Below, in pieces: positions 1 through 64,000 of a stretch of DNA of 64,000 bases. The notes beneath the pieces were generated by a model. It had not been told where the DNA came from and ran no database searches. It was given only the letters and a program-made list of their open reading frames with translations. Position numbers and translations under genes: made by a program. Numbering within the stretch: position 1 is the first letter of the stretch; each line of letters begins with the position of its first letter. This DNA is from Candidatus Binatia bacterium (GTDB lineage: Bacteria > Desulfobacterota > Binatia > UBA9968 > JAJDTQ01): positions 2,336,001 to 2,400,000 of the forward strand of contig OY762897.2 in assembly GCA_963666515.2 (NCBI GenBank), written 5' to 3'.

Positions 1-81
1 CGCAACAACACGCATGACCCCAAGGCGCTCCGGAAGATCCAGGCGGAGTTCCGCAAGATCCTGAAGAAGGGCGGGAAGTAG
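1..81 (+). CDS. 3' end of upstream gene, probably the ABC substrate-binding protein (partial)
   Basis: Open frame RNNTHDPKALRKIQAEFRKILKKGGK* from the window edge, GC3-rich codons, directly upstream of ABC permease; identity inferred from position only. Confidence 0.5.
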   Translation, partial: RNNTHDPKALRKIQAEFRKILKKGGK

Positions 82-100
82 TCAACCCGGCGGGTTACCC

Positions 101-1813
101 TTGCACCTCCCGCGTCTCAACGGCCGGGTTTCCCCTCTGCTGCCCGTCGCCTTGGCCCCCATGGGGCTCGTGGCGGTTTTCATCCTGGTAATCGTGTGGG
201 TGAGCGTCCAGACCGGCACCCTGGGCACCGTCCACTCCGCCTACACCCTGGAGAACTACCGGGATGTCCTCGGTGATTCCGAAATCTATGACGTGATCTG
301 GAACACGCTGTGGTTCGCGTGCTCCACGGTGTTCTTCGCGCTGATCATCGGCCTCCCCATCGCCTGGCTGACCGAGCGCACCACCATCCCGGGCAAGCCC
401 GCCATCTACGTCATCATGACGCTGGGGCTCCTGATCCCCGGCATCTTCGTGGCCATGGGCTGGACGTTCATCGCCCACCCGCGCATCGGCTTCATCAACC
501 GCTGGCTGGTGGACCTGCTGGCGCTCGACGACGGCCCGGTGAACATCGCCACGCCCGTGGGCATGGGCTTCGTGCAAGGGCTCAACCTGGCGCCGCTGGC
601 GTTCATCCTCACCACGCAGATGTTCCGGGCCATGAACCCCATGCTGGAGGAGGCGGCGCGCACCGCCGGCATGAGCGCCGCGGCCACGCTGCGCCGGGTG
701 ACCGTGCCTCTGGCCATGCCCGCCATCCTGGCCGCGGTCATCTACGTCTTCATCGTCGGCATCGCCACCTTCGACGTGCCCGCGGTCATCGGCCTGGGCA
801 ACCGCGTCTACCTCTTCAGCACCTACCTTTTCACGATCACGTTTCCCGAGGACATGGAGCCCCGCTACGGCATCACCGGCGCGGTGGGCGTCCTCATGAT
901 CGTGGTGGCGCTGGGGCTCACCGCCTTGTACGGCCGGGTGCTGCAGCGCGGCAACCGTTACCAGGTCATCACCGGCAAGGGCTACCGTCCCAAGCTGCTG
1001 GACCTGGGCGGGTGGAACTGGGCCGCCTGGGCGATGATCGGCCTCTACGCCGTCCTCTCCAAGCTCATCCCCATCGCGCTCGTCGGCTTCATCGCGTTCG
1101 CCCCCTACGTGGCGCCGCCGTCGCTGGAGATGTGGGAACAGCTCTCGCTCAACAACTTCCACAACGTCAACTGGGAGCTGGTGTGGCGCGGCATGAAGCA
1201 CACGCTGATCCTGATGTTCGTGGTGCCGCTGCTGGTGCTGGTGTGCGCCTTCGCCATCTCCTGGCTGGTGGTGCGCACCCGCAGCCGCGGGCGCTATGCC
1301 CTGGAGTTCGGCGCCTTCCTGCCCCACACCGTGCCCGAGCTGCTGTTCGCCATCGGCGCGCTGCTGGTGGCGCTGTTCGTGCTGAAGGACTACGTGCCGC
1401 TGTACGGCACCGTGTGGCTCATCGCGCTGGTGTACGTCGTCACCCGGCTGCCGTTCGCCACCCGCGCGCTCAACGGCGCGCTGCTGCAGATACACAAGGA
1501 GCTGGAAGAGGCCGCCTACGTGTCCGGGCTGACCATGCTGCGGGCCAGCCGGCGCGTGCTGCTGCCCTTGCTGCGCCCCACGCTCATGTCCGTGTGGATA
1601 TGGACCGCCCTGCTGGTCTACCGCGAGGTCACCGTCGCGGTGTTCCTGGCCACCGAGAGCAACATCACCCTCACCGCGGTGGTGTGGAGCTACTGGGCCG
1701 CGGCCGGCATGACCGAGGCGTCGGTGGTGACGACCCTGATGATCCTGTTCTTCTCGCCGCTGCTGCTGCTGTTCTGGATCTTCGGCCGGCGCAGCGCCCT
1801 GGCCGAGCAATGA
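101..1813 (+). CDS. ABC transporter permease, FbpB/ThiP-like (two fused BPD_transp_1 domains)
   Basis: Many TM segments, two EAA motifs (LEEAARTAG, LEEAAYVSG); start uncertain. Confidence 0.9.
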   Translation: MHLPRLNGRVSPLLPVALAPMGLVAVFILVIVWVSVQTGTLGTVHSAYTLENYRDVLGDSEIYDVIWNTLWFACSTVFFALIIGLPIAWLTERTTIPGKPAIYVIMTLGLLIPGIFVAMGWTFIAHPRIGFINRWLVDLLALDDGPVNIATPVGMGFVQGLNLAPLAFILTTQMFRAMNPMLEEAARTAGMSAAATLRRVTVPLAMPAILAAVIYVFIVGIATFDVPAVIGLGNRVYLFSTYLFTITFPEDMEPRYGITGAVGVLMIVVALGLTALYGRVLQRGNRYQVITGKGYRPKLLDLGGWNWAAWAMIGLYAVLSKLIPIALVGFIAFAPYVAPPSLEMWEQLSLNNFHNVNWELVWRGMKHTLILMFVVPLLVLVCAFAISWLVVRTRSRGRYALEFGAFLPHTVPELLFAIGALLVALFVLKDYVPLYGTVWLIALVYVVTRLPFATRALNGALLQIHKELEEAAYVSGLTMLRASRRVLLPLLRPTLMSVWIWTALLVYREVTVAVFLATESNITLTAVVWSYWAAAGMTEASVVTTLMILFFSPLLLLFWIFGRRSALAEQ

Positions 1814-1829
1814 GGTGGATGGCGCCCTT

Positions 1830-2903
1830 ATGATCAGCATTCGCAAACTGGAGAAGATCTTCGACTCGGCCCGGGGGCCGGTGCGCGCCGTCGGCGGCAT
1901 CGACCTGGAAGTGGCCCAAGGCGAGTTCATGGTGCTGCTGGGGCCCAGCGGCTGCGGCAAGACCACCACCCTGCGCTGCGTGGCCGGGCTGGAGCGGCCG
2001 GACGGCGGCTCCATCGAGATCGACGGCGAGCTGGTGGACAGCGCCGGGGGCGGGGCCTACGTGCCGCCGGAACGACGCGACATCGGCATGGTGTTCCAGA
2101 GCTACGCCGTGTGGCCGCACCTGAACGTGTTCCAGAACGTGGTGTTGCCGCTCACCGAGGGACAGCGGCGCATACCGCGCTCGGAGGTGCGGGACCGCGC
2201 ACTGGAGGCGCTCCGGCTGGTGCGGCTGGACGGTCTGGAGGAGCGCCCGGTCACGGACCTGAGCGGCGGGCAGCAGCAGCGCGTGGCGCTGGCCCGGGCG
2301 GTGGTGACCCGGCCCAAGGTGCTGCTCATGGACGAGCCCCTGAGCAACCTCGACGCGCGCCTGCGCGACCAGATGCGCGACGAGCTGCGGCGCATCGCCG
2401 AGTCGGTCAACGTCACCTCCCTCTACGTCACCCACGACCAGGCCGAGGCCCTGAGCCTGGGCGACCGGGTGTGCGTCATGAACGAGGGCGAGATACTTCA
2501 GTTGGACACACCCAAGCAGGTCTACGCCGAGCCCCCCAACCTCTTCGTCGCCCGCTTCGTGGGCGAGATGAACTTCCTCCCCGGCAAGGTGGTGGACGCC
2601 GGCCGCGTGGAGTCCGGCTTGGGCGCCATCGAGTGCGCCGTGCCGCCAGCGTGCGCGCCGGGTACGGCGGTCACCCTGGGCATCCGTCCCGAGCACATCG
2701 GCATCGCCGCGGGCGAGCCGGCAGGCTCGGTCCGCGGACAGGTGTTGCGGCAAACCTACCTCGGCGACGCGCTCCACTGCCAGGTGCAGGTGGGCGAGGT
2801 GGAGCTGACGGTCAAGGCGGTGGGCGACGCCGAGTACGCCCGCGGCGACACCGTCGCGGTCTCGCTGCCCGCCAAGGGCTGGCACGTATTCCCGGAAACG
2901 TAG
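1830..2903 (+). CDS. ABC transporter ATP-binding protein (PotA/FbpC-like, C-terminal TOBE)
   Basis: Walker A GPSGCGKT, signature LSGGQQQR, Walker B LLMDEP, H-loop VTHD. Confidence 0.95.
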   Translation: MISIRKLEKIFDSARGPVRAVGGIDLEVAQGEFMVLLGPSGCGKTTTLRCVAGLERPDGGSIEIDGELVDSAGGGAYVPPERRDIGMVFQSYAVWPHLNVFQNVVLPLTEGQRRIPRSEVRDRALEALRLVRLDGLEERPVTDLSGGQQQRVALARAVVTRPKVLLMDEPLSNLDARLRDQMRDELRRIAESVNVTSLYVTHDQAEALSLGDRVCVMNEGEILQLDTPKQVYAEPPNLFVARFVGEMNFLPGKVVDAGRVESGLGAIECAVPPACAPGTAVTLGIRPEHIGIAAGEPAGSVRGQVLRQTYLGDALHCQVQVGEVELTVKAVGDAEYARGDTVAVSLPAKGWHVFPET

Positions 2904-2938
2904 GAAGACTCTGGTCTATTTCCGCAAGCAAGATGGCT

Positions 2939-2977
2939 CCGTTCGCCCTGAGCGTAGCGAAGCGAAGTCGAAGGGCG
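2939..2977 (+). repeat. REP-like palindromic element, single copy (CCGTTCG.CCTGAGCGTAGC...GAAGTCGAAGG family)
   Basis: Same motif as 9839-9952, 15040-15146 and 30878-30947. Confidence 0.8.
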
Positions 2978-2993
2978 CAAGAAAGGAAACCAC

Positions 2994-3932
2994 ATGGCCC
3001 TGATCATCAGCGCGAAGCAGACCCGCGAACTCATCGACATGGCGACCTGCATCCGTCTCCTCGACCGGATGTTCCGGGACCGGGCCGCGGGCAAGGTGCG
3101 GGCCGTCCCGCGCCGGAGGCTCAAGGGAAGCAGCAAGCAGCTCAACGTGATGGCCGCGTGGCACCAGACCTCGGACCTCATCGCGCTGCGAAGCTACGTC
3201 GGCAAGGCCAATACCATCAGCCTGTACGACGGCGGCGCCGGGGGCCTCAAGACCGTCATGAGCGCCGCGTATCTCAGCAGCCTGCGCACCGGCGCGGCCA
3301 CCGGGGTGGCGGCGAAGTATCTCGCACCGGCGAAACCGTCGGTGCTGGGGCTGATCGGTCCCGGCTGGCAGGGCACGTTTCAGGTGGAAGCCGTGGTCAA
3401 GGCCTGCCAGCCGAAGGAGGTGCTGGTATTCGGCCGCAACGCTGCGCGGCGCGACGGCTTCATCGAGGCAATGAGCAAGGTGGTGCGCACACCCTTCCGT
3501 GTGGCGAGCTCGGTAGACGAGGTCGAGAGCGAGTCCGACATCCTGGTGATCTCCACCGACTCCACGACCCCCATCGTCGAAGGCCGGCGGCTCAAGGACG
3601 ACGTTCTGGTGGCCACCATCGGCGCCAATCAGCCGGTGAAGCACGAAGTGTCCGGAAGGCTCATCCGGTCCATGGACCTGGTGGTCACCGACGACCTCGC
3701 CACCGCGCAGAACGACAGCGGCGACCTCATCGACGCCTGCGCCAAGAGGCAACTGCGCTGGCGCGACGTTGTGCCGCTGGAATCCATCGTGGCCGACGGC
3801 CCGCAAGGCAGGCCCCGCAAGGTCCTGTTCCAGTCCAACGGGATCCCGGACGAGGACCTTGCGGTGGGGACGTACGTGCTGCGGCAGGCGCTGAAGAAGG
3901 GAATGCGGCTGCGGGAGATCAGGGAATTCTGA
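2994..3932 (+). CDS. Ornithine cyclodeaminase/mu-crystallin family protein
   Basis: LRTGAATGVAAKYLA, GLIGPGWQG Rossmann, F.SNG..EDLA C-terminal motif; RBS AAGGAA. Confidence 0.88.
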   Translation: MALIISAKQTRELIDMATCIRLLDRMFRDRAAGKVRAVPRRRLKGSSKQLNVMAAWHQTSDLIALRSYVGKANTISLYDGGAGGLKTVMSAAYLSSLRTGAATGVAAKYLAPAKPSVLGLIGPGWQGTFQVEAVVKACQPKEVLVFGRNAARRDGFIEAMSKVVRTPFRVASSVDEVESESDILVISTDSTTPIVEGRRLKDDVLVATIGANQPVKHEVSGRLIRSMDLVVTDDLATAQNDSGDLIDACAKRQLRWRDVVPLESIVADGPQGRPRKVLFQSNGIPDEDLAVGTYVLRQALKKGMRLREIREF

Positions 3933-3973
3933 GTTCCCGCAACGACGGAGAAGCTGGCCAGGAATCTGTCCAG

Positions 3974-3996
3974 GTAGGGGCGACCCGCGGTCGCCC
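3974..3996 (+). repeat. GTAG-type REP hairpin between convergent genes
   Basis: GTAG followed by GGGCGACC-cgc-GGTCGCCC perfect stem. Confidence 0.7.
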
Positions 3997-5021
3997 TAGC
4001 CGGTCACCCCGTACAGCCGCTTGGCCGAATCGGCCAGCAGCCATTTCTTGTCCTCGGGGGACAGGTCCTCCCTGCGGCCGAGGTGGTCGATGTTCTCCGG
4101 GAACTCCATGTCCCAGTGGGGGTAGTCGGACGCGTAGTAGAGCACGTCGGGACTCAGCCACTTGCCGGTCTCGCCGATGAACGGCTCGTAGTCCTCGGCG
4201 TGGAAGTAGATGTTGCCGCCGCGCACGTACTCGCTGGGCTTCTTCTTGCAGAGCGGCGCCTCCGCGGCGCCGCGCTTCTCCCATTCCTCGTCCATGCGTC
4301 CGGCCCAGTAGGGCGCCCACGAGCAGCCCGCCTCCATGAACGCCACCCGGAGGTTGGGGAACCGCTCCATCACGCCCTGGAAGATCATGCTGGTCATCTG
4401 CATCATCTGGGCGAAGGCGTGGGACAGGGTGTGGACCTCGATGAACTGGTCGAAACCGTCGGCGCCGAAAGCCTGGGGCCCGCGGACCGTGGCGTGCACG
4501 CCCACCATGCAGTTGAGCTTCTCCGCCTCCTCGTAGATGGGCCAGTAGTCCTTGTGTCCCAGCGGCAGGCGCAGCCCGATGGCCGGCAGCATCAACCCGG
4601 TGAGATTGAGCTCCGTGACCGCCCGGCGCAGTTCCTTGACCGCCTCGGGCACGTCCTGAAAGGACACCAGCGCCACCCCCTTGAGCCGGGGGCTGACCTT
4701 CTGGAACTCCTCCGAGACGAAGTCGTTCCAGGCCTTGCAAAGGGCCACCGCCAGGTCCGGCTCGCGGATCCAGCCGATGCCCAAGCCGCCCGTCGGATAG
4801 AGGTACGCGGTGGTGAGCCCGCCCTCGTCCATGGCGTTCAGCCACGTCCTGGCGTCACACGCCGTCGTCCCCAGGGTCCCGCCGATGGAACGGTCCCAGT
4901 TGTCGATCGGGTAGAGGGTCGCGGTCCGGTCCACCCACGGTGCTTCCATGTACTTCTTGAGCTGCTCGTCGGTCTCGGTGATGTGCCCGTCCGCATCGAT
5001 GACTTCGATGTCTCTGGCCAT
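3996..5021 (-). CDS. Amidohydrolase_2 family metal-dependent hydrolase/decarboxylase
   Basis: IDADGH metal motif, VGVH, FMEAGCSW, YASDYPHWD; start MARDIEV with GAGGAGG RBS. Confidence 0.9.
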   Translation of the reverse strand: MARDIEVIDADGHITETDEQLKKYMEAPWVDRTATLYPIDNWDRSIGGTLGTTACDARTWLNAMDEGGLTTAYLYPTGGLGIGWIREPDLAVALCKAWNDFVSEEFQKVSPRLKGVALVSFQDVPEAVKELRRAVTELNLTGLMLPAIGLRLPLGHKDYWPIYEEAEKLNCMVGVHATVRGPQAFGADGFDQFIEVHTLSHAFAQMMQMTSMIFQGVMERFPNLRVAFMEAGCSWAPYWAGRMDEEWEKRGAAEAPLCKKKPSEYVRGGNIYFHAEDYEPFIGETGKWLSPDVLYYASDYPHWDMEFPENIDHLGRREDLSPEDKKWLLADSAKRLYGVTG

Positions 5022-5118
5022 GGTTTCCTCCTCGATTGGATTGGTCGTTGAAACGCACATACCCGTGTCGTTACCGGCCACGCATGACGGCGTATCCGTT
5101 CGGTAGGCACGCTAGGCG

Positions 5119-5207
5119 ACTCTACGGCGAGGCGCGCTCCATTGTCAACACCACCGCCAAACGCAGCCACATCAAGCTTGACATGCGCCCCCTGCCTGAA
5201 TAAACAT
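5119..5207. promoter_or_regulatory. Divergent sigma70-like promoters
   Basis: + strand TTGACA 5178-5183 then TAAACA at 5201 (17-nt spacer); - strand TTGACA 5148-5143 then TAGAGT (18-nt spacer). Confidence 0.5.
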
Positions 5208-5284
5208 GGCGGTTTTCAAACGGCGCGGGAATCGTTGTCCGCGCCGGCAAACCCGGCGGCTACCGCCTGTACGGAGGTATACCC

Positions 5285-6256
5285 ATGACTCGTATTCTTA
5301 GCGCCGTTGTCATTGGCTTCGCGGTACTGCTGCTGTTCGGCACCGCGGTCCAGGCGGAGTTCCCCAAGAAGAACATCAACAGCATCGTCACCTTCTCGCC
5401 GGGCGGGGGCTTCGACACCATTTCCCGGGCCATCTCCCGCTTCGGCGAGAAGTACCTGCCCAAGGGCGTCAAGATGATCGTCAAGAACGTCACCGGCGCC
5501 GGCGGCATCACCGGCACCGTCTATCTGTACCGCTCCAAGCCCGACGGCTACACCATCGGACAGCTCCACGGCGGCATGATGGCGGTGCCGTTCCTCAGGG
5601 GCGTCAAGAAGACGGGCTACGACTACGAGAAGTTCACCTGGGTGGCGCGGGTCGGAGGCGAGCCCTACGCCCTGCTCTTGCGCAAGGACTCCAAGTACAA
5701 GTCGCTGGAGGAGTTGCAGAAGTCCAAACGCGTGACCTGGGGTCTCGAAGCCATCGGCGTCGGACGCTGGGTGGACGCCTTCATTGCGGCCGGCGAATTG
5801 GGCATCGACTTCCAGGTCGTGTCCGGTTACCGCGGCACGGGCGAGAACCTGCCCGGCCTGTTGCGGGGGGACTACGACGTCTTCTTCCAGCCCATCGACC
5901 ATCCCTCCGTGGTGCCGTACCTCAAGACCGGCGAGATCCGGCCGGTCCTGACCATGGGGGCCAAGAGAGCCATCAACGCTCCCGATGTCCGCACCGCCAT
6001 CGAGGCGGGGTACAACGTCACGGTGTCTTCGGCCCGCCACATAGCGGCCCCGCCGGGAACTCCCGCCACGGTGGTGAAGGCCCTGGAGACGCTGCTGATG
6101 AAGGCCATGAACGACAAGGACTACGACGCGTTCATCAAGAAGTCGGGCCTGGTGCTGGATCCGGGCGGCACCAAGCGCGCCAACAAGGACATCGCGGATC
6201 TCGCGGCGCTCTACCGGAAGTACACGCCGGCGATGAAGAAGACGCTGAAGAAGTAG
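5285..6256 (+). CDS. Tripartite tricarboxylate transporter substrate-binding protein (TctC/Bug family)
   Basis: Signal peptide, SPGGGFDT, NVTGAGG, KPDGYTIG, GYRGTG, APPGTP. Confidence 0.9.
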   Translation: MTRILSAVVIGFAVLLLFGTAVQAEFPKKNINSIVTFSPGGGFDTISRAISRFGEKYLPKGVKMIVKNVTGAGGITGTVYLYRSKPDGYTIGQLHGGMMAVPFLRGVKKTGYDYEKFTWVARVGGEPYALLLRKDSKYKSLEELQKSKRVTWGLEAIGVGRWVDAFIAAGELGIDFQVVSGYRGTGENLPGLLRGDYDVFFQPIDHPSVVPYLKTGEIRPVLTMGAKRAINAPDVRTAIEAGYNVTVSSARHIAAPPGTPATVVKALETLLMKAMNDKDYDAFIKKSGLVLDPGGTKRANKDIADLAALYRKYTPAMKKTLKK

Positions 6257-6287
6257 TAGGGCGAAGGCGGTCCCAGACAATTGCAGA

Positions 6288-6316
6288 TTGACAAGGTGGC
6301 TACTGGTAGCTACTTT
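6288..6316 (+). promoter_or_regulatory. Promoter/operator of first TA operon (probably leaderless)
   Basis: TTGACA-17nt-TACTTT, imperfect palindrome GTGGCTAC-tg-GTAGCTAC in the spacer, ATG 7 nt after -10. Confidence 0.7.
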
Positions 6317-6323
6317 ATCAATC

Positions 6324-6617
6324 ATGCGATCGGTAGGAATCAAGGCTCTCAACAGCCGGCTGAGCGAATACATCCGGCTCGCTGCATCCGGCGAAACCGT
6401 CCTGGTCACGGACCGGGACCGCGTCGTGGCGGAGATCGGTCCTCCCAAGGAGACGAGGAGCCCGTTTCTCGCCGACGCCCTGCTGGCGGAAGCGGTACGT
6501 GCGGGTTTGTTGACGCCGCCCGCACTACCGGCCTCCGGTAAACCTCCTGCATCCCAACCCGTAGCACCGTTGAGCCACCTTCTGGCTGAGCTCAACGACG
6601 ATCGAACCGACCGGTGA
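6324..6617 (+). CDS. Phd/YefM family antitoxin
   Basis: MRSVGIKALNSRLSEYIRLAASGETVLVTDRDRVVAEI; 4-nt overlap with PIN gene. Confidence 0.85.
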   Translation: MRSVGIKALNSRLSEYIRLAASGETVLVTDRDRVVAEIGPPKETRSPFLADALLAEAVRAGLLTPPALPASGKPPASQPVAPLSHLLAELNDDRTDR

Positions 6618-7000
6618 TCTACGTCGATACTTCCGTCGCGCTCGCCCATCTCCTGGCCGAAGACCGCCGTCCACCTGCGTCGCTATGGAGCGAAACCCTG
6701 GTAGCCAGCCGGTTGTTGGAATACGAGGTCTGGACCCGGCTACACGCCCGCAAGCTTGCCCGCTCGCACGGCGATGCGGCCCGCGAACTTATCGGGCGAA
6801 TCGCCATGCTGGAGCTTTCACCCCAAGTGCTCACGCGCGCGCTGGAGGCGTTTCCCCTACCCGTGCGCACGCTGGATGCCCTGCACTTGGCGTCATGTGA
6901 GTACTTGCGCGAGCAAGGCCAAACGGTCGCGCTGGCCAGCTACGACCGTCGGATGACGGACGTCGCCCGCGCCATGGAAGTGCCCGTTCTTGAGTTGTAG
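6614..7000 (+). CDS. vapC: PIN domain VapC toxin
   Basis: YVDTS, E, RTLDALHLAS, SYDRR acidic PIN residues. Confidence 0.88.
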   Translation: MIYVDTSVALAHLLAEDRRPPASLWSETLVASRLLEYEVWTRLHARKLARSHGDAARELIGRIAMLELSPQVLTRALEAFPLPVRTLDALHLASCEYLREQGQTVALASYDRRMTDVARAMEVPVLEL

Positions 7001-7017
7001 CCGCTGCACAGGGACCG

Positions 7018-7406
7018 TCAAGTACCCTTGAAACTCGGCTTTCGCTTCTCGTGGAACGCTTCCACGCCTTCCCGGAAGTCGTCGGACTGGCGCAGGCGGG
7101 GGAGACCCGGCAGCCGGTCTGGCTCTCGAAACGGCCCGCCGTGTCCACGTCTATGGCCGCGGTGCGGTGGCGCAAGGCCAGTAGTGAACTCAGATCGAAA
7201 GGCTCGACATCATGCTGGGACAGCCGCGCCGGGATGACGGGGACCGTGGTCGCCACCGTGACGCTGGCCTTCTCCACCAGGGCACACGGGCGATAGTTGT
7301 CGGGAAAGGTGAAGGCGCACGGCGCGGTGCCGGACATGACCCAGGCCAAGACCCCGGCGGCGCCGGACATGGGCGCGAAGATGCCCACGTTGTCGACTTC
7401 GCCCAC
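7018..7406 (-). pseudogene. Fused relic: internal acyl-CoA synthetase fragment plus enoyl-CoA hydratase C-terminus
   Basis: about 7100-7406 reads VTVATTVP...FDLSSL...FESQTGCRV; 7018-7098 in another frame reads RLRQSDDFREGVEAFHEKRKPSFKGT*. Confidence 0.65.
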
Positions 7407-7448
7407 CGCCAGACGTTCGGCTATGCCCCGGCCGATACAGACCTGGGC

Positions 7449-7847
7449 CTATACCGCCCGCGCGCGAACGATGGCTACGTCGTACGATTCAAGCACCGCG
7501 TCGGCGGTGACGAGCGTCAGCCCTTCCACCTGGGCCTGGGCCACCAGGGCGCGGTCGAACGGGTCGCGATGGTGCGGCGGCAGCGCGGCGGCGGTCAAGG
7601 CATGGAGGTGGGATATCGGCAGCCCGACGGCGCCGCTCCGTCTCATGCTCTCCGCCACGTAGATCGCCGGCGGTTCGGGAAGCGAAAGCCGGCCGGCCTC
7701 GTACTTGATCGCAATCTCCCAAGCGCTGGCCGCCGAGAGGTATATCTCGGCCGATCCAACGGCCATCGTCTCCAACAGACTGGCGGAGATCCGTTCGGGC
7801 TCGGTCTGCAACCACAGCCAGCAGTGGGTATCCAGGAGATACCTCAT
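7449..7847 (-). CDS. vapC: PIN domain VapC toxin (Sll0205-like)
   Basis: LLDTH, SAASAWEIAIK, HRDPFDRALVAQA, VTAD. Confidence 0.92.
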   Translation of the reverse strand: MRYLLDTHCWLWLQTEPERISASLLETMAVGSAEIYLSAASAWEIAIKYEAGRLSLPEPPAIYVAESMRRSGAVGLPISHLHALTAAALPPHHRDPFDRALVAQAQVEGLTLVTADAVLESYDVAIVRARAV

Positions 7848-8077
7848 TTCCGTCCTTCGAAGGCACGCAGCAGTTCCTCGTCCAACGGGGCGTCAAAGTC
7901 GTCAGGCACCACGAACCGTCCCCGGTCGTGGCCGAAGGTGCGCCGCCCTTGTCCGATCGGCACGAGGCGCGCCACCGGCTGTCCTGACCGTGTAATGACT
8001 ACATCGTCTCCGGCAGCGATCTCCCGCAACAGCCTTGAGAGATGGGTCTTCGCTTCATGGACGGTTACTTGAGGCAT
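7844..8077 (-). CDS. Phd/YefM family antitoxin
   Basis: VTVHEAKTHLSRLL...VITRSGQPVARLVP...PDDFDAPL. Confidence 0.92.
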   Translation of the reverse strand: MPQVTVHEAKTHLSRLLREIAAGDDVVITRSGQPVARLVPIGQGRRTFGHDRGRFVVPDDFDAPLDEELLRAFEGRK

Positions 8078-8086
8078 AACGGGCTC

Positions 8087-8115
8087 ATACTAGACTAAGT
8101 TGATGACTAAGTCAA
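8087..8115 (-). promoter_or_regulatory. Promoter/operator of second TA operon
   Basis: TTGACT-17nt-TAGTAT on - strand; two GACTAAGT boxes (8093, 8105) over the -35/spacer; ATG 9 nt after -10. Confidence 0.7.
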
Positions 8116-8133
8116 TTCGCACGGCGCTCATCG

Positions 8134-9813
8134 TCACACGCCGTTCCGCAGCACCTTCCCGGAGCGTTCCCCGGTGGGCTCGCCGTCCTCCAGCACCACC
8201 TGGCCGTTGACCAGGACCGTGCGGATGCCGTCGGCCTGCTGCACCAGCCGAGCGGCGCCGCCGGGAAAGTCGTGCATCAGCTCGGGCTCCCGCGGCGCCA
8301 CCGTGGCGGGGTCGAACACCACTACGTCCGCGGCCATCCCTTCCTCGAGCCGGCCGCGGTCGGTGATGCCGCAGATGTCCGCCTGCATGGAGGTGAGCTT
8401 GCGGACGCCCTCCTCCAGGGTAAGGTCGCCGCGCTCCCGCACGTACTTGTCGAGCAGCAGCGTGCAGTAGCCGAAGCCCGCGTCGATGGCCACATGGGCG
8501 CCGGCGTCGGACTGGCCCAGCACGGTGTAGGGGTTCGACACGATGGCGCCCACGGCGTCGGCGTCGCCGTTGGTGTGGGCGGTCTGGAAACCGGTCGCCA
8601 AGTCTTCCTCCAGGCACAGGTCCATGAACGCGTCGAAGACGTCCTTACCCTGGGAGCGGGCGTAGTCGGCCACGTTGGCGCCCTTGAGGTGCGCGTTCTT
8701 CTCGGTGGCGGGCTTGACGATGTAGACGATATCCCAGCGCCTGTGGAAGGCCGACGTGCCGGTGTCCTCCACCACCTCCCAGCGGAGCTTCTTGCGCACC
8801 TCCGGGTCCTGGAACGCGGCCCGGCGTTCCTCGATGGGGCTGAACATGAGGCCGCGCCAGGTGGGGAACTCGTCGAACTCCTGGCCGTCGATCAGGTTGA
8901 AGCGGTTGTTGAAGGGCCGGACGTTGGTGTTGGCCCAGGCCTGGGCGCCGCGCTCGAAGCCTTTCACCGTGGCGTCCAGCAGCTCACGCCATTCATCGGG
9001 TCTGGCCCAGCGGTGCAGGATGGAGTTCCACACCACCGGACGGCCGGTGCGGAGCGAGAAGTCGGCCAGCGACGCCACCCGCTCGGCGTTCTGGCCCGCG
9101 GAGCTCATCTGGATGACGCCACGGTTCAGGTCCGTGAGCACCTGCCCCAACGCTTCCAGCTCCTCCCACTCCGCCAGCCGGCTGGGCAGTGGCTCGCCGT
9201 CCTCGCGGAAGTGCCGCTCGTTGCGGTTGGTGGAGAAGCCCAGCAGCCCGGCATTCAGCGCCTCGCGCAGGAGCGCCTGCATGGCGGCGATCTCTTCGGC
9301 GGTGGCGGCGCGCTTGATGGCGTCGTCGCCCATGACGTACTGGCGTAGCGGGCAGTGGCCCACCAGCATGCCGACGTTGAGCGCCGGGCGCATGGCCTCC
9401 ACCGCGCCCATGTAGCCGGCCATGTCGGTCCAGCTCCATTCCACCGCGCGCCGCAAAAGCCCGATGTCCATGCCCTCCACGTGGGAGAAGGTCTGGAGCA
9501 GGATGTCCCGGTCCTCGGGCTTGCACGGCGCCAGACTCAGGCCGCAGTTGCCGGTGACGATGCTGGTGACGCCGTGGTAGCAGGAGCTGGTCACCAGGGG
9601 ATCCCACAGCAACTGGGCGTCCATGTGGGTGTGGCCGTCGATGAAGCCGGGCGCCACGACCAGACCGTCGCCGTCCACCTCGCGTGTGGCGGGGCCGGCC
9701 TTGCCGCCCACCTGGTGGATGGTCCCGGCCTCGATGGCCACGTCCCCGGTGTAACCGGGCCTGCCCGAGCCGTCGCAGATGGTCGCGCCGCGAATCACCA
9801 TATCGTGTGCCAT
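8134..9813 (-). CDS. N-acyl-D-amino-acid deacylase-like amidohydrolase (Amidohydro_3)
   Basis: PGFIDGHTHMD, GNCG, SDAGAHV, RGRLEEGMAADVVVFD. Confidence 0.9.
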   Translation of the reverse strand: MAHDMVIRGATICDGSGRPGYTGDVAIEAGTIHQVGGKAGPATREVDGDGLVVAPGFIDGHTHMDAQLLWDPLVTSSCYHGVTSIVTGNCGLSLAPCKPEDRDILLQTFSHVEGMDIGLLRRAVEWSWTDMAGYMGAVEAMRPALNVGMLVGHCPLRQYVMGDDAIKRAATAEEIAAMQALLREALNAGLLGFSTNRNERHFREDGEPLPSRLAEWEELEALGQVLTDLNRGVIQMSSAGQNAERVASLADFSLRTGRPVVWNSILHRWARPDEWRELLDATVKGFERGAQAWANTNVRPFNNRFNLIDGQEFDEFPTWRGLMFSPIEERRAAFQDPEVRKKLRWEVVEDTGTSAFHRRWDIVYIVKPATEKNAHLKGANVADYARSQGKDVFDAFMDLCLEEDLATGFQTAHTNGDADAVGAIVSNPYTVLGQSDAGAHVAIDAGFGYCTLLLDKYVRERGDLTLEEGVRKLTSMQADICGITDRGRLEEGMAADVVVFDPATVAPREPELMHDFPGGAARLVQQADGIRTVLVNGQVVLEDGEPTGERSGKVLRNGV

Positions 9814-9838
9814 GATGAGTCCTCCCGATTAAATGCGT

Positions 9839-9952
9839 GTCCTTCGACTTCGCTCGGCTACGCCTCGCTACGCTCAGGACGAGCGGTTGTAGGGACCATT
9901 GGCCGTTCGTCCTGAGCGTAGCGGAGCGTAAGCGAAGCGAAGTCGAAGGACG
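9839..9952. repeat. Inverted pair of REP-like elements (long hairpin)
   Basis: GTCCTTCGACTTCGC...GCTACGCTCAGGACGAGCGG / CCGTTCGTCCTGAGCGTAGC...GCGAAGTCGAAGGAC. Confidence 0.85.
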
Positions 9953-9960
9953 CCATCTTC

Positions 9961-11706
9961 TCAAATCGCCTGTATGATCACGTCCACCAGCGCCGGCTTG
10001 CGCTCTTCCTTGACCACGGCCAGCGCGCGCCTGACCGCGGGCTGGATGTCTGCGGGGTCCTCCACCGGGCCCTCGCTGTAGACGCCGAAGGACTTGGCCA
10101 GGGTGGCGAAGTCCACCGGCGGCGTCTCCATGCGCATGCCGATGCCCTTGTTCTCCACCGGGCGGCTGCGCGCCACCGCCACCCGCTCCTGGTGCTCCTC
10201 GTCGTTGTAGTAGGTGCGGTTGTTGGTCATAAGCATGAGCAGCGGCACGCTGTAGCTGGCGGCGGTCCAGAGGGCGCTGTTGGTGTACAGCAGGTCGCCG
10301 TCGCGCTGCAGGTCGATGCACACCGTGCCGGTGTCCTTGAGCCCCAGGGCCGCGCCCACCGACGCCCCGGGGGCGTAGCCTAGGCCGCCGCCGCCGTAGC
10401 CGCCGAGGAACGCGTTGGGCTTCTCCCAGTCCCAGAGCCGCCGCGGCCAGCCGCGGAACGCCCCGGCCACCAGTGTCCAGTCCTCGTCCTTGACGACCTC
10501 CCATATCTCCTGGGCCATGCGCGGCGGCGAGATGGGGCGCTCGTCCCAGCGCTTGCGCAGCATGGCCTGGCTCTCTTCGCGGATCGCCCGGTGGCGCTGC
10601 TCCAGCGCCCGGCAGCGGTCATCCTTAACGGATTGCTCCGGGCCGCCACGCCGCTTGACCGCCTCGGTCAGCGCGGGCACGAACACGCTCGTATCGGCCA
10701 GGATGGGCAGGTCCACGGGCGACAGCTCCATGAACTCGGTGGACCAGCTCTTGATGGCGAAGTCCGCCAACGTCACGTTGATGATCTTGCAGCCGGGCTG
10801 GAACGCGGGCTCCGAGGTCTGCGTCCTGGCGTCGTGCCGGTGCAGCGCGCCGTAGAGGTCCATGACGTCAAGCCCCAGGATGACGTCGGCCTCGGCCACC
10901 ATCTCCTTCTCCTTGCCGCTCAGGTCCAGCGGGTGGGTGTTGGGGAAGTTGTGGCGCGCGCCCCGGTCCACCACCGGCGCACCCAAGGCCTCCGCAAACT
11001 CCACCAGCGAGAGCATGGACTTGGGATTACGTCCCAGATAGTCGGCGATGATGAGCGGGTTTTGCGCTTCGCACAGCCACGTGGCAGCTTCCTCGATGGC
11101 GCCCTGCTCGGCCTGGAGCGGAACGGGTGGCCGGAAGCGGTCCGGCGCCGGCATGCCGGACGCCATGGCCTCCGGCAGCCGCGACTCCTGCAGGTCGAGG
11201 TCGAAGCACACGTAGACCGGGCCCTTGGGCTCGGTCATGGCCACCCGGTAGGCGCGCAGGATGGAGTTGGGCAAGGCGCCCAGGCTCATGGGCTGGTCGT
11301 CCAGCTTGACGATGTCGCGCACGAAGTTGCCCTGCACCAGCGCCGTGTGGATCCAGTCGATCCAGGGCCGCCGCTTGGTGGTGTCCATGGGTCCGGTGCC
11401 CCCCAGGACCAGCACCGGCGTCTTGTCGCACCAGGCGTTGTAGATTGCCATGGAGGCGTGCTGGAGCCCCACGACGTCATGCACGATGGCCGCCATGGGC
11501 TCGCCGGTGGCCTTGGCGTAGCCGTGGGCCACGGCCACGGCGATCTCCTCGTGGCAACAGACGATCATCTCCGGGTTCTTGTTGTGGTTGTAGTTCACCA
11601 GCGAATCGTGGATGCCGCGAAAGCTCGCCCCGGGGTTCAGCGCCGCGTACTTGATCCCCAGGCTCTTGAGCATGTCCACGATCAGGTCGGAGCCGTATTC
11701 CGCCAT
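9961..11706 (-). CDS. Thiamine pyrophosphate-dependent enzyme (benzoylformate decarboxylase/acetolactate synthase superfamily)
   Basis: NPGASFRG, HEEIAVAVAHGYAK, DGDLLY...NN TPP motif; GAGGAG RBS before MAEYGSD. Confidence 0.9.
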   Translation of the reverse strand: MAEYGSDLIVDMLKSLGIKYAALNPGASFRGIHDSLVNYNHNKNPEMIVCCHEEIAVAVAHGYAKATGEPMAAIVHDVVGLQHASMAIYNAWCDKTPVLVLGGTGPMDTTKRRPWIDWIHTALVQGNFVRDIVKLDDQPMSLGALPNSILRAYRVAMTEPKGPVYVCFDLDLQESRLPEAMASGMPAPDRFRPPVPLQAEQGAIEEAATWLCEAQNPLIIADYLGRNPKSMLSLVEFAEALGAPVVDRGARHNFPNTHPLDLSGKEKEMVAEADVILGLDVMDLYGALHRHDARTQTSEPAFQPGCKIINVTLADFAIKSWSTEFMELSPVDLPILADTSVFVPALTEAVKRRGGPEQSVKDDRCRALEQRHRAIREESQAMLRKRWDERPISPPRMAQEIWEVVKDEDWTLVAGAFRGWPRRLWDWEKPNAFLGGYGGGGLGYAPGASVGAALGLKDTGTVCIDLQRDGDLLYTNSALWTAASYSVPLLMLMTNNRTYYNDEEHQERVAVARSRPVENKGIGMRMETPPVDFATLAKSFGVYSEGPVEDPADIQPAVRRALAVVKEERKPALVDVIIQAI

Positions 11707-11722
11707 GTCATCTCCTCGTTGA

Positions 11723-12508
11723 TTACTCTCCGCGCCACTGCGGCGCGCGCTTCTCCACAAAGGCCCGCGCGCCTTCCTTGACGTCCGAGGTGGTCCTGAG
11801 CAGCGCCGAGAGGTCGGTCTCCAGGCGCAGGCCGTCGTCCAGCGACATCTCGTAGCCCTGGCGCACGGCCTCCTTGGCGAACACCACCGCGATCGGCGCC
11901 TTGGTGGCGATGGCCCGGGCGTATTCCTCGGCCGCGGCCATGAGCTGGTCGCGCGGCACCACCTTGTTCACGAGGCCGATGCGGCAGGCTTCCTCGGCGT
12001 CGATGACGCGGCCGGTGATGATCAGCTCCAGTGCCTTGCCGAGTCCCACCACCCGCGAGAGACGCTGGGTGCCGCCGCTCCCCGGGATCATCCCGCGGGA
12101 GACCTCCGGCAGGCCCACCTTGGCGCCTTCCACCGCCACCCGGATGTCGCAGGCCAGCGCCAGCTCGCAGCCGCCGCCCAGGGCGAAGCCGTTGATGGCC
12201 GCGATCACCGGCTTGTTGAGCCGGGCGATCAGTTCGGTGTCGCCGACTTCCATCTTCGCCTGCCGCGCCGCCACCACGCCCACCTTCTCCTGGGCCGCCT
12301 CCTTGAGGTCCCGGCCGGCCGAGAACGACCGCTCTCCCGCGCCGGTGAGGATCACTACTCGCACCTCCGGGTCCGACCGAATCGCCGTCACCGCGTCGAT
12401 AAGCTCCTCCCGCATCTGCCGGTTGCGCGCGTTCAGCACCTCCGGGCGGTTCAACGTCACGTACGCGATGCCGTCCTTCCGCTCGAATATGATTGCTTTG
12501 TAGTCCAT
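11723..12508 (-). CDS. Enoyl-CoA hydratase/isomerase
   Basis: LNRPEVLNA, FSAGRDL, GGGCELALACD, GLPEV (both catalytic Glu). Confidence 0.93.
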   Translation of the reverse strand: MDYKAIIFERKDGIAYVTLNRPEVLNARNRQMREELIDAVTAIRSDPEVRVVILTGAGERSFSAGRDLKEAAQEKVGVVAARQAKMEVGDTELIARLNKPVIAAINGFALGGGCELALACDIRVAVEGAKVGLPEVSRGMIPGSGGTQRLSRVVGLGKALELIITGRVIDAEEACRIGLVNKVVPRDQLMAAAEEYARAIATKAPIAVVFAKEAVRQGYEMSLDDGLRLETDLSALLRTTSDVKEGARAFVEKRAPQWRGE

Positions 12509-12552
12509 GCGTCTTATTTACTCCTTTCCGTCCCGTGAAAACAGCCGTACCG

Positions 12553-15015
12553 TCAGAACGCTCCGGCGGCCTCCAACGCGCGAATCTCCTCGTCGGTCAG
12601 TCCGAGCAAGCCGCTCAGGACCGTGTGGGTGTCCTGGCCCAGCAAGGGAGCGTGACGGCGAATCTCCCCCGGCGTCTCCGACAGCTTCATCACGATGCCC
12701 GGCAGCGTGAGCCGGCCCTGACGCGGATGCTCGTGCTCGACCACCGAGTCGCGAGAACGCAGGTGCGGGTCGTTGACGAGGGTGGTGCCGTCCGACACCA
12801 TCCCCGCGGTCACGCCGTGAGCCTGGAACGTCTCCATGACCTCGCGGGGACTCCGCTGCACGGTCCATTCGGACACCAGAGCGTCCAGATCCTCGGCGTT
12901 GGCCCGGCGCCCCGCCACGGTGGCGAAGCGCTCGTCTCTCAGCGTCCCGCCGTTTCCCGTCACCGCGCAGAAGCGTTGCCACTCCGCATCGTCTTCCACG
13001 GAGATGGCACACCACGCGTCATCGCCCCGGCACGGGTAACAGCCGTGGGGCGCGCCCGCGTAGCCGCGGTTCCCCATAGGCGCCGTGGCGCGTCCGTTGA
13101 CCAGCCCGTCCAGCAGCGCCGGTCCGATGAGCGACGCGGTGACCTCGCCCTGGGCGATGTCGATGAACTGCCCCTCCCCGCTGTTGGCGCGGTGATGCAA
13201 CGCGGCCATGAGCACGAAGGCCATGTGAATCGAGACGATGTAGTCGGGGTAGGAGGTCTGCGACCCCACCGGCGCGCCGCGGTCCGGGTGGTTCCACAGC
13301 CAGGTCATGCCGGAGAACGGCATCAGGCTGGGCCCCCAGGTCACGTAGTTCTTCCGCGGGCCGGTGGTGCCGAGTCCCTGGAGCCGGATCATGATGATGT
13401 CCGGCTTGAGCGCCCGAAGCTCCTCGTAGCCCAGCCCCAGACGGTCCATGACCCCGACGCTGAAGTTCTCCACCACCACGTCGCTCTCGGCGATGATGCG
13501 GCGCGCCACCTCCCTGCCCTCTTCGGTCTTGAGATTGGCGGTGACCGACAGCTTGTTGCGGTTGTGGTCGGCGAAGGGCAGCGACGCCTCCACGTCCTTG
13601 TTGCCCTCCCGGATGCGCCAGGTGTCCGGCCGGGTCCGGGACTCGATCTTGATCACCTCGGCGCCGAAGTAGGCAAGCTGCATGGTGCCGTAGGGGCCTG
13701 CGACCATGTGGGTGAAATCCGCGACGCGAATGCCGGCCAGGGGCAGAGCGCCCGGCGGCGCGCCGTTCCCCGCCGCGGCCGTGTCCCGGGCCGACGGCTC
13801 CGGCAGCCCGCGGGAGCCCGCCGGTCCGGCTCGATGCACATGCTCGTGCGCCGGTTTCTCCTCGTCAAGCAACTCCCGGTCGTGCTCTCCGACAGCCGGA
13901 GCGTGACGCCGGAACCGCCAGCTATCGGTCTTGTAGGCCCGGCCCGGGAATTCGATGGGACCCAACCGCGGGTGCACCGTATCGACGACGAAACCGCGGG
14001 ACTCGATGTGGCGGTCGCGCACGAACTCCAGCGGCGTGTTCACCGGCGCGCACGGGATGTGGCGGTCCTGCAACTCCTCGTAGACCTTTTCCTTGGGAAG
14101 CCCCGCCAGGATCCCCGACACCACCCGGTCCACCTCGGCGACGTGAGCGCGGCGGTAGACCGGATCGTTGAACTCGTCGCCGGTCAGCGCCTCCGGCAGC
14201 CCGAGCCAGTCCACGAAACGGCCCCAGGCTCCCGGCTGGGAGTTGGTGACGAAGATGTGCACGTAGCCGTCGCGGCAGCGGTAGATGGTGCCGGGTGTGG
14301 CGAAGCGGTGCTGGGTGCCGTCACGGCGGGGATGCACTCCGGTGGACGCCGAACGCGACACCATGTTCTCCATGGCCGCCAGGCAGTCCATCATGGAAAC
14401 GTCGATGTGCTGTCCGGCGCCGCGCTGCCGCACGCGCCACAGCGCCATGAGGATCGCCAGGGCGGCATGGGCGGAACCCACCAGGAAGGCCTGGGCGCCG
14501 GGCGCGTTCACCGGCGGCGCCGTCGGCTTGCCGCTGACGTACATGAGCCCGCCCATGGCGAACGCCACCAGGCCGGACCAGCGGTATCCGCTGTAGGGGC
14601 CAGTCTGGCCGAAGGCCGTGACCGACGCATAGAGCAGCCGCGGGTTGGCCGGCTTGAGATCCTCGTATCCCAATCCCATGTCTGCCAGCGTGCCGGGTAC
14701 GGCGCTCTCCACCACCACGTCCGCGGTCCGCGCCAGGCGCCGGACTCGCTCCCGGCCCGCCTCGGTGTCGAGGTCCACGGTGACGCTCTTCTTGTTGGCG
14801 TTGAAATAGAGGAAGGGAAGGCTCCGGTCCGGTCCCGGCCGGTCGTCCTTGAACGGGGGCTCGGCGCGCGAAGGACTGCCTTCGGGCGGCTCCACCTTGA
14901 TCACCTCGGCGCCGAAGTCCGCCAGGAGCTTGCCGCAGTACTCGCCCTCGGCGCCCGCCAGTTCCAGGACCCTGACGCCGTTCAGCGCCTGCGGTGCGGT
15001 ACGCTGCTCCGCCAT
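12553..15015 (-). CDS. Fused two-domain class III CoA-transferase (CaiB/BaiF)
   Basis: Two GAEVIK motifs and two HAP..G.. ends with a Pro/Ala/Gly linker; start MAEQRT; the longer ORF-track start runs through a REP element. Confidence 0.9.
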   Translation of the reverse strand: MAEQRTAPQALNGVRVLELAGAEGEYCGKLLADFGAEVIKVEPPEGSPSRAEPPFKDDRPGPDRSLPFLYFNANKKSVTVDLDTEAGRERVRRLARTADVVVESAVPGTLADMGLGYEDLKPANPRLLYASVTAFGQTGPYSGYRWSGLVAFAMGGLMYVSGKPTAPPVNAPGAQAFLVGSAHAALAILMALWRVRQRGAGQHIDVSMMDCLAAMENMVSRSASTGVHPRRDGTQHRFATPGTIYRCRDGYVHIFVTNSQPGAWGRFVDWLGLPEALTGDEFNDPVYRRAHVAEVDRVVSGILAGLPKEKVYEELQDRHIPCAPVNTPLEFVRDRHIESRGFVVDTVHPRLGPIEFPGRAYKTDSWRFRRHAPAVGEHDRELLDEEKPAHEHVHRAGPAGSRGLPEPSARDTAAAGNGAPPGALPLAGIRVADFTHMVAGPYGTMQLAYFGAEVIKIESRTRPDTWRIREGNKDVEASLPFADHNRNKLSVTANLKTEEGREVARRIIAESDVVVENFSVGVMDRLGLGYEELRALKPDIIMIRLQGLGTTGPRKNYVTWGPSLMPFSGMTWLWNHPDRGAPVGSQTSYPDYIVSIHMAFVLMAALHHRANSGEGQFIDIAQGEVTASLIGPALLDGLVNGRATAPMGNRGYAGAPHGCYPCRGDDAWCAISVEDDAEWQRFCAVTGNGGTLRDERFATVAGRRANAEDLDALVSEWTVQRSPREVMETFQAHGVTAGMVSDGTTLVNDPHLRSRDSVVEHEHPRQGRLTLPGIVMKLSETPGEIRRHAPLLGQDTHTVLSGLLGLTDEEIRALEAAGAF

Positions 15016-15039
15016 CGATTCAACCCTTCCAGACTGACC

Positions 15040-15146
15040 GCGTCCTTCGACTTCGCGACGCTTCACGTCGCTACGCTCAGGACGAACGGATGTGGTAGCC
15101 TTTTCTCCGTTCGTCCTGAGCGTAGCGGAGCGAAGTCGAAGGACGC
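15040..15146. repeat. Inverted pair of REP-like elements
   Basis: GCGTCCTTCGACTTCGC...GCTACGCTCAGGACGAACGG / CCGTTCGTCCTGAGCGTAGC..GCGAAGTCGAAGGACGC. Confidence 0.85.
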
Positions 15147-15181
15147 CATTTCGCTGGTCTTGGAAATTCTCGGACAGGTTC

Positions 15182-16303
15182 CTAGCCGCGCCGGTCGAGC
15201 GGCTGGAACTCCAGGCCCGTGGCCCCCACGTAACGCGAGTTGGGACGGAACAGGCGGTTGTTGTCGATCTGCTCGATGATGTGCGCCGACCAGCCAACCA
15301 CCCGGCTCATGGCGAAGATGGGGGTGTTGAGGGCGATGGGAATCTTCATCATGTGGTAGATGGGCGCGGCGTAGAAGTCCACGTTGGGGCACAGGTTCTT
15401 CTCCCGCCACATCACCTCCTCGACGGTGATGCAGATGTCGCTCAGCCGGGTGTCGTCGAGCTGCTTGCCGAGCAGCGCGCCCCACTTCTTGGCCACCACC
15501 ACGCGTGAATCCGCGGTCTTGTAGATGCGGTGGCCGAATCCCATCACGCGCTTCTTCTGCCGCAGGCTCTCCTCCACCCAGGCCTCGGCCCGGTCGGGCT
15601 CGCCGATCTCCAGGATGACGTCCATGGCCTTCTCGTTAGCGCCGCCGTGGAGCGGCCCCTTGAGGGCGGCGATGGCGCCCACCACCGCGCCGTACAGGTC
15701 CGCCAGCGTGGAAGCGATCACCCGGGCGGTGAACGTCGAGGCGTTGAACTCGTGCTCCATGTAGAGGATCAGCGTCACCTCCAGCACCCTGGCCTCGAAC
15801 TCGTCCGGCCGCTCGCCGCGCAGCATGTAGAGGAAGTTGGCCGCGTGGTTGAGCCCGGGGTCCGGCGCAACCACATCGAGCCCCTGGGAGAGCCGGTGCA
15901 GCGCCGCCACCACGGTGGCCAGCCGCGCCAGCAGCCGGGTGGCCTTCCTCAGGTTGGCGTCGCGGGAGTCGTCTCCGGCGTCCGGGTCGTAGAGCGCCAG
16001 CGTCGATACGGCGGTGCGCAGGGCGTCCATGGGGACCGCGTCCGACGGGAGCAGCTCGAGACTCTCCACCACGCCCGGCGGCAGCGCCCGTTGCGAGCGC
16101 AGCTCCTTGTCGAACGCTTCCAGCTCGGCACGGGTGGGAAGCCTGCCGAACAACACGAGGTAGGCCACCTCCTCGAAGCTCGCCTGCTCGGCCAGGTCGT
16201 GCACGTCGTAGCCGCGGTAGACCAACTCGCCCTCCGGGCGCACCGAACAGATGGCCGTCTCGCCGGCCACCACCCCCTCCAGACCGGGCTTTACCTCTGA
16301 CAT
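15182..16303 (-). CDS. Citrate/2-methylcitrate synthase family protein
   Basis: GLEGVVAGET, EHEFNASTF, GPLHGGANE, GFGHRIYK, PNVDFY. Confidence 0.93.
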   Translation of the reverse strand: MSEVKPGLEGVVAGETAICSVRPEGELVYRGYDVHDLAEQASFEEVAYLVLFGRLPTRAELEAFDKELRSQRALPPGVVESLELLPSDAVPMDALRTAVSTLALYDPDAGDDSRDANLRKATRLLARLATVVAALHRLSQGLDVVAPDPGLNHAANFLYMLRGERPDEFEARVLEVTLILYMEHEFNASTFTARVIASTLADLYGAVVGAIAALKGPLHGGANEKAMDVILEIGEPDRAEAWVEESLRQKKRVMGFGHRIYKTADSRVVVAKKWGALLGKQLDDTRLSDICITVEEVMWREKNLCPNVDFYAAPIYHMMKIPIALNTPIFAMSRVVGWSAHIIEQIDNNRLFRPNSRYVGATGLEFQPLDRRG

Positions 16304-16467
16304 GAGTGCCTCCTTGAACGGCGCCGCTCGACGGCGCCCCGAATTCTCCCGGCAAGCACTACCGGACAATTACTTCAATAAAGAACGGCGTTCAACCGAG
16401 GTCAACCGGCCCTGCGAGTTCCGGCCCGGCACCCGGCAAGAAGCCGCAACGACGGAAAAGCCGCGCA

Positions 16468-17607
16468 TCAAACAGCCCCGGCCTTGCGCAGTTCCCGTAT
16501 CTGGGCAGAGGTGTAGCCGAGCGCCTTGAGAACTGCGCTGGTGTGCTGGCCCACGCGGCAGACCTTCCCTCCGGGCTTCCGCGCCCCGGCGAACCAGAAC
16601 GGCGGCGTGAACTCGACGGCGCCGGTGCTCTTGCTTGGGGCCAGCGTCTTGCGGAAACGGACGTGGGGATCCTCCAGCACCTCCTCGGGCTCGTAGACCG
16701 GCGCCGCCGAAAGACGGTAGTCGTTGCGGAGAACCTTCACCCAGTGGTCGCGGGGCCGGGTCTTGAAGACGCGGCGCATGGCCGCCTTGATCCTGGGCGT
16801 CTTGACCGGGTCCACGACCGAGTCCACGTACCGTTCCAGTCCCAGAGCCTTGCACAGGAGAGCCCATTCCTTGGGCCCCAGGGCCGCCAGCGACACGAAC
16901 CCGCCGTCCGCGGCCGCGTAGGTGTCGTAGCAGGCTGCGGTGCCCGCCAGTGTGGCGTGCTCGCGCTTGACCACCGGCCGGGAGCGCCGGGGCGGCGGCT
17001 CCAGCATCAGGTAGCGCGCCACCATGAGCAGGGTCCAGTCGAACATGGAGATGTCGATGTAGCGTCCCTCTCCGTCCCGGAGCACCGCGATATAGGCGGC
17101 GAGGATGGCGGCGAAGGCCGGATATCCGCCGCCGGCCACGTCGGCCACCTGGGCCGCGGGCGGCAGCGGCCTTCGCCCGGCCTCCCGGCCGATGCCGAGC
17201 ATTCCGCTCAACGCCAGGAAGTTGATGTCGTGAGCCGAATACTCCACTGACGGGCCGGATTGGCCGAAGCTCGATATGGAGCAGTACACGAGTTTGGGGT
17301 TCAGCTCCCGGAGCGTCTCGTAGTCCACCCGCAGCCGTCGCGCCACACCGGGCCGGAAACCTTCCAGCACGATGTCGGACGCCTTCGCCAGCTTGTAAAG
17401 GACCTCCAGCCCCGCGTCGGTCTTGAGGTTGAGAGCGATGCTCTTCTTGCCCTGGTTGAGGAAAGGCGCTCCCGTGCGCACCGCCCCCGGCGCCTCCACC
17501 TTGAGGATCTCCGCCCCCAGCGCCGCCAGCAGCCACGTGCACAGCGTGCCCGGGTACATGTGGCTCAGGTCCAGGACCTTGACACCGTGTAAAATCGGTT
17601 TGGACAT
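16468..17607 (-). CDS. Class III CoA-transferase / alpha-methylacyl-CoA racemase-like
   Basis: GAEILKVE, EGFRPGV, AHDINF, VADVAGG (His and Asp of AMACR-like site). Confidence 0.88.
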   Translation of the reverse strand: MSKPILHGVKVLDLSHMYPGTLCTWLLAALGAEILKVEAPGAVRTGAPFLNQGKKSIALNLKTDAGLEVLYKLAKASDIVLEGFRPGVARRLRVDYETLRELNPKLVYCSISSFGQSGPSVEYSAHDINFLALSGMLGIGREAGRRPLPPAAQVADVAGGGYPAFAAILAAYIAVLRDGEGRYIDISMFDWTLLMVARYLMLEPPPRRSRPVVKREHATLAGTAACYDTYAAADGGFVSLAALGPKEWALLCKALGLERYVDSVVDPVKTPRIKAAMRRVFKTRPRDHWVKVLRNDYRLSAAPVYEPEEVLEDPHVRFRKTLAPSKSTGAVEFTPPFWFAGARKPGGKVCRVGQHTSAVLKALGYTSAQIRELRKAGAV

Positions 17608-17779
17608 GCGGCCTCCGTGGTTCGTCAGGCATTGATAGAAACACGGGTAGTGACGTTCGACAAGCAGCGGCGCCGCCTCGACTCTCCCACCGGCGTCGTT
17701 GTTGAAAAGGCCTGCTGACTGGTCTATCGTACCCTCCGTAAATCGGGTGAGATATGTCTATCCAACAAGGAGAACTATC

Positions 17780-18823
17780 ATGTTTCAACGAATGGCATGG
17801 ATCGGGCTCATCATGGCCGCACTGCTGGCGTCCGCAAGCGCCGCGGCGGCCACGTCGTTCTACGAAGGCAAGACGGTCAAGATCGTGTCCGTGCACTCCC
17901 CGGGCGGCGGCTACGACACCTACTCCCGCCTCTTCGCCCGGCACCTGGGCAACCACATACCCGGGAAGCCCAAGGTCATCGTCATCAACATACCCGGCGG
18001 CAGCGGGCTCGTCGGCACGAACTACGTGTTCAACGTAACGAAGCCGGACGGCCTCACCCTCGTCCAGCCGAGCTGGAACCTGGCGCAGGCGCAGTTCCTG
18101 AACTTCCCCGGGATCAAGTACGACGTGAACAAGTTCATCTGGCTGGGACTGGCCAACGCCGGCCCGGTCACCGCGGTGGTGCGCAAGGGCTCGCCGATCC
18201 AGAGCATGGACGACTGGCTGAATCCCAAGACGAAAACGCTGATCTTCGGCTGCACGTCGCGCAACAGCCCCACCTGCAGCATCCCCCTTGCCATGAACGA
18301 CATCTTCGGCCCCACCACGTCCAAGATCGTCGCCGGCTACAAGGGCACCGCGCCCATCCGGGCCGCGCTCCTGCAGAAAGAAGTGGACGCCCTCACGGGG
18401 TGGAGCTGGGACTCGGTGAAGTCCACCGGCATGTCCATGATCGACGACGGCGAGGCCAAGATCATCGCCTACCTCGGCGAGGAACGCCATGCGGAGTTGG
18501 AGGAGCGGAAGGTGCCGTACCTGAACCCCAGGATCACCAAGGCGGCCGACATCGCGTTCATGAAGGTGCTGATGCTGCCGGCGGCCATGCTGCGACCCTG
18601 GGCGCTGCCTCCGGGGACTCCGAAGGACAAGGTCCAGACCATGCAGGCCGCGTTCAACAACACGCTCAAGGACCCCGGCTTCCTGAAGGACGCCAAGCGC
18701 ACACGGCTGGACATCAACCCCAAGAGCGGCGAGTACCTCGTGAACCTCATGAACGACATGAAGAAGCGCATGACGCCGGAGATCACCAGCCGGGCGCGGA
18801 AGATCATCGGCCTGGACAAGTAG
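17780..18823 (+). CDS. TctC/Bug family substrate-binding protein, paralogue 1
   Basis: Signal peptide, SPGGGYDT, NIPGGSG, GYKGT, PPGTP; AAGGAG RBS. Confidence 0.9.
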   Translation: MFQRMAWIGLIMAALLASASAAAATSFYEGKTVKIVSVHSPGGGYDTYSRLFARHLGNHIPGKPKVIVINIPGGSGLVGTNYVFNVTKPDGLTLVQPSWNLAQAQFLNFPGIKYDVNKFIWLGLANAGPVTAVVRKGSPIQSMDDWLNPKTKTLIFGCTSRNSPTCSIPLAMNDIFGPTTSKIVAGYKGTAPIRAALLQKEVDALTGWSWDSVKSTGMSMIDDGEAKIIAYLGEERHAELEERKVPYLNPRITKAADIAFMKVLMLPAAMLRPWALPPGTPKDKVQTMQAAFNNTLKDPGFLKDAKRTRLDINPKSGEYLVNLMNDMKKRMTPEITSRARKIIGLDK

Positions 18824-18887
18824 CCGGGCGTTAAACAGTATTCGGCTGGCAACGATATTCGGACTGGAGAAACAGGAGGCTATCAAC

Positions 18888-19928
18888 ATGTTCCTGCGAC
18901 GAATGTTCATGGGCCTCGTCGTGGCCGTCATGGCGGCCGGTGGCGGGGCCGCCGGGGCCGCGTCCTTCTACGAGGGCAAGACGGTCAAGATCATCTCGGT
19001 TAGCTCCCCGGGAGGCGGTTACGACACCTACTCGCGGCTGTTCGCGCGTCACTTGGGGAAGCATATCCCGGGCAAGCCCAACGTCATCGTCATCAACATC
19101 CCCGGCGGCAGCGGGCTCATCGGCACCAACTACGTGTACAACATCACCAAGCGGGACGGCCTTGCCCTCGTGCACCCCACCTGGACCGTGGCGCAGGCCC
19201 AGTTCCTGAACTTTCCGGGGATCCGGTACGACGTCAACCAGTTCATCTGGCTGGGGCTCGCCAATACCAGCCCCATCACCGTGGCGGTGCGCAAGGGCTC
19301 GCCCATCCAGAGCATGGACCAGTGGCTCGACACCAAGACCGAGCCGTTGATCTTCGGCTGCACCGCGCGCAACAGCCTGACCTGCAGCATTCCCCTGGCC
19401 ATGAACGACATCTTCGGCAACACCTCCAAGATCGTCCCCGGCTACAAGGGGACGGCGCCGGTGCGCGCGGGGCTGCTGCAGAAGGAGGTGGACGCCCTCA
19501 CCGGATGGACCTGGGACTCGGTGAAGTCCACCGGCATGTCCATGCTCCAGGAGGGCTCCATCAAGCTCATCACCTACATCAGCGAGGAAAGTCACCCCGA
19601 GCTTGAAGCGCGTAACGTGCCGCTCCTGAACGAGAGGATCACCAAGCCCGCGGACGTGGCTTTCATGAAGGTCCTGCTCCTTCCGGCCGCCATGGTGCGT
19701 CCCTGGGCGTTGCCGCCGAAGACCCCGAAGGACAGGGTGGCCATCCTGCGCAAAGCCTTCGACGACATCCTGAAGGATCCCGCATTCCTGAAGGACGCCA
19801 AGCGGGCGCGGCTCGACATCAACCCCAGGAGCGGCGAGTACCTTGCGGGCCTCATCGCCGACATGAAGAAGCAGATGACGCCGGAAGTGGTGAGCCGCGC
19901 GCGCCGGATCGTCGGGCTGGACAAATAG
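18888..19928 (+). CDS. TctC/Bug family substrate-binding protein, paralogue 2
   Basis: Tandem duplicate of previous gene with long identical peptide runs. Confidence 0.9.
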   Translation: MFLRRMFMGLVVAVMAAGGGAAGAASFYEGKTVKIISVSSPGGGYDTYSRLFARHLGKHIPGKPNVIVINIPGGSGLIGTNYVYNITKRDGLALVHPTWTVAQAQFLNFPGIRYDVNQFIWLGLANTSPITVAVRKGSPIQSMDQWLDTKTEPLIFGCTARNSLTCSIPLAMNDIFGNTSKIVPGYKGTAPVRAGLLQKEVDALTGWTWDSVKSTGMSMLQEGSIKLITYISEESHPELEARNVPLLNERITKPADVAFMKVLLLPAAMVRPWALPPKTPKDRVAILRKAFDDILKDPAFLKDAKRARLDINPRSGEYLAGLIADMKKQMTPEVVSRARRIVGLDK

Positions 19929-20007
19929 GACCGTTCGAGCAGAGCTTGTGACCGATCCCGGCGGGCCCTGGCACATGGCCGGCAGCCGCCGGGGCAAGGA
20001 GGCAGAC

Positions 20008-21162
20008 ATGTCGAACCTTTCGGGCAAATACGCCGTCGTCGGCGTAGGCGAGACCAGGGTGGGCAAGCGGCCCGAAGCCACCACCAACTCGCTGCACGTA
20101 GAGGCCATCCGCCTGTGCCTGGAAGACGCCGGAGTCGACGCGTCCCAGGTGGACGGGTTGCTCACCAACCAGCCGCTCACCGACGCGCACCGGAGCTACG
20201 CGGTGCGGCTGGCGCACATGGCGGGAATCGATCCCAGCTACGCCACCGACCTGGCGCTGGGGGGCGCGACGCCCATCGCCATGATCCAGAACGCGGTGAT
20301 GGCCATCGAGGCCGGCATGTGCAACTACGTGGTGTGCGTGCACGCGCGCAAGCGGGCGACGCCGGACCCCACGCCCGGATACCCCATCCGCAGCGGCGAC
20401 GAGCACTGGGAGCAGCCCTGGGGCCATTTCTCCGCGGTGGCCAACCACGCGTTCGCGGCCACGCGCCACATGCACGAGTTCGGCACCACCAGCGAGGACC
20501 TGGGGCAGATCGCGGTATCCACGCGCAAGCACGCGTGCATGAACGGGAACGCCACCATGCAGAAGCCCATGACCATCGAGGACCACCAGGCCTCGCGCCT
20601 GATCGTGGAGCCGCTGCACCTGTTCGACTGCTCGCTGGAGTCGGACGGCGGCGCCGCCATGCTGGTCACGAGCATGGAGCGGGCCAGGGACCTGCCGAAG
20701 AAGCCGGTGCAGGTGCTGGGCATGGGACAGCACCACCCGCACTCCAGCGTCATGGACGCGCCCACCCTCACCACCCTGGGGAGCCGGAAGTCGTCGGAGG
20801 CGGCCTACCGCATGGCCGGGCTCACACCCAAGGACATGGACTTCGCCGAGTTCTACGACTGCTTCACCATCACCACGCTGATCACCATCGAGGACTACGG
20901 CTTCTGCGGCAAGGGCGAGGGCAAGGACTTCATCAAGGACGGGCGCATCGAGGTGGGCGGCGAGATCCCCGTGAATACCCACGGCGGTCTGCTGTCCCAG
21001 GCGCATCTGGAAGGCATCATGCACGTCACCGAGGGGGTCAAACAGTTGCGGGGCAACGAGGTGGAGCCCGAGCGGCAGGTGCAGGGCGCGAAAGCGGGCG
21101 TCATCAGCGGGCACGGCGGCAGCCTGTGCATGCACGCATCACTCGTACTGGGGGTACAATGA
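20008..21162 (+). CDS. Thiolase-fold protein lacking the catalytic Cys (SCP2-thiolase/Ltp2 aldolase-like)
   Basis: GVGET, LGGATP in place of CASG, DCSLESDGG, FYDCFT, NTHGGLLS. Confidence 0.88.
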   Translation: MSNLSGKYAVVGVGETRVGKRPEATTNSLHVEAIRLCLEDAGVDASQVDGLLTNQPLTDAHRSYAVRLAHMAGIDPSYATDLALGGATPIAMIQNAVMAIEAGMCNYVVCVHARKRATPDPTPGYPIRSGDEHWEQPWGHFSAVANHAFAATRHMHEFGTTSEDLGQIAVSTRKHACMNGNATMQKPMTIEDHQASRLIVEPLHLFDCSLESDGGAAMLVTSMERARDLPKKPVQVLGMGQHHPHSSVMDAPTLTTLGSRKSSEAAYRMAGLTPKDMDFAEFYDCFTITTLITIEDYGFCGKGEGKDFIKDGRIEVGGEIPVNTHGGLLSQAHLEGIMHVTEGVKQLRGNEVEPERQVQGAKAGVISGHGGSLCMHASLVLGVQ

Positions 21163-21602
21163 GCAAAACAGAAACACACGACAAGCGCGGGCGCGCGGCG
21201 CCGCGCAACGAACCTTTTCTAGCGGAGGTGGAGGCCAAGCCCTTCTGGGACAACCTGAAGGAGCACAAGCTCACGGTGCAGCAGTGCAATGCCTGCCAGA
21301 CGTACTTCAACTTCCCGCCCCAGGCGCTCTGCGCAAAGTGCCTGTCTCCGGACAACCAATGGGTGCCGGTGAGCGGCAAGGGCACGGTCTATTCCTTCGT
21401 CACGTATCACCGGGCGTGGCATCCGGCGTACCAGGACAAGATCCCGTACAACGTCTCGCTCGTGGACCTCGACGAAGGGCCGCGGCTGGTGAGCAACGTC
21501 ATCGACATCCCGCCGGATGAGGTGAAGGTGGGGATGGCGGTGGAGGTGGTGTACGAGGACCACGAGGAGTTCACGCTGCCGAAGTTCAAGCCGAGCGCGT
21601 AG
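21159..21602 (+). CDS. Zn-ribbon/OB-fold DUF35 (ChsH2-like) acyl-CoA-binding partner
   Basis: PFWD, CNAC...CAKC, SGKGTVYSF, LDEGPRLVSN; ATGA overlap with thiolase; embedded in ORF 20115..21602. Confidence 0.9.
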   Translation: MSKTETHDKRGRAAPRNEPFLAEVEAKPFWDNLKEHKLTVQQCNACQTYFNFPPQALCAKCLSPDNQWVPVSGKGTVYSFVTYHRAWHPAYQDKIPYNVSLVDLDEGPRLVSNVIDIPPDEVKVGMAVEVVYEDHEEFTLPKFKPSA

Positions 21603-21644
21603 GCAGATCGGTACCCATCAATGACGGTCTCGAAGGAGTGACAG

Positions 21645-23009
21645 ATGGCCTACACGGCACAAGGGCGCACCAAGAGCTTTCCGGTCTTCGACTGCGACAG
21701 CCACATCCATGAACCCCGGGAGGTCTGGGACGAGTACATTCCGGAGAAGCAGCGGGCGTTCGCCAAGCAGCACTTCTACCGGGACATGGACCGGCTCGTG
21801 ATGGTCGTGAACGGCCAAGTGAGCTACGGCAATCCCAAGACCTACGCCTATCCGGGACAGGGCTGGCACCCGGGCATGAACAAGAAGATCCTGGGCTCCA
21901 TCGCGCCCGACGACCCCCGGTGGGACGAGGAGATCGGCCGCAACGCCAGCCAGCGGGACCCGCAGGTCCGCCTCAAGGACATGGACGCGTCGGGCATCGA
22001 CCAGGTGATGGTGTTCCCGTCCACCTTCGTTCGCATGCCGCTGGTGAAGAACCCGGACGCGGCGCGCATCTGCGCCGCCGCCTACAACGACTGGGTCAAC
22101 GACTACTGCGCGGCCGACCGGAAGCGCCTCTATCCCTGCGCCGTGCTGCCGGTCCAGGACGTGGACTACGCCGTGCAGGAGCTTCGCCGCGTGGCCAAGC
22201 TGGGCTTCAAGTCCGCGGTGGTGCGGCCGGTGCTGGTCAACGACCGCTACCCCACCTTCCCCGAGTTCGACCCCTTGTGGAAGGAGTTCGAGGAGCTGGG
22301 GCTGGCCCTGGGCATGCACACCTTCCCGTCCGGCGGCGAGGCCGTGACCGAGGCCATGGCGGAGCGCATGTCCGCCGGCACCCGGGGCAAGAGCAGCGCT
22401 CAGCGCTCGCCCTTCACCGCGCACGAGGTCTACGTGTACTCGCCGGGGCAGTTCGTGGAAAACATCATGCGCAGCATGGGGGCGGTGCAGCCCGGGGCTG
22501 AGTCCCTGAGCTTCATCAGCGAGGCCCAGACCTGGACCATGATCGTGATGCTCACGGGCTGGCTGGAGAAGTTCCCCAAGCTCCGGATCGCCATCCTGGA
22601 GTCCAACTCTAGCTGGCTGCCCCTGATCCTGGAGAAGGCCGAGACCTACCTCGACCTCTACCGCTTCGTGCGCGAGCAGGCCAGCCCGCCGCAGAAGGTC
22701 GGCGACCCGCGGGAAACCTTCGAGCGGCAGTGCTTCATCGCCTTCGAAAGCGACGAGGACGTTACCCTCAGGCTGTGGGACATCTTCGAGAACATCGGCC
22801 TTTGGTCCTCCGACATGCCGCACCACGACGCCTCGGACACTTGGGAAGCCGTGGACAACATGAACAAGCACGGCGTGCCGCAGGAGGTGCAGGAGAAGAT
22901 GCTGGGCGGCAACGCCCGGCGCCTCTACGGCATCGAGCCGGAATTGTTCGTGACCGAGGCGCCGGCGGAGTACACGCCGGTGAACATCGTGCCGCGCTAC
23001 GCGGGGTAG
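21645..23009 (+). CDS. Amidohydrolase_2 family protein
   Basis: FDCDSHIHE, DMDASGID, GMH, ILESNSSW, WSSDMPHHD. Confidence 0.88.
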   Translation: MAYTAQGRTKSFPVFDCDSHIHEPREVWDEYIPEKQRAFAKQHFYRDMDRLVMVVNGQVSYGNPKTYAYPGQGWHPGMNKKILGSIAPDDPRWDEEIGRNASQRDPQVRLKDMDASGIDQVMVFPSTFVRMPLVKNPDAARICAAAYNDWVNDYCAADRKRLYPCAVLPVQDVDYAVQELRRVAKLGFKSAVVRPVLVNDRYPTFPEFDPLWKEFEELGLALGMHTFPSGGEAVTEAMAERMSAGTRGKSSAQRSPFTAHEVYVYSPGQFVENIMRSMGAVQPGAESLSFISEAQTWTMIVMLTGWLEKFPKLRIAILESNSSWLPLILEKAETYLDLYRFVREQASPPQKVGDPRETFERQCFIAFESDEDVTLRLWDIFENIGLWSSDMPHHDASDTWEAVDNMNKHGVPQEVQEKMLGGNARRLYGIEPELFVTEAPAEYTPVNIVPRYAG

Positions 23010-23039
23010 GAGAACCGGGCGGCCGGGGGAGCCGGGACC

Positions 23040-24434
23040 ATGACCGAACTGGACAGCGTTACGTCGTCGAGCGAGACCGAATACCTCGAGTGGCACCTGC
23101 GCAACTACGAGGACATGCCGCGCGAGGTGATCCTCAAGATGGACCTCCTGCGGGTGGGCCACTGGTTCACCGACGCCGCCCTGGAACTGGCCTCCGAGGC
23201 CCTGGTCAAGTCCTACCGGCTGTTCTCCTACGACCTGATGTCCATGAAGGACATGAAGCGGAAGGAGCACCGGCGGACGCCCGAGTGGTTCGCCATCCGC
23301 GGCGGCCACCTGGGCCTGCGCCCCGTCATCGTCCAGACGACGCTGAACGCCGATTCGCCTTACGTCATCGACGTGGTGGACGGGGAGGTCCGGCTCCTGC
23401 TGGACGGGCGCGAGCTGTGTGACGTGAGCTTCCCCAAGCCGCTCAAGTACTACACGCGCTCCTTCGAGGACGGCACCAAGTACCACGAGATCATCGCCTT
23501 CGGCTATTTCGCCACGGTGTTCCGCAACTGCCAGTACTGGGGGCCGGACGAGGAGTGCCGCTTCTGCGACATCAACGTCAACGTACGCCAGATGAAGGAG
23601 TCCCGGGACTTCACCTTCAACACGCCGGTGAAGCCGGTGTCCTACGTGGCCGAGGTGGCCCGCTCCATCGAGCAGGACGCCATCGACGATGTTGGCTACG
23701 CTCCGCCCATCGACTTCCTGATCTCCGGCGGCACCATCCTGAAGACCCTGCACCGCAAGTCGGAGGACGACTTCTACCTGGAGTACGCCTCGGCCCTCAA
23801 GTGGGGCGGCCACCGCCGCTACATCAACATCCAGACCAACGCCAAGGACAAGGAGACCATGAAGCGCTACCGCGCCGAGGGCGTGGACTGCCACCACGCC
23901 AACATGGAGGTCTGGGACAAGCGGCTGTTCGAGTGGATCAACCCGGGCAAGAACCGCCGCATCGGCTGGGACAACTGGGTCAAGTGGATGATCGAGTCGG
24001 TGGAGGTGCTGGGCGAGGGCAACGCCCGCCCCAACTTCGTCTGCGGCGTGGAGCTGGCCCGCCCCCACGGCTTCGACAACATCCCCGACGCGGTCAACTC
24101 CACCGGCGGCGGCATCGACTTCATGATGCGCCACGGCGTCTTCCCGCGCTTCAACCAGTGGCGCCGGGAGCCCGGCTCCGACCTCGTCTCGCAGCACAAG
24201 CAGCCCGCCATCCCCCTGGAGTTCTACATCCAGATCATGCGCCGCTACTACGAGAGTTGGAAGAAGTACCGCCTCCCCTTTCCCCACCACGACTCCGTGC
24301 ACCCCGAGCGCCGCTGGGGCTCCGGCCACGCCACCTACGACGACATGCTCTTCCTGAACGACTGGCCCCACTACGAGGAGGAATGGGACCGAGGCTCGCG
24401 GGAGGGGCTGAAGGCCTGCGTCGTCAGCGAGTAG
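23040..24434 (+). CDS. Radical SAM protein with atypical CX8CX2C motif
   Basis: CQYWGPDEECRFC, ISGG, NMEVWD...PGK. Confidence 0.8.
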   Translation: MTELDSVTSSSETEYLEWHLRNYEDMPREVILKMDLLRVGHWFTDAALELASEALVKSYRLFSYDLMSMKDMKRKEHRRTPEWFAIRGGHLGLRPVIVQTTLNADSPYVIDVVDGEVRLLLDGRELCDVSFPKPLKYYTRSFEDGTKYHEIIAFGYFATVFRNCQYWGPDEECRFCDINVNVRQMKESRDFTFNTPVKPVSYVAEVARSIEQDAIDDVGYAPPIDFLISGGTILKTLHRKSEDDFYLEYASALKWGGHRRYINIQTNAKDKETMKRYRAEGVDCHHANMEVWDKRLFEWINPGKNRRIGWDNWVKWMIESVEVLGEGNARPNFVCGVELARPHGFDNIPDAVNSTGGGIDFMMRHGVFPRFNQWRREPGSDLVSQHKQPAIPLEFYIQIMRRYYESWKKYRLPFPHHDSVHPERRWGSGHATYDDMLFLNDWPHYEEEWDRGSREGLKACVVSE

Positions 24435-24461
24435 GCCGGGGTCCGAACTCGATCCTTCTCG

Positions 24462-24591
24462 AACCTTCAATCAGTCGGGTATCAATCTTAAATTGGTCAG
24501 CCTCAAATCTTCAGTCGGTCGGTTGTTGACTTTCAATTGGTCGGCCGCTAACCTTCAATCAGTCGAATTCATTGTTCAAATGGTTGGAGGG
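24462..24591 (+). repeat. Tandem array of about six 22-bp imperfect direct repeats, consensus AAYCTTCAATYRGTCGG plus 5 variable nt
   Basis: Units start at 24462, 24484, 24506, 24528, 24550 and 24571; overlaps a TTGACT-17-TAACCT promoter candidate and the RBS. Confidence 0.85.
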
Positions 24592-24599
24592 ATGCGGAC

Positions 24600-25820
24600 G
24601 TGTATCCTCGTTTTATCGAAAGCCGCGTCAACGAGGCGTTGACTTACACACGGGTCGTGCTCATATCCGGCCCTCGACAGTCCGGCAAGACGACATTGGC
24701 CAGACATATCGCAGCCGGCAAAATCCCGTTCCTGGACCTCGATGACAGGCCCACCCTGGAGACGGCCCTAGCCGATCCGGTGGGATTCATACGCGGCCTC
24801 GACCGGGCTGTGATCGACGAGGTTCAGCGCGCGCCCGACCTCCTCCTGGCCATCAAGTCGACTGTCGATGCCGACCCGAGTCCCGGCCGCTTCTTGCTCA
24901 CCGGGTCCGCGAATCTCATGACCGTGCCCCGGGTGGCCGATTCGCTTGCCGGCCGAATGAAGGTCGTGCGCCTCTTGCCCTTGGCACAGGCGGAGTTGAA
25001 AGGGAACCCCTCCGCCTTCCTTGATATGGCCTTCAAAGGCCAAGTGCCCAAGACCGGCGACGTCGTGGTCGGAGCCGACTTGATCGAAGAGGTTCTGGCT
25101 GGCGGATATCCGGAAGCTCTCACCCACTCCCGTTGGAACACCCGGCGCGACTGGTATCTCGACTACATCGAGGCCATCGTTCAACGAGATGTCCGCGACA
25201 TCGCCCAATTCGAGAAAGTTCCATTGATGCCGAGGCTCTTGCGCGTTCTCGCGGAGCACTCCGGACAACTCGTCAACTATTCCGGCTTCGGTGCACCGTT
25301 GGGGATGAACCATTTCACCACCCGAAGATACACTGGGCTATTCGAGAGTCTGTATCTCCTGTACAACCTGCAACCCTGGTTCACCAATACGCTAAAGCGG
25401 CTCACCAAGACACCGAAGCTGCACTTCCTCGATGCAGGACTGCTTGCGGCCTTAAGGGACATCACATCCGACCGTGTGGAGAAAGACAGGGCGCTTTTCG
25501 GACCGGTCCTGGAGACTTTTGTTCTTGCCGAGTTACTGAAACTGGCCAGTTGGTCAGACGACCGGTACGACTTCTCGCATTTCCGGGACAAGGAGCGGAA
25601 AGAGGTGGACATCGTCATGGAGGACCGTCGCGGCCATGTCGTCGGAATCGAGGTCAAGGCATCCGCCACCGTGACTGCCCGGGACTTCGCCGGCCTCCGC
25701 CGCCTGTCGGAAGCCTGTGGCGACCGGTTCGTTCTGGGACTGGTCCTCCATGACCACGAGCGCGTTGTGCCATTCGGTGAGCGCCTGTTCGCGGCTCCGG
25801 TCTCGGCGCTGTGGTCGTGA
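24600..25820 (+). CDS. AAA_14 ATPase with DUF4143 (wHTH and PD-(D/E)XK-like C-terminus)
   Basis: GPRQSGKTT, IDEVQR, LTGSA, GGYP, KTPKLHFLDAGL, EVDIV...IEVK. Confidence 0.9.
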   Translation: MYPRFIESRVNEALTYTRVVLISGPRQSGKTTLARHIAAGKIPFLDLDDRPTLETALADPVGFIRGLDRAVIDEVQRAPDLLLAIKSTVDADPSPGRFLLTGSANLMTVPRVADSLAGRMKVVRLLPLAQAELKGNPSAFLDMAFKGQVPKTGDVVVGADLIEEVLAGGYPEALTHSRWNTRRDWYLDYIEAIVQRDVRDIAQFEKVPLMPRLLRVLAEHSGQLVNYSGFGAPLGMNHFTTRRYTGLFESLYLLYNLQPWFTNTLKRLTKTPKLHFLDAGLLAALRDITSDRVEKDRALFGPVLETFVLAELLKLASWSDDRYDFSHFRDKERKEVDIVMEDRRGHVVGIEVKASATVTARDFAGLRRLSEACGDRFVLGLVLHDHERVVPFGERLFAAPVSALWS

Positions 25821-25927
25821 CGGAGCGCTGGGGAGGCGCTGATCTGGAGCGTGAATCACGCCTCCAAGTATTGCCTTCCGACCTGAGGCAGAATAATTTT
25901 TTGAGATATATACGGCGGGGGCAAACC

Positions 25928-26011
25928 ATGTTGATCAAAGTTCAGAAGTGGGGAAACAGCCAAGGTCTTCGACTCACGAAGGCGGACCCCTATGCGTCCC
26001 TCAGGGGTTAA
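25928..26011 (+). pseudogene. Truncated AbrB/MazE antitoxin 5' stub
   Basis: MLIKVQKWGNSQGLRLTKA then unrelated residues and stop; no toxin follows. Confidence 0.75.
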
Positions 26012-26039
26012 GTGATTGACCCAATCAACCGGCCCCGCC

Positions 26040-27587
26040 ATGACCAAGCTCAGACTGCCCATCGGCATTCAGACTTTCCGCAAGCTTCGGGAAGAAAACT
26101 GCTACTACGTCGACAAGACGCCGTGGATACGGGCGCTGCTGGACGAAGGCTCGCTTTTCTTTCTCTCCCGCCCCCGGCGCTTCGGCAAGAGCCTGTTCCT
26201 GGACACGCTGAAGGAACTCTTCGAGGGCACGGAGACGCTCTTTCGCGGGCTCTACATCCATGAAGGTTGGGACTGGTCCGTGCGCCATCCGGTGCTGCGA
26301 CTGAGCTTCGGAAGCGGCAATTTCAAGGACCCCGCCCAGGCGCATGCAAGCCTCATGGCGCAACTCGACGCCGTCGAGCGCCGGACAGGGACCGCGTCGC
26401 CCTACCCCACTTCGCCGGAGCGTTTCGGCCATCTGCTCGAACAGTTGCACCATCAGGCGGGGCGGCCGGTCGTGGTGCTGGTGGACGAATACGACAAACC
26501 GATCCTTGACGCGTTGGAAGCGCCGGAGATCGCCCGGTCGAACCGCGACTTCCTGCGCGGCGTCTATGGGGTCATCAAAGACTGCGACGCACACATCCGG
26601 TTCGCGTTCCTCACCGGCGTGAGCAAGTTCTCCAAGGTAAGCCTGTTCTCGGGTCTCAACAACCTCAAGGACCTGACCCTGGACCCGCGCTACTCCGCGG
26701 TCTGCGGTTACACCGATGCGGACCTGGACAGCGTGTTCGCCCCGGAACTGCCGGGGCTGGATCGGGACGAAATCCGTCGCTGGTACAACGGCTATGCATG
26801 GCTGGGTGACGAGAAAGTTTACAATCCTTTCGACATCCTGTTGTTGTTCGATCGGCGCAAGTTCGACGCCTACTGGTTCGAGACCGGCACGCCGTCGTTT
26901 CTGGTGGAGACCCTGTTCAAGCGGCGCGTGAGCACCCTGACCCTTGAGGACATGCTCGGCACCAACGACCTGCTGTCGAGATTCGATGTCGACGACATCG
27001 CCACCGAGGCGCTGCTGTTCCAGACAGGCTACCTCACCGTCACGGATGAGGAGGATTTGGGCGGCGAGCCGGTCTATCGACTCGCTTATCCCAACCGGGA
27101 AGTCCGCGAGAGCCTGAATCGGAGTCTCCTGCGTCACCTGGTGCAGGATTCGTCACGCCAGACGACAAACGGCGTCCGACTCTACCGCCTGCTGGAAGTC
27201 AACGACTTCGATGGTCTCAAGGCCCTGTTCCAGACCTTCTATAGCAGCATTCCCTATCAGTGGTACACGAACAACGACATCGCCGACTATGAAGGATTCT
27301 ACGCCAGCGTATTCTACTCCTACTTTGCTGCCCTCGGTCTCGACATCATGGTCGAGGACAGCAGCAGCCACGGGCGGCTCGACATGGCCGTACGCTTCAA
27401 CGGCAACGTCTACCTGTTCGAGTTCAAGGTAGTCGAGATGACCCAGCCCGGTGCGGCAATGGCCCAGTTGAAGGCCCGGCGTTACGCCGACAAGTACCGC
27501 AGCCTCGGCCAGCCCATCTGGCTCATCGGCGTGGAATTCAGCAAGGACACGCGCAACGTGGTCGCGTTCGAGGTCGAACGGGGGTGA
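26040..27587 (+). CDS. AAA-ATPase-like protein with C-terminal PD-(D/E)XK (PDDEXK_9) nuclease, copy 1
   Basis: LPIGIQTF, YYVDKT, RPRRFGKS, LVDEYDKP, GRLDM...FEFK. Confidence 0.92.
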   Translation: MTKLRLPIGIQTFRKLREENCYYVDKTPWIRALLDEGSLFFLSRPRRFGKSLFLDTLKELFEGTETLFRGLYIHEGWDWSVRHPVLRLSFGSGNFKDPAQAHASLMAQLDAVERRTGTASPYPTSPERFGHLLEQLHHQAGRPVVVLVDEYDKPILDALEAPEIARSNRDFLRGVYGVIKDCDAHIRFAFLTGVSKFSKVSLFSGLNNLKDLTLDPRYSAVCGYTDADLDSVFAPELPGLDRDEIRRWYNGYAWLGDEKVYNPFDILLLFDRRKFDAYWFETGTPSFLVETLFKRRVSTLTLEDMLGTNDLLSRFDVDDIATEALLFQTGYLTVTDEEDLGGEPVYRLAYPNREVRESLNRSLLRHLVQDSSRQTTNGVRLYRLLEVNDFDGLKALFQTFYSSIPYQWYTNNDIADYEGFYASVFYSYFAALGLDIMVEDSSSHGRLDMAVRFNGNVYLFEFKVVEMTQPGAAMAQLKARRYADKYRSLGQPIWLIGVEFSKDTRNVVAFEVERG

Positions 27588-28166
27588 GGGACAACCCCGC
27601 CACATGGAATGGCCCTTGAGCCGACGGCAGTGTCGGCGCGCGGGTCTACACAAGAAGAAAGACCTTTCACACGGCTCCCTTTATCATAGAGGATCATAGA
27701 GGATGATTTGATATCTTCTGATCAGCAGATGGCCGGCCAAGGCTGACCGGAAGGAGGTACAGATGCCGAACCTTCAAACAATAGCAGAGGCCACTATCGT
27801 CGATGTCCTGGGAAGCGACCCCGAACCGCTTCCGGAGTGGCTAGTAGCCCATGGCAACCCGCCACGGTTCAACCGCGAGAAGTTCTTCGATTCTCGGACT
27901 GTCTATTATCCGGGGTACGGAGACGATGGGCATCCCGTGGAACTCTTCAACCGCTCCCACGCCGCACACACGTTCATTTACGTCGACCATGGAGTCGGGC
28001 GGGACCCGCTCGCACAACGGCTTCGTGACCGGAAGCAGGGTTTTCTCGGATATGAGGTCGCCCATCAGCAGGAATTGTCGGAGGATACTTTGCGACCGGG
28101 CGGGTGGACGCAACACGTCACCGCTGACGAAGCCCGTGGGCTCATTACAGGCCGGGAAGGTTTAGC

Positions 28167-30139
28167 CTGAAGTTCTGGGGCCGGATTCCGGCCTGACAGC
28201 CTCTAACTCATTGTATTGGATAGACATTTGGAGATTCAAGGGCAGATTTCAGGCGTAACATGTAGTCACTAAATAGACTTGACTCATTCGGTGATTGTGC
28301 TACAATTCCATGTATGCCAAGACGCAAGGCCGCCGTACACGTCGTTACTACCACGCGTCGAGTCTACACCACCCACCTGCTCAGGCGCTCCTACCGCGAA
28401 AACGGCAAGGTCAAAAACGAAACCGTCGGCAACCTCTCCCACCTGCCCGATTCGGTGGTGGAACTGGTGCGCCTCGCACTCGGCGGCAAGACCCTGGTGC
28501 CGGCCGAGGAGGCATTGCAAGTGTTGCGCTCTCGTCCCCATGGACACGTGGCTGCGGTGCTGGGCACGGTCAAGACGCTGGGGCTGGAGCGGCTGCTGGA
28601 CTCTCGGCACAGCGTCCAACGCGACCGTAGTGTGGCCTTGATCGTGTCCCGGGTGCTGTGTCCGGACTCGAAGCTGGCCACGGCGCGGGCGTTGGATGCC
28701 GAGAGTGCGACGTCCACCCTGGGCGAGGAACTCGGCCTTGAGGCGGTGCAGGCCGAAGAGTTGTATGAGGCCATGGACTGGCTGGGGGAGCGTCAGGGGC
28801 GCATCGAACGCAGTCTGGCCAAGCGCCATCTCCACCACGGCACGCTGGTGCTCTACGACGTGACTTCGAGCTATCTCGAAGGGCGGCGCTGCCCGCTGGG
28901 GCGCATCGGCTACTCGCGGGACGGCAAGAAAGGCAAGCTGCAGATCGTCTACGGGTTACTGTGCAACGCCGACGGCTGTCCGGTGGCGGTGGAGGTCTAC
29001 GAGGGCAACACCGCTGACCCGAGCACTTTGGCGGACCAGATCCACAAGGTCCGCGAGCGCTTCGGGCTCGAACGTGTGGTGTTCGTCGGCGATCGGGGAA
29101 TGTTGACCAGTGCGCGCATCGACGAGGAACTGCGCCCGGTGGAGGGTCTGGACTGGATCAGTGCACTACGCAACGATGCCGTCGCCAAGCTCGCCCAAGA
29201 CCAAGGCCCCTTGCAGTCGTCCCTGTTCGACCACACCGACCTGGCTGAAATCGCTCATCCAGACTTCCCCGGCGAACGCCTCATCGCCTGCCTCAACCCC
29301 CTGCTGCGCCAGGAGCGTCGGCGCAAACGCCAAGCCCTGCTGGACGCCACCGAGCAGGAACTGGACAAGATCGTCCGGGCCACCCAACGCCCCAAACGAC
29401 CGCTTCGCGGTGAGAGCGCCATCGCACTGCGGGTGGGCCGGGTGTTGGGCCGCTTCAAGATGGCCAAGCACTTCGACATGACCGTCACCGAGTCCTCGTT
29501 CCGCTATCAGCGCAAATCCGACGCCATCGCTCAAGAGGCCCGCCTCGACGGCCTCTACGTCATCCGCACCTCCGTCCCTGAGCCCCTCCTCGATGCCACT
29601 TCCACCGTCAGCGCCTATAAACGCCTCGCCGCAGTCGAGCGCGCCTTCCGATGCCTCAAGACCGTGGACCTCCACGTGCGCCCGATCCACCACCGCCTGT
29701 CCCAGCGCGTGCGCGCCCACGTCTTCCTGTGCATGCTCGCCTACTACGTCGAGTGGCACATGCGCCGGGCCTGGGCTCCACTCTTGTTCGCCGAAGACGA
29801 CCCCCAGGACGCCGCTCGCCGCCGCCCCTCCCCCGTCAGCCCCAGCGTGCCCTCCCACAGCTCCGAGCGCAAAGCCGCCACCCGCCGAACCCCACAGGGG
29901 CAACCCGTGCACCACTTCCGCGGTCTGCTCCGCCACTTGGCCACCCTCACCCGCAATACCCTTCAACTCCAAGGCTCAAAGCTGACCTTCCAACAACTCA
30001 CCCTCCCCACCGACCTCCAACGCCTCGCCTTGGAACTCCTCCACCTCAAACTCCCCGTGTAGTCAGAACCCGTACTGCCGTCTCAATCCTATTCCCCCTA
30101 AATTCAACCACTTACGCTGTCTTGGCCTCAGAACTTCAG
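28167..30139 (+). mobile_element. IS1634 family insertion sequence
   Basis: Terminal IRs CTGAAGTTCTGGGGCC / GGCCTCAGAACTTCAG (15/16), 6-bp TSD TTTAGC at 28161-28166 and 30140-30145. Confidence 0.92.
28314..30062 (+). CDS. IS1634 family DDE transposase
   Basis: RRSYRENGKVK, YDVTSSYLEG, VGDRGM, YKRLAAVERAFRCLK, RVRAHVFLCMLAY. Confidence 0.93.
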   Translation: MPRRKAAVHVVTTTRRVYTTHLLRRSYRENGKVKNETVGNLSHLPDSVVELVRLALGGKTLVPAEEALQVLRSRPHGHVAAVLGTVKTLGLERLLDSRHSVQRDRSVALIVSRVLCPDSKLATARALDAESATSTLGEELGLEAVQAEELYEAMDWLGERQGRIERSLAKRHLHHGTLVLYDVTSSYLEGRRCPLGRIGYSRDGKKGKLQIVYGLLCNADGCPVAVEVYEGNTADPSTLADQIHKVRERFGLERVVFVGDRGMLTSARIDEELRPVEGLDWISALRNDAVAKLAQDQGPLQSSLFDHTDLAEIAHPDFPGERLIACLNPLLRQERRRKRQALLDATEQELDKIVRATQRPKRPLRGESAIALRVGRVLGRFKMAKHFDMTVTESSFRYQRKSDAIAQEARLDGLYVIRTSVPEPLLDATSTVSAYKRLAAVERAFRCLKTVDLHVRPIHHRLSQRVRAHVFLCMLAYYVEWHMRRAWAPLLFAEDDPQDAARRRPSPVSPSVPSHSSERKAATRRTPQGQPVHHFRGLLRHLATLTRNTLQLQGSKLTFQQLTLPTDLQRLALELLHLKLPV

Positions 30140-30766
30140 TTTAGCGAAGCCGTTCGGATGGTTTGTTGTACTGGATCGACAACAGGGCCGCGGGGATGAC
30201 CATGGGCCAAAACGTTTCGCAATCCTGTTCATCGGCGGTGATGGTTACGCCAGCTACGATGCACTGTATTGCCAAGGAGACGGGACTCCGCCACCATTTC
30301 TCGCGGTCATCCAGGACCACGGCGACAATCCCTTCGGACGCGACAGCCCTCTGGAGTATATCGCCCGGAGACAAGGCATCCTGCCAGAATATTTGTTGGT
30401 TGGAGAACCCTCCACAGAGTGGCTGGGATATGCAGACATCGGAGCCCTCCCCAAGCCGGGTGGCATGCATGCTACGGCAAGACGACTTTTTATGCGTATA
30501 GACGACAATCTCGAGAAAGTTGTCTCTGCCTTTCTGCACGACTCTCGCAACCTGCAAACACGAACAACTGAGGACCTGAACTTCATTGTGAACCAGGTCA
30601 ACAATTTACGCGCAGCCATCGTGGACATTATCAAACCGATGAAAGATCGGAACCTGAAACGGAATGCCGAGTCTCTCATTCGGAAACTAACCCATCGCCA
30701 AGCGAAAGTGAACAAAATCTTGCATGACTAAGGCCGAAACAATCCTCGGCGTCCACGTTGCCCCTC

Positions 30767-30846
30767 CACTTCATGCTGTCCCGGTCGGCGTGGTGGGACG
30801 ACCACTACGGGCCGCTCGAACGCGACATGACGGCGTTCCCAGCGCG
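30767..30846 (+). pseudogene. Fragment resembling the 3' part of the methyltransferase at 34718-34797
   Basis: HFMLSRSAWWDDHYGPLER vs HFMLPKSAWWDDYYGPLER. Confidence 0.8.
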
Positions 30847-30877
30847 CCCGGTGGCCTCAATAGGTCGTGAAGAAAGG

Positions 30878-30947
30878 GCTCAGACGAACGGCGATACAAT
30901 CCGTTCGTCTGAGCGTAGCGCCGCGTCAGCGGCGCGAAATCGAAGGG
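30878..30947. repeat. REP-like element, degenerate inverted pair
   Basis: GCTCAGACGAACGG / CCGTTCGTCTGAGCGTAGCG...TCGAAGGG. Confidence 0.75.
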
Positions 30948-30954
30948 CCTCGTC

Positions 30955-31582
30955 TTACCCTTCTGTCCATTCTGGGGTATCAAACACTGCGGAAACATCG
31001 GCCGTGAAACCTTCGAGCAGCGACGACGTGGCGACGGCTCCACGCCGAAACACGCCGTGCTCGACGTATGCGTCGCCCTTGAGAGTAAGGACGGTGATGG
31101 TGTCGTCTCGCGGATCCACGATCCAGTATTCGGGGATGCCACCCTCGGCGTAGTCGGCGCGCTTCTCCACCAGATCCCGTTCCGGGCCGTCCGGACTCAC
31201 GACTTCCGCCACCAAATCCGCCCCCAGCCAGTAACGATCCTGGTAGCGCGGATCCGACCGGCTGCGCAGGAGCAGGATGTCCGGTTCGCGGAACTTGCCT
31301 TCGCGGATGCGTATGCGTAGCGCCGAGACCATTGCGACGCCGCTGAGCGGGCTGAGGTAGTCGCGGAACAATTCGTAGAGGAAGGTGAAAATCGCTTGAT
31401 GCGTCGAGGTGGGTGCAGGCAGCCTCGATGTAGCCGTCGGTGAACTCGATGAGCCTGCGGCTGCGGTCAGTGAGCCACAGGTAGCCCGCGTCGCTCCAGG
31501 CGCCTTGGCGAGGCAGGGTCTCGCGCAACAGCGCATTCAGCGCTTCCTGCGAGGCGTTCGCGCGTCCTGTCATGCGGGTCAT
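30955..31582 (-). pseudogene. Uma2 family endonuclease, frameshifted copy
   Basis: Close paralogue of 39742-40359; GAG-GAA-CTG became GAG-G-CTG (2-nt loss) near 31423. Confidence 0.85.
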
Positions 31583-31676
31583 GCCCTCATCCCTTCGTAT
31601 CGCTGGGCTTTGCAAATCAATCCTACCCCACCCCCTTCATCCTTCCACCTCTTTGGACCGCCACACCGCTCCACCT

Positions 31677-31703
31677 CTGGATTCCGGCTTCCGCCGGAAT
31701 GAC
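31677..31703. repeat. Short palindromic REP-like element / possible terminator
   Basis: CTGG-ATTCCGGC-ttcc-GCCGGAAT-GAC. Confidence 0.6.
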
Positions 31704-31797
31704 AAATTCGGACATTCACGGGTTATTCCATGGCATAACGGGTTCGCGTATCCCGAACCCTGGTGCACCGAATGCGCGGCCAGACGATATACGGCTT

Positions 31798-32868
31798 CTA
31801 CGGGTGCACATCTTGCAGGAACAACTCGTCCGGGATCTCAAAGCCGATGCCCTGTTCACGGGCCCGCTGGTAGGCGATCCATGCGGGGATGTACTGGAGA
31901 CCGAGCCCGCTGGAGGGGCCGGTGCCGACACCGCCGAATAGGGTGATGTCGTCGTCGCTGGTGCGTCCCTGGTCGAGTCCTTCGACGATCTCGCCCAGGA
32001 ACTTGAGCTTGTGGTTCCAGTGGGGCTTCCAGCGCTCCATCCATAGCTGATCGGGCGGCACCTCGCCGGTCTTCATGTGCCAGATGGTGGCGGGTTCGCG
32101 GGCACGCGCGGTGATGGTGTCGGCGGTCTCGTGGGTGAGGTCGTCGAGTTCTCCGACCTGGAGAGAGCCGACGTAGTGGCCGGGCTTCAGGATGGCGCCG
32201 TCGAACACCGGCTCGTAGGAATTGGTCGCGCAGGCGATGATGTCGGCGCCTTTTACCGCCTCTTCGGTGCCGGACACGGGGATCAGCTTGGCGGGGACCC
32301 GCCCCTCCATGGCCCCGCAGAGCGCCAGCTTGTGTTCTTCGGTCGGGCAATAGACCCGAATCTCCCGGATCGGCCGCACCGCGCAATGGCCGATCACCTG
32401 GGTCGGGGCCAGCCATCCCGCGCCGAGGAGCGCCATCACTTCGCTGTCGGCCCGGCTCAGATGCCTGGCGGCGATGCCGCTGGTGGCGCCGATCATGGTG
32501 CGGTTGAGCACCGCGTCCTGAAACATCGCCAGCGGCGCGTGGTCTTCGATGCTGAACATGATGATCAGGCCGGAGAACTTGCCCACGGGATTGGGAATCT
32601 GGTAACGCCGGGGAAAACCCTTCACCACCTTGCGCGACAGATGTTCCGAGGTCATCCGTATCAGGTGCACGCCGTAGCGCGGCACCGAGGCGTCCATGCA
32701 GGAGTAGAGGTAGAACTCGCCGTCGCCGAGGCCGGTATAGTTGAGCGTGCGCGGACGGCTCGACAGCCGACCGGCACCAAGGTCGGCAAAGGTCGGCTCC
32801 AGCACCTTGATGGCATCCTCGACGGTAACGAGCCGCTCCACCTCCTCGTTGGTCAGGAACAGCGCCAT
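31798..32868 (-). CDS. Ornithine cyclodeaminase/mu-crystallin family protein
   Basis: MALFLTNEEV, GATSGIAARHL, LLGAGW, IACATN, GRTSDDDITLF. Confidence 0.85.
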   Translation of the reverse strand: MALFLTNEEVERLVTVEDAIKVLEPTFADLGAGRLSSRPRTLNYTGLGDGEFYLYSCMDASVPRYGVHLIRMTSEHLSRKVVKGFPRRYQIPNPVGKFSGLIIMFSIEDHAPLAMFQDAVLNRTMIGATSGIAARHLSRADSEVMALLGAGWLAPTQVIGHCAVRPIREIRVYCPTEEHKLALCGAMEGRVPAKLIPVSGTEEAVKGADIIACATNSYEPVFDGAILKPGHYVGSLQVGELDDLTHETADTITARAREPATIWHMKTGEVPPDQLWMERWKPHWNHKLKFLGEIVEGLDQGRTSDDDITLFGGVGTGPSSGLGLQYIPAWIAYQRAREQGIGFEIPDELFLQDVHP

Positions 32869-32921
32869 GATGTCCCTGCCTATCCAACCGTCCGAGGAAA
32901 GACAAGGCGCAACAAAGCAAA

Positions 32922-33149
32922 CACGCTCCCGGCACTCTCGCTCGTTCCCGACATCGGGCCCGAGAGCCGCATTCTCGACATCGGGGCTGCGGAACCGCGG
33001 CAGGTAAGACTTGAAGTATTGCTGTCCAGGATGCCCCATAACTACAAGCCTGAGGAATTCGATGGAGACGAGGGCTCGCTTTTCTTTCTCTCCCTCCCTG
33101 GATTACGTTGGATACATGCGACGGAGGGCATACCTTGCCGACCAAGGTT
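32922..33149 (+). other. Mosaic intergenic spacer made of scraps of neighbouring genes
   Basis: 32922-32997 resembles methyltransferase from 34240; 33067-33098 matches AAA gene 26142-26173 at 30/32; 33111-33149 resembles mazE leader/start at 25905-25942. Confidence 0.75.
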
Positions 33150-33197
33150 AGTAGTACCGGATCGTCCCTGTCGTCTATTGACAGGGCCGAGGTGGAC

Positions 33198-34175
33198 ATG
33201 TTCGAGCGACCCACGTTGCAGGACGTCATCGGGGCGAGCCGCCGCACCGCCCCACACGTGACGAGGACCCCGCTTCACCGTTACCTGTCCCTGGACCGCC
33301 TCCTGGACGCCGAGGTCTACGTCAAACACGAGAACCACCAGCGCTTGGGGGCCTTCAAGGTGCGGGGCGGCGTCAACCTGGTATCCCAGCTCTCCGACGA
33401 CGAGAAGCGTCGCGGCGTGACGGCGGCGTCCACGGGCAACCACGGACAGTCCATCGCCTACGCCGCCGGGGTCTTCGGAGTCGAAGCCGCCATAGTCGCG
33501 CCCGAAGGCGCCAACCCGGGCAAGGTCGAGTCGATGCGGAACCTCGGCGCCAACGTCGTCTTCCACGGCACGGTCTTCGACGATAGCCTCGCCCATGCCG
33601 CGCGGCTGGCGCGGGAGCAGGGGTACCGCTTCATCCACTCCGCCAACGAGCCCCACCTGATCGCCGGCGTCGGCACGGTCGCCCTGGAGATCCTCGAAGA
33701 CCTGCCGGACGTGCAGGTCATCGTGATCCCCATCGGCGGCGGCAGCGGCGCTTGCGGCGCCTGCATCGTCGCCAAGACGGTCAACCCGGACATCCAGGTG
33801 TTCGGCGTTCAGTCCGCGCAGGCCCAGGCCGCTTGGCTGTCGTGGAAGGAAGGCCGGATCGTCGACTCGCCCATGCGGACCATTGCCGAGGGCCTCGCAA
33901 CCGGATCCGGCTACGAGCTGACCAACGGCATCCTGAGGGATCTGCTCGACGACTTCGTCCTCGTAACTGACACGGAGCTGGAACGGGCGGTAGTGCTGTA
34001 CCTCGAAAAAACCCACAACCTGACGGAGCACGCGGGCGCCGCCGCTCTGGCCGGAGCGCTGAAGGTCGGGGAGCGGCTGCGCGGGAAGAGGATCGCCCTC
34101 GTGATGAGCGGAGGAAACATCTCGATCCCGCAGTTGCGGGCAGCCCTGGACAACGCGCCCCGGGAGTCGAGTTGA
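33198..34175 (+). CDS. Threonine/serine dehydratase (PLP fold II, no ACT domain)
   Basis: KHENHQRLGAFKVRGG, STGNHGQS, PIGGGSG, SGGN. Confidence 0.92.
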   Translation: MFERPTLQDVIGASRRTAPHVTRTPLHRYLSLDRLLDAEVYVKHENHQRLGAFKVRGGVNLVSQLSDDEKRRGVTAASTGNHGQSIAYAAGVFGVEAAIVAPEGANPGKVESMRNLGANVVFHGTVFDDSLAHAARLAREQGYRFIHSANEPHLIAGVGTVALEILEDLPDVQVIVIPIGGGSGACGACIVAKTVNPDIQVFGVQSAQAQAAWLSWKEGRIVDSPMRTIAEGLATGSGYELTNGILRDLLDDFVLVTDTELERAVVLYLEKTHNLTEHAGAAALAGALKVGERLRGKRIALVMSGGNISIPQLRAALDNAPRESS

Positions 34176-34915
34176 CGACAGCACTCTTCTTCGAATTGTT
34201 CAGTGGGCTGCCGCGCCAGGGACCCGGTGACGCCTCCAGCACGCTCCGAGCCCTCTCTCTCGTTCCTGGCATCGGGGCAGAGACCCGTATTCTCGACGTC
34301 GGCTGCGGCACCGGCATGCAAACGCGGGTCCTGGCGCAGAACTCCCCTGCCCGCATCGTCGCCATAGACAACCATCCGCCGTTCATCGACGTCGTGAACG
34401 AGGAAGCACGCCGCCTCGGCCTCGCGGACCGTTTGCAGGCCCGTGTCGGCGACATGCGCCAGCTCGATTTCGCGGACGCCTCGTTCGACCTGATCTGGTG
34501 CGAGGGCGCCATCTACATCGCCGGCGTCGAGGCCGCGTTGCGCCACTGGCGCCGCCTGCTTGCGCCCGGCGGGCACGTGGCCTTCTCCGAGGTCTGCTGG
34601 ACGAAACCCGACCCGCCGGAGGAATGCGCGTCGTTCTGGAAACGGGAGTACCCGGCGATGCGCGAAGAAGAGGGACTCCTGAGCGCAATCGACGCGTGCG
34701 GTTACGAGACCGTCGGGCACTTCATGCTGCCCAAGTCCGCGTGGTGGGACGACTACTACGGACCGCTTGAACGGAACGCAACGGCGTTCCGAGCGCGTCA
34801 CCGCGGGCGTCTCAATGCGCAGGAGCTGGCCGATGAAACTCAGCGCGAGATCGACGTCTGGAAGAGCTACTCGGACTACTACGGCTACGCGTTCTTCGTC
34901 GCGCGCGTCCGGTAA
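34172..34915 (+). CDS. Class I SAM-dependent methyltransferase
   Basis: LPRQGPG, LDVGCGTG, FDLIWCEGAIY, YYGYAFF; 4-nt overlap with upstream gene. Confidence 0.92.
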   Translation: MTTALFFELFSGLPRQGPGDASSTLRALSLVPGIGAETRILDVGCGTGMQTRVLAQNSPARIVAIDNHPPFIDVVNEEARRLGLADRLQARVGDMRQLDFADASFDLIWCEGAIYIAGVEAALRHWRRLLAPGGHVAFSEVCWTKPDPPEECASFWKREYPAMREEEGLLSAIDACGYETVGHFMLPKSAWWDDYYGPLERNATAFRARHRGRLNAQELADETQREIDVWKSYSDYYGYAFFVARVR

Positions 34916-34943
34916 TGCACACGGACGTGTCGGAGACCGGCGA

Positions 34944-36500
34944 TCACACCCGCTCTACCTCCATCCCCACCACGTTGCGGGTCTCCCGGCTGAACTCCAC
35001 GCCGACCAGCCAGATGGGCCGGCCCAGGCCGCGGTGCTTGTCCGCGTAGCCCCGCTCCTTCAACTGCGCCATGGCCGAGCCCTTCTGCCCTTTGTCCGTG
35101 TTCTCCACGACCTTGAACTCGAACAGGTAGACGTTGTCATTGAAGCGCACGCTCATGTCCAGCCGGCCGCTGCTGCTGCTGTCTTCGACGGTGGTGTCCA
35201 GACCGAGGGCGCAGAACCAGGAATAGAAGACACTGGCATAGTAGCCTTCGTAGTCGGCGATGCGATTGTTTACGTGCCACTGGTACGGGATGCTGCTGAA
35301 AAACGCCTGAAACAGCGTTTCGAGACCGGCGAAGTCGTTGGCGGAGAGCAGCTCGTACAACCGGACGTCGTGCTCCCCCTGCCGGGATGGATCGGGTCCG
35401 GTGGCGCGCAGCAGATGCTCGTTGAGGCTCTGTTTGACTTCCTGGTTGGGATAGCCCAGGCGATACAGGGACTTGCCTCCCAGTTTCCTTTCCTCCGCGA
35501 TCGTCAGGTAGCCGGTCTGGAACAACAGCGCCTCGGTGGCGATGTCGTCCACATCGAACCGCGACAGGAGGTCGTCGGTCCCCATCATTTCCTCGAGAGC
35601 CAGGGAGCTGACGCGCCGCCCGAGAAGCGTCTCCACCAGAAACGACGGGGAGCCGGTCTCGAACCAGTGGGCCTTGAACTTGCGGGTGTCGAAGAGCAGC
35701 AGGATATCGAACGGGTTGTACACCCTCTGCTCCCCCAACCAACTGTAGCCGTTGTACCAGCGGCGTATCTCGTCACGGTCCAGGCCGGGGAGTTCCGGCG
35801 CGAACACCCGATCCAGGTCGGCGTCCGAATAGCCGCAGACCGCGGCGTAGCGCGGGTCCAGGGTCATGTCCTGGAGGTTGTTGAGTCCCGAAAACAGGCT
35901 CACCTTGGAAAACTTGCTCACGCCGGTGAGGAAGACGAAGCGGATGTGGGCGTCGCAGTCCTTGATGACTGCATAGATGCCGCGCAGGAAGTCCCGGTTC
36001 GATCGCGCCGACTCCGGCGCGTCCAGCGCGTCGAGTATCGGCTTGTCGTACTCGTCGACCAGCACTGCCACGGGCTGTTTCGCGCGGCGGTGCAGGTCTT
36101 CCAGCAGCGACGCGAAACGTCCCGCCGCGGTCGTATATTCGGTGACGGCCCCCGATCGCCGTTCGGCGGCGGCGAGTTGCTCCATCACGTGCTGACGCAG
36201 GTAATCGGGCTCCTTGAAGTTGCCGCTGCCGAAGCTCAGGCGCAGCACCGGATGGCGGACTGACCAGTCCCACGAATCATGGATATCAAGCCCCTCGAAC
36301 AGGGCCTCGTTGCCCTCGAACAACTCCTTCAGCGTGTCCAGGAACAGGCTCTTGCCGAAGCGTCGCGGGCGCGACAGGAAGAAATGCGAGCCTTGGTCGA
36401 CCAGCGCTCGAATCCAGGGCGTCTTGTCCACGTAGTAGTGGTCCTGCTCCCGGATCTTGCGGAAAGTCTGAATACCGATGGGAAGCCGTCGTCTGGTCAT
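34944..36500 (-). CDS. AAA-ATPase-like protein with PD-(D/E)XK nuclease, copy 2
   Basis: Full-length paralogue of 26040-27587; start MTRRRLPIG by alignment. Confidence 0.92.
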   Translation of the reverse strand: MTRRRLPIGIQTFRKIREQDHYYVDKTPWIRALVDQGSHFFLSRPRRFGKSLFLDTLKELFEGNEALFEGLDIHDSWDWSVRHPVLRLSFGSGNFKEPDYLRQHVMEQLAAAERRSGAVTEYTTAAGRFASLLEDLHRRAKQPVAVLVDEYDKPILDALDAPESARSNRDFLRGIYAVIKDCDAHIRFVFLTGVSKFSKVSLFSGLNNLQDMTLDPRYAAVCGYSDADLDRVFAPELPGLDRDEIRRWYNGYSWLGEQRVYNPFDILLLFDTRKFKAHWFETGSPSFLVETLLGRRVSSLALEEMMGTDDLLSRFDVDDIATEALLFQTGYLTIAEERKLGGKSLYRLGYPNQEVKQSLNEHLLRATGPDPSRQGEHDVRLYELLSANDFAGLETLFQAFFSSIPYQWHVNNRIADYEGYYASVFYSWFCALGLDTTVEDSSSSGRLDMSVRFNDNVYLFEFKVVENTDKGQKGSAMAQLKERGYADKHRGLGRPIWLVGVEFSRETRNVVGMEVERV

Positions 36501-36552
36501 GGAAGTTCGGAACTGCCAGCCTCTGTGTAGCCGGCGAGTTTGTCCACCAAGT

Positions 36553-37314
36553 CTACCTGGACCACCATCCTGTTCGTCTCTTGAGTTCGGTCTCAAGTTC
36601 ATGCAGCGCTTGTGCCTTACGTTCCCGCGACTCGCCGTCCCATTCCGTTTCAGCGAATTCATGCAAATGGTCGACCAGAAACTCCGTAATGCGGTTCTTG
36701 TTGCAATCCCGGTTTGCAGCGCAGTAATCCGAAAGTGATTTCGTCAACTCCTTGGCTGTCTTGCCTGACGCATCGCCCACACATTGTTCTATCGCGAACT
36801 CTACGAAGTCCGGAGCGTACCCCCATTCCTCCACGTAGTAGGACACGATGCCTTCTTTTTCTTCTCCACTCACCTCTCCGTCGTCGGACCTTGCGATCCA
36901 GATACTGAGGGGCAACATGAGACCCATCAGCTTGTCGGCCAGCAGGTGCAACGGCGTGTTGACGTACTTGGGGAATTGGACTAGGATATCATCCCTCACC
37001 TTGTCGAGCTTTCGCCTTATGCCGTAATACGCGCCCCCGGCGAGAACACCGGCCGCAAGTACCCACCCGATTGGCGTCGTAGCGGCAGCACCCAAGCCGA
37101 TCCAAGCGAGCAGGCCGCTGGAGGGAAAGAACGTGGTAGCAACCACGGAACTCGAGGCGATCATCGTTCCACCGGAAGCAGCGCCTGCAGTCCCCAATAT
37201 GTGTTCCAGGTTGCGCGCCGATTTCAAGAATCTGTAGCAATCCTCCCCGACACCGAGCCGTTGCTTGAATATCAACTCGTTCGCAAGAATTGCCTCAGGC
37301 TCATCCCTCATCAT
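36553..37314 (-). CDS. Hypothetical protein with Gly/Ala hydrophobic hairpin and TerB-like C-terminal domain
   Basis: TTPIGWVLAAGVLAGGAYYG; IARSDDGEVSGEEKEGI resembles TerB A.DG.V...E motif. Confidence 0.6.
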   Translation of the reverse strand: MMRDEPEAILANELIFKQRLGVGEDCYRFLKSARNLEHILGTAGAASGGTMIASSSVVATTFFPSSGLLAWIGLGAAATTPIGWVLAAGVLAGGAYYGIRRKLDKVRDDILVQFPKYVNTPLHLLADKLMGLMLPLSIWIARSDDGEVSGEEKEGIVSYYVEEWGYAPDFVEFAIEQCVGDASGKTAKELTKSLSDYCAANRDCNKNRITEFLVDHLHEFAETEWDGESRERKAQALHELETELKRRTGWWSR

Positions 37315-37342
37315 GTGACGCTCCCCCGTATTGATTACCCCT

Positions 37343-37900
37343 TCACACCTCTGCGTTCACGATTGCAAAGGGCTGAAGCGCTTCCCGGGCGGCGTGCCCG
37401 ACTGGCTCGTTCATCAGGATTTTCATTACGTCGGACTCTTGACTACCCTCCGCCTTGTCGGCCTGTTCAACCCCCCCGGCGGCTTTGTTCGCGCGATCTG
37501 TCAGCCAATCCTTTACAAAAGCGTAAAGCAACTGGATCGCCGCGAAAAGCGGGACAAGTATCGGCGCCAACCAAGGAGCAACCGTGGAAAGAAGCTCGCC
37601 AACCAGCCACATGACGACGGCAAAAGTGGTATTCGGGTATCGCTTGCGGAGATCGAGCACAATCTCAAGAACTCGCCTGCCAATGTACAGCACGGCGTTT
37701 CCGATCCTAACCGTGGCGTTCATGAGCGAATCGAGCAGTGCCTTGACATCGGCAGGAACCGACAGCTTGCCGATCTTCCGTTCCAGGTCTTTTCTGGAAA
37801 CCCTGGGTCTGGCTTCACGAACAAGCCGGTCCAATTCCTCGAGGGATATTTCGACGGCGATATCTTCGCCGGTTGCCGGATTGACAGCTTTAGCCTGCAT
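37343..37900 (-). CDS. Hypothetical membrane protein
   Basis: GGAG RBS before MQAKAV; hydrophobic hairpin TTFAVVMWLV...LLYAFV; co-oriented with TerB-like gene. Confidence 0.6.
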   Translation of the reverse strand: MQAKAVNPATGEDIAVEISLEELDRLVREARPRVSRKDLERKIGKLSVPADVKALLDSLMNATVRIGNAVLYIGRRVLEIVLDLRKRYPNTTFAVVMWLVGELLSTVAPWLAPILVPLFAAIQLLYAFVKDWLTDRANKAAGGVEQADKAEGSQESDVMKILMNEPVGHAAREALQPFAIVNAEV

Positions 37901-38320
37901 TGACAACTCCAGGACCATGAGGTGCTTGGTGGTACACCAAGAGCCATGTCTCGCACACCGGCGACGAAGGGTCAACCCGGGTCAACCAGCGGCCGGGCAG
38001 TGGCGGCGGCAGAATGGGACCGACGAGACCCCGGAATGGCGCCCTTCGACTTCCGGCCGCTGGGTGTCGTGAAGTCTGTCCTGGGCTGGCGAAGGGCTCG
38101 GGACGAATGGGTGGATTGGCGACTGGCTCAGCAACGCTTGGTATCCGTGGCTGTGACGTGGTACCCTCGCTTCCGCATGACCGGCAAGGCGTGCCCGGTC
38201 AAGTTGGAGCTGAAGAGCAGCACTGACGCCAACGGATACCACATATGGGTCGGCGTGGGCGGCGCATCGGCGGGGATTTCAACAACCATACGCACAACGT
38301 CCTTGCGTTGGAGGTGAAGC

Positions 38321-39559
38321 ATGGGTGAAGGCTGGCGGAATTTCATCAGGTACATCTGCTCAACAGACGCCATCCTTGCAGGCGTCCTTCTGGCCCTGAC
38401 AATGCTTTCCTTCCACGGCGCGTTGGACGACCTCGCCCATAAACGCCTTAGTGATACCACAAAGGAGTCCGTCGGCATATATGCTTTGGCCAGAGCTACT
38501 AACGCCAGCATTTCGGTGTTGCAGAGTTCCGAGGTCGGCATGGCGCTTGTCGGTAAGGTATCCGTGAAGCTGGGCGAGGTGCTCGACCCGATAAACGATG
38601 CGATCGAAAGACTTTCGTCCATAATGCTGTGGGCCATTGGCTCGCTGTTGCTCCAGCGTCTGGTGCTTGAAGTGACTTCGACGGCTGTTTTTCGGTGGGG
38701 GTTCTTCTGTATCGGCCTTGTGGCGTTTCTGGCGCTGTTCCTTCCGGCATGGAAACCCTGCCGGGAATTAGTTCGCGTCAGGTTCCAGATTTCCGCTGTG
38801 AGCTTGGCCCGCTGTCGCGACCTGCTCGTCCGGATTTTCGTCGTCGGTGCCGTCGTTCGTTTTATTGTCCCAAGCTTTGTCCTCGTCAGCATTATGGCCG
38901 CCGAGATGTTCCTCGGAACCACCATCCAGGAACATCGAGATCGCTTGTCGGTCTTGAGCGCCGATGCCGGAGCAGGTTCGCCGGTGGCCGGCAATCGGAG
39001 CTTGGCAAGTCAGAAGGAAGATATGTCGATCAAGTTGAACACCCTGCAAGCCGCCATGGAGGAGCACCAACGGGAAAAGCAGCGCCTGGACGACGAAATT
39101 CGAAAGATTCAGGAAGAGGTGGGCTGGCGCGGCTGGGCTTTCGTACCTGAATTCCTTGGCGGTGTATCGCCGGGAGAGGAACTGCTGAATAAGCGCGAGC
39201 AAGTCAGCGGCGCCGTCGAGGATATCCAGACGCAGGTCGATCAGAACAGGGACGATCTTCAATGTATCGAGCGCCAGATGGCAGGCGAGACGTGCGGTTC
39301 GTTGTTCGACAAGTTGTCCGGGGCCGGCAAAGCCGGTTACGGCAGGATCGCATCCATTGTAGAAAAAGCGAGCAACTGGGCGACGAGCATCGTCCGGCTC
39401 TCGATTGCAATCGTGATCAAGAACGTCCTGTTCCCGATCATTTTTCTGGTGATCGCCATGAAATGCAGCCTTCCCTTCATCCGGTACGCAATGAGGAAAT
39501 GTTCCACATGGCCGCGGGATCTGAATGAATTGCCGAATTCCCTGAGACAGTTGGATTGA
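38321..39559 (+). CDS. Hypothetical multi-TM membrane protein with coiled-coil insert
   Basis: GGAGG RBS; ARATNASISVLQSSEVG, GEVLDPINDAIERLS; several TM helices; heptad-rich segment. Confidence 0.75.
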   Translation: MGEGWRNFIRYICSTDAILAGVLLALTMLSFHGALDDLAHKRLSDTTKESVGIYALARATNASISVLQSSEVGMALVGKVSVKLGEVLDPINDAIERLSSIMLWAIGSLLLQRLVLEVTSTAVFRWGFFCIGLVAFLALFLPAWKPCRELVRVRFQISAVSLARCRDLLVRIFVVGAVVRFIVPSFVLVSIMAAEMFLGTTIQEHRDRLSVLSADAGAGSPVAGNRSLASQKEDMSIKLNTLQAAMEEHQREKQRLDDEIRKIQEEVGWRGWAFVPEFLGGVSPGEELLNKREQVSGAVEDIQTQVDQNRDDLQCIERQMAGETCGSLFDKLSGAGKAGYGRIASIVEKASNWATSIVRLSIAIVIKNVLFPIIFLVIAMKCSLPFIRYAMRKCSTWPRDLNELPNSLRQLD

Positions 39560-39635
39560 GGCGCGGTCACGACCGCCACAGCCGGACAAGGGGCCGGGCA
39601 GTCGTCAGAAAGCTGGGGAGACCGGAAAGTCACCC

Positions 39636-39695
39636 GTGCGTACCAAGGTTCAGAAATGGAGCAACGGCAAGGGAATTCGGTTCACGAAGGCCCTA
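39636..39695 (+). pseudogene. Second AbrB/MazE 5' stub
   Basis: MRTKVQKWSNGKGIRFTKAL; 40/56 nt identical to 25928-25983. Confidence 0.65.
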
Positions 39696-39741
39696 CCGGA
39701 CACGGCAGGGCGGACGCCGCCCGCCGATAAAACCTGTCCGT

Positions 39742-40359
39742 CTAATCCGGGGCGTCGAACACCGCGGCTACGTCAGCGACGAATCCTTCGAGCAGCGGCG
39801 AGGTAGCGTTGTCACCGCGGCGGAACACGCCGTGCTCGACGTAGGCGGCGCCTTCGAGAGTGAGGACCGTGATGGTATCGTCACGGGGGTCTACTATCCA
39901 GTACTCCGGGATGCCGCCCTCGGCGTAGTCGGCGCGCTTCTCCACCAAGTCCCGTTCCGGGTCGTCGGGGCTCACGACCTCGGCTACCAGGTCCGCGCCT
40001 AGCCAGTAGCGGTCCTGATAGCGTGGATCCGAACGACGGCGCAGGAGCAGTATATCCGGCTCGCGGAACTTGCCTTCGCGGATGCGCATGCGTAGCGCCG
40101 AAACCATGGCGACGCCGCCGAGCGGCCTGAGGTAGTCGCGGAACAGTTCATAGAGGAACAAGAGGATGGCTTGGTGCGTGGACGTGGGCATGGGCAGTTC
40201 CTCGATGTAGCCATCGGTGAATTCAATCAACCGGCGGCTGTAGTCCGTGAGCCACAGATAGCCCTCGTCATTCCAGGCTCCCTGGCGCGGCAGGGTCTCT
40301 CGCAACAGGGCATTCAGCGCTTCCTGCGAGGAGTCCGCGGGTCCTGTCATCCTGGTCAT
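39742..40359 (-). CDS. Uma2 family endonuclease (DUF820)
   Basis: EFTDG, P.STHQ, REPDI, ADLVAEVVSP, EKRADYAEGGIPEYWIVDP. Confidence 0.93.
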   Translation of the reverse strand: MTRMTGPADSSQEALNALLRETLPRQGAWNDEGYLWLTDYSRRLIEFTDGYIEELPMPTSTHQAILLFLYELFRDYLRPLGGVAMVSALRMRIREGKFREPDILLLRRRSDPRYQDRYWLGADLVAEVVSPDDPERDLVEKRADYAEGGIPEYWIVDPRDDTITVLTLEGAAYVEHGVFRRGDNATSPLLEGFVADVAAVFDAPD

Positions 40360-40400
40360 GCCTTCATCCCTTCGTGTTGCAGGCGTCTACAGAGGCTACC

Positions 40401-41615
40401 CTACACCAGCACCCCCTCCTCTTTCCACTTCGCGATGGCGGCGGCGTCGTAGCCGAGCACGTCTCGCATGACCTGCTCGGTGTGCTCGCCGAGGTTCGGG
40501 GTGAGGGGGATCTCATCCTCGGGCTGGTCCTTGAAGATGATCCCGCCGCGGGGCAGCTCGAAGGGGCCGATGGGGGAGTCGTCGTACTTCTGGAAGTAGT
40601 CCCGGTGGCGGAGCTGGGGGTCCTTGCAGAGGTCGGTGCCGTTCTGGACCACCCCGGCGGGGACGCCGGCGGCCTGGAGGCGGTGGGCCACGTCCTCGAC
40701 GGTCTGGGTGGCGAGCCAGTCGGACATGATGGCGTCCAGCTCGCCGGCATGGCGGCGGCGCTCGACGCAGGTGGCGAAGCGGCTGTCTTCCGCCAGCGCC
40801 TCGTTGCCCATGACGCCGCACAGGCGGCGCCACTCGTCATCGTTGTTCACCGACACCACGCACCAGCGCTCGTCGCCCTGGCAGCGGTAGCAGCCGTGGG
40901 GGGCGGCGGTGAGGCTCCGGTTCCCCTGGGGTTCGGGGTCCACGCCGTTGATGCTGGATTCCAGGTAGCTGGGACCCAGGGTATAGGCGGTGACCTCTCC
41001 CTGGGACACGTCGATGATGGAGCCCTTGCCGGTGAGCTTCTGGCGCAGCAGCGCGGCCATCATGATGGTGGGGGCGGAGATGAAGCCGAGGTGGTCCGGA
41101 TAGACGCCCTGGCTGCCGATGGGGCGGTCCTGTCCCGGATGGTTCCAGAGGTAGGTCATGCCGCTGAAGGAATTGAGGTTGAAGCCCCAGGTGCCGTACC
41201 AGTTCTTGGGTCCGGTCTCGCCGAGCCCGGGCAGCTTGAGGATGATGATGGAGGGATTGACCTTCCTCAGCTCGTCGTCGCCGAGCCCCAAGCGGCCCAG
41301 CACCTGTGGCCGGAAGTTCACCAGCACCGCGTTGGACCTGGCCGCCAGCTCCTTGATGATGCGCTTGCCGTCGTCGTGCTTGATGTTGACGGTCATGGAC
41401 CGGATGGCCAGGTTGCACTCGATGAAGCGCGGCGCGGCGTTGATGTCGCCCTCCGCGCCATAGTGCCGGAAGGTGTCGAGCCCGCCGGGGTACGACTCTA
41501 CCTTGATGACCTCGGCGCCGTACTGCGCCAGCAACCGGCCGGCATAGGGGCCGGCGTATCCGGTGGTGAACGCGATGATGCGGACGCCTTCGAGAATCCT
41601 GCTGGGACTGGGCAT
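40401..41615 (-). CDS. Class III CoA-transferase, catalytic-Asp subunit (BbsF-like)
   Basis: GAEVIKVES, NFRP, GVYPDH. Confidence 0.88.
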   Translation of the reverse strand: MPSPSRILEGVRIIAFTTGYAGPYAGRLLAQYGAEVIKVESYPGGLDTFRHYGAEGDINAAPRFIECNLAIRSMTVNIKHDDGKRIIKELAARSNAVLVNFRPQVLGRLGLGDDELRKVNPSIIILKLPGLGETGPKNWYGTWGFNLNSFSGMTYLWNHPGQDRPIGSQGVYPDHLGFISAPTIMMAALLRQKLTGKGSIIDVSQGEVTAYTLGPSYLESSINGVDPEPQGNRSLTAAPHGCYRCQGDERWCVVSVNNDDEWRRLCGVMGNEALAEDSRFATCVERRRHAGELDAIMSDWLATQTVEDVAHRLQAAGVPAGVVQNGTDLCKDPQLRHRDYFQKYDDSPIGPFELPRGGIIFKDQPEDEIPLTPNLGEHTEQVMRDVLGYDAAAIAKWKEEGVLV

Positions 41616-42811
41616 CAGATGACTCCCTCCGCGGCCAGCACCCCCATGTCCTCCTCGCTCAAGCCGAGGTCGCCGCCCAGGACCTCGGCGTTGTGCTGGC
41701 CCAGCATGGGCGCGGGCCGCGGCCCCCGGCGCTCGCCGTCCAGCAGGAACGGAACGCCGGGCTGGGCAAAGGAGCCCAGCACCGGGTGCGTGACCGTGCC
41801 GAAGAAGCCCCGCTCGACGATGTGCGGGTCCTCCATGAAGTCCCGCGGCGAGTTCACCGGCAACGCCGGCAGGCCGTGCTTCTGGAGCAGCACGGACAGC
41901 TCCTCCTTGCCGTATTGGGAGGTGAACGACGCCACCATGGGGTTGAGCCAGTCCGCGGCCGCGCGCCGGTTCAGGTTGACCAGCAGCTCCGGGTCATCCA
42001 GCTCCGCCGGGTGCCCCTCCCACATGTCCAGGAAGATGGGCCAGTGCCGCTGGGTGGCGAAGAACGAGATCCAGCCGTCCTTGCACGGGAACAGGTTGGC
42101 CGGGGCGACGTGCTGGTGCTGGCTGCCGGCGCGTTTCATGAGCCGCCCCTCGGACGACCAGGTGAAGGCCACGTGCTCGTGGAGCGCCATGCTGGCCTGC
42201 ACCGAGGCGTCGATGTGCGCCCCCAGGCCCTTGGTCTCGCGCTGCCAGAGCGCCAGCAGGGCGCCCAGGGCGGAGTAGAGACAGGTGTAGACGTAGGACT
42301 GGCCGCCGGGGGGAACGCACGGCGTCATGCTGGGGTCGCCGCTGATGAACAAGAGCCCGCCCATGGCGTTGGCCACCAGGTCCGGCGCCCGGTAGTCGCG
42401 GTAGGGGCCGTCCTGCCCGAAGGCGGAGATGGAAACCAGCACGAGTCTGGGGCGGCGCGCCACCATCTCGCCGTAGCCGATCCCCAGGCCGTCCAGGTAG
42501 CCGGGGTCGTGGCTGTCGATGACCACGTCGGCCTTCTCCACAAGGTCGAGCAGGAGCTTCCGGCCCGTCTCGCGGGACATATCCAGAGTGATGCCGCGCT
42601 TGCCGGAGTTGAAGTAGGCGAACCGGAGGCTGCCCTCGCGGTTGCTGTGTCCCTTGGCGAAGGGCGGCTCGGTGCGGAGGTCGTCCCCCGACGGCGGCTC
42701 GACCTTCACCACGTCCATGCCGAGGTCGGCCAGCACCTTGCCGCAGAAGGCGCCCATTGCGGTGCTGAGGTCCAGCACCCGGAAGCCGGAAAGCAGCGCT
42801 TCTCCGCTCAT
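41615..42811 (-). CDS. Class III CoA-transferase, subunit lacking the catalytic Asp (BbsE-like)
   Basis: KVEPPSGD, NSGKRGITLD, PGGQSY at the Asp position, APMLGQHN. Confidence 0.85.
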   Translation of the reverse strand: MSGEALLSGFRVLDLSTAMGAFCGKVLADLGMDVVKVEPPSGDDLRTEPPFAKGHSNREGSLRFAYFNSGKRGITLDMSRETGRKLLLDLVEKADVVIDSHDPGYLDGLGIGYGEMVARRPRLVLVSISAFGQDGPYRDYRAPDLVANAMGGLLFISGDPSMTPCVPPGGQSYVYTCLYSALGALLALWQRETKGLGAHIDASVQASMALHEHVAFTWSSEGRLMKRAGSQHQHVAPANLFPCKDGWISFFATQRHWPIFLDMWEGHPAELDDPELLVNLNRRAAADWLNPMVASFTSQYGKEELSVLLQKHGLPALPVNSPRDFMEDPHIVERGFFGTVTHPVLGSFAQPGVPFLLDGERRGPRPAPMLGQHNAEVLGGDLGLSEEDMGVLAAEGVI

Positions 42812-42872
42812 CGCCGGGCCCCCCTGCCCCTCAACGCTTGCGACTCCCGGCTCGTTATCGGCGCCTCTCCGC

Positions 42873-44042
42873 TCATTGGCCCTTGGCGCGGGCGCGCAGC
42901 AGGTTCTGGGCCATGCGCCAGCGCAGCACCTCGGTGGCGCCCTCGGTGATGCGGATGCTGCGCAACTGCCGGTACCACCACTCCAGCGGCAGCTCCTTGG
43001 TAAGGCCGATGCCGCCGTGGACCTGGATGGAGCGGTCCACCACCCGGCTGGCCATCTCCGTGCACACGCACTTGACCATGTAGCCCATGTTGCGGATGTC
43101 CTCGCCGCGGTCGTGGCGCCAGGCGCATTCGTAGACCAGGTTGCGCGCCATGTGCAGCTCCATCACCGAGTCGGCGATCATGAACTGGACGGCCTGCCGT
43201 TCCGCCAGCGGCTGCCCGAAGGTGGTGCGGATCTGCGAGTAGTCCATCATCATGTCGAGGGCGCGCTCGGCGATGCCGACGCAACGCGCTCCGTGGCCCT
43301 TGATGCGCCCCTCCTGGAGCCAGCCCTGGGCCAGCCGGAAGCCCTGCCCCACCTCGCCGGCGACGTTGCCCGCGGGGATGCGGGCGTTCTCGAAGAGGAT
43401 CTGGAACGGCGCGTCGCCCATCATGGTGGGCCAGCGGCGCTCGATGGTCACGCCCGGCGTGTCCATGTCCACCAGGAAGCAGGTGATGCCGCCCCGCGCG
43501 CGCTTCTCGGGATCGGTCACCGCCATGACCTGGGCGAAGTCGGAGAAACCGGCGTTGCTGATGAAGCGCTTGGTGCCGTTCAGCACCCAGTGGTCGCCGT
43601 CCAGCACCGCGCGGGTCTTCATGCCCGCGGGGTCGCCGCCGGCGTCGGGCTCGGTCTGGGCGAAACACGCGGTCTTCTCGCCGCGGATCACCGGGTAGAG
43701 GTAGCGCTCCTTCTGCTCGTCGTTCAACTCGAACAGGATGCCGCGCGCCTCCGGGCCGAAGACCGGGTTGTTGCGGAAAGGGATGGAGATGGTGCGGGAG
43801 ACCTCCTCCTGGATCACGCAGCGCGTCAGCAGGTCGAGGCCGGCGCCGCCGTACTCCTCGGGGATGTCGAGCATCCAGAACCCCAGGGCCTTGGCCTTCT
43901 CCTGGAGCGGCTTGTACAGCTCCTCGGGCATCTCCTCGCCCTCCGGGCGAAACTCCCGCTCCAGCGGGATCAGCTCCCGCTCCACGAAGTCGCGCATGGT
44001 GTTCTTGATGATCTTGATCTCTTCGGGAAGCTCGAAATCCAT
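42873..44042 (-). CDS. Acyl-CoA dehydrogenase
   Basis: QTEPDAGGD, NGTKRFISN, RTTFGQPL, QVHGGIG, ITEGATEV; GAAGGAG RBS before MDFEL. Confidence 0.93.
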   Translation of the reverse strand: MDFELPEEIKIIKNTMRDFVERELIPLEREFRPEGEEMPEELYKPLQEKAKALGFWMLDIPEEYGGAGLDLLTRCVIQEEVSRTISIPFRNNPVFGPEARGILFELNDEQKERYLYPVIRGEKTACFAQTEPDAGGDPAGMKTRAVLDGDHWVLNGTKRFISNAGFSDFAQVMAVTDPEKRARGGITCFLVDMDTPGVTIERRWPTMMGDAPFQILFENARIPAGNVAGEVGQGFRLAQGWLQEGRIKGHGARCVGIAERALDMMMDYSQIRTTFGQPLAERQAVQFMIADSVMELHMARNLVYECAWRHDRGEDIRNMGYMVKCVCTEMASRVVDRSIQVHGGIGLTKELPLEWWYRQLRSIRITEGATEVLRWRMAQNLLRARAKGQ

Positions 44043-44193
44043 TCTTTCCTCCTTCTCCAGCGTCGGTCCGGTTGACGGATGGCTCGTAACATAAGCCCGC
44101 GACCGGACGGAGGTCAAGCCGGGACCAGGGCTCGCCCGTTCACCCGGCCCGCGCCCCCGTGTGCGCCCGCGGCGATGCCGCCCGACGCCGTAT

Positions 44194-44222
44194 TTGACAA
44201 CCGCACGGCCAGTGTCTATGTT
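44194..44222 (+). promoter_or_regulatory. Sigma70-like promoter
   Basis: TTGACA-17nt-TATGTT upstream of FmdB-like gene. Confidence 0.55.
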
Positions 44223-44252
44223 TCCGATAACCCACCCGCGCGAGGCCAGCGT

Positions 44253-44555
44253 ATGCCCATCTACGAGTACAACTGTTCGGAATGCGGCGTGTTCGAAGTG
44301 ACCCAGAGGATCACCGAAGATCCGCTGGACACGTGTCCCACCTGTGAAGGAGAGGTTCGGAAGCTCATCTCGAACACGTCCTTTCAACTCAAAGGCACCG
44401 GTTGGTACATCACCGACTACGGACGGGGCAAGGGCGCCGACGGCGAGAAGCAGGACACTAACGGCGGAAAGGATTCGACGGACTCCGGGAAGTCCAAGGA
44501 GAGCAAGACCTCCGAGAAGTCATCCTCCGGTGACGGCGCCGCCAGCACCGCCTAG
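44253..44555 (+). CDS. FmdB family zinc-ribbon protein
   Basis: [12 protein letters not shown]...CPTC...[13 protein letters not shown], low-complexity tail. Confidence 0.92.
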
Positions 44556-44669
44556 GAGCCCGTCTCAAGCCCGCTCCTCCCCGGATCGTCCGCCGCGCTC
44601 CGCGCAGTCCGGAGGCGCGGCCATCCAACCGAAACGACCGCCCTCCCGGGTCTCCACGACAGGTATCCG

Positions 44670-45473
44670 ATGAAGACGAAACCACTCGGCCGCACTCAGA
44701 TCCAGGTGCCCGAGATCGGCCTGGGCGTCTGGCAATACCGGGGCGGCGTCGAGCCCCTCCGGCACGGCATCGAGCTGGGCGCCAACCTGATCGACACCGC
44801 GGAGATGTACCGGACCGAGGACGTGGTGGGCGAGGCGGTGAAGGGCATGCGCGAGCGGGTGTTCATCGCCAGCAAGGTGTCCGGCGACCACCTGGGATAC
44901 GACCAGGTGCTCCGGGCCGCGGACGCCAGCCTTCGCCGCCTGGACGTGGACGCCATCGACCTCTACCAGGTCCACTGGCCGAGCCGAAGCACTCCCATCG
45001 AGGAGACCATGCGGGCCATGGGGACCCTGGTGGATACCGGCCGCGTCCGTTTCATCGGCGTCAGCAACTTTTCCGCCGACGAGCTGGCGGAGGCCCAGGC
45101 CGCCCTGAGCCACCACCCCATCGTGTCGAACCAGGTCCTGTACAACCTCCGGCGGCGGGAGATCGAGCGGACGCTGATGCCCTACTGCCGGCGCCACGGC
45201 GTCACCATCATCGCCTACACGCCGCTGGACAGCGGCAGGCTGGCGGCAGGCCGCGGCCTGTTCTCGGCGCGGGGCACGAAGGTGCTCCAGGAGATCGCCG
45301 AAGCGAACCGGAAGACGGCCGCTCAGGTGGCGCTGAACTGGTGCATCTCCCACGAGGAGGTCATCGCCATCCCGAAGTCCGACAGCGTCTCCCGGACCGC
45401 GGAAAACTGCGGCGCCTCCGACTGGCGCCTGTCCGCCGAAGACGTGGCCCGCCTGGACCGGGCCTTCGCCTGA
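44670..45473 (+). CDS. Aldo/keto reductase
   Basis: IDTAEMY, IASKV, DLYQVHWP, IGVSNF, AIPKS. Confidence 0.93.
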   Translation: MKTKPLGRTQIQVPEIGLGVWQYRGGVEPLRHGIELGANLIDTAEMYRTEDVVGEAVKGMRERVFIASKVSGDHLGYDQVLRAADASLRRLDVDAIDLYQVHWPSRSTPIEETMRAMGTLVDTGRVRFIGVSNFSADELAEAQAALSHHPIVSNQVLYNLRRREIERTLMPYCRRHGVTIIAYTPLDSGRLAAGRGLFSARGTKVLQEIAEANRKTAAQVALNWCISHEEVIAIPKSDSVSRTAENCGASDWRLSAEDVARLDRAFA

Positions 45474-45532
45474 CCGCGTCACGCGGCAACGGGCGGAGGC
45501 TTCCGGCGCGCCGCCTGGAATCGAGGCAACCG

Positions 45533-46909
45533 ATGGATTTTCCCGCGCTGACCCGCACCGGAGCCTTGGCGTTCTTCTCCGAGTACGGGAAGACGATCCA
45601 CAACCCGCAGGGCATCCTGTACTGGACCCGCAAGGCCAGGGCCAGGGCGCGCATCAACGCCACCATCGGCTCGGCCCGGGGGCCGGAAAGCGCCGTGTAC
45701 CCCGGCGGCGGCGAGCGCGAGATCACGCTTTGCGCGCCGCTGATCCACTCCTTCTTCAACGGGCTGGACACCGAGGAGATCTTCCCGTACACGCCGGAAA
45801 CCGGCACCCCTGCCTTCCGCTCGGCGTGGCGGAAGTGGATACTGTCACGCGCGGGCGACGAGTCCGAACGTCTCGAACGGCAACTGCATCAGCCTGTCCT
45901 CACTCCCGGCATCACCGCCGCCATCAGCATCGCCGCGCGGATGTTCGTGGACCCGGGCCGCTCCATCATCACGGCCGACCGGCGCTGGGAGAACTACGAC
46001 CACGTGCTCGGACAGAACCTCGGCATACGCATCGCCGGCTTCCCGCTGTACGATGACGGCGACCTGAACGTGGCCGGCCTCGTCTCGGCCGTCCAAAGGG
46101 TATGGCTCGAACAGGACACCGCGGTGGTGCTGCTGAACTTCCCCAACAACCCCACCGGCTTCTGCCCGTCCGCCGCGGCCGGACCGCGGCTGGCGGAATC
46201 GCTGGAGCGACTCGCGGAGGGGACCGCGAAGCGGCTGGTGCTGCTGTTCGACGACGCCTACGAAAGCTACGTCTACGACCCCGACGCCATGCAGTCGTCG
46301 CTGTTCTACCTGTGCCGGCCGCGGCCCAACCTCTTGCCGGTGAAGCTGGACGGCGTCACCAAGGAGCTGCTCTGGTACGGCGCGCGCGCCGGCGCCATCA
46401 CGCCGGCCTTTCCCGACGAGTGGCTTTCCGGCGAAGACGCGGAAGCCGTGGCCGCGGAGATCGACAACAAGTTCGCCGGCGTCAACCGCGGCCTGTTCTC
46501 CAACAACTCGACGGTGACCCAGGCGGTGGCCACCCGGGCCATGGAGCAGATGGAGCGGCTGGTGGTGGAGCGGCAGCGGACCTTCGATCTCCTGAGACGG
46601 CGGTACGAAACCCTGAAGGACGAGCTGGGGCAGATGGACACGGACCTGGTGACCGTGGAGCCGTTCCAGGGCGGCTTCTTCTGCTTCATCACCCTGAGAC
46701 CCGAGTCGGGGCTCCGGGCCACGGACGTCGCCGATCACCTGCTCGACGAGCACGGCATCGGCACCGTTCCGTTCGACACCGACAGCATGAACGGGCTGCG
46801 GATCGCGTTCTGCAGCGTCGACAGCGCCGACCTGCCGGAGCTGTGCCGGAGACTGGCCCAGACCGTGAACGAGTTGGCGGATAGGAGGCAGGCTCATGGG
46901 CAGGCTTGA
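45533..46909 (+). CDS. Class I/II PLP aminotransferase
   Basis: INATIG, NFPNNPTG, DDAY, DGVTKE...GAR. Confidence 0.88.
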   Translation: MDFPALTRTGALAFFSEYGKTIHNPQGILYWTRKARARARINATIGSARGPESAVYPGGGEREITLCAPLIHSFFNGLDTEEIFPYTPETGTPAFRSAWRKWILSRAGDESERLERQLHQPVLTPGITAAISIAARMFVDPGRSIITADRRWENYDHVLGQNLGIRIAGFPLYDDGDLNVAGLVSAVQRVWLEQDTAVVLLNFPNNPTGFCPSAAAGPRLAESLERLAEGTAKRLVLLFDDAYESYVYDPDAMQSSLFYLCRPRPNLLPVKLDGVTKELLWYGARAGAITPAFPDEWLSGEDAEAVAAEIDNKFAGVNRGLFSNNSTVTQAVATRAMEQMERLVVERQRTFDLLRRRYETLKDELGQMDTDLVTVEPFQGGFFCFITLRPESGLRATDVADHLLDEHGIGTVPFDTDSMNGLRIAFCSVDSADLPELCRRLAQTVNELADRRQAHGQA

Positions 46910-47627
46910 GGGAAGGGTCGCCATCGTCACCGGCGCCAGCCGCGGCATCGGCCGGGCGGTGGCGCTGGCCTTCGCCCGGGAGGGCGCCACCCTGGCCATT
47001 ACCGGCGTCCGGGACCAGGCCGCCCTGGACTCGGTCCGGAACGAGCTTTCGGCCCTGGGAACCGAATGCATGGCGCGGATGGTGGACGTGGGCCGGCGGC
47101 CGGAGTTGGACGCGCTGGCGCGGGAGGTGGAGGAACGCTGGGGCCGCATCGACGTCCTCGTAAACAACGCCGGGGTCCTCACCCTCAAGCGGTTCGAGGA
47201 CATCACCGAGGAGCAGTGGGACGAGACCATCCGGGTCCATCTCAAGGGCACCTTCAACGGCATGCAGGCCGTGCTGCCCGTCATGAAGCGGCAACGGTCC
47301 GGCAAGATCATCAACCTCACGGGCCCGGCGGCGCTGCGGCCGTCCAACGGCGTATCCGACTACGCCAGCGCCAAGGGCGGCATCATCACGCTGACCTTCA
47401 ACGTCGCCAACGAGATGAAGCCCCACAACATCCAGATCAACTGCATCTCGCCGATAGCCGACACGCGCATGACCGACGCCATCGCCGAGTTCCGTGAACA
47501 CGAGGGGATTCCCGACAACCGGCCCAACCCGGCCCCCGCCGAGACCGTAGCGCCGGCGTTCGTCTTCTTCGCGTCCAGCGACAGCGACTACATCACCGGC
47601 GAGGTGCTCGGGTTCCACCGCAAGTGA
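46896..47627 (+). CDS. SDR family oxidoreductase (FabG-like)
   Basis: TGASRGIG, NNAG, YASAK. Confidence 0.92.
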   Translation: MGRLEGRVAIVTGASRGIGRAVALAFAREGATLAITGVRDQAALDSVRNELSALGTECMARMVDVGRRPELDALAREVEERWGRIDVLVNNAGVLTLKRFEDITEEQWDETIRVHLKGTFNGMQAVLPVMKRQRSGKIINLTGPAALRPSNGVSDYASAKGGIITLTFNVANEMKPHNIQINCISPIADTRMTDAIAEFREHEGIPDNRPNPAPAETVAPAFVFFASSDSDYITGEVLGFHRK

Positions 47628-47712
47628 GCCCGGCGGCCTCCGGCGCGGCAATCGCGGGTCACGGATGCCGGACCCGTGACCGCCGACACAGGACAGGAAA
47701 CGAGGTGAACCC

Positions 47713-48702
47713 ATGCTCCGAAAATCAGCCGCGGCCTGGCTGGCCGCCATCATGCTGACCGCTTTGGCGGCGGCCACGGCCGCGGCCCCGCCCCTTGGCT
47801 TCCAGGCGGTGCCGCGGGACGCGTTCCCGGTGTTCGACGACCCCAGGATGCTGAGCGCCGCGGAAGCGGAAGAGAAACAGTTCGTCTTCGACCGGGACGT
47901 GATCATCGGCGTGGCCCACAACGGCGAGGCCAAGGCCTATCCGGTCACCATCATGGGCGTCCACGAGCTGGGCAACGACTCCATCGGAGGGGCGCCCATC
48001 GCGGTATCCTGGTGACCCCTGTGCCAGACGTCTATCGTGTATAGACGCACACTGGGCGACAGGGTGCTGAGCTTCGGGCACGCGGGCATTCTCTACGAGC
48101 AGTCGTTCGTCATGTACGACCGGGAAACCGGCTCGCTGTGGGTCCACGTCACGGGCGAGGCCGCGCACGGACCCCTCAAGGGCAAGCGCCTCGAATTCAT
48201 GCCGTCCACGGTGACCACCTGGGCCAACTGGAAGAAGAGCTATCCCCATACCACGGTGCTGCCGGGCTATCGCCGGGGCGGGTTCATGGGAACCTACGTC
48301 GGCCCCTTCCAGAGCGACATCCTCGGGCTTGCGGTGGTGGTGAAGCTCAAGGCCAAGCTCTACCCCTACGGAGTGCTCGCGCGGCAGAACCTGGTCAACG
48401 ACGAGTTCAACGGGGCCAAGGTGGTGGTGTACTATTCGCCGGCCGACGCCACCGGCACCGCCTGGCGCCGGGAGCTGGACGGACGGGTGCTGACGTTCGT
48501 GCAATCGGACCGCAAGGACGCCGGCGGCAACGCGCTGCTGCGCGACGAGGAGACCGGAAGCCTGTGGTCGTGGCTGCGCGGGGAAGCCGTGGCGGGGCCG
48601 CTCAAGGGACGGAAGCTCCGGCAACTGCTCTACAACCCCATCCTGAACGACCGCTTCGCCGCCTTCTATCCGGGCGCGCCCGTGTTCGAGACCGCGAACT
48701 AG
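47713..48702 (+). CDS. Exported DUF3179 family selenoprotein (UGA-encoded Sec at residue 101, UPLC)
   Basis: ORFs 47713..48015 and 48037..48702 are in one frame: VSW-TGA-PLCQTS; signal peptide; AKAYP, MYDRETGSLW, W+KSYPHTTVL. Confidence 0.85.
48024..48055 (+). promoter_or_regulatory. Putative bacterial SECIS hairpin
   Basis: CGTCTAT-cgtgt-ATAGACG (48029-48047) plus lower CCAG/CTGG pairing; loop starts 21 nt after UGA and contains GU. Confidence 0.75.
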
Positions 48703-48781
48703 TCTGCGGGACGAAATCGTTATATACCTTACGGAAAGCACATCCCTTCGACCACAGGGGACGAAAGGCATTCCGGGACCG

Positions 48782-49831
48782 GTGAGCGCGACTGGCGACT
48801 ATATCCGTGAAGCGCGGGAGCACAAGGGGCTGACGCTGGGGCAGGTGGCAGAGGCGACGCGCATCCCGCGCTACTACCTAGAGATCCTCGAAGGCGGCGG
48901 CGACGACCGCCTGGTTTCGGACCGTCTCTACATGGTCCACTTCCTCCGCACCTATGCCGCTTTCCTGGAGGTCGAGGAGGATGCCCTTGCGGCCCAGTTC
49001 GTTCGCGAGAACCGGCAACCGGAACCCGAGACGATCGTCCCTGTAAAACAACGCCGGTCATGGAAGGCTGCGGCCGCGGCTACGCTGACCGTGCTGCTGG
49101 CCATCGGGGTCGGCGCGTATCTCTACGACCCGGCGCTCGTCGGCATGGTCGGCGCGCCGGTGCAGCGCCTCGTGATGACGACCACTCCCGCACCGGTTCC
49201 GCCGGAAACGCCGGCACGACAGCCGTCGCCGGTCCCGGCCGCCCCGCCCCGGGTCGAAGATGCCGAAAGCTCCGTCTTGCAGCCCGAGGCCAACGAAACG
49301 GATCCATCCCAACCCAGGCTGGTGGCCGACCCTCCGGCGCCTCCGCCCGAGCCGCTGCCGGCGACCGCGCCGGACGCTCCGGTGTCACGAGACGGCCCTG
49401 CGTCCCCCACTGCCCGGAACGTTGCGGCGTTGCAAAACGGCGAAACCGCGGCGGGGAACCCGGCCGCGGGCGAACCTCGGCCGCGGCAGGACCCGGCGAC
49501 GGTGACCGGCGCCGCGGACACGCCGCCGGCACCCGAGGCGGCCGCGCTGTCCGGGCAGACGGACGCCTCCGTCACGGAAGCATCGGCAAACCACAGCCTT
49601 ACCATCTTCGCCGAGCAGAAGTCGTGGCTGAGGGTCTGGGTCGACGGCGAGCCGTACAAGGACATGCTCCTGTCCCCCGGAACGACGAGAACGCTGTCCG
49701 CGCAAACTCACTTCATCATCACTTTCGGCAACGCCGGGGGAGTGCGTCTTACCTTGAACGGGGAAGAGCTTCCCCCCGCGGGAACATCGGGACAGGTGGT
49801 CCGCGGCTTCAAGCTCCCTCCTGACCCATAG
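48782..49831 (+). CDS. rodZ: RodZ-like protein (HTH_25, TM, Pro-rich linker, DUF4115)
   Basis: GDYIREARE...TRI...LE.G, FLRTYA, single [23 protein letters not shown]. Confidence 0.8.
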
Positions 49832-49841
49832 ACGGACGAAC

Positions 49842-50867
49842 ATGATCGACCTGCGTTCCGACACCGTTACCACACCGACGCCGGAGATGCTCCGGGCCAT
49901 GACCGCGGCCGAAGTGGGCGACGACGTCTACGGCGAAGACCCCAGCATCAACCGCCTGGAGGAAGAGGTGGCCGGGCTCCTGGGCAAGGAAGCCGCGGTC
50001 TTCACGCCCTCCGGGTCCATGGCCAACCAGATCGCGCTCCTGCTCCACACCAGGCCCGGCGACTCGGTGCTGTGCGAGGAAGGCTCCCATTCCTTCGCCT
50101 ACGAAGCCGGCGCCGGCGCCGCCCTCTCGGGCGTGCAGTTCGACCTCATCCCGTTCAGCGAGAAGTTGTCCGACGAAGCCATCCGGGGCAGGTTCCGGGC
50201 CGACGGACTCCATGAATCGCCGTCCACCCTGATCCTGGTGGAGAACACCCACAACCGCGGGCGCGGGCGCGCGCTGCCGGTGCGGGAGACCCGACGGATC
50301 GTCGCCACCGCCCACGGTCTCGGGCTCAAGGCGCACTGCGACGGCGCCAGGCTCTGGAACGCCGCGGCCGCCACCGGCGACTCCGAGCGCGAGCTTGCCG
50401 CCGGCTTCGACACGGTGTCCGTCTGCTTCTCGAAGGGGCTGGGGGCGCCGGTGGGCTCCGCCCTGGCCGGCGGCCGGGACGATGTCGCGCGGGCGCGCAA
50501 GCTCCGCAAGCGCCTGGGCGGCGGCATGCGCCAGGCGGGGTTCCTCGCCGCCGCGGCGCTCCATGCCGTGCGGCAGCACCGCGGGCGCCTCCCGGAGGAC
50601 CACCGGCGCGCCGTCACGCTGGCCGAGGGACTGAAGGAACTCGTCCAGGACGGGCGTCCGCTGGAGGTCGACGTCCCGGACCCGACCACCAACATGGTCT
50701 ATTGGCGCGTGACCGACGGCCAGGAGACGGTGGAACGGTTGCGGCGCAAGGGCGTGCTGATGAACCACGTGGGAAACGGCTGGATCCGCGCGGTCACCCA
50801 TCTCCAGATCTCCGACGCGGACATCCACGACGCGGTGCTCCGAATCCGCGAAGCGCTGTTGGAATAG
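49842..50867 (+). CDS. ltaE: Low-specificity L-threonine aldolase
   Basis: [45 protein letters not shown]. Confidence 0.93.
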
Positions 50868-50911
50868 AGGCCAGGAGACCCCAGCGCCAACCCCGTTCTC
50901 TGGACCCGGAC

Positions 50912-52066
50912 ATGCGACCCGAAGACGCGCGATACGTCATCATAGGCGCCGGTTTCGCCGGCGCCGCCACCGCCTGCCACCTGGCCTTCCGGGGCGCGCG
51001 GCAGATGGTGATCCTGGAACAGGAAGCCGTGGCCGGGTTCCACTCGTCGGGCCGCAACGCGGGTTTCATAAGGCAGGTGCTGTCCGAGCCCTCGGTAGCG
51101 GACCTGGCGGCGAAGTCCGCCGAGTTCATCCGCAACCCGCCGCAGGGCTGGCCCGTGCCGGTCTCGTACGACGCCATCGGGTGCCTGATCCTCGGCCGCG
51201 GCGCGCAGTGGGAGGCGTTGTGCCGGGATACGGAGCTGGCGCGAGAGCGCGGCCTCGCGGTCGAGTTGTGGTCGCCCGAACGGACCGTGGCAGCCATGCC
51301 GCTCATCGAAGGCGGCAGCCTCGACGGCGCCGTATGGTGCGCCTCGGACGGCGTCATCGACATCAACGCCCTCTTGTCGGGGTATCTCAAGACGGCACAG
51401 AACGGCGGCGCCGTGATCCGTTACGGCGAGACCGTGCGCGAGGTGCAGGTGCGCGGCGGACGCACGCGGGGAGTCGCCACGGAACAGGGCTTCTTCGAGG
51501 CCGACGTGGTGGTGAACGCGGCCGGACCGTGGGCCGGACCGGTCGGGACCATGGCCGGAGCGGCGCCCGTCGCGTTCTACCCGCGGCGGCGGCACCTGTT
51601 CGTGACTCCGCCGCTCGACTGGGTCAAGCCCGACTGGCCCTTCATCCTCAACGTCTCGGACGAAGTCTACTTCCAACCCAGCTCCGGCGGACTCATGCTG
51701 TGCCCGTGCGACGAGGAGGATCTGCCGCCCTGCGACCCGCCGACGGACGTGCGCGCCATGGAGCTTCTGGCCGAGAGGCTGGCGGCGGCCTACCCCGCCT
51801 TCCCCGACGTCTCCATCGCCCGTTACTGGGCCGGCCTGCGGACGTTCACGGACGACAACCGCTTCGTCATCGGCTGGGACCCCGAGGTGGAGGGATTCTT
51901 CTGGGTGGCGGGCCTCGCCGGCCACGGCGTCACCACCAGCGCCGCGGTGGGCTCTCTGGCCGCCGGCCTTCTCTTCGGCGCAGACCCGGACCCGAACTTC
52001 TCGCCCGCGCGTTTCGGTTCGACTACGAACCCAGGAGGCCGTGGCGGTCCAGGAACTCGCGCATGA
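50912..52066 (+). CDS. FAD-dependent oxidoreductase (DAO/sarcosine oxidase-like)
   Basis: IIGAGFAG, SSGRNAG, VNAAGPWA, WAGLRT, GHG; 3' end overlaps convergent hydrolase. Confidence 0.9.
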   Translation: MRPEDARYVIIGAGFAGAATACHLAFRGARQMVILEQEAVAGFHSSGRNAGFIRQVLSEPSVADLAAKSAEFIRNPPQGWPVPVSYDAIGCLILGRGAQWEALCRDTELARERGLAVELWSPERTVAAMPLIEGGSLDGAVWCASDGVIDINALLSGYLKTAQNGGAVIRYGETVREVQVRGGRTRGVATEQGFFEADVVVNAAGPWAGPVGTMAGAAPVAFYPRRRHLFVTPPLDWVKPDWPFILNVSDEVYFQPSSGGLMLCPCDEEDLPPCDPPTDVRAMELLAERLAAAYPAFPDVSIARYWAGLRTFTDDNRFVIGWDPEVEGFFWVAGLAGHGVTTSAAVGSLAAGLLFGADPDPNFSPARFGSTTNPGGRGGPGTRA

Positions 52067-52955
52067 TCGCGACGCAGCTCTCCGGTTGTTCGAGCTGCAG
52101 GAAGTGCGTCGTTTCCGGCACGAAATCGTAGTCCACGGTCAGCATGTGGCTCAGGTCCAGCGTCGGCAAGTAGGAAAACGGCAGGGTGGGGTCGGCGCCG
52201 ATGACCTTCGTGGGACAACGGAGCTTGTCGAAGTCCACCATGACGGCGAAGAGCGCGGCGTATTCGATGACCTGTGCTTCGTAGTCACGCGGACACCGGA
52301 GATCATAGCCGTGACCGTCGGCGGACTCCCGCAGCGTCGTCCGTGCGACGAGGTCGCGCACGCCGGGAACGGCCCGCTGATACGTCGGCATGTAGAGCAG
52401 CAGGTCGGCGAACTCTTCCAGGCTCTCGAACCGCGGCGTTCGCCGCCGGGCCATGGCCGCCACCCGCTCGGCCGCGGCATCGAATTCCCGGTCGTTCAGC
52501 CCGCGCTTGCACACGGGCGGATCGAACAGGACCCGGGCCGCAAACTCGCGGCCCAGATTCGACGACACGAGGGTGGTCAGCGCCGAGACGGAATGGAAGA
52601 CGCCGATCTTGGGTTTGTCTCCGTAGTGGTCGTCGATGGCCTCGAGAACCACGTCGTGGTCGCGGACGAACCTTGCGACGTTGTGGCCTTCCGACCGGCC
52701 GACCGGGTTCCACCCGTGGTTTCTCAGGTCGTAGACGACCAGGTCGAAATCATCGACCAGCAGCGACCAGAAAGGGTAGTAGAGATCGATGGCGAGACCG
52801 TTGCCGTGGCACATGACGAGCCGCGGGCCCGCCGGGTTGCCGTGACGCCGCAGGACGATGACCGTGTCATCGTCCACGCGGACGTCACAGGTGGAAAGCG
52901 GGTCGGGTACTTCCCACACGGTTTCCCGATCGGCCTTAACCGGAGTGGGAATCAA
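52023..52955 (-). CDS. Alpha/beta hydrolase of sup-type PKS cluster
   Basis: HGNG, YDLRNHG, FHSVS nucleophile elbow, THFLQLE; overlaps ACP stop. Confidence 0.85.
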   Translation of the reverse strand: MIPTPVKADRETVWEVPDPLSTCDVRVDDDTVIVLRRHGNPAGPRLVMCHGNGLAIDLYYPFWSLLVDDFDLVVYDLRNHGWNPVGRSEGHNVARFVRDHDVVLEAIDDHYGDKPKIGVFHSVSALTTLVSSNLGREFAARVLFDPPVCKRGLNDREFDAAAERVAAMARRRTPRFESLEEFADLLLYMPTYQRAVPGVRDLVARTTLRESADGHGYDLRCPRDYEAQVIEYAALFAVMVDFDKLRCPTKVIGADPTLPFSYLPTLDLSHMLTVDYDFVPETTHFLQLEQPESCVAIMREFLDRHGLLGS

Positions 52956-53160
52956 CGTACGCGATCAGGTCGCCGATGGTGTTGAACTTCGCGACTTCTT
53001 CGGGAGGAATCGTGACGTTGAACTCCTCGCCCACGACCTTGATGAAAGCCACCGCATCCATGGATGACACACCCGAATCGGCGACGCTGGCCGCGGGATT
53101 CGCGGGGCGACCCAACTGTTCCTGGAAAAGCTGCTTGATACGGTCTTCACTCGATGCCAT
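52936..53160 (-). CDS. supB: Stand-alone acyl carrier protein (SupB-like)
   Basis: 74 aa acidic, DSGVSSMD Ppant motif, TIGDLIAYV. Confidence 0.85.
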   Translation of the reverse strand: MASSEDRIKQLFQEQLGRPANPAASVADSGVSSMDAVAFIKVVGEEFNVTIPPEEVAKFNTIGDLIAYVDSHSG

Positions 53161-53324
53161 CTGTCTTCCCCTTTCGGTAAGCGGCCTGCGTAGCACGCAG
53201 GCCGATTTGACGGAACTCGCGTTCCGCGCGCCGCAAGATCAGCCCAATATAATGCCTTGCGCGGTCATTTCAAACCGCCGCGCCGGGCTTCCTCGCTCCC
53301 GCGAACGCCCATCGACTGACTGCT

Positions 53325-56300
53325 TCACTTTGGCGCCCGTTCAGGCGCCTCGATCCAGTATTGGCGGCGCTCGAACGGATAGCCGGGCAGCGAGATCCGG
53401 CGACGGTTCTCTCCAGCGAAGAGGCCGGAAAAGGACACCTCCAGCCCTGCCTCGTAGGCGCCGGCTACCGCTTCGACAAAGCCGTTTTCCGAGGGTGCGT
53501 CGCGCCGGAGACTCGACAGCACCAACGGCGCCCCGCGGTTCCCGTCCGCATCCGCCCGGTCCGGCCGCGCCCCTGCCATCGCCGGACCCGGCACACCGAT
53601 CTCCACCACCACGTCCACGTCCATCGCCGCGAGCATACTGACGCTTTCGGCGAACGCCGCGGACTCCCGCGGTTGCCGGGTCCAGTATGCCTTGTCGAGC
53701 ACGTCACCCGACTCCATGACGCGCCCGGTCACGCCGCTCAACAGGACCAGGGACGGCGGCGCCAACGTGACGCCGGCGAGAACCGCTTCCAAGCCGTCCT
53801 GGCCCGATTCCGGGCCTCCGCTCGCGGACGGCGACGCCGACAGCGCGTCCCGGGCCGCGGCCAAACGCAACCCTTCTTCCAGGCCGAACACTCCGGCCGC
53901 CTGCGCCGCGGCAAGCTCTCCCAGGTCACGGCCCATGGCCACGCTCGGGCGAATCCCGATGCTCGACCACAGCGCCGTCAACGCGCATTCGAGCGCGTAG
54001 ACCGCCGGCTGCATCCACGCCGTGTCATCCGTCGCCCCTTTCCCATCCGCCGCGCCGAACATGACATCCAGCAACGACCCGTCCCGCTCCCGCCGGACAG
54101 CGGCGTCGCACTGATCCAGGACCGCCCGGACCACCGGCTCGCTTTCGTACAGCGCCCGGCCCATGCCGGCCCACTCGCCGTCCCGGCCGCCGTACACGAA
54201 AGCCACCTTCGTCGCCGTCACCGGCTTCGCCTCGCCGCTCCCGTCCGCCAGACTCCTCAGCCCCTCCCGAAGCGATGCGGCGTCGCGGAACACGAGCGCC
54301 TTGCGGCACTCGAAATGGCTCCGCCCCACACCCGCGGTCCACGCCATGTCCGAAAGCAGGGGTTCCGACGCGGTATCTTCTGAAGAAAGCTCGCCGCCGC
54401 GCTCGTCCAGCCACGAAAGGTACCGCCGCGCCGAGTCCCGGAGCGCGCCATCGGTCTTTCCCGACAGCGGCAACAACCGCGAGGTGCGCCCTTCATCCGG
54501 CGCCCCGGACCCCTCGCCCGGACCCCGAAATCCCTCCACCACGACGTGTGCGTTGGTCCCGGAGATCCCGAACGCGCTGACCGCCGCCAACCGCGGCCGA
54601 TCGCGGCCGGCAGGCCACTCCACCGCCTCCGACGTCACGCGCACCGGGAGCCGCTGCCAGTCCACGTTCGGATTCGGGTCGTCGAAGTGAAGGTGCCTCG
54701 GGATCACGCCTCGCTTCATCGCCAGCACCGTCTTGATCAGGCCCGCGACCCCGGCGGCAGGCTCCAGGTGGCCGATGTTCGTCTTTACCGAGCCGATCAG
54801 GAGCGGTCGGTCCGCTTTGCGGCCCCTGCCGTAGACCGCGGCCGCCGCCTGGACCTCGATGGTGTCGCCCAGCTCCGACCCCGCCCCATGGGCTTCCAGA
54901 TAGTCCACGTCGCAGGGCGCCACGCCCGCCCGCGACAGCGCCTCTTCGATCACCCGCTCCTGTGCCGGACCGTTGGGCACCGTCGGCCCCGCGCTCGCAC
55001 CGTTCTGGTTCACCGCCGAACCGCGGATGACGCCCCAGATGCGATCGCCGTCCGCCGCCGCGTCGCCGAGCCGCTTGAGCACCACGATTCCGCAGCCCTC
55101 GCCCCGCACGAAGCCGTCCGCGGCGGCGTCGAAGGCCCTGCACTGACCGCCCCGCGACAACATCCCGAGGTCGGCCATCTCTTGGGTTATTCCCGGCGAC
55201 AGGACCGCGGCCACGCCGCCCACCAGAGCCATGTCCACTTCGCCCTGGTGCAAACCGGCGACGGCGTGATGCACCGCCACCAGCGACGACGCACAGTTTA
55301 GCTCCACCGGCATCGTCGGCCCTTCCAATCCCAGTTGAAAGGCTACCCGCCCGACCGCCATGCTCGCGGCCGTGCCCAGGTAGCTCACGCCGTGAGCGCC
55401 GGCCGTCATCAGGTCCCGGTACTCGCTGGTGCCGATTCCGGCGTAGACCCCGGTGCGGCTGCCTCTCAACCGGTCCGGGTTCATCCCGGCGTCCTCAAGG
55501 GCCTGCCAGGCCGTCTCCAGCATCATGCGTTGCCGGGGATCCATCAGGCGCGCCGCGATCGGCGTAATACGAAAGAAATCCGCGTCGAACCTGTCGATCC
55601 CTTCCACGAAGCCGCCCCGGGCGTAAGCCTCATACTCGGGAGGGAGGCCCTTGACGAGATCGTCCGAGGAGCCGGCATCCCGGCGCCGGTCCGTCACGGC
55701 GTTCTCGCCCGCTTCGAGCTGGCGCCAGAAGGCTGCAAGGTCCGGGGCGCCGGGCAGACGGCAGGCCATGCCGACGATGGCGATGCCGCCGTCCTCGCGG
55801 CGCGCTGCCGGCCGCGCCTCTGCCGGTATCTCCGGCTGTGCCTCTGCCCGTGTGTCCGGCTGTGCCTGCGGGACGGGCGCGCTGCCGACCTCGCCGAGCT
55901 CCCCCACCAGATGCCGGGCCAGAGTGGCGATGTCCGGGTAGTCGAACACCGCGGTGTTGGACACCGTGTACACGTCCGCCAACGCCCGGTTCAGCCGGTT
56001 CCGCAGCTCCACCGCCATCAGCGAATCCATCCCCAGGTCGAAGAACCCCACCGTGGGCGCCGGTGTTGCCGGCAGCCTCAGCACCGCCCGGACCTCCTGC
56101 TGCAGGAAAGACACGAGCAGCTCCTCGCGCGACCCCGCGGGTGTCCCCCGCAGTTGGGATAGCAGGTCGCCCGAAGGGGCCTCGGTACCGGCATCGTCCT
56201 CGACGGCCGTGGACAGCAGGTCCTCCAGAAAAAGCGGACGGTCGTCGGCCGCCTCTTCGAACATCGCCCAGTCCATCGCCATCACCACCGAGGTGGTTGC

Positions 56301-59300
56301 ATCCTGCCGCACCAACTGGTCCAACGCCCGGAGACCCTGCTGCGGGGTGAACCAGCGCCCGCCCAGGGCCGTCCGTTGCCGGTCGATGCGTTCCCGCTGT
56401 TCCGCGGCCTCGCCGATCTCGGACCACGCCCCCCAGGCAATGCTCTGTCCCGGCAGCCCCAGCGCCCGGCGATGGCCGGCGAGCTGGTCCAGAAAGGCAT
56501 TGGCCGAAGCGTGGTTGGCCTGGCCCGGATTGCCCATGACGCCGACCCGGCTCGAGAAGAGGATGAAGAACTCCAGCTCGCGGTCCGCGGTCGCGCGGTG
56601 CAGGTGCCAGCCGCCCAACACTTTCGGCCACAGCACCGTCTCGAACCGATCCCAGCTCTGGTTGGTGAGGGCGCCGTCCGACAACACGCCGACGCTGTGG
56701 ATCACGCCGCCGAGGGGCGGCAGTTCTCCATCGATCCGCGCCAGCATCCCGTCCACCGCGGCCGCGTCGGTAACGTCCGCCAGCTCCACCTGAACCGTCA
56801 CCCCGCGTTCCCTCAGAGCGCCGATGGCCTCTTCGGCCGCGTCGTCGGGAGCGCGGCGCCCGTTGAGGACGATGGTCCCCGCTCCGCGGTCCGCCAGCCA
56901 ACCGGCCACGGCGCACCCGATGCCGCCCAGACCGCCGGTCACCAGGTAGGTCCGGTCCTGCCGCAACCGGCCCCTCGCCAGCGGCGACGCGGTGACGACG
57001 ATCTTGCCGAGGTGGCGCGCCGAGCGCATGAAGCTCAACGCCGCCCCTACTTCCGCCAGCGGCCACCGGCTGTGGATGACGGGTTCCAGCTCCCCCGCCA
57101 CCAGGCGCTCCATCACCCCCCGCAGCACCCTTCCCACCCACGCCGGGTCGGTCTTCTTGAGAACGTCCAGCTCCAGGATCAGGTAGGCCACGTCGGGACG
57201 CGCCGCCGCCATCTCGCCCGCGCTCAGGATGTCGCGTCTGGCCAGCTCCACGAACCGGCCGCCGTGCGCCAGACATGACAGGCTGGCGTCGATGAAGCCC
57301 TCTCCCGTCAGGCTGTTCAGCACCACGTCCACGCCCGCGCCGTCCGTGTCCTCGATGATCTCTTTCCCGAACGCCGTCCGGCGGCTGTCGTAGATGTGCT
57401 CCACTCCCAGCGACCGGAGATACGCCTGCTTCGGCGCGCTGGCGGTGGCGAAGACCTCGGCTCCGGCCGCCTGCGCCAACTGGATCGCCGCCAACCCCAC
57501 GCCCCCGGCGCCGGCGTGAATGAGCACGCGGTCGCCGGCTTCCAGCCCGGTGAACTCGTACGACAGCGCCGCGGACACGAACGCGCTCGGCACCGTGGCG
57601 AGCCCGGTCACCGGAATCCCCGGCGGCGCCGGCGCCACCAGCTCCTCGTGGGTGATCATTTCCGCGGCGAACGCGCCGAACCCCAGTCCGACCACGGGGT
57701 CGCCGGCCGACACGGTCGAGACCTCCGAACCCACGTCGACCACCTGCCCGCACATCTCCCTGCCCAGGTTCCCCTCCTCGATGAAGCCCAGCGAACGGAA
57801 CACGTCCCAGAAGTTGAGCCCGGCGGCATCCACCGCGACGCGGACTTCCCTGGGCTCCAGGGGACGCGCCGGCAGCGGCATGACGTACGGTTTCTCGAAC
57901 ACGCCGGCCGGATCGGGGGCCAGCGCCCAGTCCGGCTCCTCCGGCAGGGTCAACCGCTCTACCCCCTCCCCGGCTCGCACCAGGCGCGCCACGCGCCGGC
58001 GTCCGGAGCGGTAGGCGATGTGATTTTCCGGGTCAGGGTACAGCAGCTCATCGACGAGGTCCGGCGCGGCCGCCGTCGTCCCCGGGTCCAGATCGATCAT
58101 CCTGGGCTGCAAGTGCGCCGCTTCCCGCGCCACCGCCTTGCCGAAACCCCAGAGGGTGGCGCCGGCAAGCTCGCCGCCGCGCTCCCGTTCCAGGACCTGC
58201 GCGCCGCGCGTCACGAACCACATGCCCTTGGCCGGCGTCAGGTCGGAATCGGCAACCGCCTGCGTCAGCGCCAGCGCGCTGGCCCCGGCGCGTCTCACGT
58301 CTTCGGCGATCTCCGCGGTCGCAGCCTCGGCCCCGTGACCGTCCAGCCCGGCCAGGTGCACCACCCCGTTGAACGGTATGTCTTGAGGCAAGCCCTCCAC
58401 CAGCGATCGCCACGCCTCGCGATCCTCTGCACCCACGGCCGTCCTGAAGACACCCGGCCCGCGGATCTCCGGGCTTTCCGGCGCTCCGCCGTCCGCCAGC
58501 ACGACCGTCTGGTTCCGCGCCGCCAGCTCGGTTGCCAGGCCGGCCGCCACCTCCCCGTGGTCCGCTGCCAGAACCCACGCGCCAGCCGGTTCGGTCACCT
58601 GCGCCGGACCCTGCGCCACGATGACGCCCTTGTCCGGCATCCGGTCCGTCTCGGACTCGTCCGGCCCCAGGACTTCCGCTCCCGTGAAGCCGGCGTCGCC
58701 GAGCGCCCGGCGCCACACCGCGGGGTTCGCCAGGGCGTGATGCGGGCGGTAGTCGTCGGCGAACCGCCACCACCCATCCAACTGTCCGAAGGTGAGGTCC
58801 ATCCAGCCCAGGCCGCTCAGGTTCTCCAGCGCGATCAGGTGTCCCGACGGCGCCAGCAGGTCCCGGCAGTGGCCCAGCGTCTCCTGCAGGTACCGGGTCG
58901 CGTGCAGCACGTTGGACGCGAGCAGCAGGTCGTAGCCGTGGGACTCGAAACCCTGGGCGACGGGGTCCTTCTCGATGTCCAGCGGACGGTACTCGATGCC
59001 GTCATTGCCGAAGCGCGCTTCCGCTTCCGCGAAGAAGCCCGCGGAGATATCCGTGTAGGTGTAGTCGAACCGCCCTTCCGGCAGTTCCGGCAGCACGGAC
59101 GCGGTGGCCGATCCCGTGCCCGCTCCCACCTCCAGCACCCGCAGGCGCCGCCCCTCGGGCAACCGGGCCACCAATGCCTGGACCGCGTCCGCCAGCATCC
59201 GGTTCGCTGCGCGCGCCACCGGCGCCTTGAGATACAGGTCGGCCGCGGTGGGCTCTCCGCTGCTGAACAGGAGGGTCAGCGGATCGGCGCCGCCGCGGAG

Positions 59301-62300
59301 CACGTCGGCCAGGGCGTCCGCCGACCGCTTGAACAGCCCGATCTCGACCAAGCCGTCCGGATACAGCTCGGCCATCCGCGGGGCGAACCCCTCGGGGTCC
59401 CCGGTCATTTCCTCCGGCCACGGATCTCCCGATCCCGCCACGACCGTGAAGCCGTCGCCGGTCTCCTCCAGGACGCCCGACTTGGCGCACATTTCGAGCA
59501 TCCGGCGGAAGAGGCGCCTGTGTTCCTCGTTGACGTTCAGCCGCTGCCGCAGGTCTTCGGCATCCACCACCTCGCCGGCCCGGCGCTCCCACCCCAGCTT
59601 GTCCAGGTTCGCGAGCGCATAGGACCGGGACCACCGCTCCAGGTCCGCCAGCAGGGCGCACCTGTCCTCCGGATCGACGTCCGCGCCGGTCAGGTAGCCG
59701 GAGAACGACTGCGACGCCGCGGCAACGGTCGCCGGACTCGGGAAGAAGTCCGCGGGCAACAGTCCCGGCGCCAGGGCGGAGTCGCGCCACACGACCTCGT
59801 ACAGCAGGTCGTTCACGCCTTCGATTGCCGACAGCAGCGCCTCGCGCGTGGCCCGCTTCACCGTGTACCCGCTCAACACCCCGAGGAGCGCCCCGTCGGG
59901 GTCGTAGATGGTCAGTTCTCCGCTCAGGACCTCCGGCGGCTCGCCGGCTTCCGCCTCCGGCTCCGGGGACGGCATGTTCATGCGCACGTGGCAGACCACC
60001 CGCTCCGGCAGCCGCCCCGCAAGCCACAACCGCTCCCATCCGAACGGCAGGTACGTGGTCGCGCCCTGGGTTCCGGTCAGGCCGCGCGCGGCCCCCACGA
60101 CCTGGAAGCAACCGTCCAGCACCAGCGGGTGGACGTCCAGCCCGTTGCGGCCGAGAGCTTCCGGAAAAGAGACCTCGCCCAACGCCTCGCCCGGCCGCGC
60201 CCAGACGCTCCCGAGGGTGCGGAAGGACGGGCCGAGATCGATCCCCGTATCGGCCCTGGCCCGGTAGTAGTCCGCCGTCTCCACCGGCGACATGCCGGCC
60301 TTCAGACCTTCAATATCCACACGCGTCACGGGCTGCGGCGCGGGAACGCCCGACGGCACGCGTCCCTCCATGTGGAGCGTCCACTCCCCTTCAGCCCCCT
60401 TGCTGAAGATCTGCACGCCGCGCGGCGCCGCCTGCCCGGGAGCGTCGAGCACGAGCTGCATGGTCCGGCCGTCTTCGCCCGCGCCGTCCCCGGAGTCCTG
60501 CTCAGGAAAAACCAGCGCATTGTGGAGCTGCACGTCCTCCACCACCGCCGAACCGCTGCCCTCGGCAAGGGCCGCGGTTGCGGCCATGGCGCCGTAGAGC
60601 GCGCCCGGGGCCAGCACCCGCCCGAATACCCGGTGGTCGCTCAGCCACGCCGGATCCGAAGGGAAGACTTCCGTCTCGAAGGAGACCTCGCCGCGAGCGG
60701 ACTCGTGCCGGACGCCCAGCAGGGGGTGGCCGGCGTTCCCGCGCCGTTGCTTCGGTGCTTCGAGCCAGTGGCGTTCGCGCTGGAACGGATACCCCGGCAA
60801 CGAGATACGCCGCCGCGCCTCTCCCGCGAAAAGCCCCTCGAAACGAACCGGCAGCCCCGCCCGGTAGGCCCCGGCCACAGCCTCGACGAAGCCGTCGCCC
60901 GAGGGGGCCGTCGCGTCGCCGGACGGCCGGCACAGGCTCGACAGCACCCTCGGCACCGGCGTCGGCGACGACTCGGGCCAAGCCGACACCGCCATCGGCG
61001 CCAGCACCGAATGCGGACCGATCTCCACCACCAGGTCCACGCCGAGTTCCGCCAACGTCCCGACCCCGGCCGCGAACGCCACCGGCTCCCGCGCATGACG
61101 CCGCCAGTAGGCGCCGTCCAGCCCCTCGCCGGCCTCCACCACCCGGCCGGTCAGGTTGCTGACCACCGCCAGCGAGGGGGCCTCGACGGCCAGACTGTTC
61201 ACGAACGCTTCCAGCTCGTCCAACGCCGGCTCCACCAGCGCGCTGTGGAACGCCTTGGCCGTGTTGAGGCGCCTGACCCGGATTCCCTCCGACTCGAAAC
61301 GCTTCGAGAGGTCTTCGATGCCCGCCACCGGTCCGCTGACCACCTGGTGGGTTCCGTTGTCCGCGGAGATGTTGACGCCGATTCCGGCCGATGCCTCGTT
61401 GGCAGCCTCGACCACGGCCGCCACGCGCGCCGGCGGGGCAAAGACCGCGGCCATGGCGCCCGGCTCGATGCCCGACAGCAGGGTGCCCCGTGTCGCGGCG
61501 AGCCTCATCCCGTCCTCCAGGCTGAACACGCCCGCGGCCTGGGCCGCAGCCAGCTCGCCGACGCTGTGCCCCAGGACCGCCGCGGGCCGGATGCCCACAC
61601 TCGCCCAGAGCGCGGTCAGCGCGCACTCCAGGGCATAGAGCGCCGGCTGTTCCCACGCCGTATCGCCCAGGTCCCCTTCGCCTCCCGGCCGGCCGAACAT
61701 CACGTCCAGCAGGGAGGCCCCCCGCTCCTCCCGGAACACCGATTCGCAACGGTCGAGCACCGCCCGCGCCACCGGCTCGGTGTCGTAGAGCGTCCGGCCC
61801 ATGCCGGCCCACTGGCTTCCCTGTCCGGTGTAGGCGAACGCCACCGTCTTCGCCGCGGCCGGCGCGGCGTCCTCGCTAGATTCGGCCAGCGCCTTGAGGC
61901 CCTCGCGCAACGAGCCGGCATCCTGGAAGACTACCCCGGCGCGGTGGTCGAAGTGGCTGCGCCCCACACCTGCGGTCCATGCCATGTCGGACAGCGCCGG
62001 CCCGGAAGCAGCGCCTTCGACGGAGAGGTTCCCGGGGGGTTCGTCGAGCCACGACAGGTGACGCGCCGCAAGTTCCCGGAGCGCGCCCGGCGACTTGCCC
62101 GAGAGCGGCAGGAAACGGGCCGGCCGGGGACCGAGGCCCTGCTCCGGCCGCGGCAGGTCCTCCGCGGCAGCCGGCAGCGAAACCGGCACCACCCTGGCCG
62201 GACCCGCGGCCGCGCGTTCCTCCCCGGACGTCCCGTCCGGGGCGCGGTGCTCCTCCACCACGATGTGGGCGTTGGTCCCGGATATCCCGAAGGAGTTCAC

Positions 62301-63569
62301 GCCCGCGAGCCGCGGCCGCCCGGGACGGCTGGGCCAGTCCATCATGGTCGAGGTAATGCGCAGCGGCAGACGGTCCCAGTCGAGGCGGGGGTTGGGATCC
62401 TGGAAATGCAGGTGCCTGGGAAGGACGCCCCGATTGACCACAAGCGCCGTCTTGATCAGTCCGGCAATCCCGGCCGCGGACTCCAGGTGGCCGATGTTGG
62501 TCTTCACCGAAGCCACCAGAAGCGGCCGGTCGGCGTCGCGTCCCCTGCCGTAGACATCTGCCACGGCCTCGATCTCGATGGGGTCGCCCACCGCGGTCCC
62601 GGTCCCGTGAGCCTCCAGGTAGTCCACCTCCGACGGTGGTACTCCCGCTTGCGACAGCGCCGTTTCGATGACCTGCACCAGCGCGGGGGTGTGCGGCACG
62701 GTCAGACCGGAGCTGGCGCCGCCGTGGTTCACCGCCGCCCCCCGGATCACCGCCCAGATCCGGTCGCCGTCCGCCTCGGCCTCGCTCAGCCGCTTCAACA
62801 CCACCACCCCGCAGCCTTCGCCCCGCACGTAGCCGTTGGCGGAGGCATCGAACGCCTTGCTCTGCCCGTCGGGGGACAACATCATCGCGTCCGCCCGAAG
62901 TTCGTAGATGCGGCTGTTCAGGATCGCCTGAACCCCGCCGGCAATGGCCAAGTCCGCCTTGCCCTGCTGGAGGTCCGCCACCGCGTCGTGCACCGATACC
63001 AGGGATGACGCGCAGGCTGCGTCCACGGCCTTGGCCGGCCCCATGAGACCCAGCACGAAAGAGACCCGCCCACTGGTGCCGTTCAGGTTGGTGCCGCTCA
63101 GGGCATAGAGGCATTCGGCCGCGCCGGAAGGCTTGGTCGAATCCACCACCAGCATCCGGTACTCGTCGTTGCTGATCCCGGTGTAGACCCCGGTGAGGCT
63201 CTCCTTGAGTCGGTCGGGATCGATCCCCGCGTCCTCCAGCGCCTGCCAGGTCGTCTCCAGCATCATGCGCTGCTGCGGGTCCAGCAGTTGCGCTTCCACA
63301 GGGGATATCCGAAAGAAGCCCGCGTCGAACAGGTCGATGTCGTCGACGAAGGCGCCGAAACGGCACGCTTCGCTGGGAACCGCGCCGTCAGGGAAAATCT
63401 CGCCCACCCGCCCGACACCGGAACCCGGGGCGTTTTCGGTGATGGCGTTCCCGCCGGCTTCGAGCAGGCGCCAGAACGAGGAGAGGTCCGGCGCGCCGGG
63501 GAAACGGCAGGCCATGCCGACGATGGCGACGGGCTCTCCGGCCCGGACGACACCAGATTCATTGCTCAT
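53325..63569 (-). CDS. supA: SupA-like type I PKS: KS-AT-DH-cMT-ER-KR-ACP-KS-AT(inactive)
   Basis: KS1 DAACASS/HGTGT/GHLE; AT GHSVG, AFHS; DH HRVFGRVLAP; MT LEVGAGTG; ER HAGAGGVG; KR TGGLGGIG; ACP GMDSL; KS2 ELNCASS; AT2 GRDLG; alternative start 63581. Confidence 0.9.
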   Translation of the reverse strand: MSNESGVVRAGEPVAIVGMACRFPGAPDLSSFWRLLEAGGNAITENAPGSGVGRVGEIFPDGAVPSEACRFGAFVDDIDLFDAGFFRISPVEAQLLDPQQRMMLETTWQALEDAGIDPDRLKESLTGVYTGISNDEYRMLVVDSTKPSGAAECLYALSGTNLNGTSGRVSFVLGLMGPAKAVDAACASSLVSVHDAVADLQQGKADLAIAGGVQAILNSRIYELRADAMMLSPDGQSKAFDASANGYVRGEGCGVVVLKRLSEAEADGDRIWAVIRGAAVNHGGASSGLTVPHTPALVQVIETALSQAGVPPSEVDYLEAHGTGTAVGDPIEIEAVADVYGRGRDADRPLLVASVKTNIGHLESAAGIAGLIKTALVVNRGVLPRHLHFQDPNPRLDWDRLPLRITSTMMDWPSRPGRPRLAGVNSFGISGTNAHIVVEEHRAPDGTSGEERAAAGPARVVPVSLPAAAEDLPRPEQGLGPRPARFLPLSGKSPGALRELAARHLSWLDEPPGNLSVEGAASGPALSDMAWTAGVGRSHFDHRAGVVFQDAGSLREGLKALAESSEDAAPAAAKTVAFAYTGQGSQWAGMGRTLYDTEPVARAVLDRCESVFREERGASLLDVMFGRPGGEGDLGDTAWEQPALYALECALTALWASVGIRPAAVLGHSVGELAAAQAAGVFSLEDGMRLAATRGTLLSGIEPGAMAAVFAPPARVAAVVEAANEASAGIGVNISADNGTHQVVSGPVAGIEDLSKRFESEGIRVRRLNTAKAFHSALVEPALDELEAFVNSLAVEAPSLAVVSNLTGRVVEAGEGLDGAYWRRHAREPVAFAAGVGTLAELGVDLVVEIGPHSVLAPMAVSAWPESSPTPVPRVLSSLCRPSGDATAPSGDGFVEAVAGAYRAGLPVRFEGLFAGEARRRISLPGYPFQRERHWLEAPKQRRGNAGHPLLGVRHESARGEVSFETEVFPSDPAWLSDHRVFGRVLAPGALYGAMAATAALAEGSGSAVVEDVQLHNALVFPEQDSGDGAGEDGRTMQLVLDAPGQAAPRGVQIFSKGAEGEWTLHMEGRVPSGVPAPQPVTRVDIEGLKAGMSPVETADYYRARADTGIDLGPSFRTLGSVWARPGEALGEVSFPEALGRNGLDVHPLVLDGCFQVVGAARGLTGTQGATTYLPFGWERLWLAGRLPERVVCHVRMNMPSPEPEAEAGEPPEVLSGELTIYDPDGALLGVLSGYTVKRATREALLSAIEGVNDLLYEVVWRDSALAPGLLPADFFPSPATVAAASQSFSGYLTGADVDPEDRCALLADLERWSRSYALANLDKLGWERRAGEVVDAEDLRQRLNVNEEHRRLFRRMLEMCAKSGVLEETGDGFTVVAGSGDPWPEEMTGDPEGFAPRMAELYPDGLVEIGLFKRSADALADVLRGGADPLTLLFSSGEPTAADLYLKAPVARAANRMLADAVQALVARLPEGRRLRVLEVGAGTGSATASVLPELPEGRFDYTYTDISAGFFAEAEARFGNDGIEYRPLDIEKDPVAQGFESHGYDLLLASNVLHATRYLQETLGHCRDLLAPSGHLIALENLSGLGWMDLTFGQLDGWWRFADDYRPHHALANPAVWRRALGDAGFTGAEVLGPDESETDRMPDKGVIVAQGPAQVTEPAGAWVLAADHGEVAAGLATELAARNQTVVLADGGAPESPEIRGPGVFRTAVGAEDREAWRSLVEGLPQDIPFNGVVHLAGLDGHGAEAATAEIAEDVRRAGASALALTQAVADSDLTPAKGMWFVTRGAQVLERERGGELAGATLWGFGKAVAREAAHLQPRMIDLDPGTTAAAPDLVDELLYPDPENHIAYRSGRRRVARLVRAGEGVERLTLPEEPDWALAPDPAGVFEKPYVMPLPARPLEPREVRVAVDAAGLNFWDVFRSLGFIEEGNLGREMCGQVVDVGSEVSTVSAGDPVVGLGFGAFAAEMITHEELVAPAPPGIPVTGLATVPSAFVSAALSYEFTGLEAGDRVLIHAGAGGVGLAAIQLAQAAGAEVFATASAPKQAYLRSLGVEHIYDSRRTAFGKEIIEDTDGAGVDVVLNSLTGEGFIDASLSCLAHGGRFVELARRDILSAGEMAAARPDVAYLILELDVLKKTDPAWVGRVLRGVMERLVAGELEPVIHSRWPLAEVGAALSFMRSARHLGKIVVTASPLARGRLRQDRTYLVTGGLGGIGCAVAGWLADRGAGTIVLNGRRAPDDAAEEAIGALRERGVTVQVELADVTDAAAVDGMLARIDGELPPLGGVIHSVGVLSDGALTNQSWDRFETVLWPKVLGGWHLHRATADRELEFFILFSSRVGVMGNPGQANHASANAFLDQLAGHRRALGLPGQSIAWGAWSEIGEAAEQRERIDRQRTALGGRWFTPQQGLRALDQLVRQDATTSVVMAMDWAMFEEAADDRPLFLEDLLSTAVEDDAGTEAPSGDLLSQLRGTPAGSREELLVSFLQQEVRAVLRLPATPAPTVGFFDLGMDSLMAVELRNRLNRALADVYTVSNTAVFDYPDIATLARHLVGELGEVGSAPVPQAQPDTRAEAQPEIPAEARPAARREDGGIAIVGMACRLPGAPDLAAFWRQLEAGENAVTDRRRDAGSSDDLVKGLPPEYEAYARGGFVEGIDRFDADFFRITPIAARLMDPRQRMMLETAWQALEDAGMNPDRLRGSRTGVYAGIGTSEYRDLMTAGAHGVSYLGTAASMAVGRVAFQLGLEGPTMPVELNCASSLVAVHHAVAGLHQGEVDMALVGGVAAVLSPGITQEMADLGMLSRGGQCRAFDAAADGFVRGEGCGIVVLKRLGDAAADGDRIWGVIRGSAVNQNGASAGPTVPNGPAQERVIEEALSRAGVAPCDVDYLEAHGAGSELGDTIEVQAAAAVYGRGRKADRPLLIGSVKTNIGHLEPAAGVAGLIKTVLAMKRGVIPRHLHFDDPNPNVDWQRLPVRVTSEAVEWPAGRDRPRLAAVSAFGISGTNAHVVVEGFRGPGEGSGAPDEGRTSRLLPLSGKTDGALRDSARRYLSWLDERGGELSSEDTASEPLLSDMAWTAGVGRSHFECRKALVFRDAASLREGLRSLADGSGEAKPVTATKVAFVYGGRDGEWAGMGRALYESEPVVRAVLDQCDAAVRRERDGSLLDVMFGAADGKGATDDTAWMQPAVYALECALTALWSSIGIRPSVAMGRDLGELAAAQAAGVFGLEEGLRLAAARDALSASPSASGGPESGQDGLEAVLAGVTLAPPSLVLLSGVTGRVMESGDVLDKAYWTRQPRESAAFAESVSMLAAMDVDVVVEIGVPGPAMAGARPDRADADGNRGAPLVLSSLRRDAPSENGFVEAVAGAYEAGLEVSFSGLFAGENRRRISLPGYPFERRQYWIEAPERAPK

Positions 63570-64000
63570 TTCGTTCTCCATCCGGCGGGGCTTCCACCCG
63601 CACGGTCAGGATGTCCGTGTCGTGATACTGCTGATGGCGGGCCCAGGCGGCGAGGTGCCGCAACAGCCGAAGCGACGTTTCCGACTCGTCGGGACCGTCG
63701 CTCGCGTGCTCGGCGAGCAGCACCATCCTGTCCTGGAGGTTCTCGCCGCCGGGCGCGGCCACGAACTCGAGGATCGCGCCGCGGTCCTGCCGGTAAGCCA
63801 CCAGGCCCAGGCGTTGCCGCCGGAGTTCACCGCCGGCCTCATCTTTTCCCATGAGCGTCAACAGCGACTCCTCCGCGGCGGCGGTCAGCCGCTCCGCCAT
63901 GGTTGTACCCCAACCGTTTCTGAACGAGAAATCTCCGAAGAACTTCCTGATCCCGGGCAGGAGCGCCACATCGAGAGCCCCCTCGAAGCGGCTGCGGCGG
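63559..64000 (-). CDS. C-terminus of upstream gene, probably the permease-like gene that accompanies sup PKS (partial)
   Basis: Frame open to the window edge, overlaps PKS start; identity inferred from context and recalled HQQYHDTDI-type tail. Confidence 0.55.
   Translation of the reverse strand, partial: RRSRFEGALDVALLPGIRKFFGDFSFRNGWGTTMAERLTAAAEESLLTLMGKDEAGGELRRQRLGLVAYRQDRGAILEFVAAPGGENLQDRMVLLAEHASDGPDESETSLRLLRHLAAWARHQQYHDTDILTVRVEAPPDGERNEQ

Follow-up and report, generated by a model that had tools for sequence, protein, structure and literature searches.

The row of 22-bp repeats in front of an AAA_14-DUF4143 ATPase-nuclease gene is probably (at about 0.6) an iteron-like self-operator, which the encoded protein would bind cooperatively via its winged helix and which would regulate, and probably repress, the promoter of the gene. 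That the gene and its own phased array form a unit is strongly supported by sequence comparison with its relatives. The array takes up the space from a radical-SAM gene to the AAA_14+DUF4143 gene in the window, i.e. the complete 64-kb stretch of DNA analyzed here.

A phased repeat array over a putative promoter

Six units with a 22-bp period had been quoted in an earlier note on this DNA, and they are present in the sequence letter for letter. All of them lie on the same strand with spacings of 22, 22, 22, 22 and 21 bp, and each consists of a 13-nt core and a 9-nt variable spacer. The features of the locus are the following (window positions).

24462..24591, + strand: array of six direct units, 22-bp period, final step 21 (sequence, repeat analysis)
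24462-24483, 24484-24505, 24506-24527, 24528-24549, 24550-24570, 24571-24591, + strand: limits of units 1 to 6 (sequence)
24465..24477, + strand: core 1, CTTCAATCAGTCG
24487..24499, + strand: core 2, CTTAAATTGGTCA
24509..24521, + strand: core 3, CTTCAGTCGGTCG
24531..24543, + strand: core 4, TTTCAATTGGTCG; its first base is the end of the -35 hexamer
24553..24565, + strand: core 5, CTTCAATCAGTCG; the -10-like hexamer lies just 5' of the core and overlaps its start
24574..24586, + strand: core 6, GTTCAAATGGTTG, degenerate; adjoins the ribosome-binding site
24526..24554, + strand: TTGACT-17-TAACCT, a putative promoter of the sigma-70 type within the array (sequence; weak)
24526-24531 and 24549-24554, + strand: its -35 hexamer TTGACT and -10 hexamer TAACCT, separated by 17 nt
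24586..24591, + strand: Shine-Dalgarno-like GGAGGG, 8 nt 5' of the GTG at 24600 (sequence)
24600..25820, + strand: gene of 406 aa with a GTG start, encoding an AAA_14 ATPase, a helical lid, a winged helix and a PD-(D/E)XK nuclease (DUF4143)
24669..24695, + strand: Walker A motif GPRQSGKTT, residues 24-32
25218..25427, + strand: predicted winged helix-turn-helix, residues 207-276, with the recognition helix at 238-250 (AlphaFold model)
25557..25799, + strand: PD-(D/E)XK nuclease core, residues about 320-400

The array is a real feature of the sequence by several computed measures. Tandem Repeats Finder gave positions 24462-24565 a score of 61, with 4.7 copies of a period of 22, and a repeat search of the array returned four 16-nt copies with spacings of 44, 22 and 22 and no inverted repeats. 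Within the 200 nt upstream of the gene the self-match at lag 22 amounted to 40/66 (z = 7.4), a score that none of 200 mononucleotide shuffles matched. Four matches to the core with 0-3 mismatches are found in the array; outside, the 64-kb window holds scattered matches with 2-3 mismatches and no exact or near copies. The degenerate core 6, GTTCAAATGGTTG, is kept at the same position in the closest relative (L001). With a GC content of 0.52 as compared to about 0.65 in the flanks, the array does fill an AT-richer leader, as had been described earlier.

The promoter TTGACT-17-TAACCT and the ribosome-binding site GGAGGG were likewise found as stated in the earlier note, the promoter being a prediction with a weak -10 box. 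A consensus promoter scan of positions 24300-26100 called no promoter, since the -10 hexamer matches only 3/6. The predicted promoter overlaps the array, and TTGACT is found in the same register (-5 from a core) in 17/62 loci; good -10 boxes accompany it in L006, L021, L025, L026, L028 and L066. This register is soft evidence because AT-rich repeats can mimic promoter hexamers. An embedded predicted promoter in the same register in several relatives favours autoregulation. The geometry of the array relative to the promoter is not uniform, as the position of the last unit ranges across the loci between about -73 and about -12, where it overlaps the start codon.

The encoded ATPase-nuclease

The protein matches the Pfam families AAA_14 with 84.1 bits (gathering threshold 27) and DUF4143 with 151.3 bits (gathering threshold 28.1); the only other match of this type was to nSTAND3 below the threshold, and no NCBIfam model matched. 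It shares both Pfam domains with the PADLOC candidate PDC-S01 (COG1373), and model PDLC04790 covers its full length (residues 1-406, E = 1.3e-169). The Walker A and B motifs and the catalytic D...ExK residues are intact in the window protein. G24, G29, K30, T32, D73, E74 and D337 are invariant in 64 sequences, and E351 and K353 are conserved in at least 90% of them. The AlphaFold model (pLDDT 92.6) consists of AAA+, lid, winged-helix and nuclease domains. In a sequence search of PDB chains the only matches, to RecA and RuvB-like proteins, were at the level of the P-loop. The fold matches include DNA-bound Orc1/Cdc6, archaeal AAA+ ATPases and STAND proteins, with low TM-scores of 0.23-0.30 over the whole chain for the Orc1/Cdc6 structures 2v1u, 1w5s and 1w5t. 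Further matches were Apaf-1, plant NLRs, the Can2 nuclease and, at rank 35, 8bob, which we take to be a MalT-type STAND protein.

PDC-S01 is presented as a one-gene phage-defence candidate without validation (PMC12988326). The literature searched contained neither a cis-element nor a DNA-binding specificity for PDC-S01, and no printed description of such an array was found in it.

The array is conserved and moves with the gene

Homologues were collected as 79 upstream regions from many phyla, including about 11 near-duplicate contexts, with 47-94% identity. An array was called strictly if at least three phased units lay on the gene strand with a mean score above 4. The 21-23-bp periodicity that the earlier note had proposed to look for upstream of homologues was found: strict arrays are present in 70/79 regions (73/79 at any score), as compared to 1/79 on the reverse complement and 0/1052 elsewhere. 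Among the nine regions in which the strict call failed, L024 and L069 retain a lag-22 signal, and no array was found in L080. In the 200 nt upstream of the gene, the best self-match lag is 22 in 65/78 regions and 23 in four, with 14/736 for the control windows. The arrays contain 3-8 units, and 171 of the 195 unit spacings are 22 bp, nine are 21 bp and 15 are 23 bp. Constraint lies on the core, with an identity of 0.87 versus 0.65 for the spacer in 21 disjoint pairs of related loci (Wilcoxon p = 4e-5); the corresponding values for the window and L001 are 0.88 and 0.59. Among ten distant relatives (27-45% identity), 23-bp direct repeats were found at the corresponding location in four by repeat search and in one more by lag analysis, and inverted repeats against the start codon in five.

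The array is linked to the gene, and the two move without their surroundings. Related genomes that differ in context show nucleotide identity over array and gene only, with limits at 4857-6239 for L034/L047, 4886-6251 for L034/L041 and 4809-6226 for L051/L052; the same holds for L078/L079. No conserved neighbour family was present among 101 flanking ORFs. The description of the locus as a one-gene-plus-array system is borne out by these identity boundaries and by the lack of a conserved neighbour. Units are confined to the arrays, with 258 array matches versus 21 mostly weak extra matches across 1.35 Mb of loci. The only strong extra matches are a second array of L062 and one additional unit in L075. 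Fic, restriction, TOTE and integrase genes are among the neighbours of the homologues. Tandem or remnant cassettes are also seen (a second array in L062; paralogues next to one another). In four Binatia genomes the cassette occupies one conserved place, and 418 plasmid records contain the family. In the window, an IS1634 transposase (28314-30062) belongs to a separate element located 2.5 kb away.

The core motif co-varies with the predicted winged helix

Different protein lineages have different core motifs, and the motif co-varies with the helix-turn-helix. C at core position 3 occurs together with Lys239 in 54/54 loci, residue 238 has the highest mutual information with the motif, and residues 237-239 track the motif. 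Seven of the top 20 mutual-information columns fall within residues 222-266; in a pseudo-trait control, seven columns were reached by 4/117 and the residual difference by 0/117. No other part of the protein is coupled as tightly to the core motif as the predicted recognition-helix residues 237-239. By independent contrasts, Lys239 versus C at core position 3 involves two inferred changes and 1-2 independent pairs, and the sign test is unable to reach significance because the co-variation rests on few events. A co-variation of repeat consensus and winged helix, which had been proposed as a check, is present, with few independent events behind it. Overall, these results suggest that one large branch of the AAA_14-DUF4143 family has a conserved, lineage-matched and phased array on its own promoter.

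A proposed self-operator and its alternatives

The repeat row travels with the gene across many phyla and, therefore, the encoded protein is most likely its binder. In the mechanism that we infer, binding would be physical, with one protomer per unit, and each protomer would use its winged helix-turn-helix to read one 13-nt core. The bound protomers would follow one another head-to-tail along almost the same face of the DNA, because the cores are co-oriented and 22 bp, i.e. about two helical turns, apart. The AAA+ domains of adjacent protomers could then touch, which would make binding cooperative. Occupancy of the array would control transcription of the gene itself, because units 4-6 contain or adjoin both promoter hexamers (-35 and -10) and the ribosome-binding site. 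Negative feedback, i.e. repression rather than activation, is the most likely outcome, and would keep a potentially self-damaging nuclease low and buffered. The idea of a protein acting on its own array is supported in part: the promoter register favours autoregulation, and array co-transfer and co-variation are indirect evidence for the binding inferred above. The origin-like site that had been offered alongside it found no support. Points against a self-operator include the few events behind the co-variation, the varying position of the last unit, the weak promoter of the window and the nine regions in which the strict array call failed. In addition, 3-8 units exceed the needs of simple autorepression, and the fold search also matches the STAND class. 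The winged helix of STAND-type NTPases often serves in intramolecular control rather than in DNA binding.

The array could be more than an operator, namely an assembly platform on which the ATPase-nuclease is kept inactive in a nucleoprotein oligomer, so that a disturbance linked to infection derepresses the gene and releases the nuclease as a defence trigger; in a related version, the nuclease would seek the 13-nt motif in foreign DNA. The number of units, above the need of a simple operator, the intact catalytic residues of ATPase and nuclease, the status of the family as a PADLOC defence candidate, the Fic, restriction, TOTE and integrase neighbours and the diversification of the motif across lineages fit this reading, which we regard as unlikely, if worth keeping in mind; the diversified motifs are also explained if paralogous cassettes that share a locus avoid cross-talk. 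Somewhat more doubtful is an elaboration in which the array serves as a DNA scaffold for a silent head-to-tail complex and gene and array make up a two-part sensor-effector; if the complex were lost or remodelled upon infection or DNA damage, the gene would be derepressed and the nuclease set free at the same time, and the lineage-specific motifs would be orthogonal 'addresses' for several cassettes coexisting in one genome. That a host nucleoid protein, RNA polymerase or some other factor reads the repeats, or that they are only structural promoter DNA, appears improbable. In favour of it are the higher AT content than in the flanks and the recurrence of promoter-like hexamers in the units. 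Against it, the gene itself is the sole shared component across many phyla, the host phylum alone does not account for the core, which follows the protein lineage and has its closest coupling with the helix-turn-helix, and the constraint is on an asymmetric 13-nt core and not on general AT content. We see an equally small chance that the array is a mobility site of the approximately 1.4-kb cassette, i.e. a recombination or homing site of the nuclease or a transposon-like end. Here, the sharp identity boundaries at array and gene, the tandem or remnant cassettes (the L062 second array, adjacent paralogues) and the 418 plasmid records have to be set against units at chance level within 100 nt past the stop codon in either orientation (3/55 and 1/55 below 0.05), the lack of a transposase or recombinase in the cassette and its one conserved place in the four Binatia genomes. 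A transposon end of the Tn7 or Mu type, with inverted sites at both ends and a transposase within the element, was rejected, as the 100 nt past the stop codon have no units beyond chance and the cassette encodes no transposase.

We give very little credence to the array being a replication origin of the iteron type or a centromere-like site for partition. The layout of an Orc1/Cdc6-like AAA+ domain plus winged helix would suit it, and classic iteron geometry is a 13-17-nt core at 22-bp phasing, as found here. However, the protein has no Rep family domain, DnaA boxes are absent within 800 nt of the array (none in 24300-24700, the nearest similar match lying inside the gene at 25475), the lowest GC content is 0.52 with no AT-rich unwinding element, and all units have a single orientation. 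The contigs that contain the loci of relatives measure 3.9-6.1 Mb, and some loci are also on plasmids. The origin-like site of the earlier note is therefore unsupported, lacking a Rep gene, a DnaA box and an unwinding stretch and lying on Mb-sized chromosomal contigs. The suggestion that the array is transcribed and that the protein binds or processes the repeat RNA fared no better, and we consider it just as improbable. With transcription from the predicted promoter, units 5 and 6 would be part of the 5' leader, but units 1-4 would remain untranscribed because this promoter is inside the array. No Rfam family was found across the whole window, the fold of 24455-24605 has a z of only -2.07 with 7/200 shuffles as good, there are no inverted repeats, and the modelled winged helix is of the DNA type. 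A CRISPR-like array was rejected in view of the 13-nt core and 9-nt spacer, the promoter inside the array and the lack of an Rfam match; CRISPR-like arrays have repeats of 21-48 nt and unique spacers of similar length and are transcribed as a whole.

Comparison with known systems

Iteron plasmids are similar to the present locus in that direct core-plus-spacer repeats with a phasing of about 22 bp lie beside the gene of the presumed binder and over its promoter, here a predicted one, and Rep initiators such as P1 RepA and RK2 TrfA bind phased iterons and autorepress. In contrast, the present locus is chromosomal, lacks a Rep domain as well as a DnaA box and an AT-rich region, and encodes a fusion of AAA+ ATPase and nuclease. 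Archaeal Orc1/Cdc6 proteins share the order of AAA+, lid and winged helix and have repeats upstream of their own gene. Their origin boxes lie in inverted orientation on either side of an unwinding element, whereas the units here all point one way and only here is a C-terminal PD-(D/E)XK domain attached. In ParR-parC of plasmid R1, tandem direct repeats surround the promoter of the binder's operon, as they would here. ParR, which autorepresses cooperatively, has the ribbon-helix-helix fold, is small and works with a separate ATPase as its partner; no partition partner is found at the array loci.

MalT-type STAND factors combine a P-loop NTPase with a DNA-binding domain and use several co-oriented promoter sites, as proposed for the window protein. 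MalT has a sensor domain, forms an ATP-dependent oligomer on asymmetric direct repeats and activates other operons via a LuxR-type domain, whereas here the gene's own promoter would be the target and a nuclease is attached. The core of NTPase, lid and winged helix together with a PD-(D/E)XK nuclease is also present in STAND/Avs-type defence NTPases; the window protein differs from these in having no repeat sensor domain, a C-terminal nuclease and a dedicated DNA array. We know of no comparable array for Avs.

Implications for the PDC-S01 family

PDC-S01 is reported to rank fourth in frequency among the defence candidates of prokaryotes, with matches numbering about 29,500 in bacteria and 10,000 in archaea (PMC12988326). 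With the results presented here, this AAA_14-DUF4143 family without a known mechanism gains a first molecular handle, namely a predicted sequence-specific DNA ligand together with a predicted recognition helix and the candidate specificity residues 237-239. PDC-S01 genes cloned without the upstream 150 bp, as may be done in defence screens, could lose a control element. If it is true that the role of the array exceeds autoregulation, this would be a new way to wire a nuclease to DNA.

Array and encoded protein in the window

The six repeat units quoted in an earlier note were recovered exactly, at 24462-24591. Tandem Repeats Finder detects a 22-nt period at 24462-24565 (4.7 copies, score 61), and a repeat search yielded a 16-nt repeat in four copies, spaced by 44, 22 and 22, but nothing inverted. 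Over the 200 nt upstream of the gene, the self-match at lag 22 amounts to 40/66 (z = 7.4), a value reached by none of 200 mononucleotide shuffles. A position matrix places 13-nt cores in a common register, the sixth being degenerate; each core is followed by a 9-nt spacer except core 5, where the spacer is 8 nt (step 21). Apart from scattered matches with 2-3 mismatches, no copies of the core occur outside the array in the 64-kb window. GC content is 0.52 at the array versus about 0.65 in the flanks. The top-scoring tandem repeat of the window is a 24-bp repeat unrelated to the array (55808-55867; 2.5 copies, 86% matches, score 85).

Features of the cassette (array plus gene) and its surroundings
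23040-24434, variant radical-SAM gene, upstream of the cassette
upstream of the cassette, amidohydrolase and ChsH2-like OB-fold gene (Pfam)
24465, 24487, 24509, 24531, 24553, 24574, + strand, starts of the 13-nt cores (position matrix)
24526-24531 and 24549-24554, + strand, promoter-like pair TTGACT, 17 nt, TAACCT
24586-24591, + strand, GGAGGG ahead of the GTG start at 24600
24600-25820, + strand, ATPase-nuclease ORF, 406 aa, Pfam AAA_14 and DUF4143
25929-26012, short ORF downstream, begins MLIKVQKWGNSQGLRLTKA and stops after 27 codons
26016-27587, downstream, second ATPase-nuclease of other families (AAA-ATPase_like and PDDEXK_9)
28314-30062, downstream, IS1634-family transposase

The 406-aa protein is a clear member of the AAA_14-DUF4143 or PDC-S01 family: the PADLOC model of this phage-defence candidate (PDLC04790) matches it over its full length with E = 1.3e-169, while NCBIfam holds no model for it. 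A sequence search of PDB chains found no solved structure among its relatives. An AlphaFold2 model built on a 64-sequence alignment (mean pLDDT 92.6, pTM 0.92) predicts the following parts.

residues 1 to ~135, AAA+ core with Walker A GPRQSGKTT and Walker B D73-E74
residues 140-201, helical lid
residues 207-219, 227-234 and 238-250, helices of a winged helix-turn-helix, with wing strands 254-257 and 273-276
residues ~320-400, PD-(D/E)XK domain with conserved D337, E351 and K353

Foldseek against the PDB returned the archaeal AAA+ ATPases 2qen and 2fna (TM ~0.43-0.50), furthermore Orc1/Cdc6 proteins including the DNA complex 2v1u, clamp loaders, STAND proteins (Apaf-1, plant NLRs, MalT 8bob) and the Can2 nuclease.

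Arrays upstream of homologues

Relatives of the protein number in the thousands, many at 70-91% identity. Taking one genome per species, the best 80 of 522 confirmed loci (47-94% identity) were studied; their hosts are Binatia, Opitutae, Alpha-, Beta- and Gammaproteobacteria, Acidobacteriota, Rhodothermales, Bradymonadia, Chloroflexota and one actinobacterium, and about 11 loci nearly duplicate the context of another. The earlier note had suggested looking for a 21-23-bp periodicity upstream of homologues, and this periodicity is indeed widespread. When the best self-match lag among 8-40 was determined for the 200 nt upstream in 78 regions, window included, it was 22 in 65 and 23 in 4; in control windows from the same loci, lag 22 was best in 14 of 736. 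Using a position matrix seeded with the window's six cores and iterated, together with a 21-23-nt chaining rule, at least three phased units on the gene strand were found in 70/79 regions (mean score >4; 73/79 at any score) as compared to 1/79 on the reverse complement and 0/1052 control windows on both strands, a contrast that is somewhat flattered because the matrix was trained on these same regions.

The arrays hold 3 (38 loci), 4 (27), 5 (4), 6 (3) or 8 (1) units, and the 195 spacings are 22 (171), 21 (9) or 23 (15). The general core consensus is TTTCAATTGGACG; position 10 is almost always G, and T1, C12 and A5 are strongly conserved. Two loci missed by the strict call (L024, L069) still carry the lag-22 signal, three (L057, L073, L076) have two units each, and L080 has none; by eye, a 6-1-6 palindrome precedes its start codon. 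In an Anaerolineae locus (L075, 4650-4970) at least 8 units follow a 23-bp period. Four units of L066 (4860-4950) are identical across the full 22 bp, spacer included, which suggests a recent unit duplication. L034 and L036, both on the Rhizobium contig NZ_KI912101.1, have the same sequence throughout their 11,194 bases (100% identity); this contig therefore has a large exact duplication including the cassette.

By tblastn, the family occurs on 418 plasmid records versus 8 of 50,697 phage records. Among ten plasmid homologues at 27-45% identity, the repeat search found 23-bp direct repeats upstream of four (L081, L082, L083, L089), and lag analysis found them in L088, with TTGACT-17-TATACT in register. 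The other five (L084, L085, L086, L087, L090) carry inverted repeats, and the arm nearer the gene touches or overlaps the start codon; the half-site CCTTGCAAAT is common to L086 and L087, whose hosts differ. Paralogous AAA_14-DUF4143 genes often adjoin cassettes, with three copies within 4 kb in L029 (40-690, 2379-3554) and two in L044 (2695-3867). Upstream of such a paralogue in L068 (6399-7583), two palindromic sites of the type TTACTCAAT-AATTGAGTAA (7584-7700, - strand) differ from the TCCCAATTAGCCG units of the adjoining cassette. Given the 23-bp repeats, the inverted repeats and the paralogue's own sites, it seems to be a general feature of the family that the gene start carries a DNA element specific to that gene; on these upstream regions, the 22-bp direct array is the mark of the window protein's subfamily.

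Linkage and constraint

Candidatus Binatia genomes contain the nearest relatives (L001-L003, at 85-94% identity). In the syntenic L002 and L003, the alignment is unbroken to the stop codon (25821-25823) and resumes only at 31798; thus, the cassette marks the constant left boundary of a variable island. The missing 25824-31797 holds the AAA-ATPase_like/PDDEXK_9 gene, 86% identical in nucleotides to L001 9819-11218, and the transposase. The ORF at 25929-26012, read by eye rather than by family scan, looks like a truncated N-terminus of an AbrB/MazE-type antitoxin; L003 6282-6337 matches window 25928-25983 at 86% and its version of the ORF is longer. A 6-3-6 palindrome (TGATTG-ACC-CAATCA, 26013-26027), noted by eye and possibly due to chance, lies ahead of the likely ATG (26040) of the PDDEXK_9 gene.

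In related genomes with differing contexts, nucleotide identity is restricted to array and gene: L034/L047 4857-6239, L034/L041 4886-6251, L051/L052 4809-6226, and L078/L079 716-2182, with genes at 4974-6197, 4992-6227 and 795-2018. Pfam revealed no conserved partner family among 101 flanking ORFs, which comprise housekeeping genes, Fic (5), paralogous AAA_14-DUF4143 (4), integrases (2), type I restriction R, EcoRII-C, TOTE primase, an SbcC-like gene, TraG, TrbI and RepC. Locus-specific matrices applied to 1.35 Mb gave 258 array units versus 21 extra matches, mostly weak. The only strong ones are one more upstream unit in L075 and a second array in L062 (2271-2350; four units, TCCGGATTGGACG, 22-bp spacing), which starts 18 nt past the cassette stop codon and is followed 3' by a truncated second copy, i.e. 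a few codons like the gene start and then unrelated DNA; it resembles what remains of a second, tandem cassette.

Within loci, units agree at 0.73-0.96 in core positions versus 0.55-0.67 in the spacer, a measure that is partly circular because the matrix picked the cores. When related loci were compared in the same register (21 disjoint pairs), identity was 0.87 in the core versus 0.65 in the spacer (Wilcoxon p = 4e-5); for the window and L001 the values are 0.88 and 0.59.

Co-variation of core and winged helix

The core differs between lineages, and its forms go with particular residues at 237-240: TTTCAAT pairs with N-H-(F/V/P)-T, T(C/T)CCAAT with (S/D)-H-K-T, TCCG(G/A)AT with D-D-K-T, and TT(A/T)A(A/G)AT with S-(G/S)-V-T or T-x-P-T. 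Over all columns and core positions, normalized mutual information is highest for residue 238 and core position 4 (0.87), closely followed by residues 239, 237, 227, 262, 233 and 229. Once entropy is corrected for, residues 222-266, with 29 of the 226 variable columns, account for 7 of the 20 best-ranked columns (hypergeometric p = 0.007). For a control in which relatedness is preserved, 117 variable columns lying outside the helix-turn-helix were treated as pseudo-traits; on average, 3.7 of their top 20 columns lie in residues 222-266, 4/117 reach 7, and none reaches the observed mean residual difference. Lys239 and C at core position 3 coincide in 54/54 loci, with 2 changes and 1-2 independent pairs on a tree made without helix-turn-helix columns, which makes a sign test impossible. 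Thus, regarding the co-variation of repeat consensus and winged helix raised in the earlier note, the helix-turn-helix columns are indeed the most coupled, but the independent changes are too few, so that the co-variation is suggestive and not proven.

Promoter and start codon

The promoter placed inside the array by the earlier note has its hexamers as described, but the -10 matches the consensus at only 3/6 positions and the consensus promoter scan did not call it. Among 62 non-duplicate loci, 50 have their best sigma-70-like pair (within 200 nt of the start) beginning -8 to +13 from a core start, and 17 of these share exactly the register of the window (-5, TTGAC followed by the first base of the core), which is soft support because AT-rich repeats can mimic hexamers. 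Good -10 boxes are present in L006 (TATACT), L025 and L028 (GATAAT), L021, L026 and L066. In L008, L009, L015, L029 and L062 the start codon lies within the last unit or at its end, a hint that leaders are very short or missing, or that occlusion is translational in addition to transcriptional.

Function of the array

Since an asymmetric 13-nt core is constrained, moves between phyla with one gene and changes with its helix-turn-helix, the simplest reading is that the array is the binding site of its own gene's product. The encoded protein would bind the cores; same-orientation sites about two helical turns apart are consistent with head-to-tail cooperative binding by an AAA+ protein, and the overlap with promoter and ribosome-binding site with autoregulation, most likely repression of a nuclease potentially harmful to the cell. 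We assign this reading a probability of roughly 60%. Its main rival, which we regard as rather unlikely, is that the array does more than this, providing a scaffold on which the nuclease assembles or a trigger for it.

There is little or no support for a host-factor site or for a mobility site; against the latter, units in the 100 nt past the stop codon do not exceed chance on either strand (3/55 and 1/55 below 0.05). The same holds for an origin or partition site and for a repeat RNA, so that two further suggestions of the earlier note, the origin-like site and the repeat RNA, are not sustained. Held against the membership criteria of each class, the array falls outside iteron origins, Orc1 origins, transposon ends and CRISPR-like arrays.

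Arrays of the iteron or operator type are known from Rep-iteron autorepression, ParR-parC and MalT boxes, and an array bound by the encoded protein would be functionally similar to each of them.

In the searchable literature, combinations of iteron-like arrays, autorepression, AAA+, nuclease and defence gave no match. The available portions of the DUF4143 literature (an Aravind-lab preprint, PMC3424549 and PMC4406477) do not discuss regulation or repeats, and PDC-S01 appears in survey papers. The array is found on a very abundant, uncharacterized protein family.
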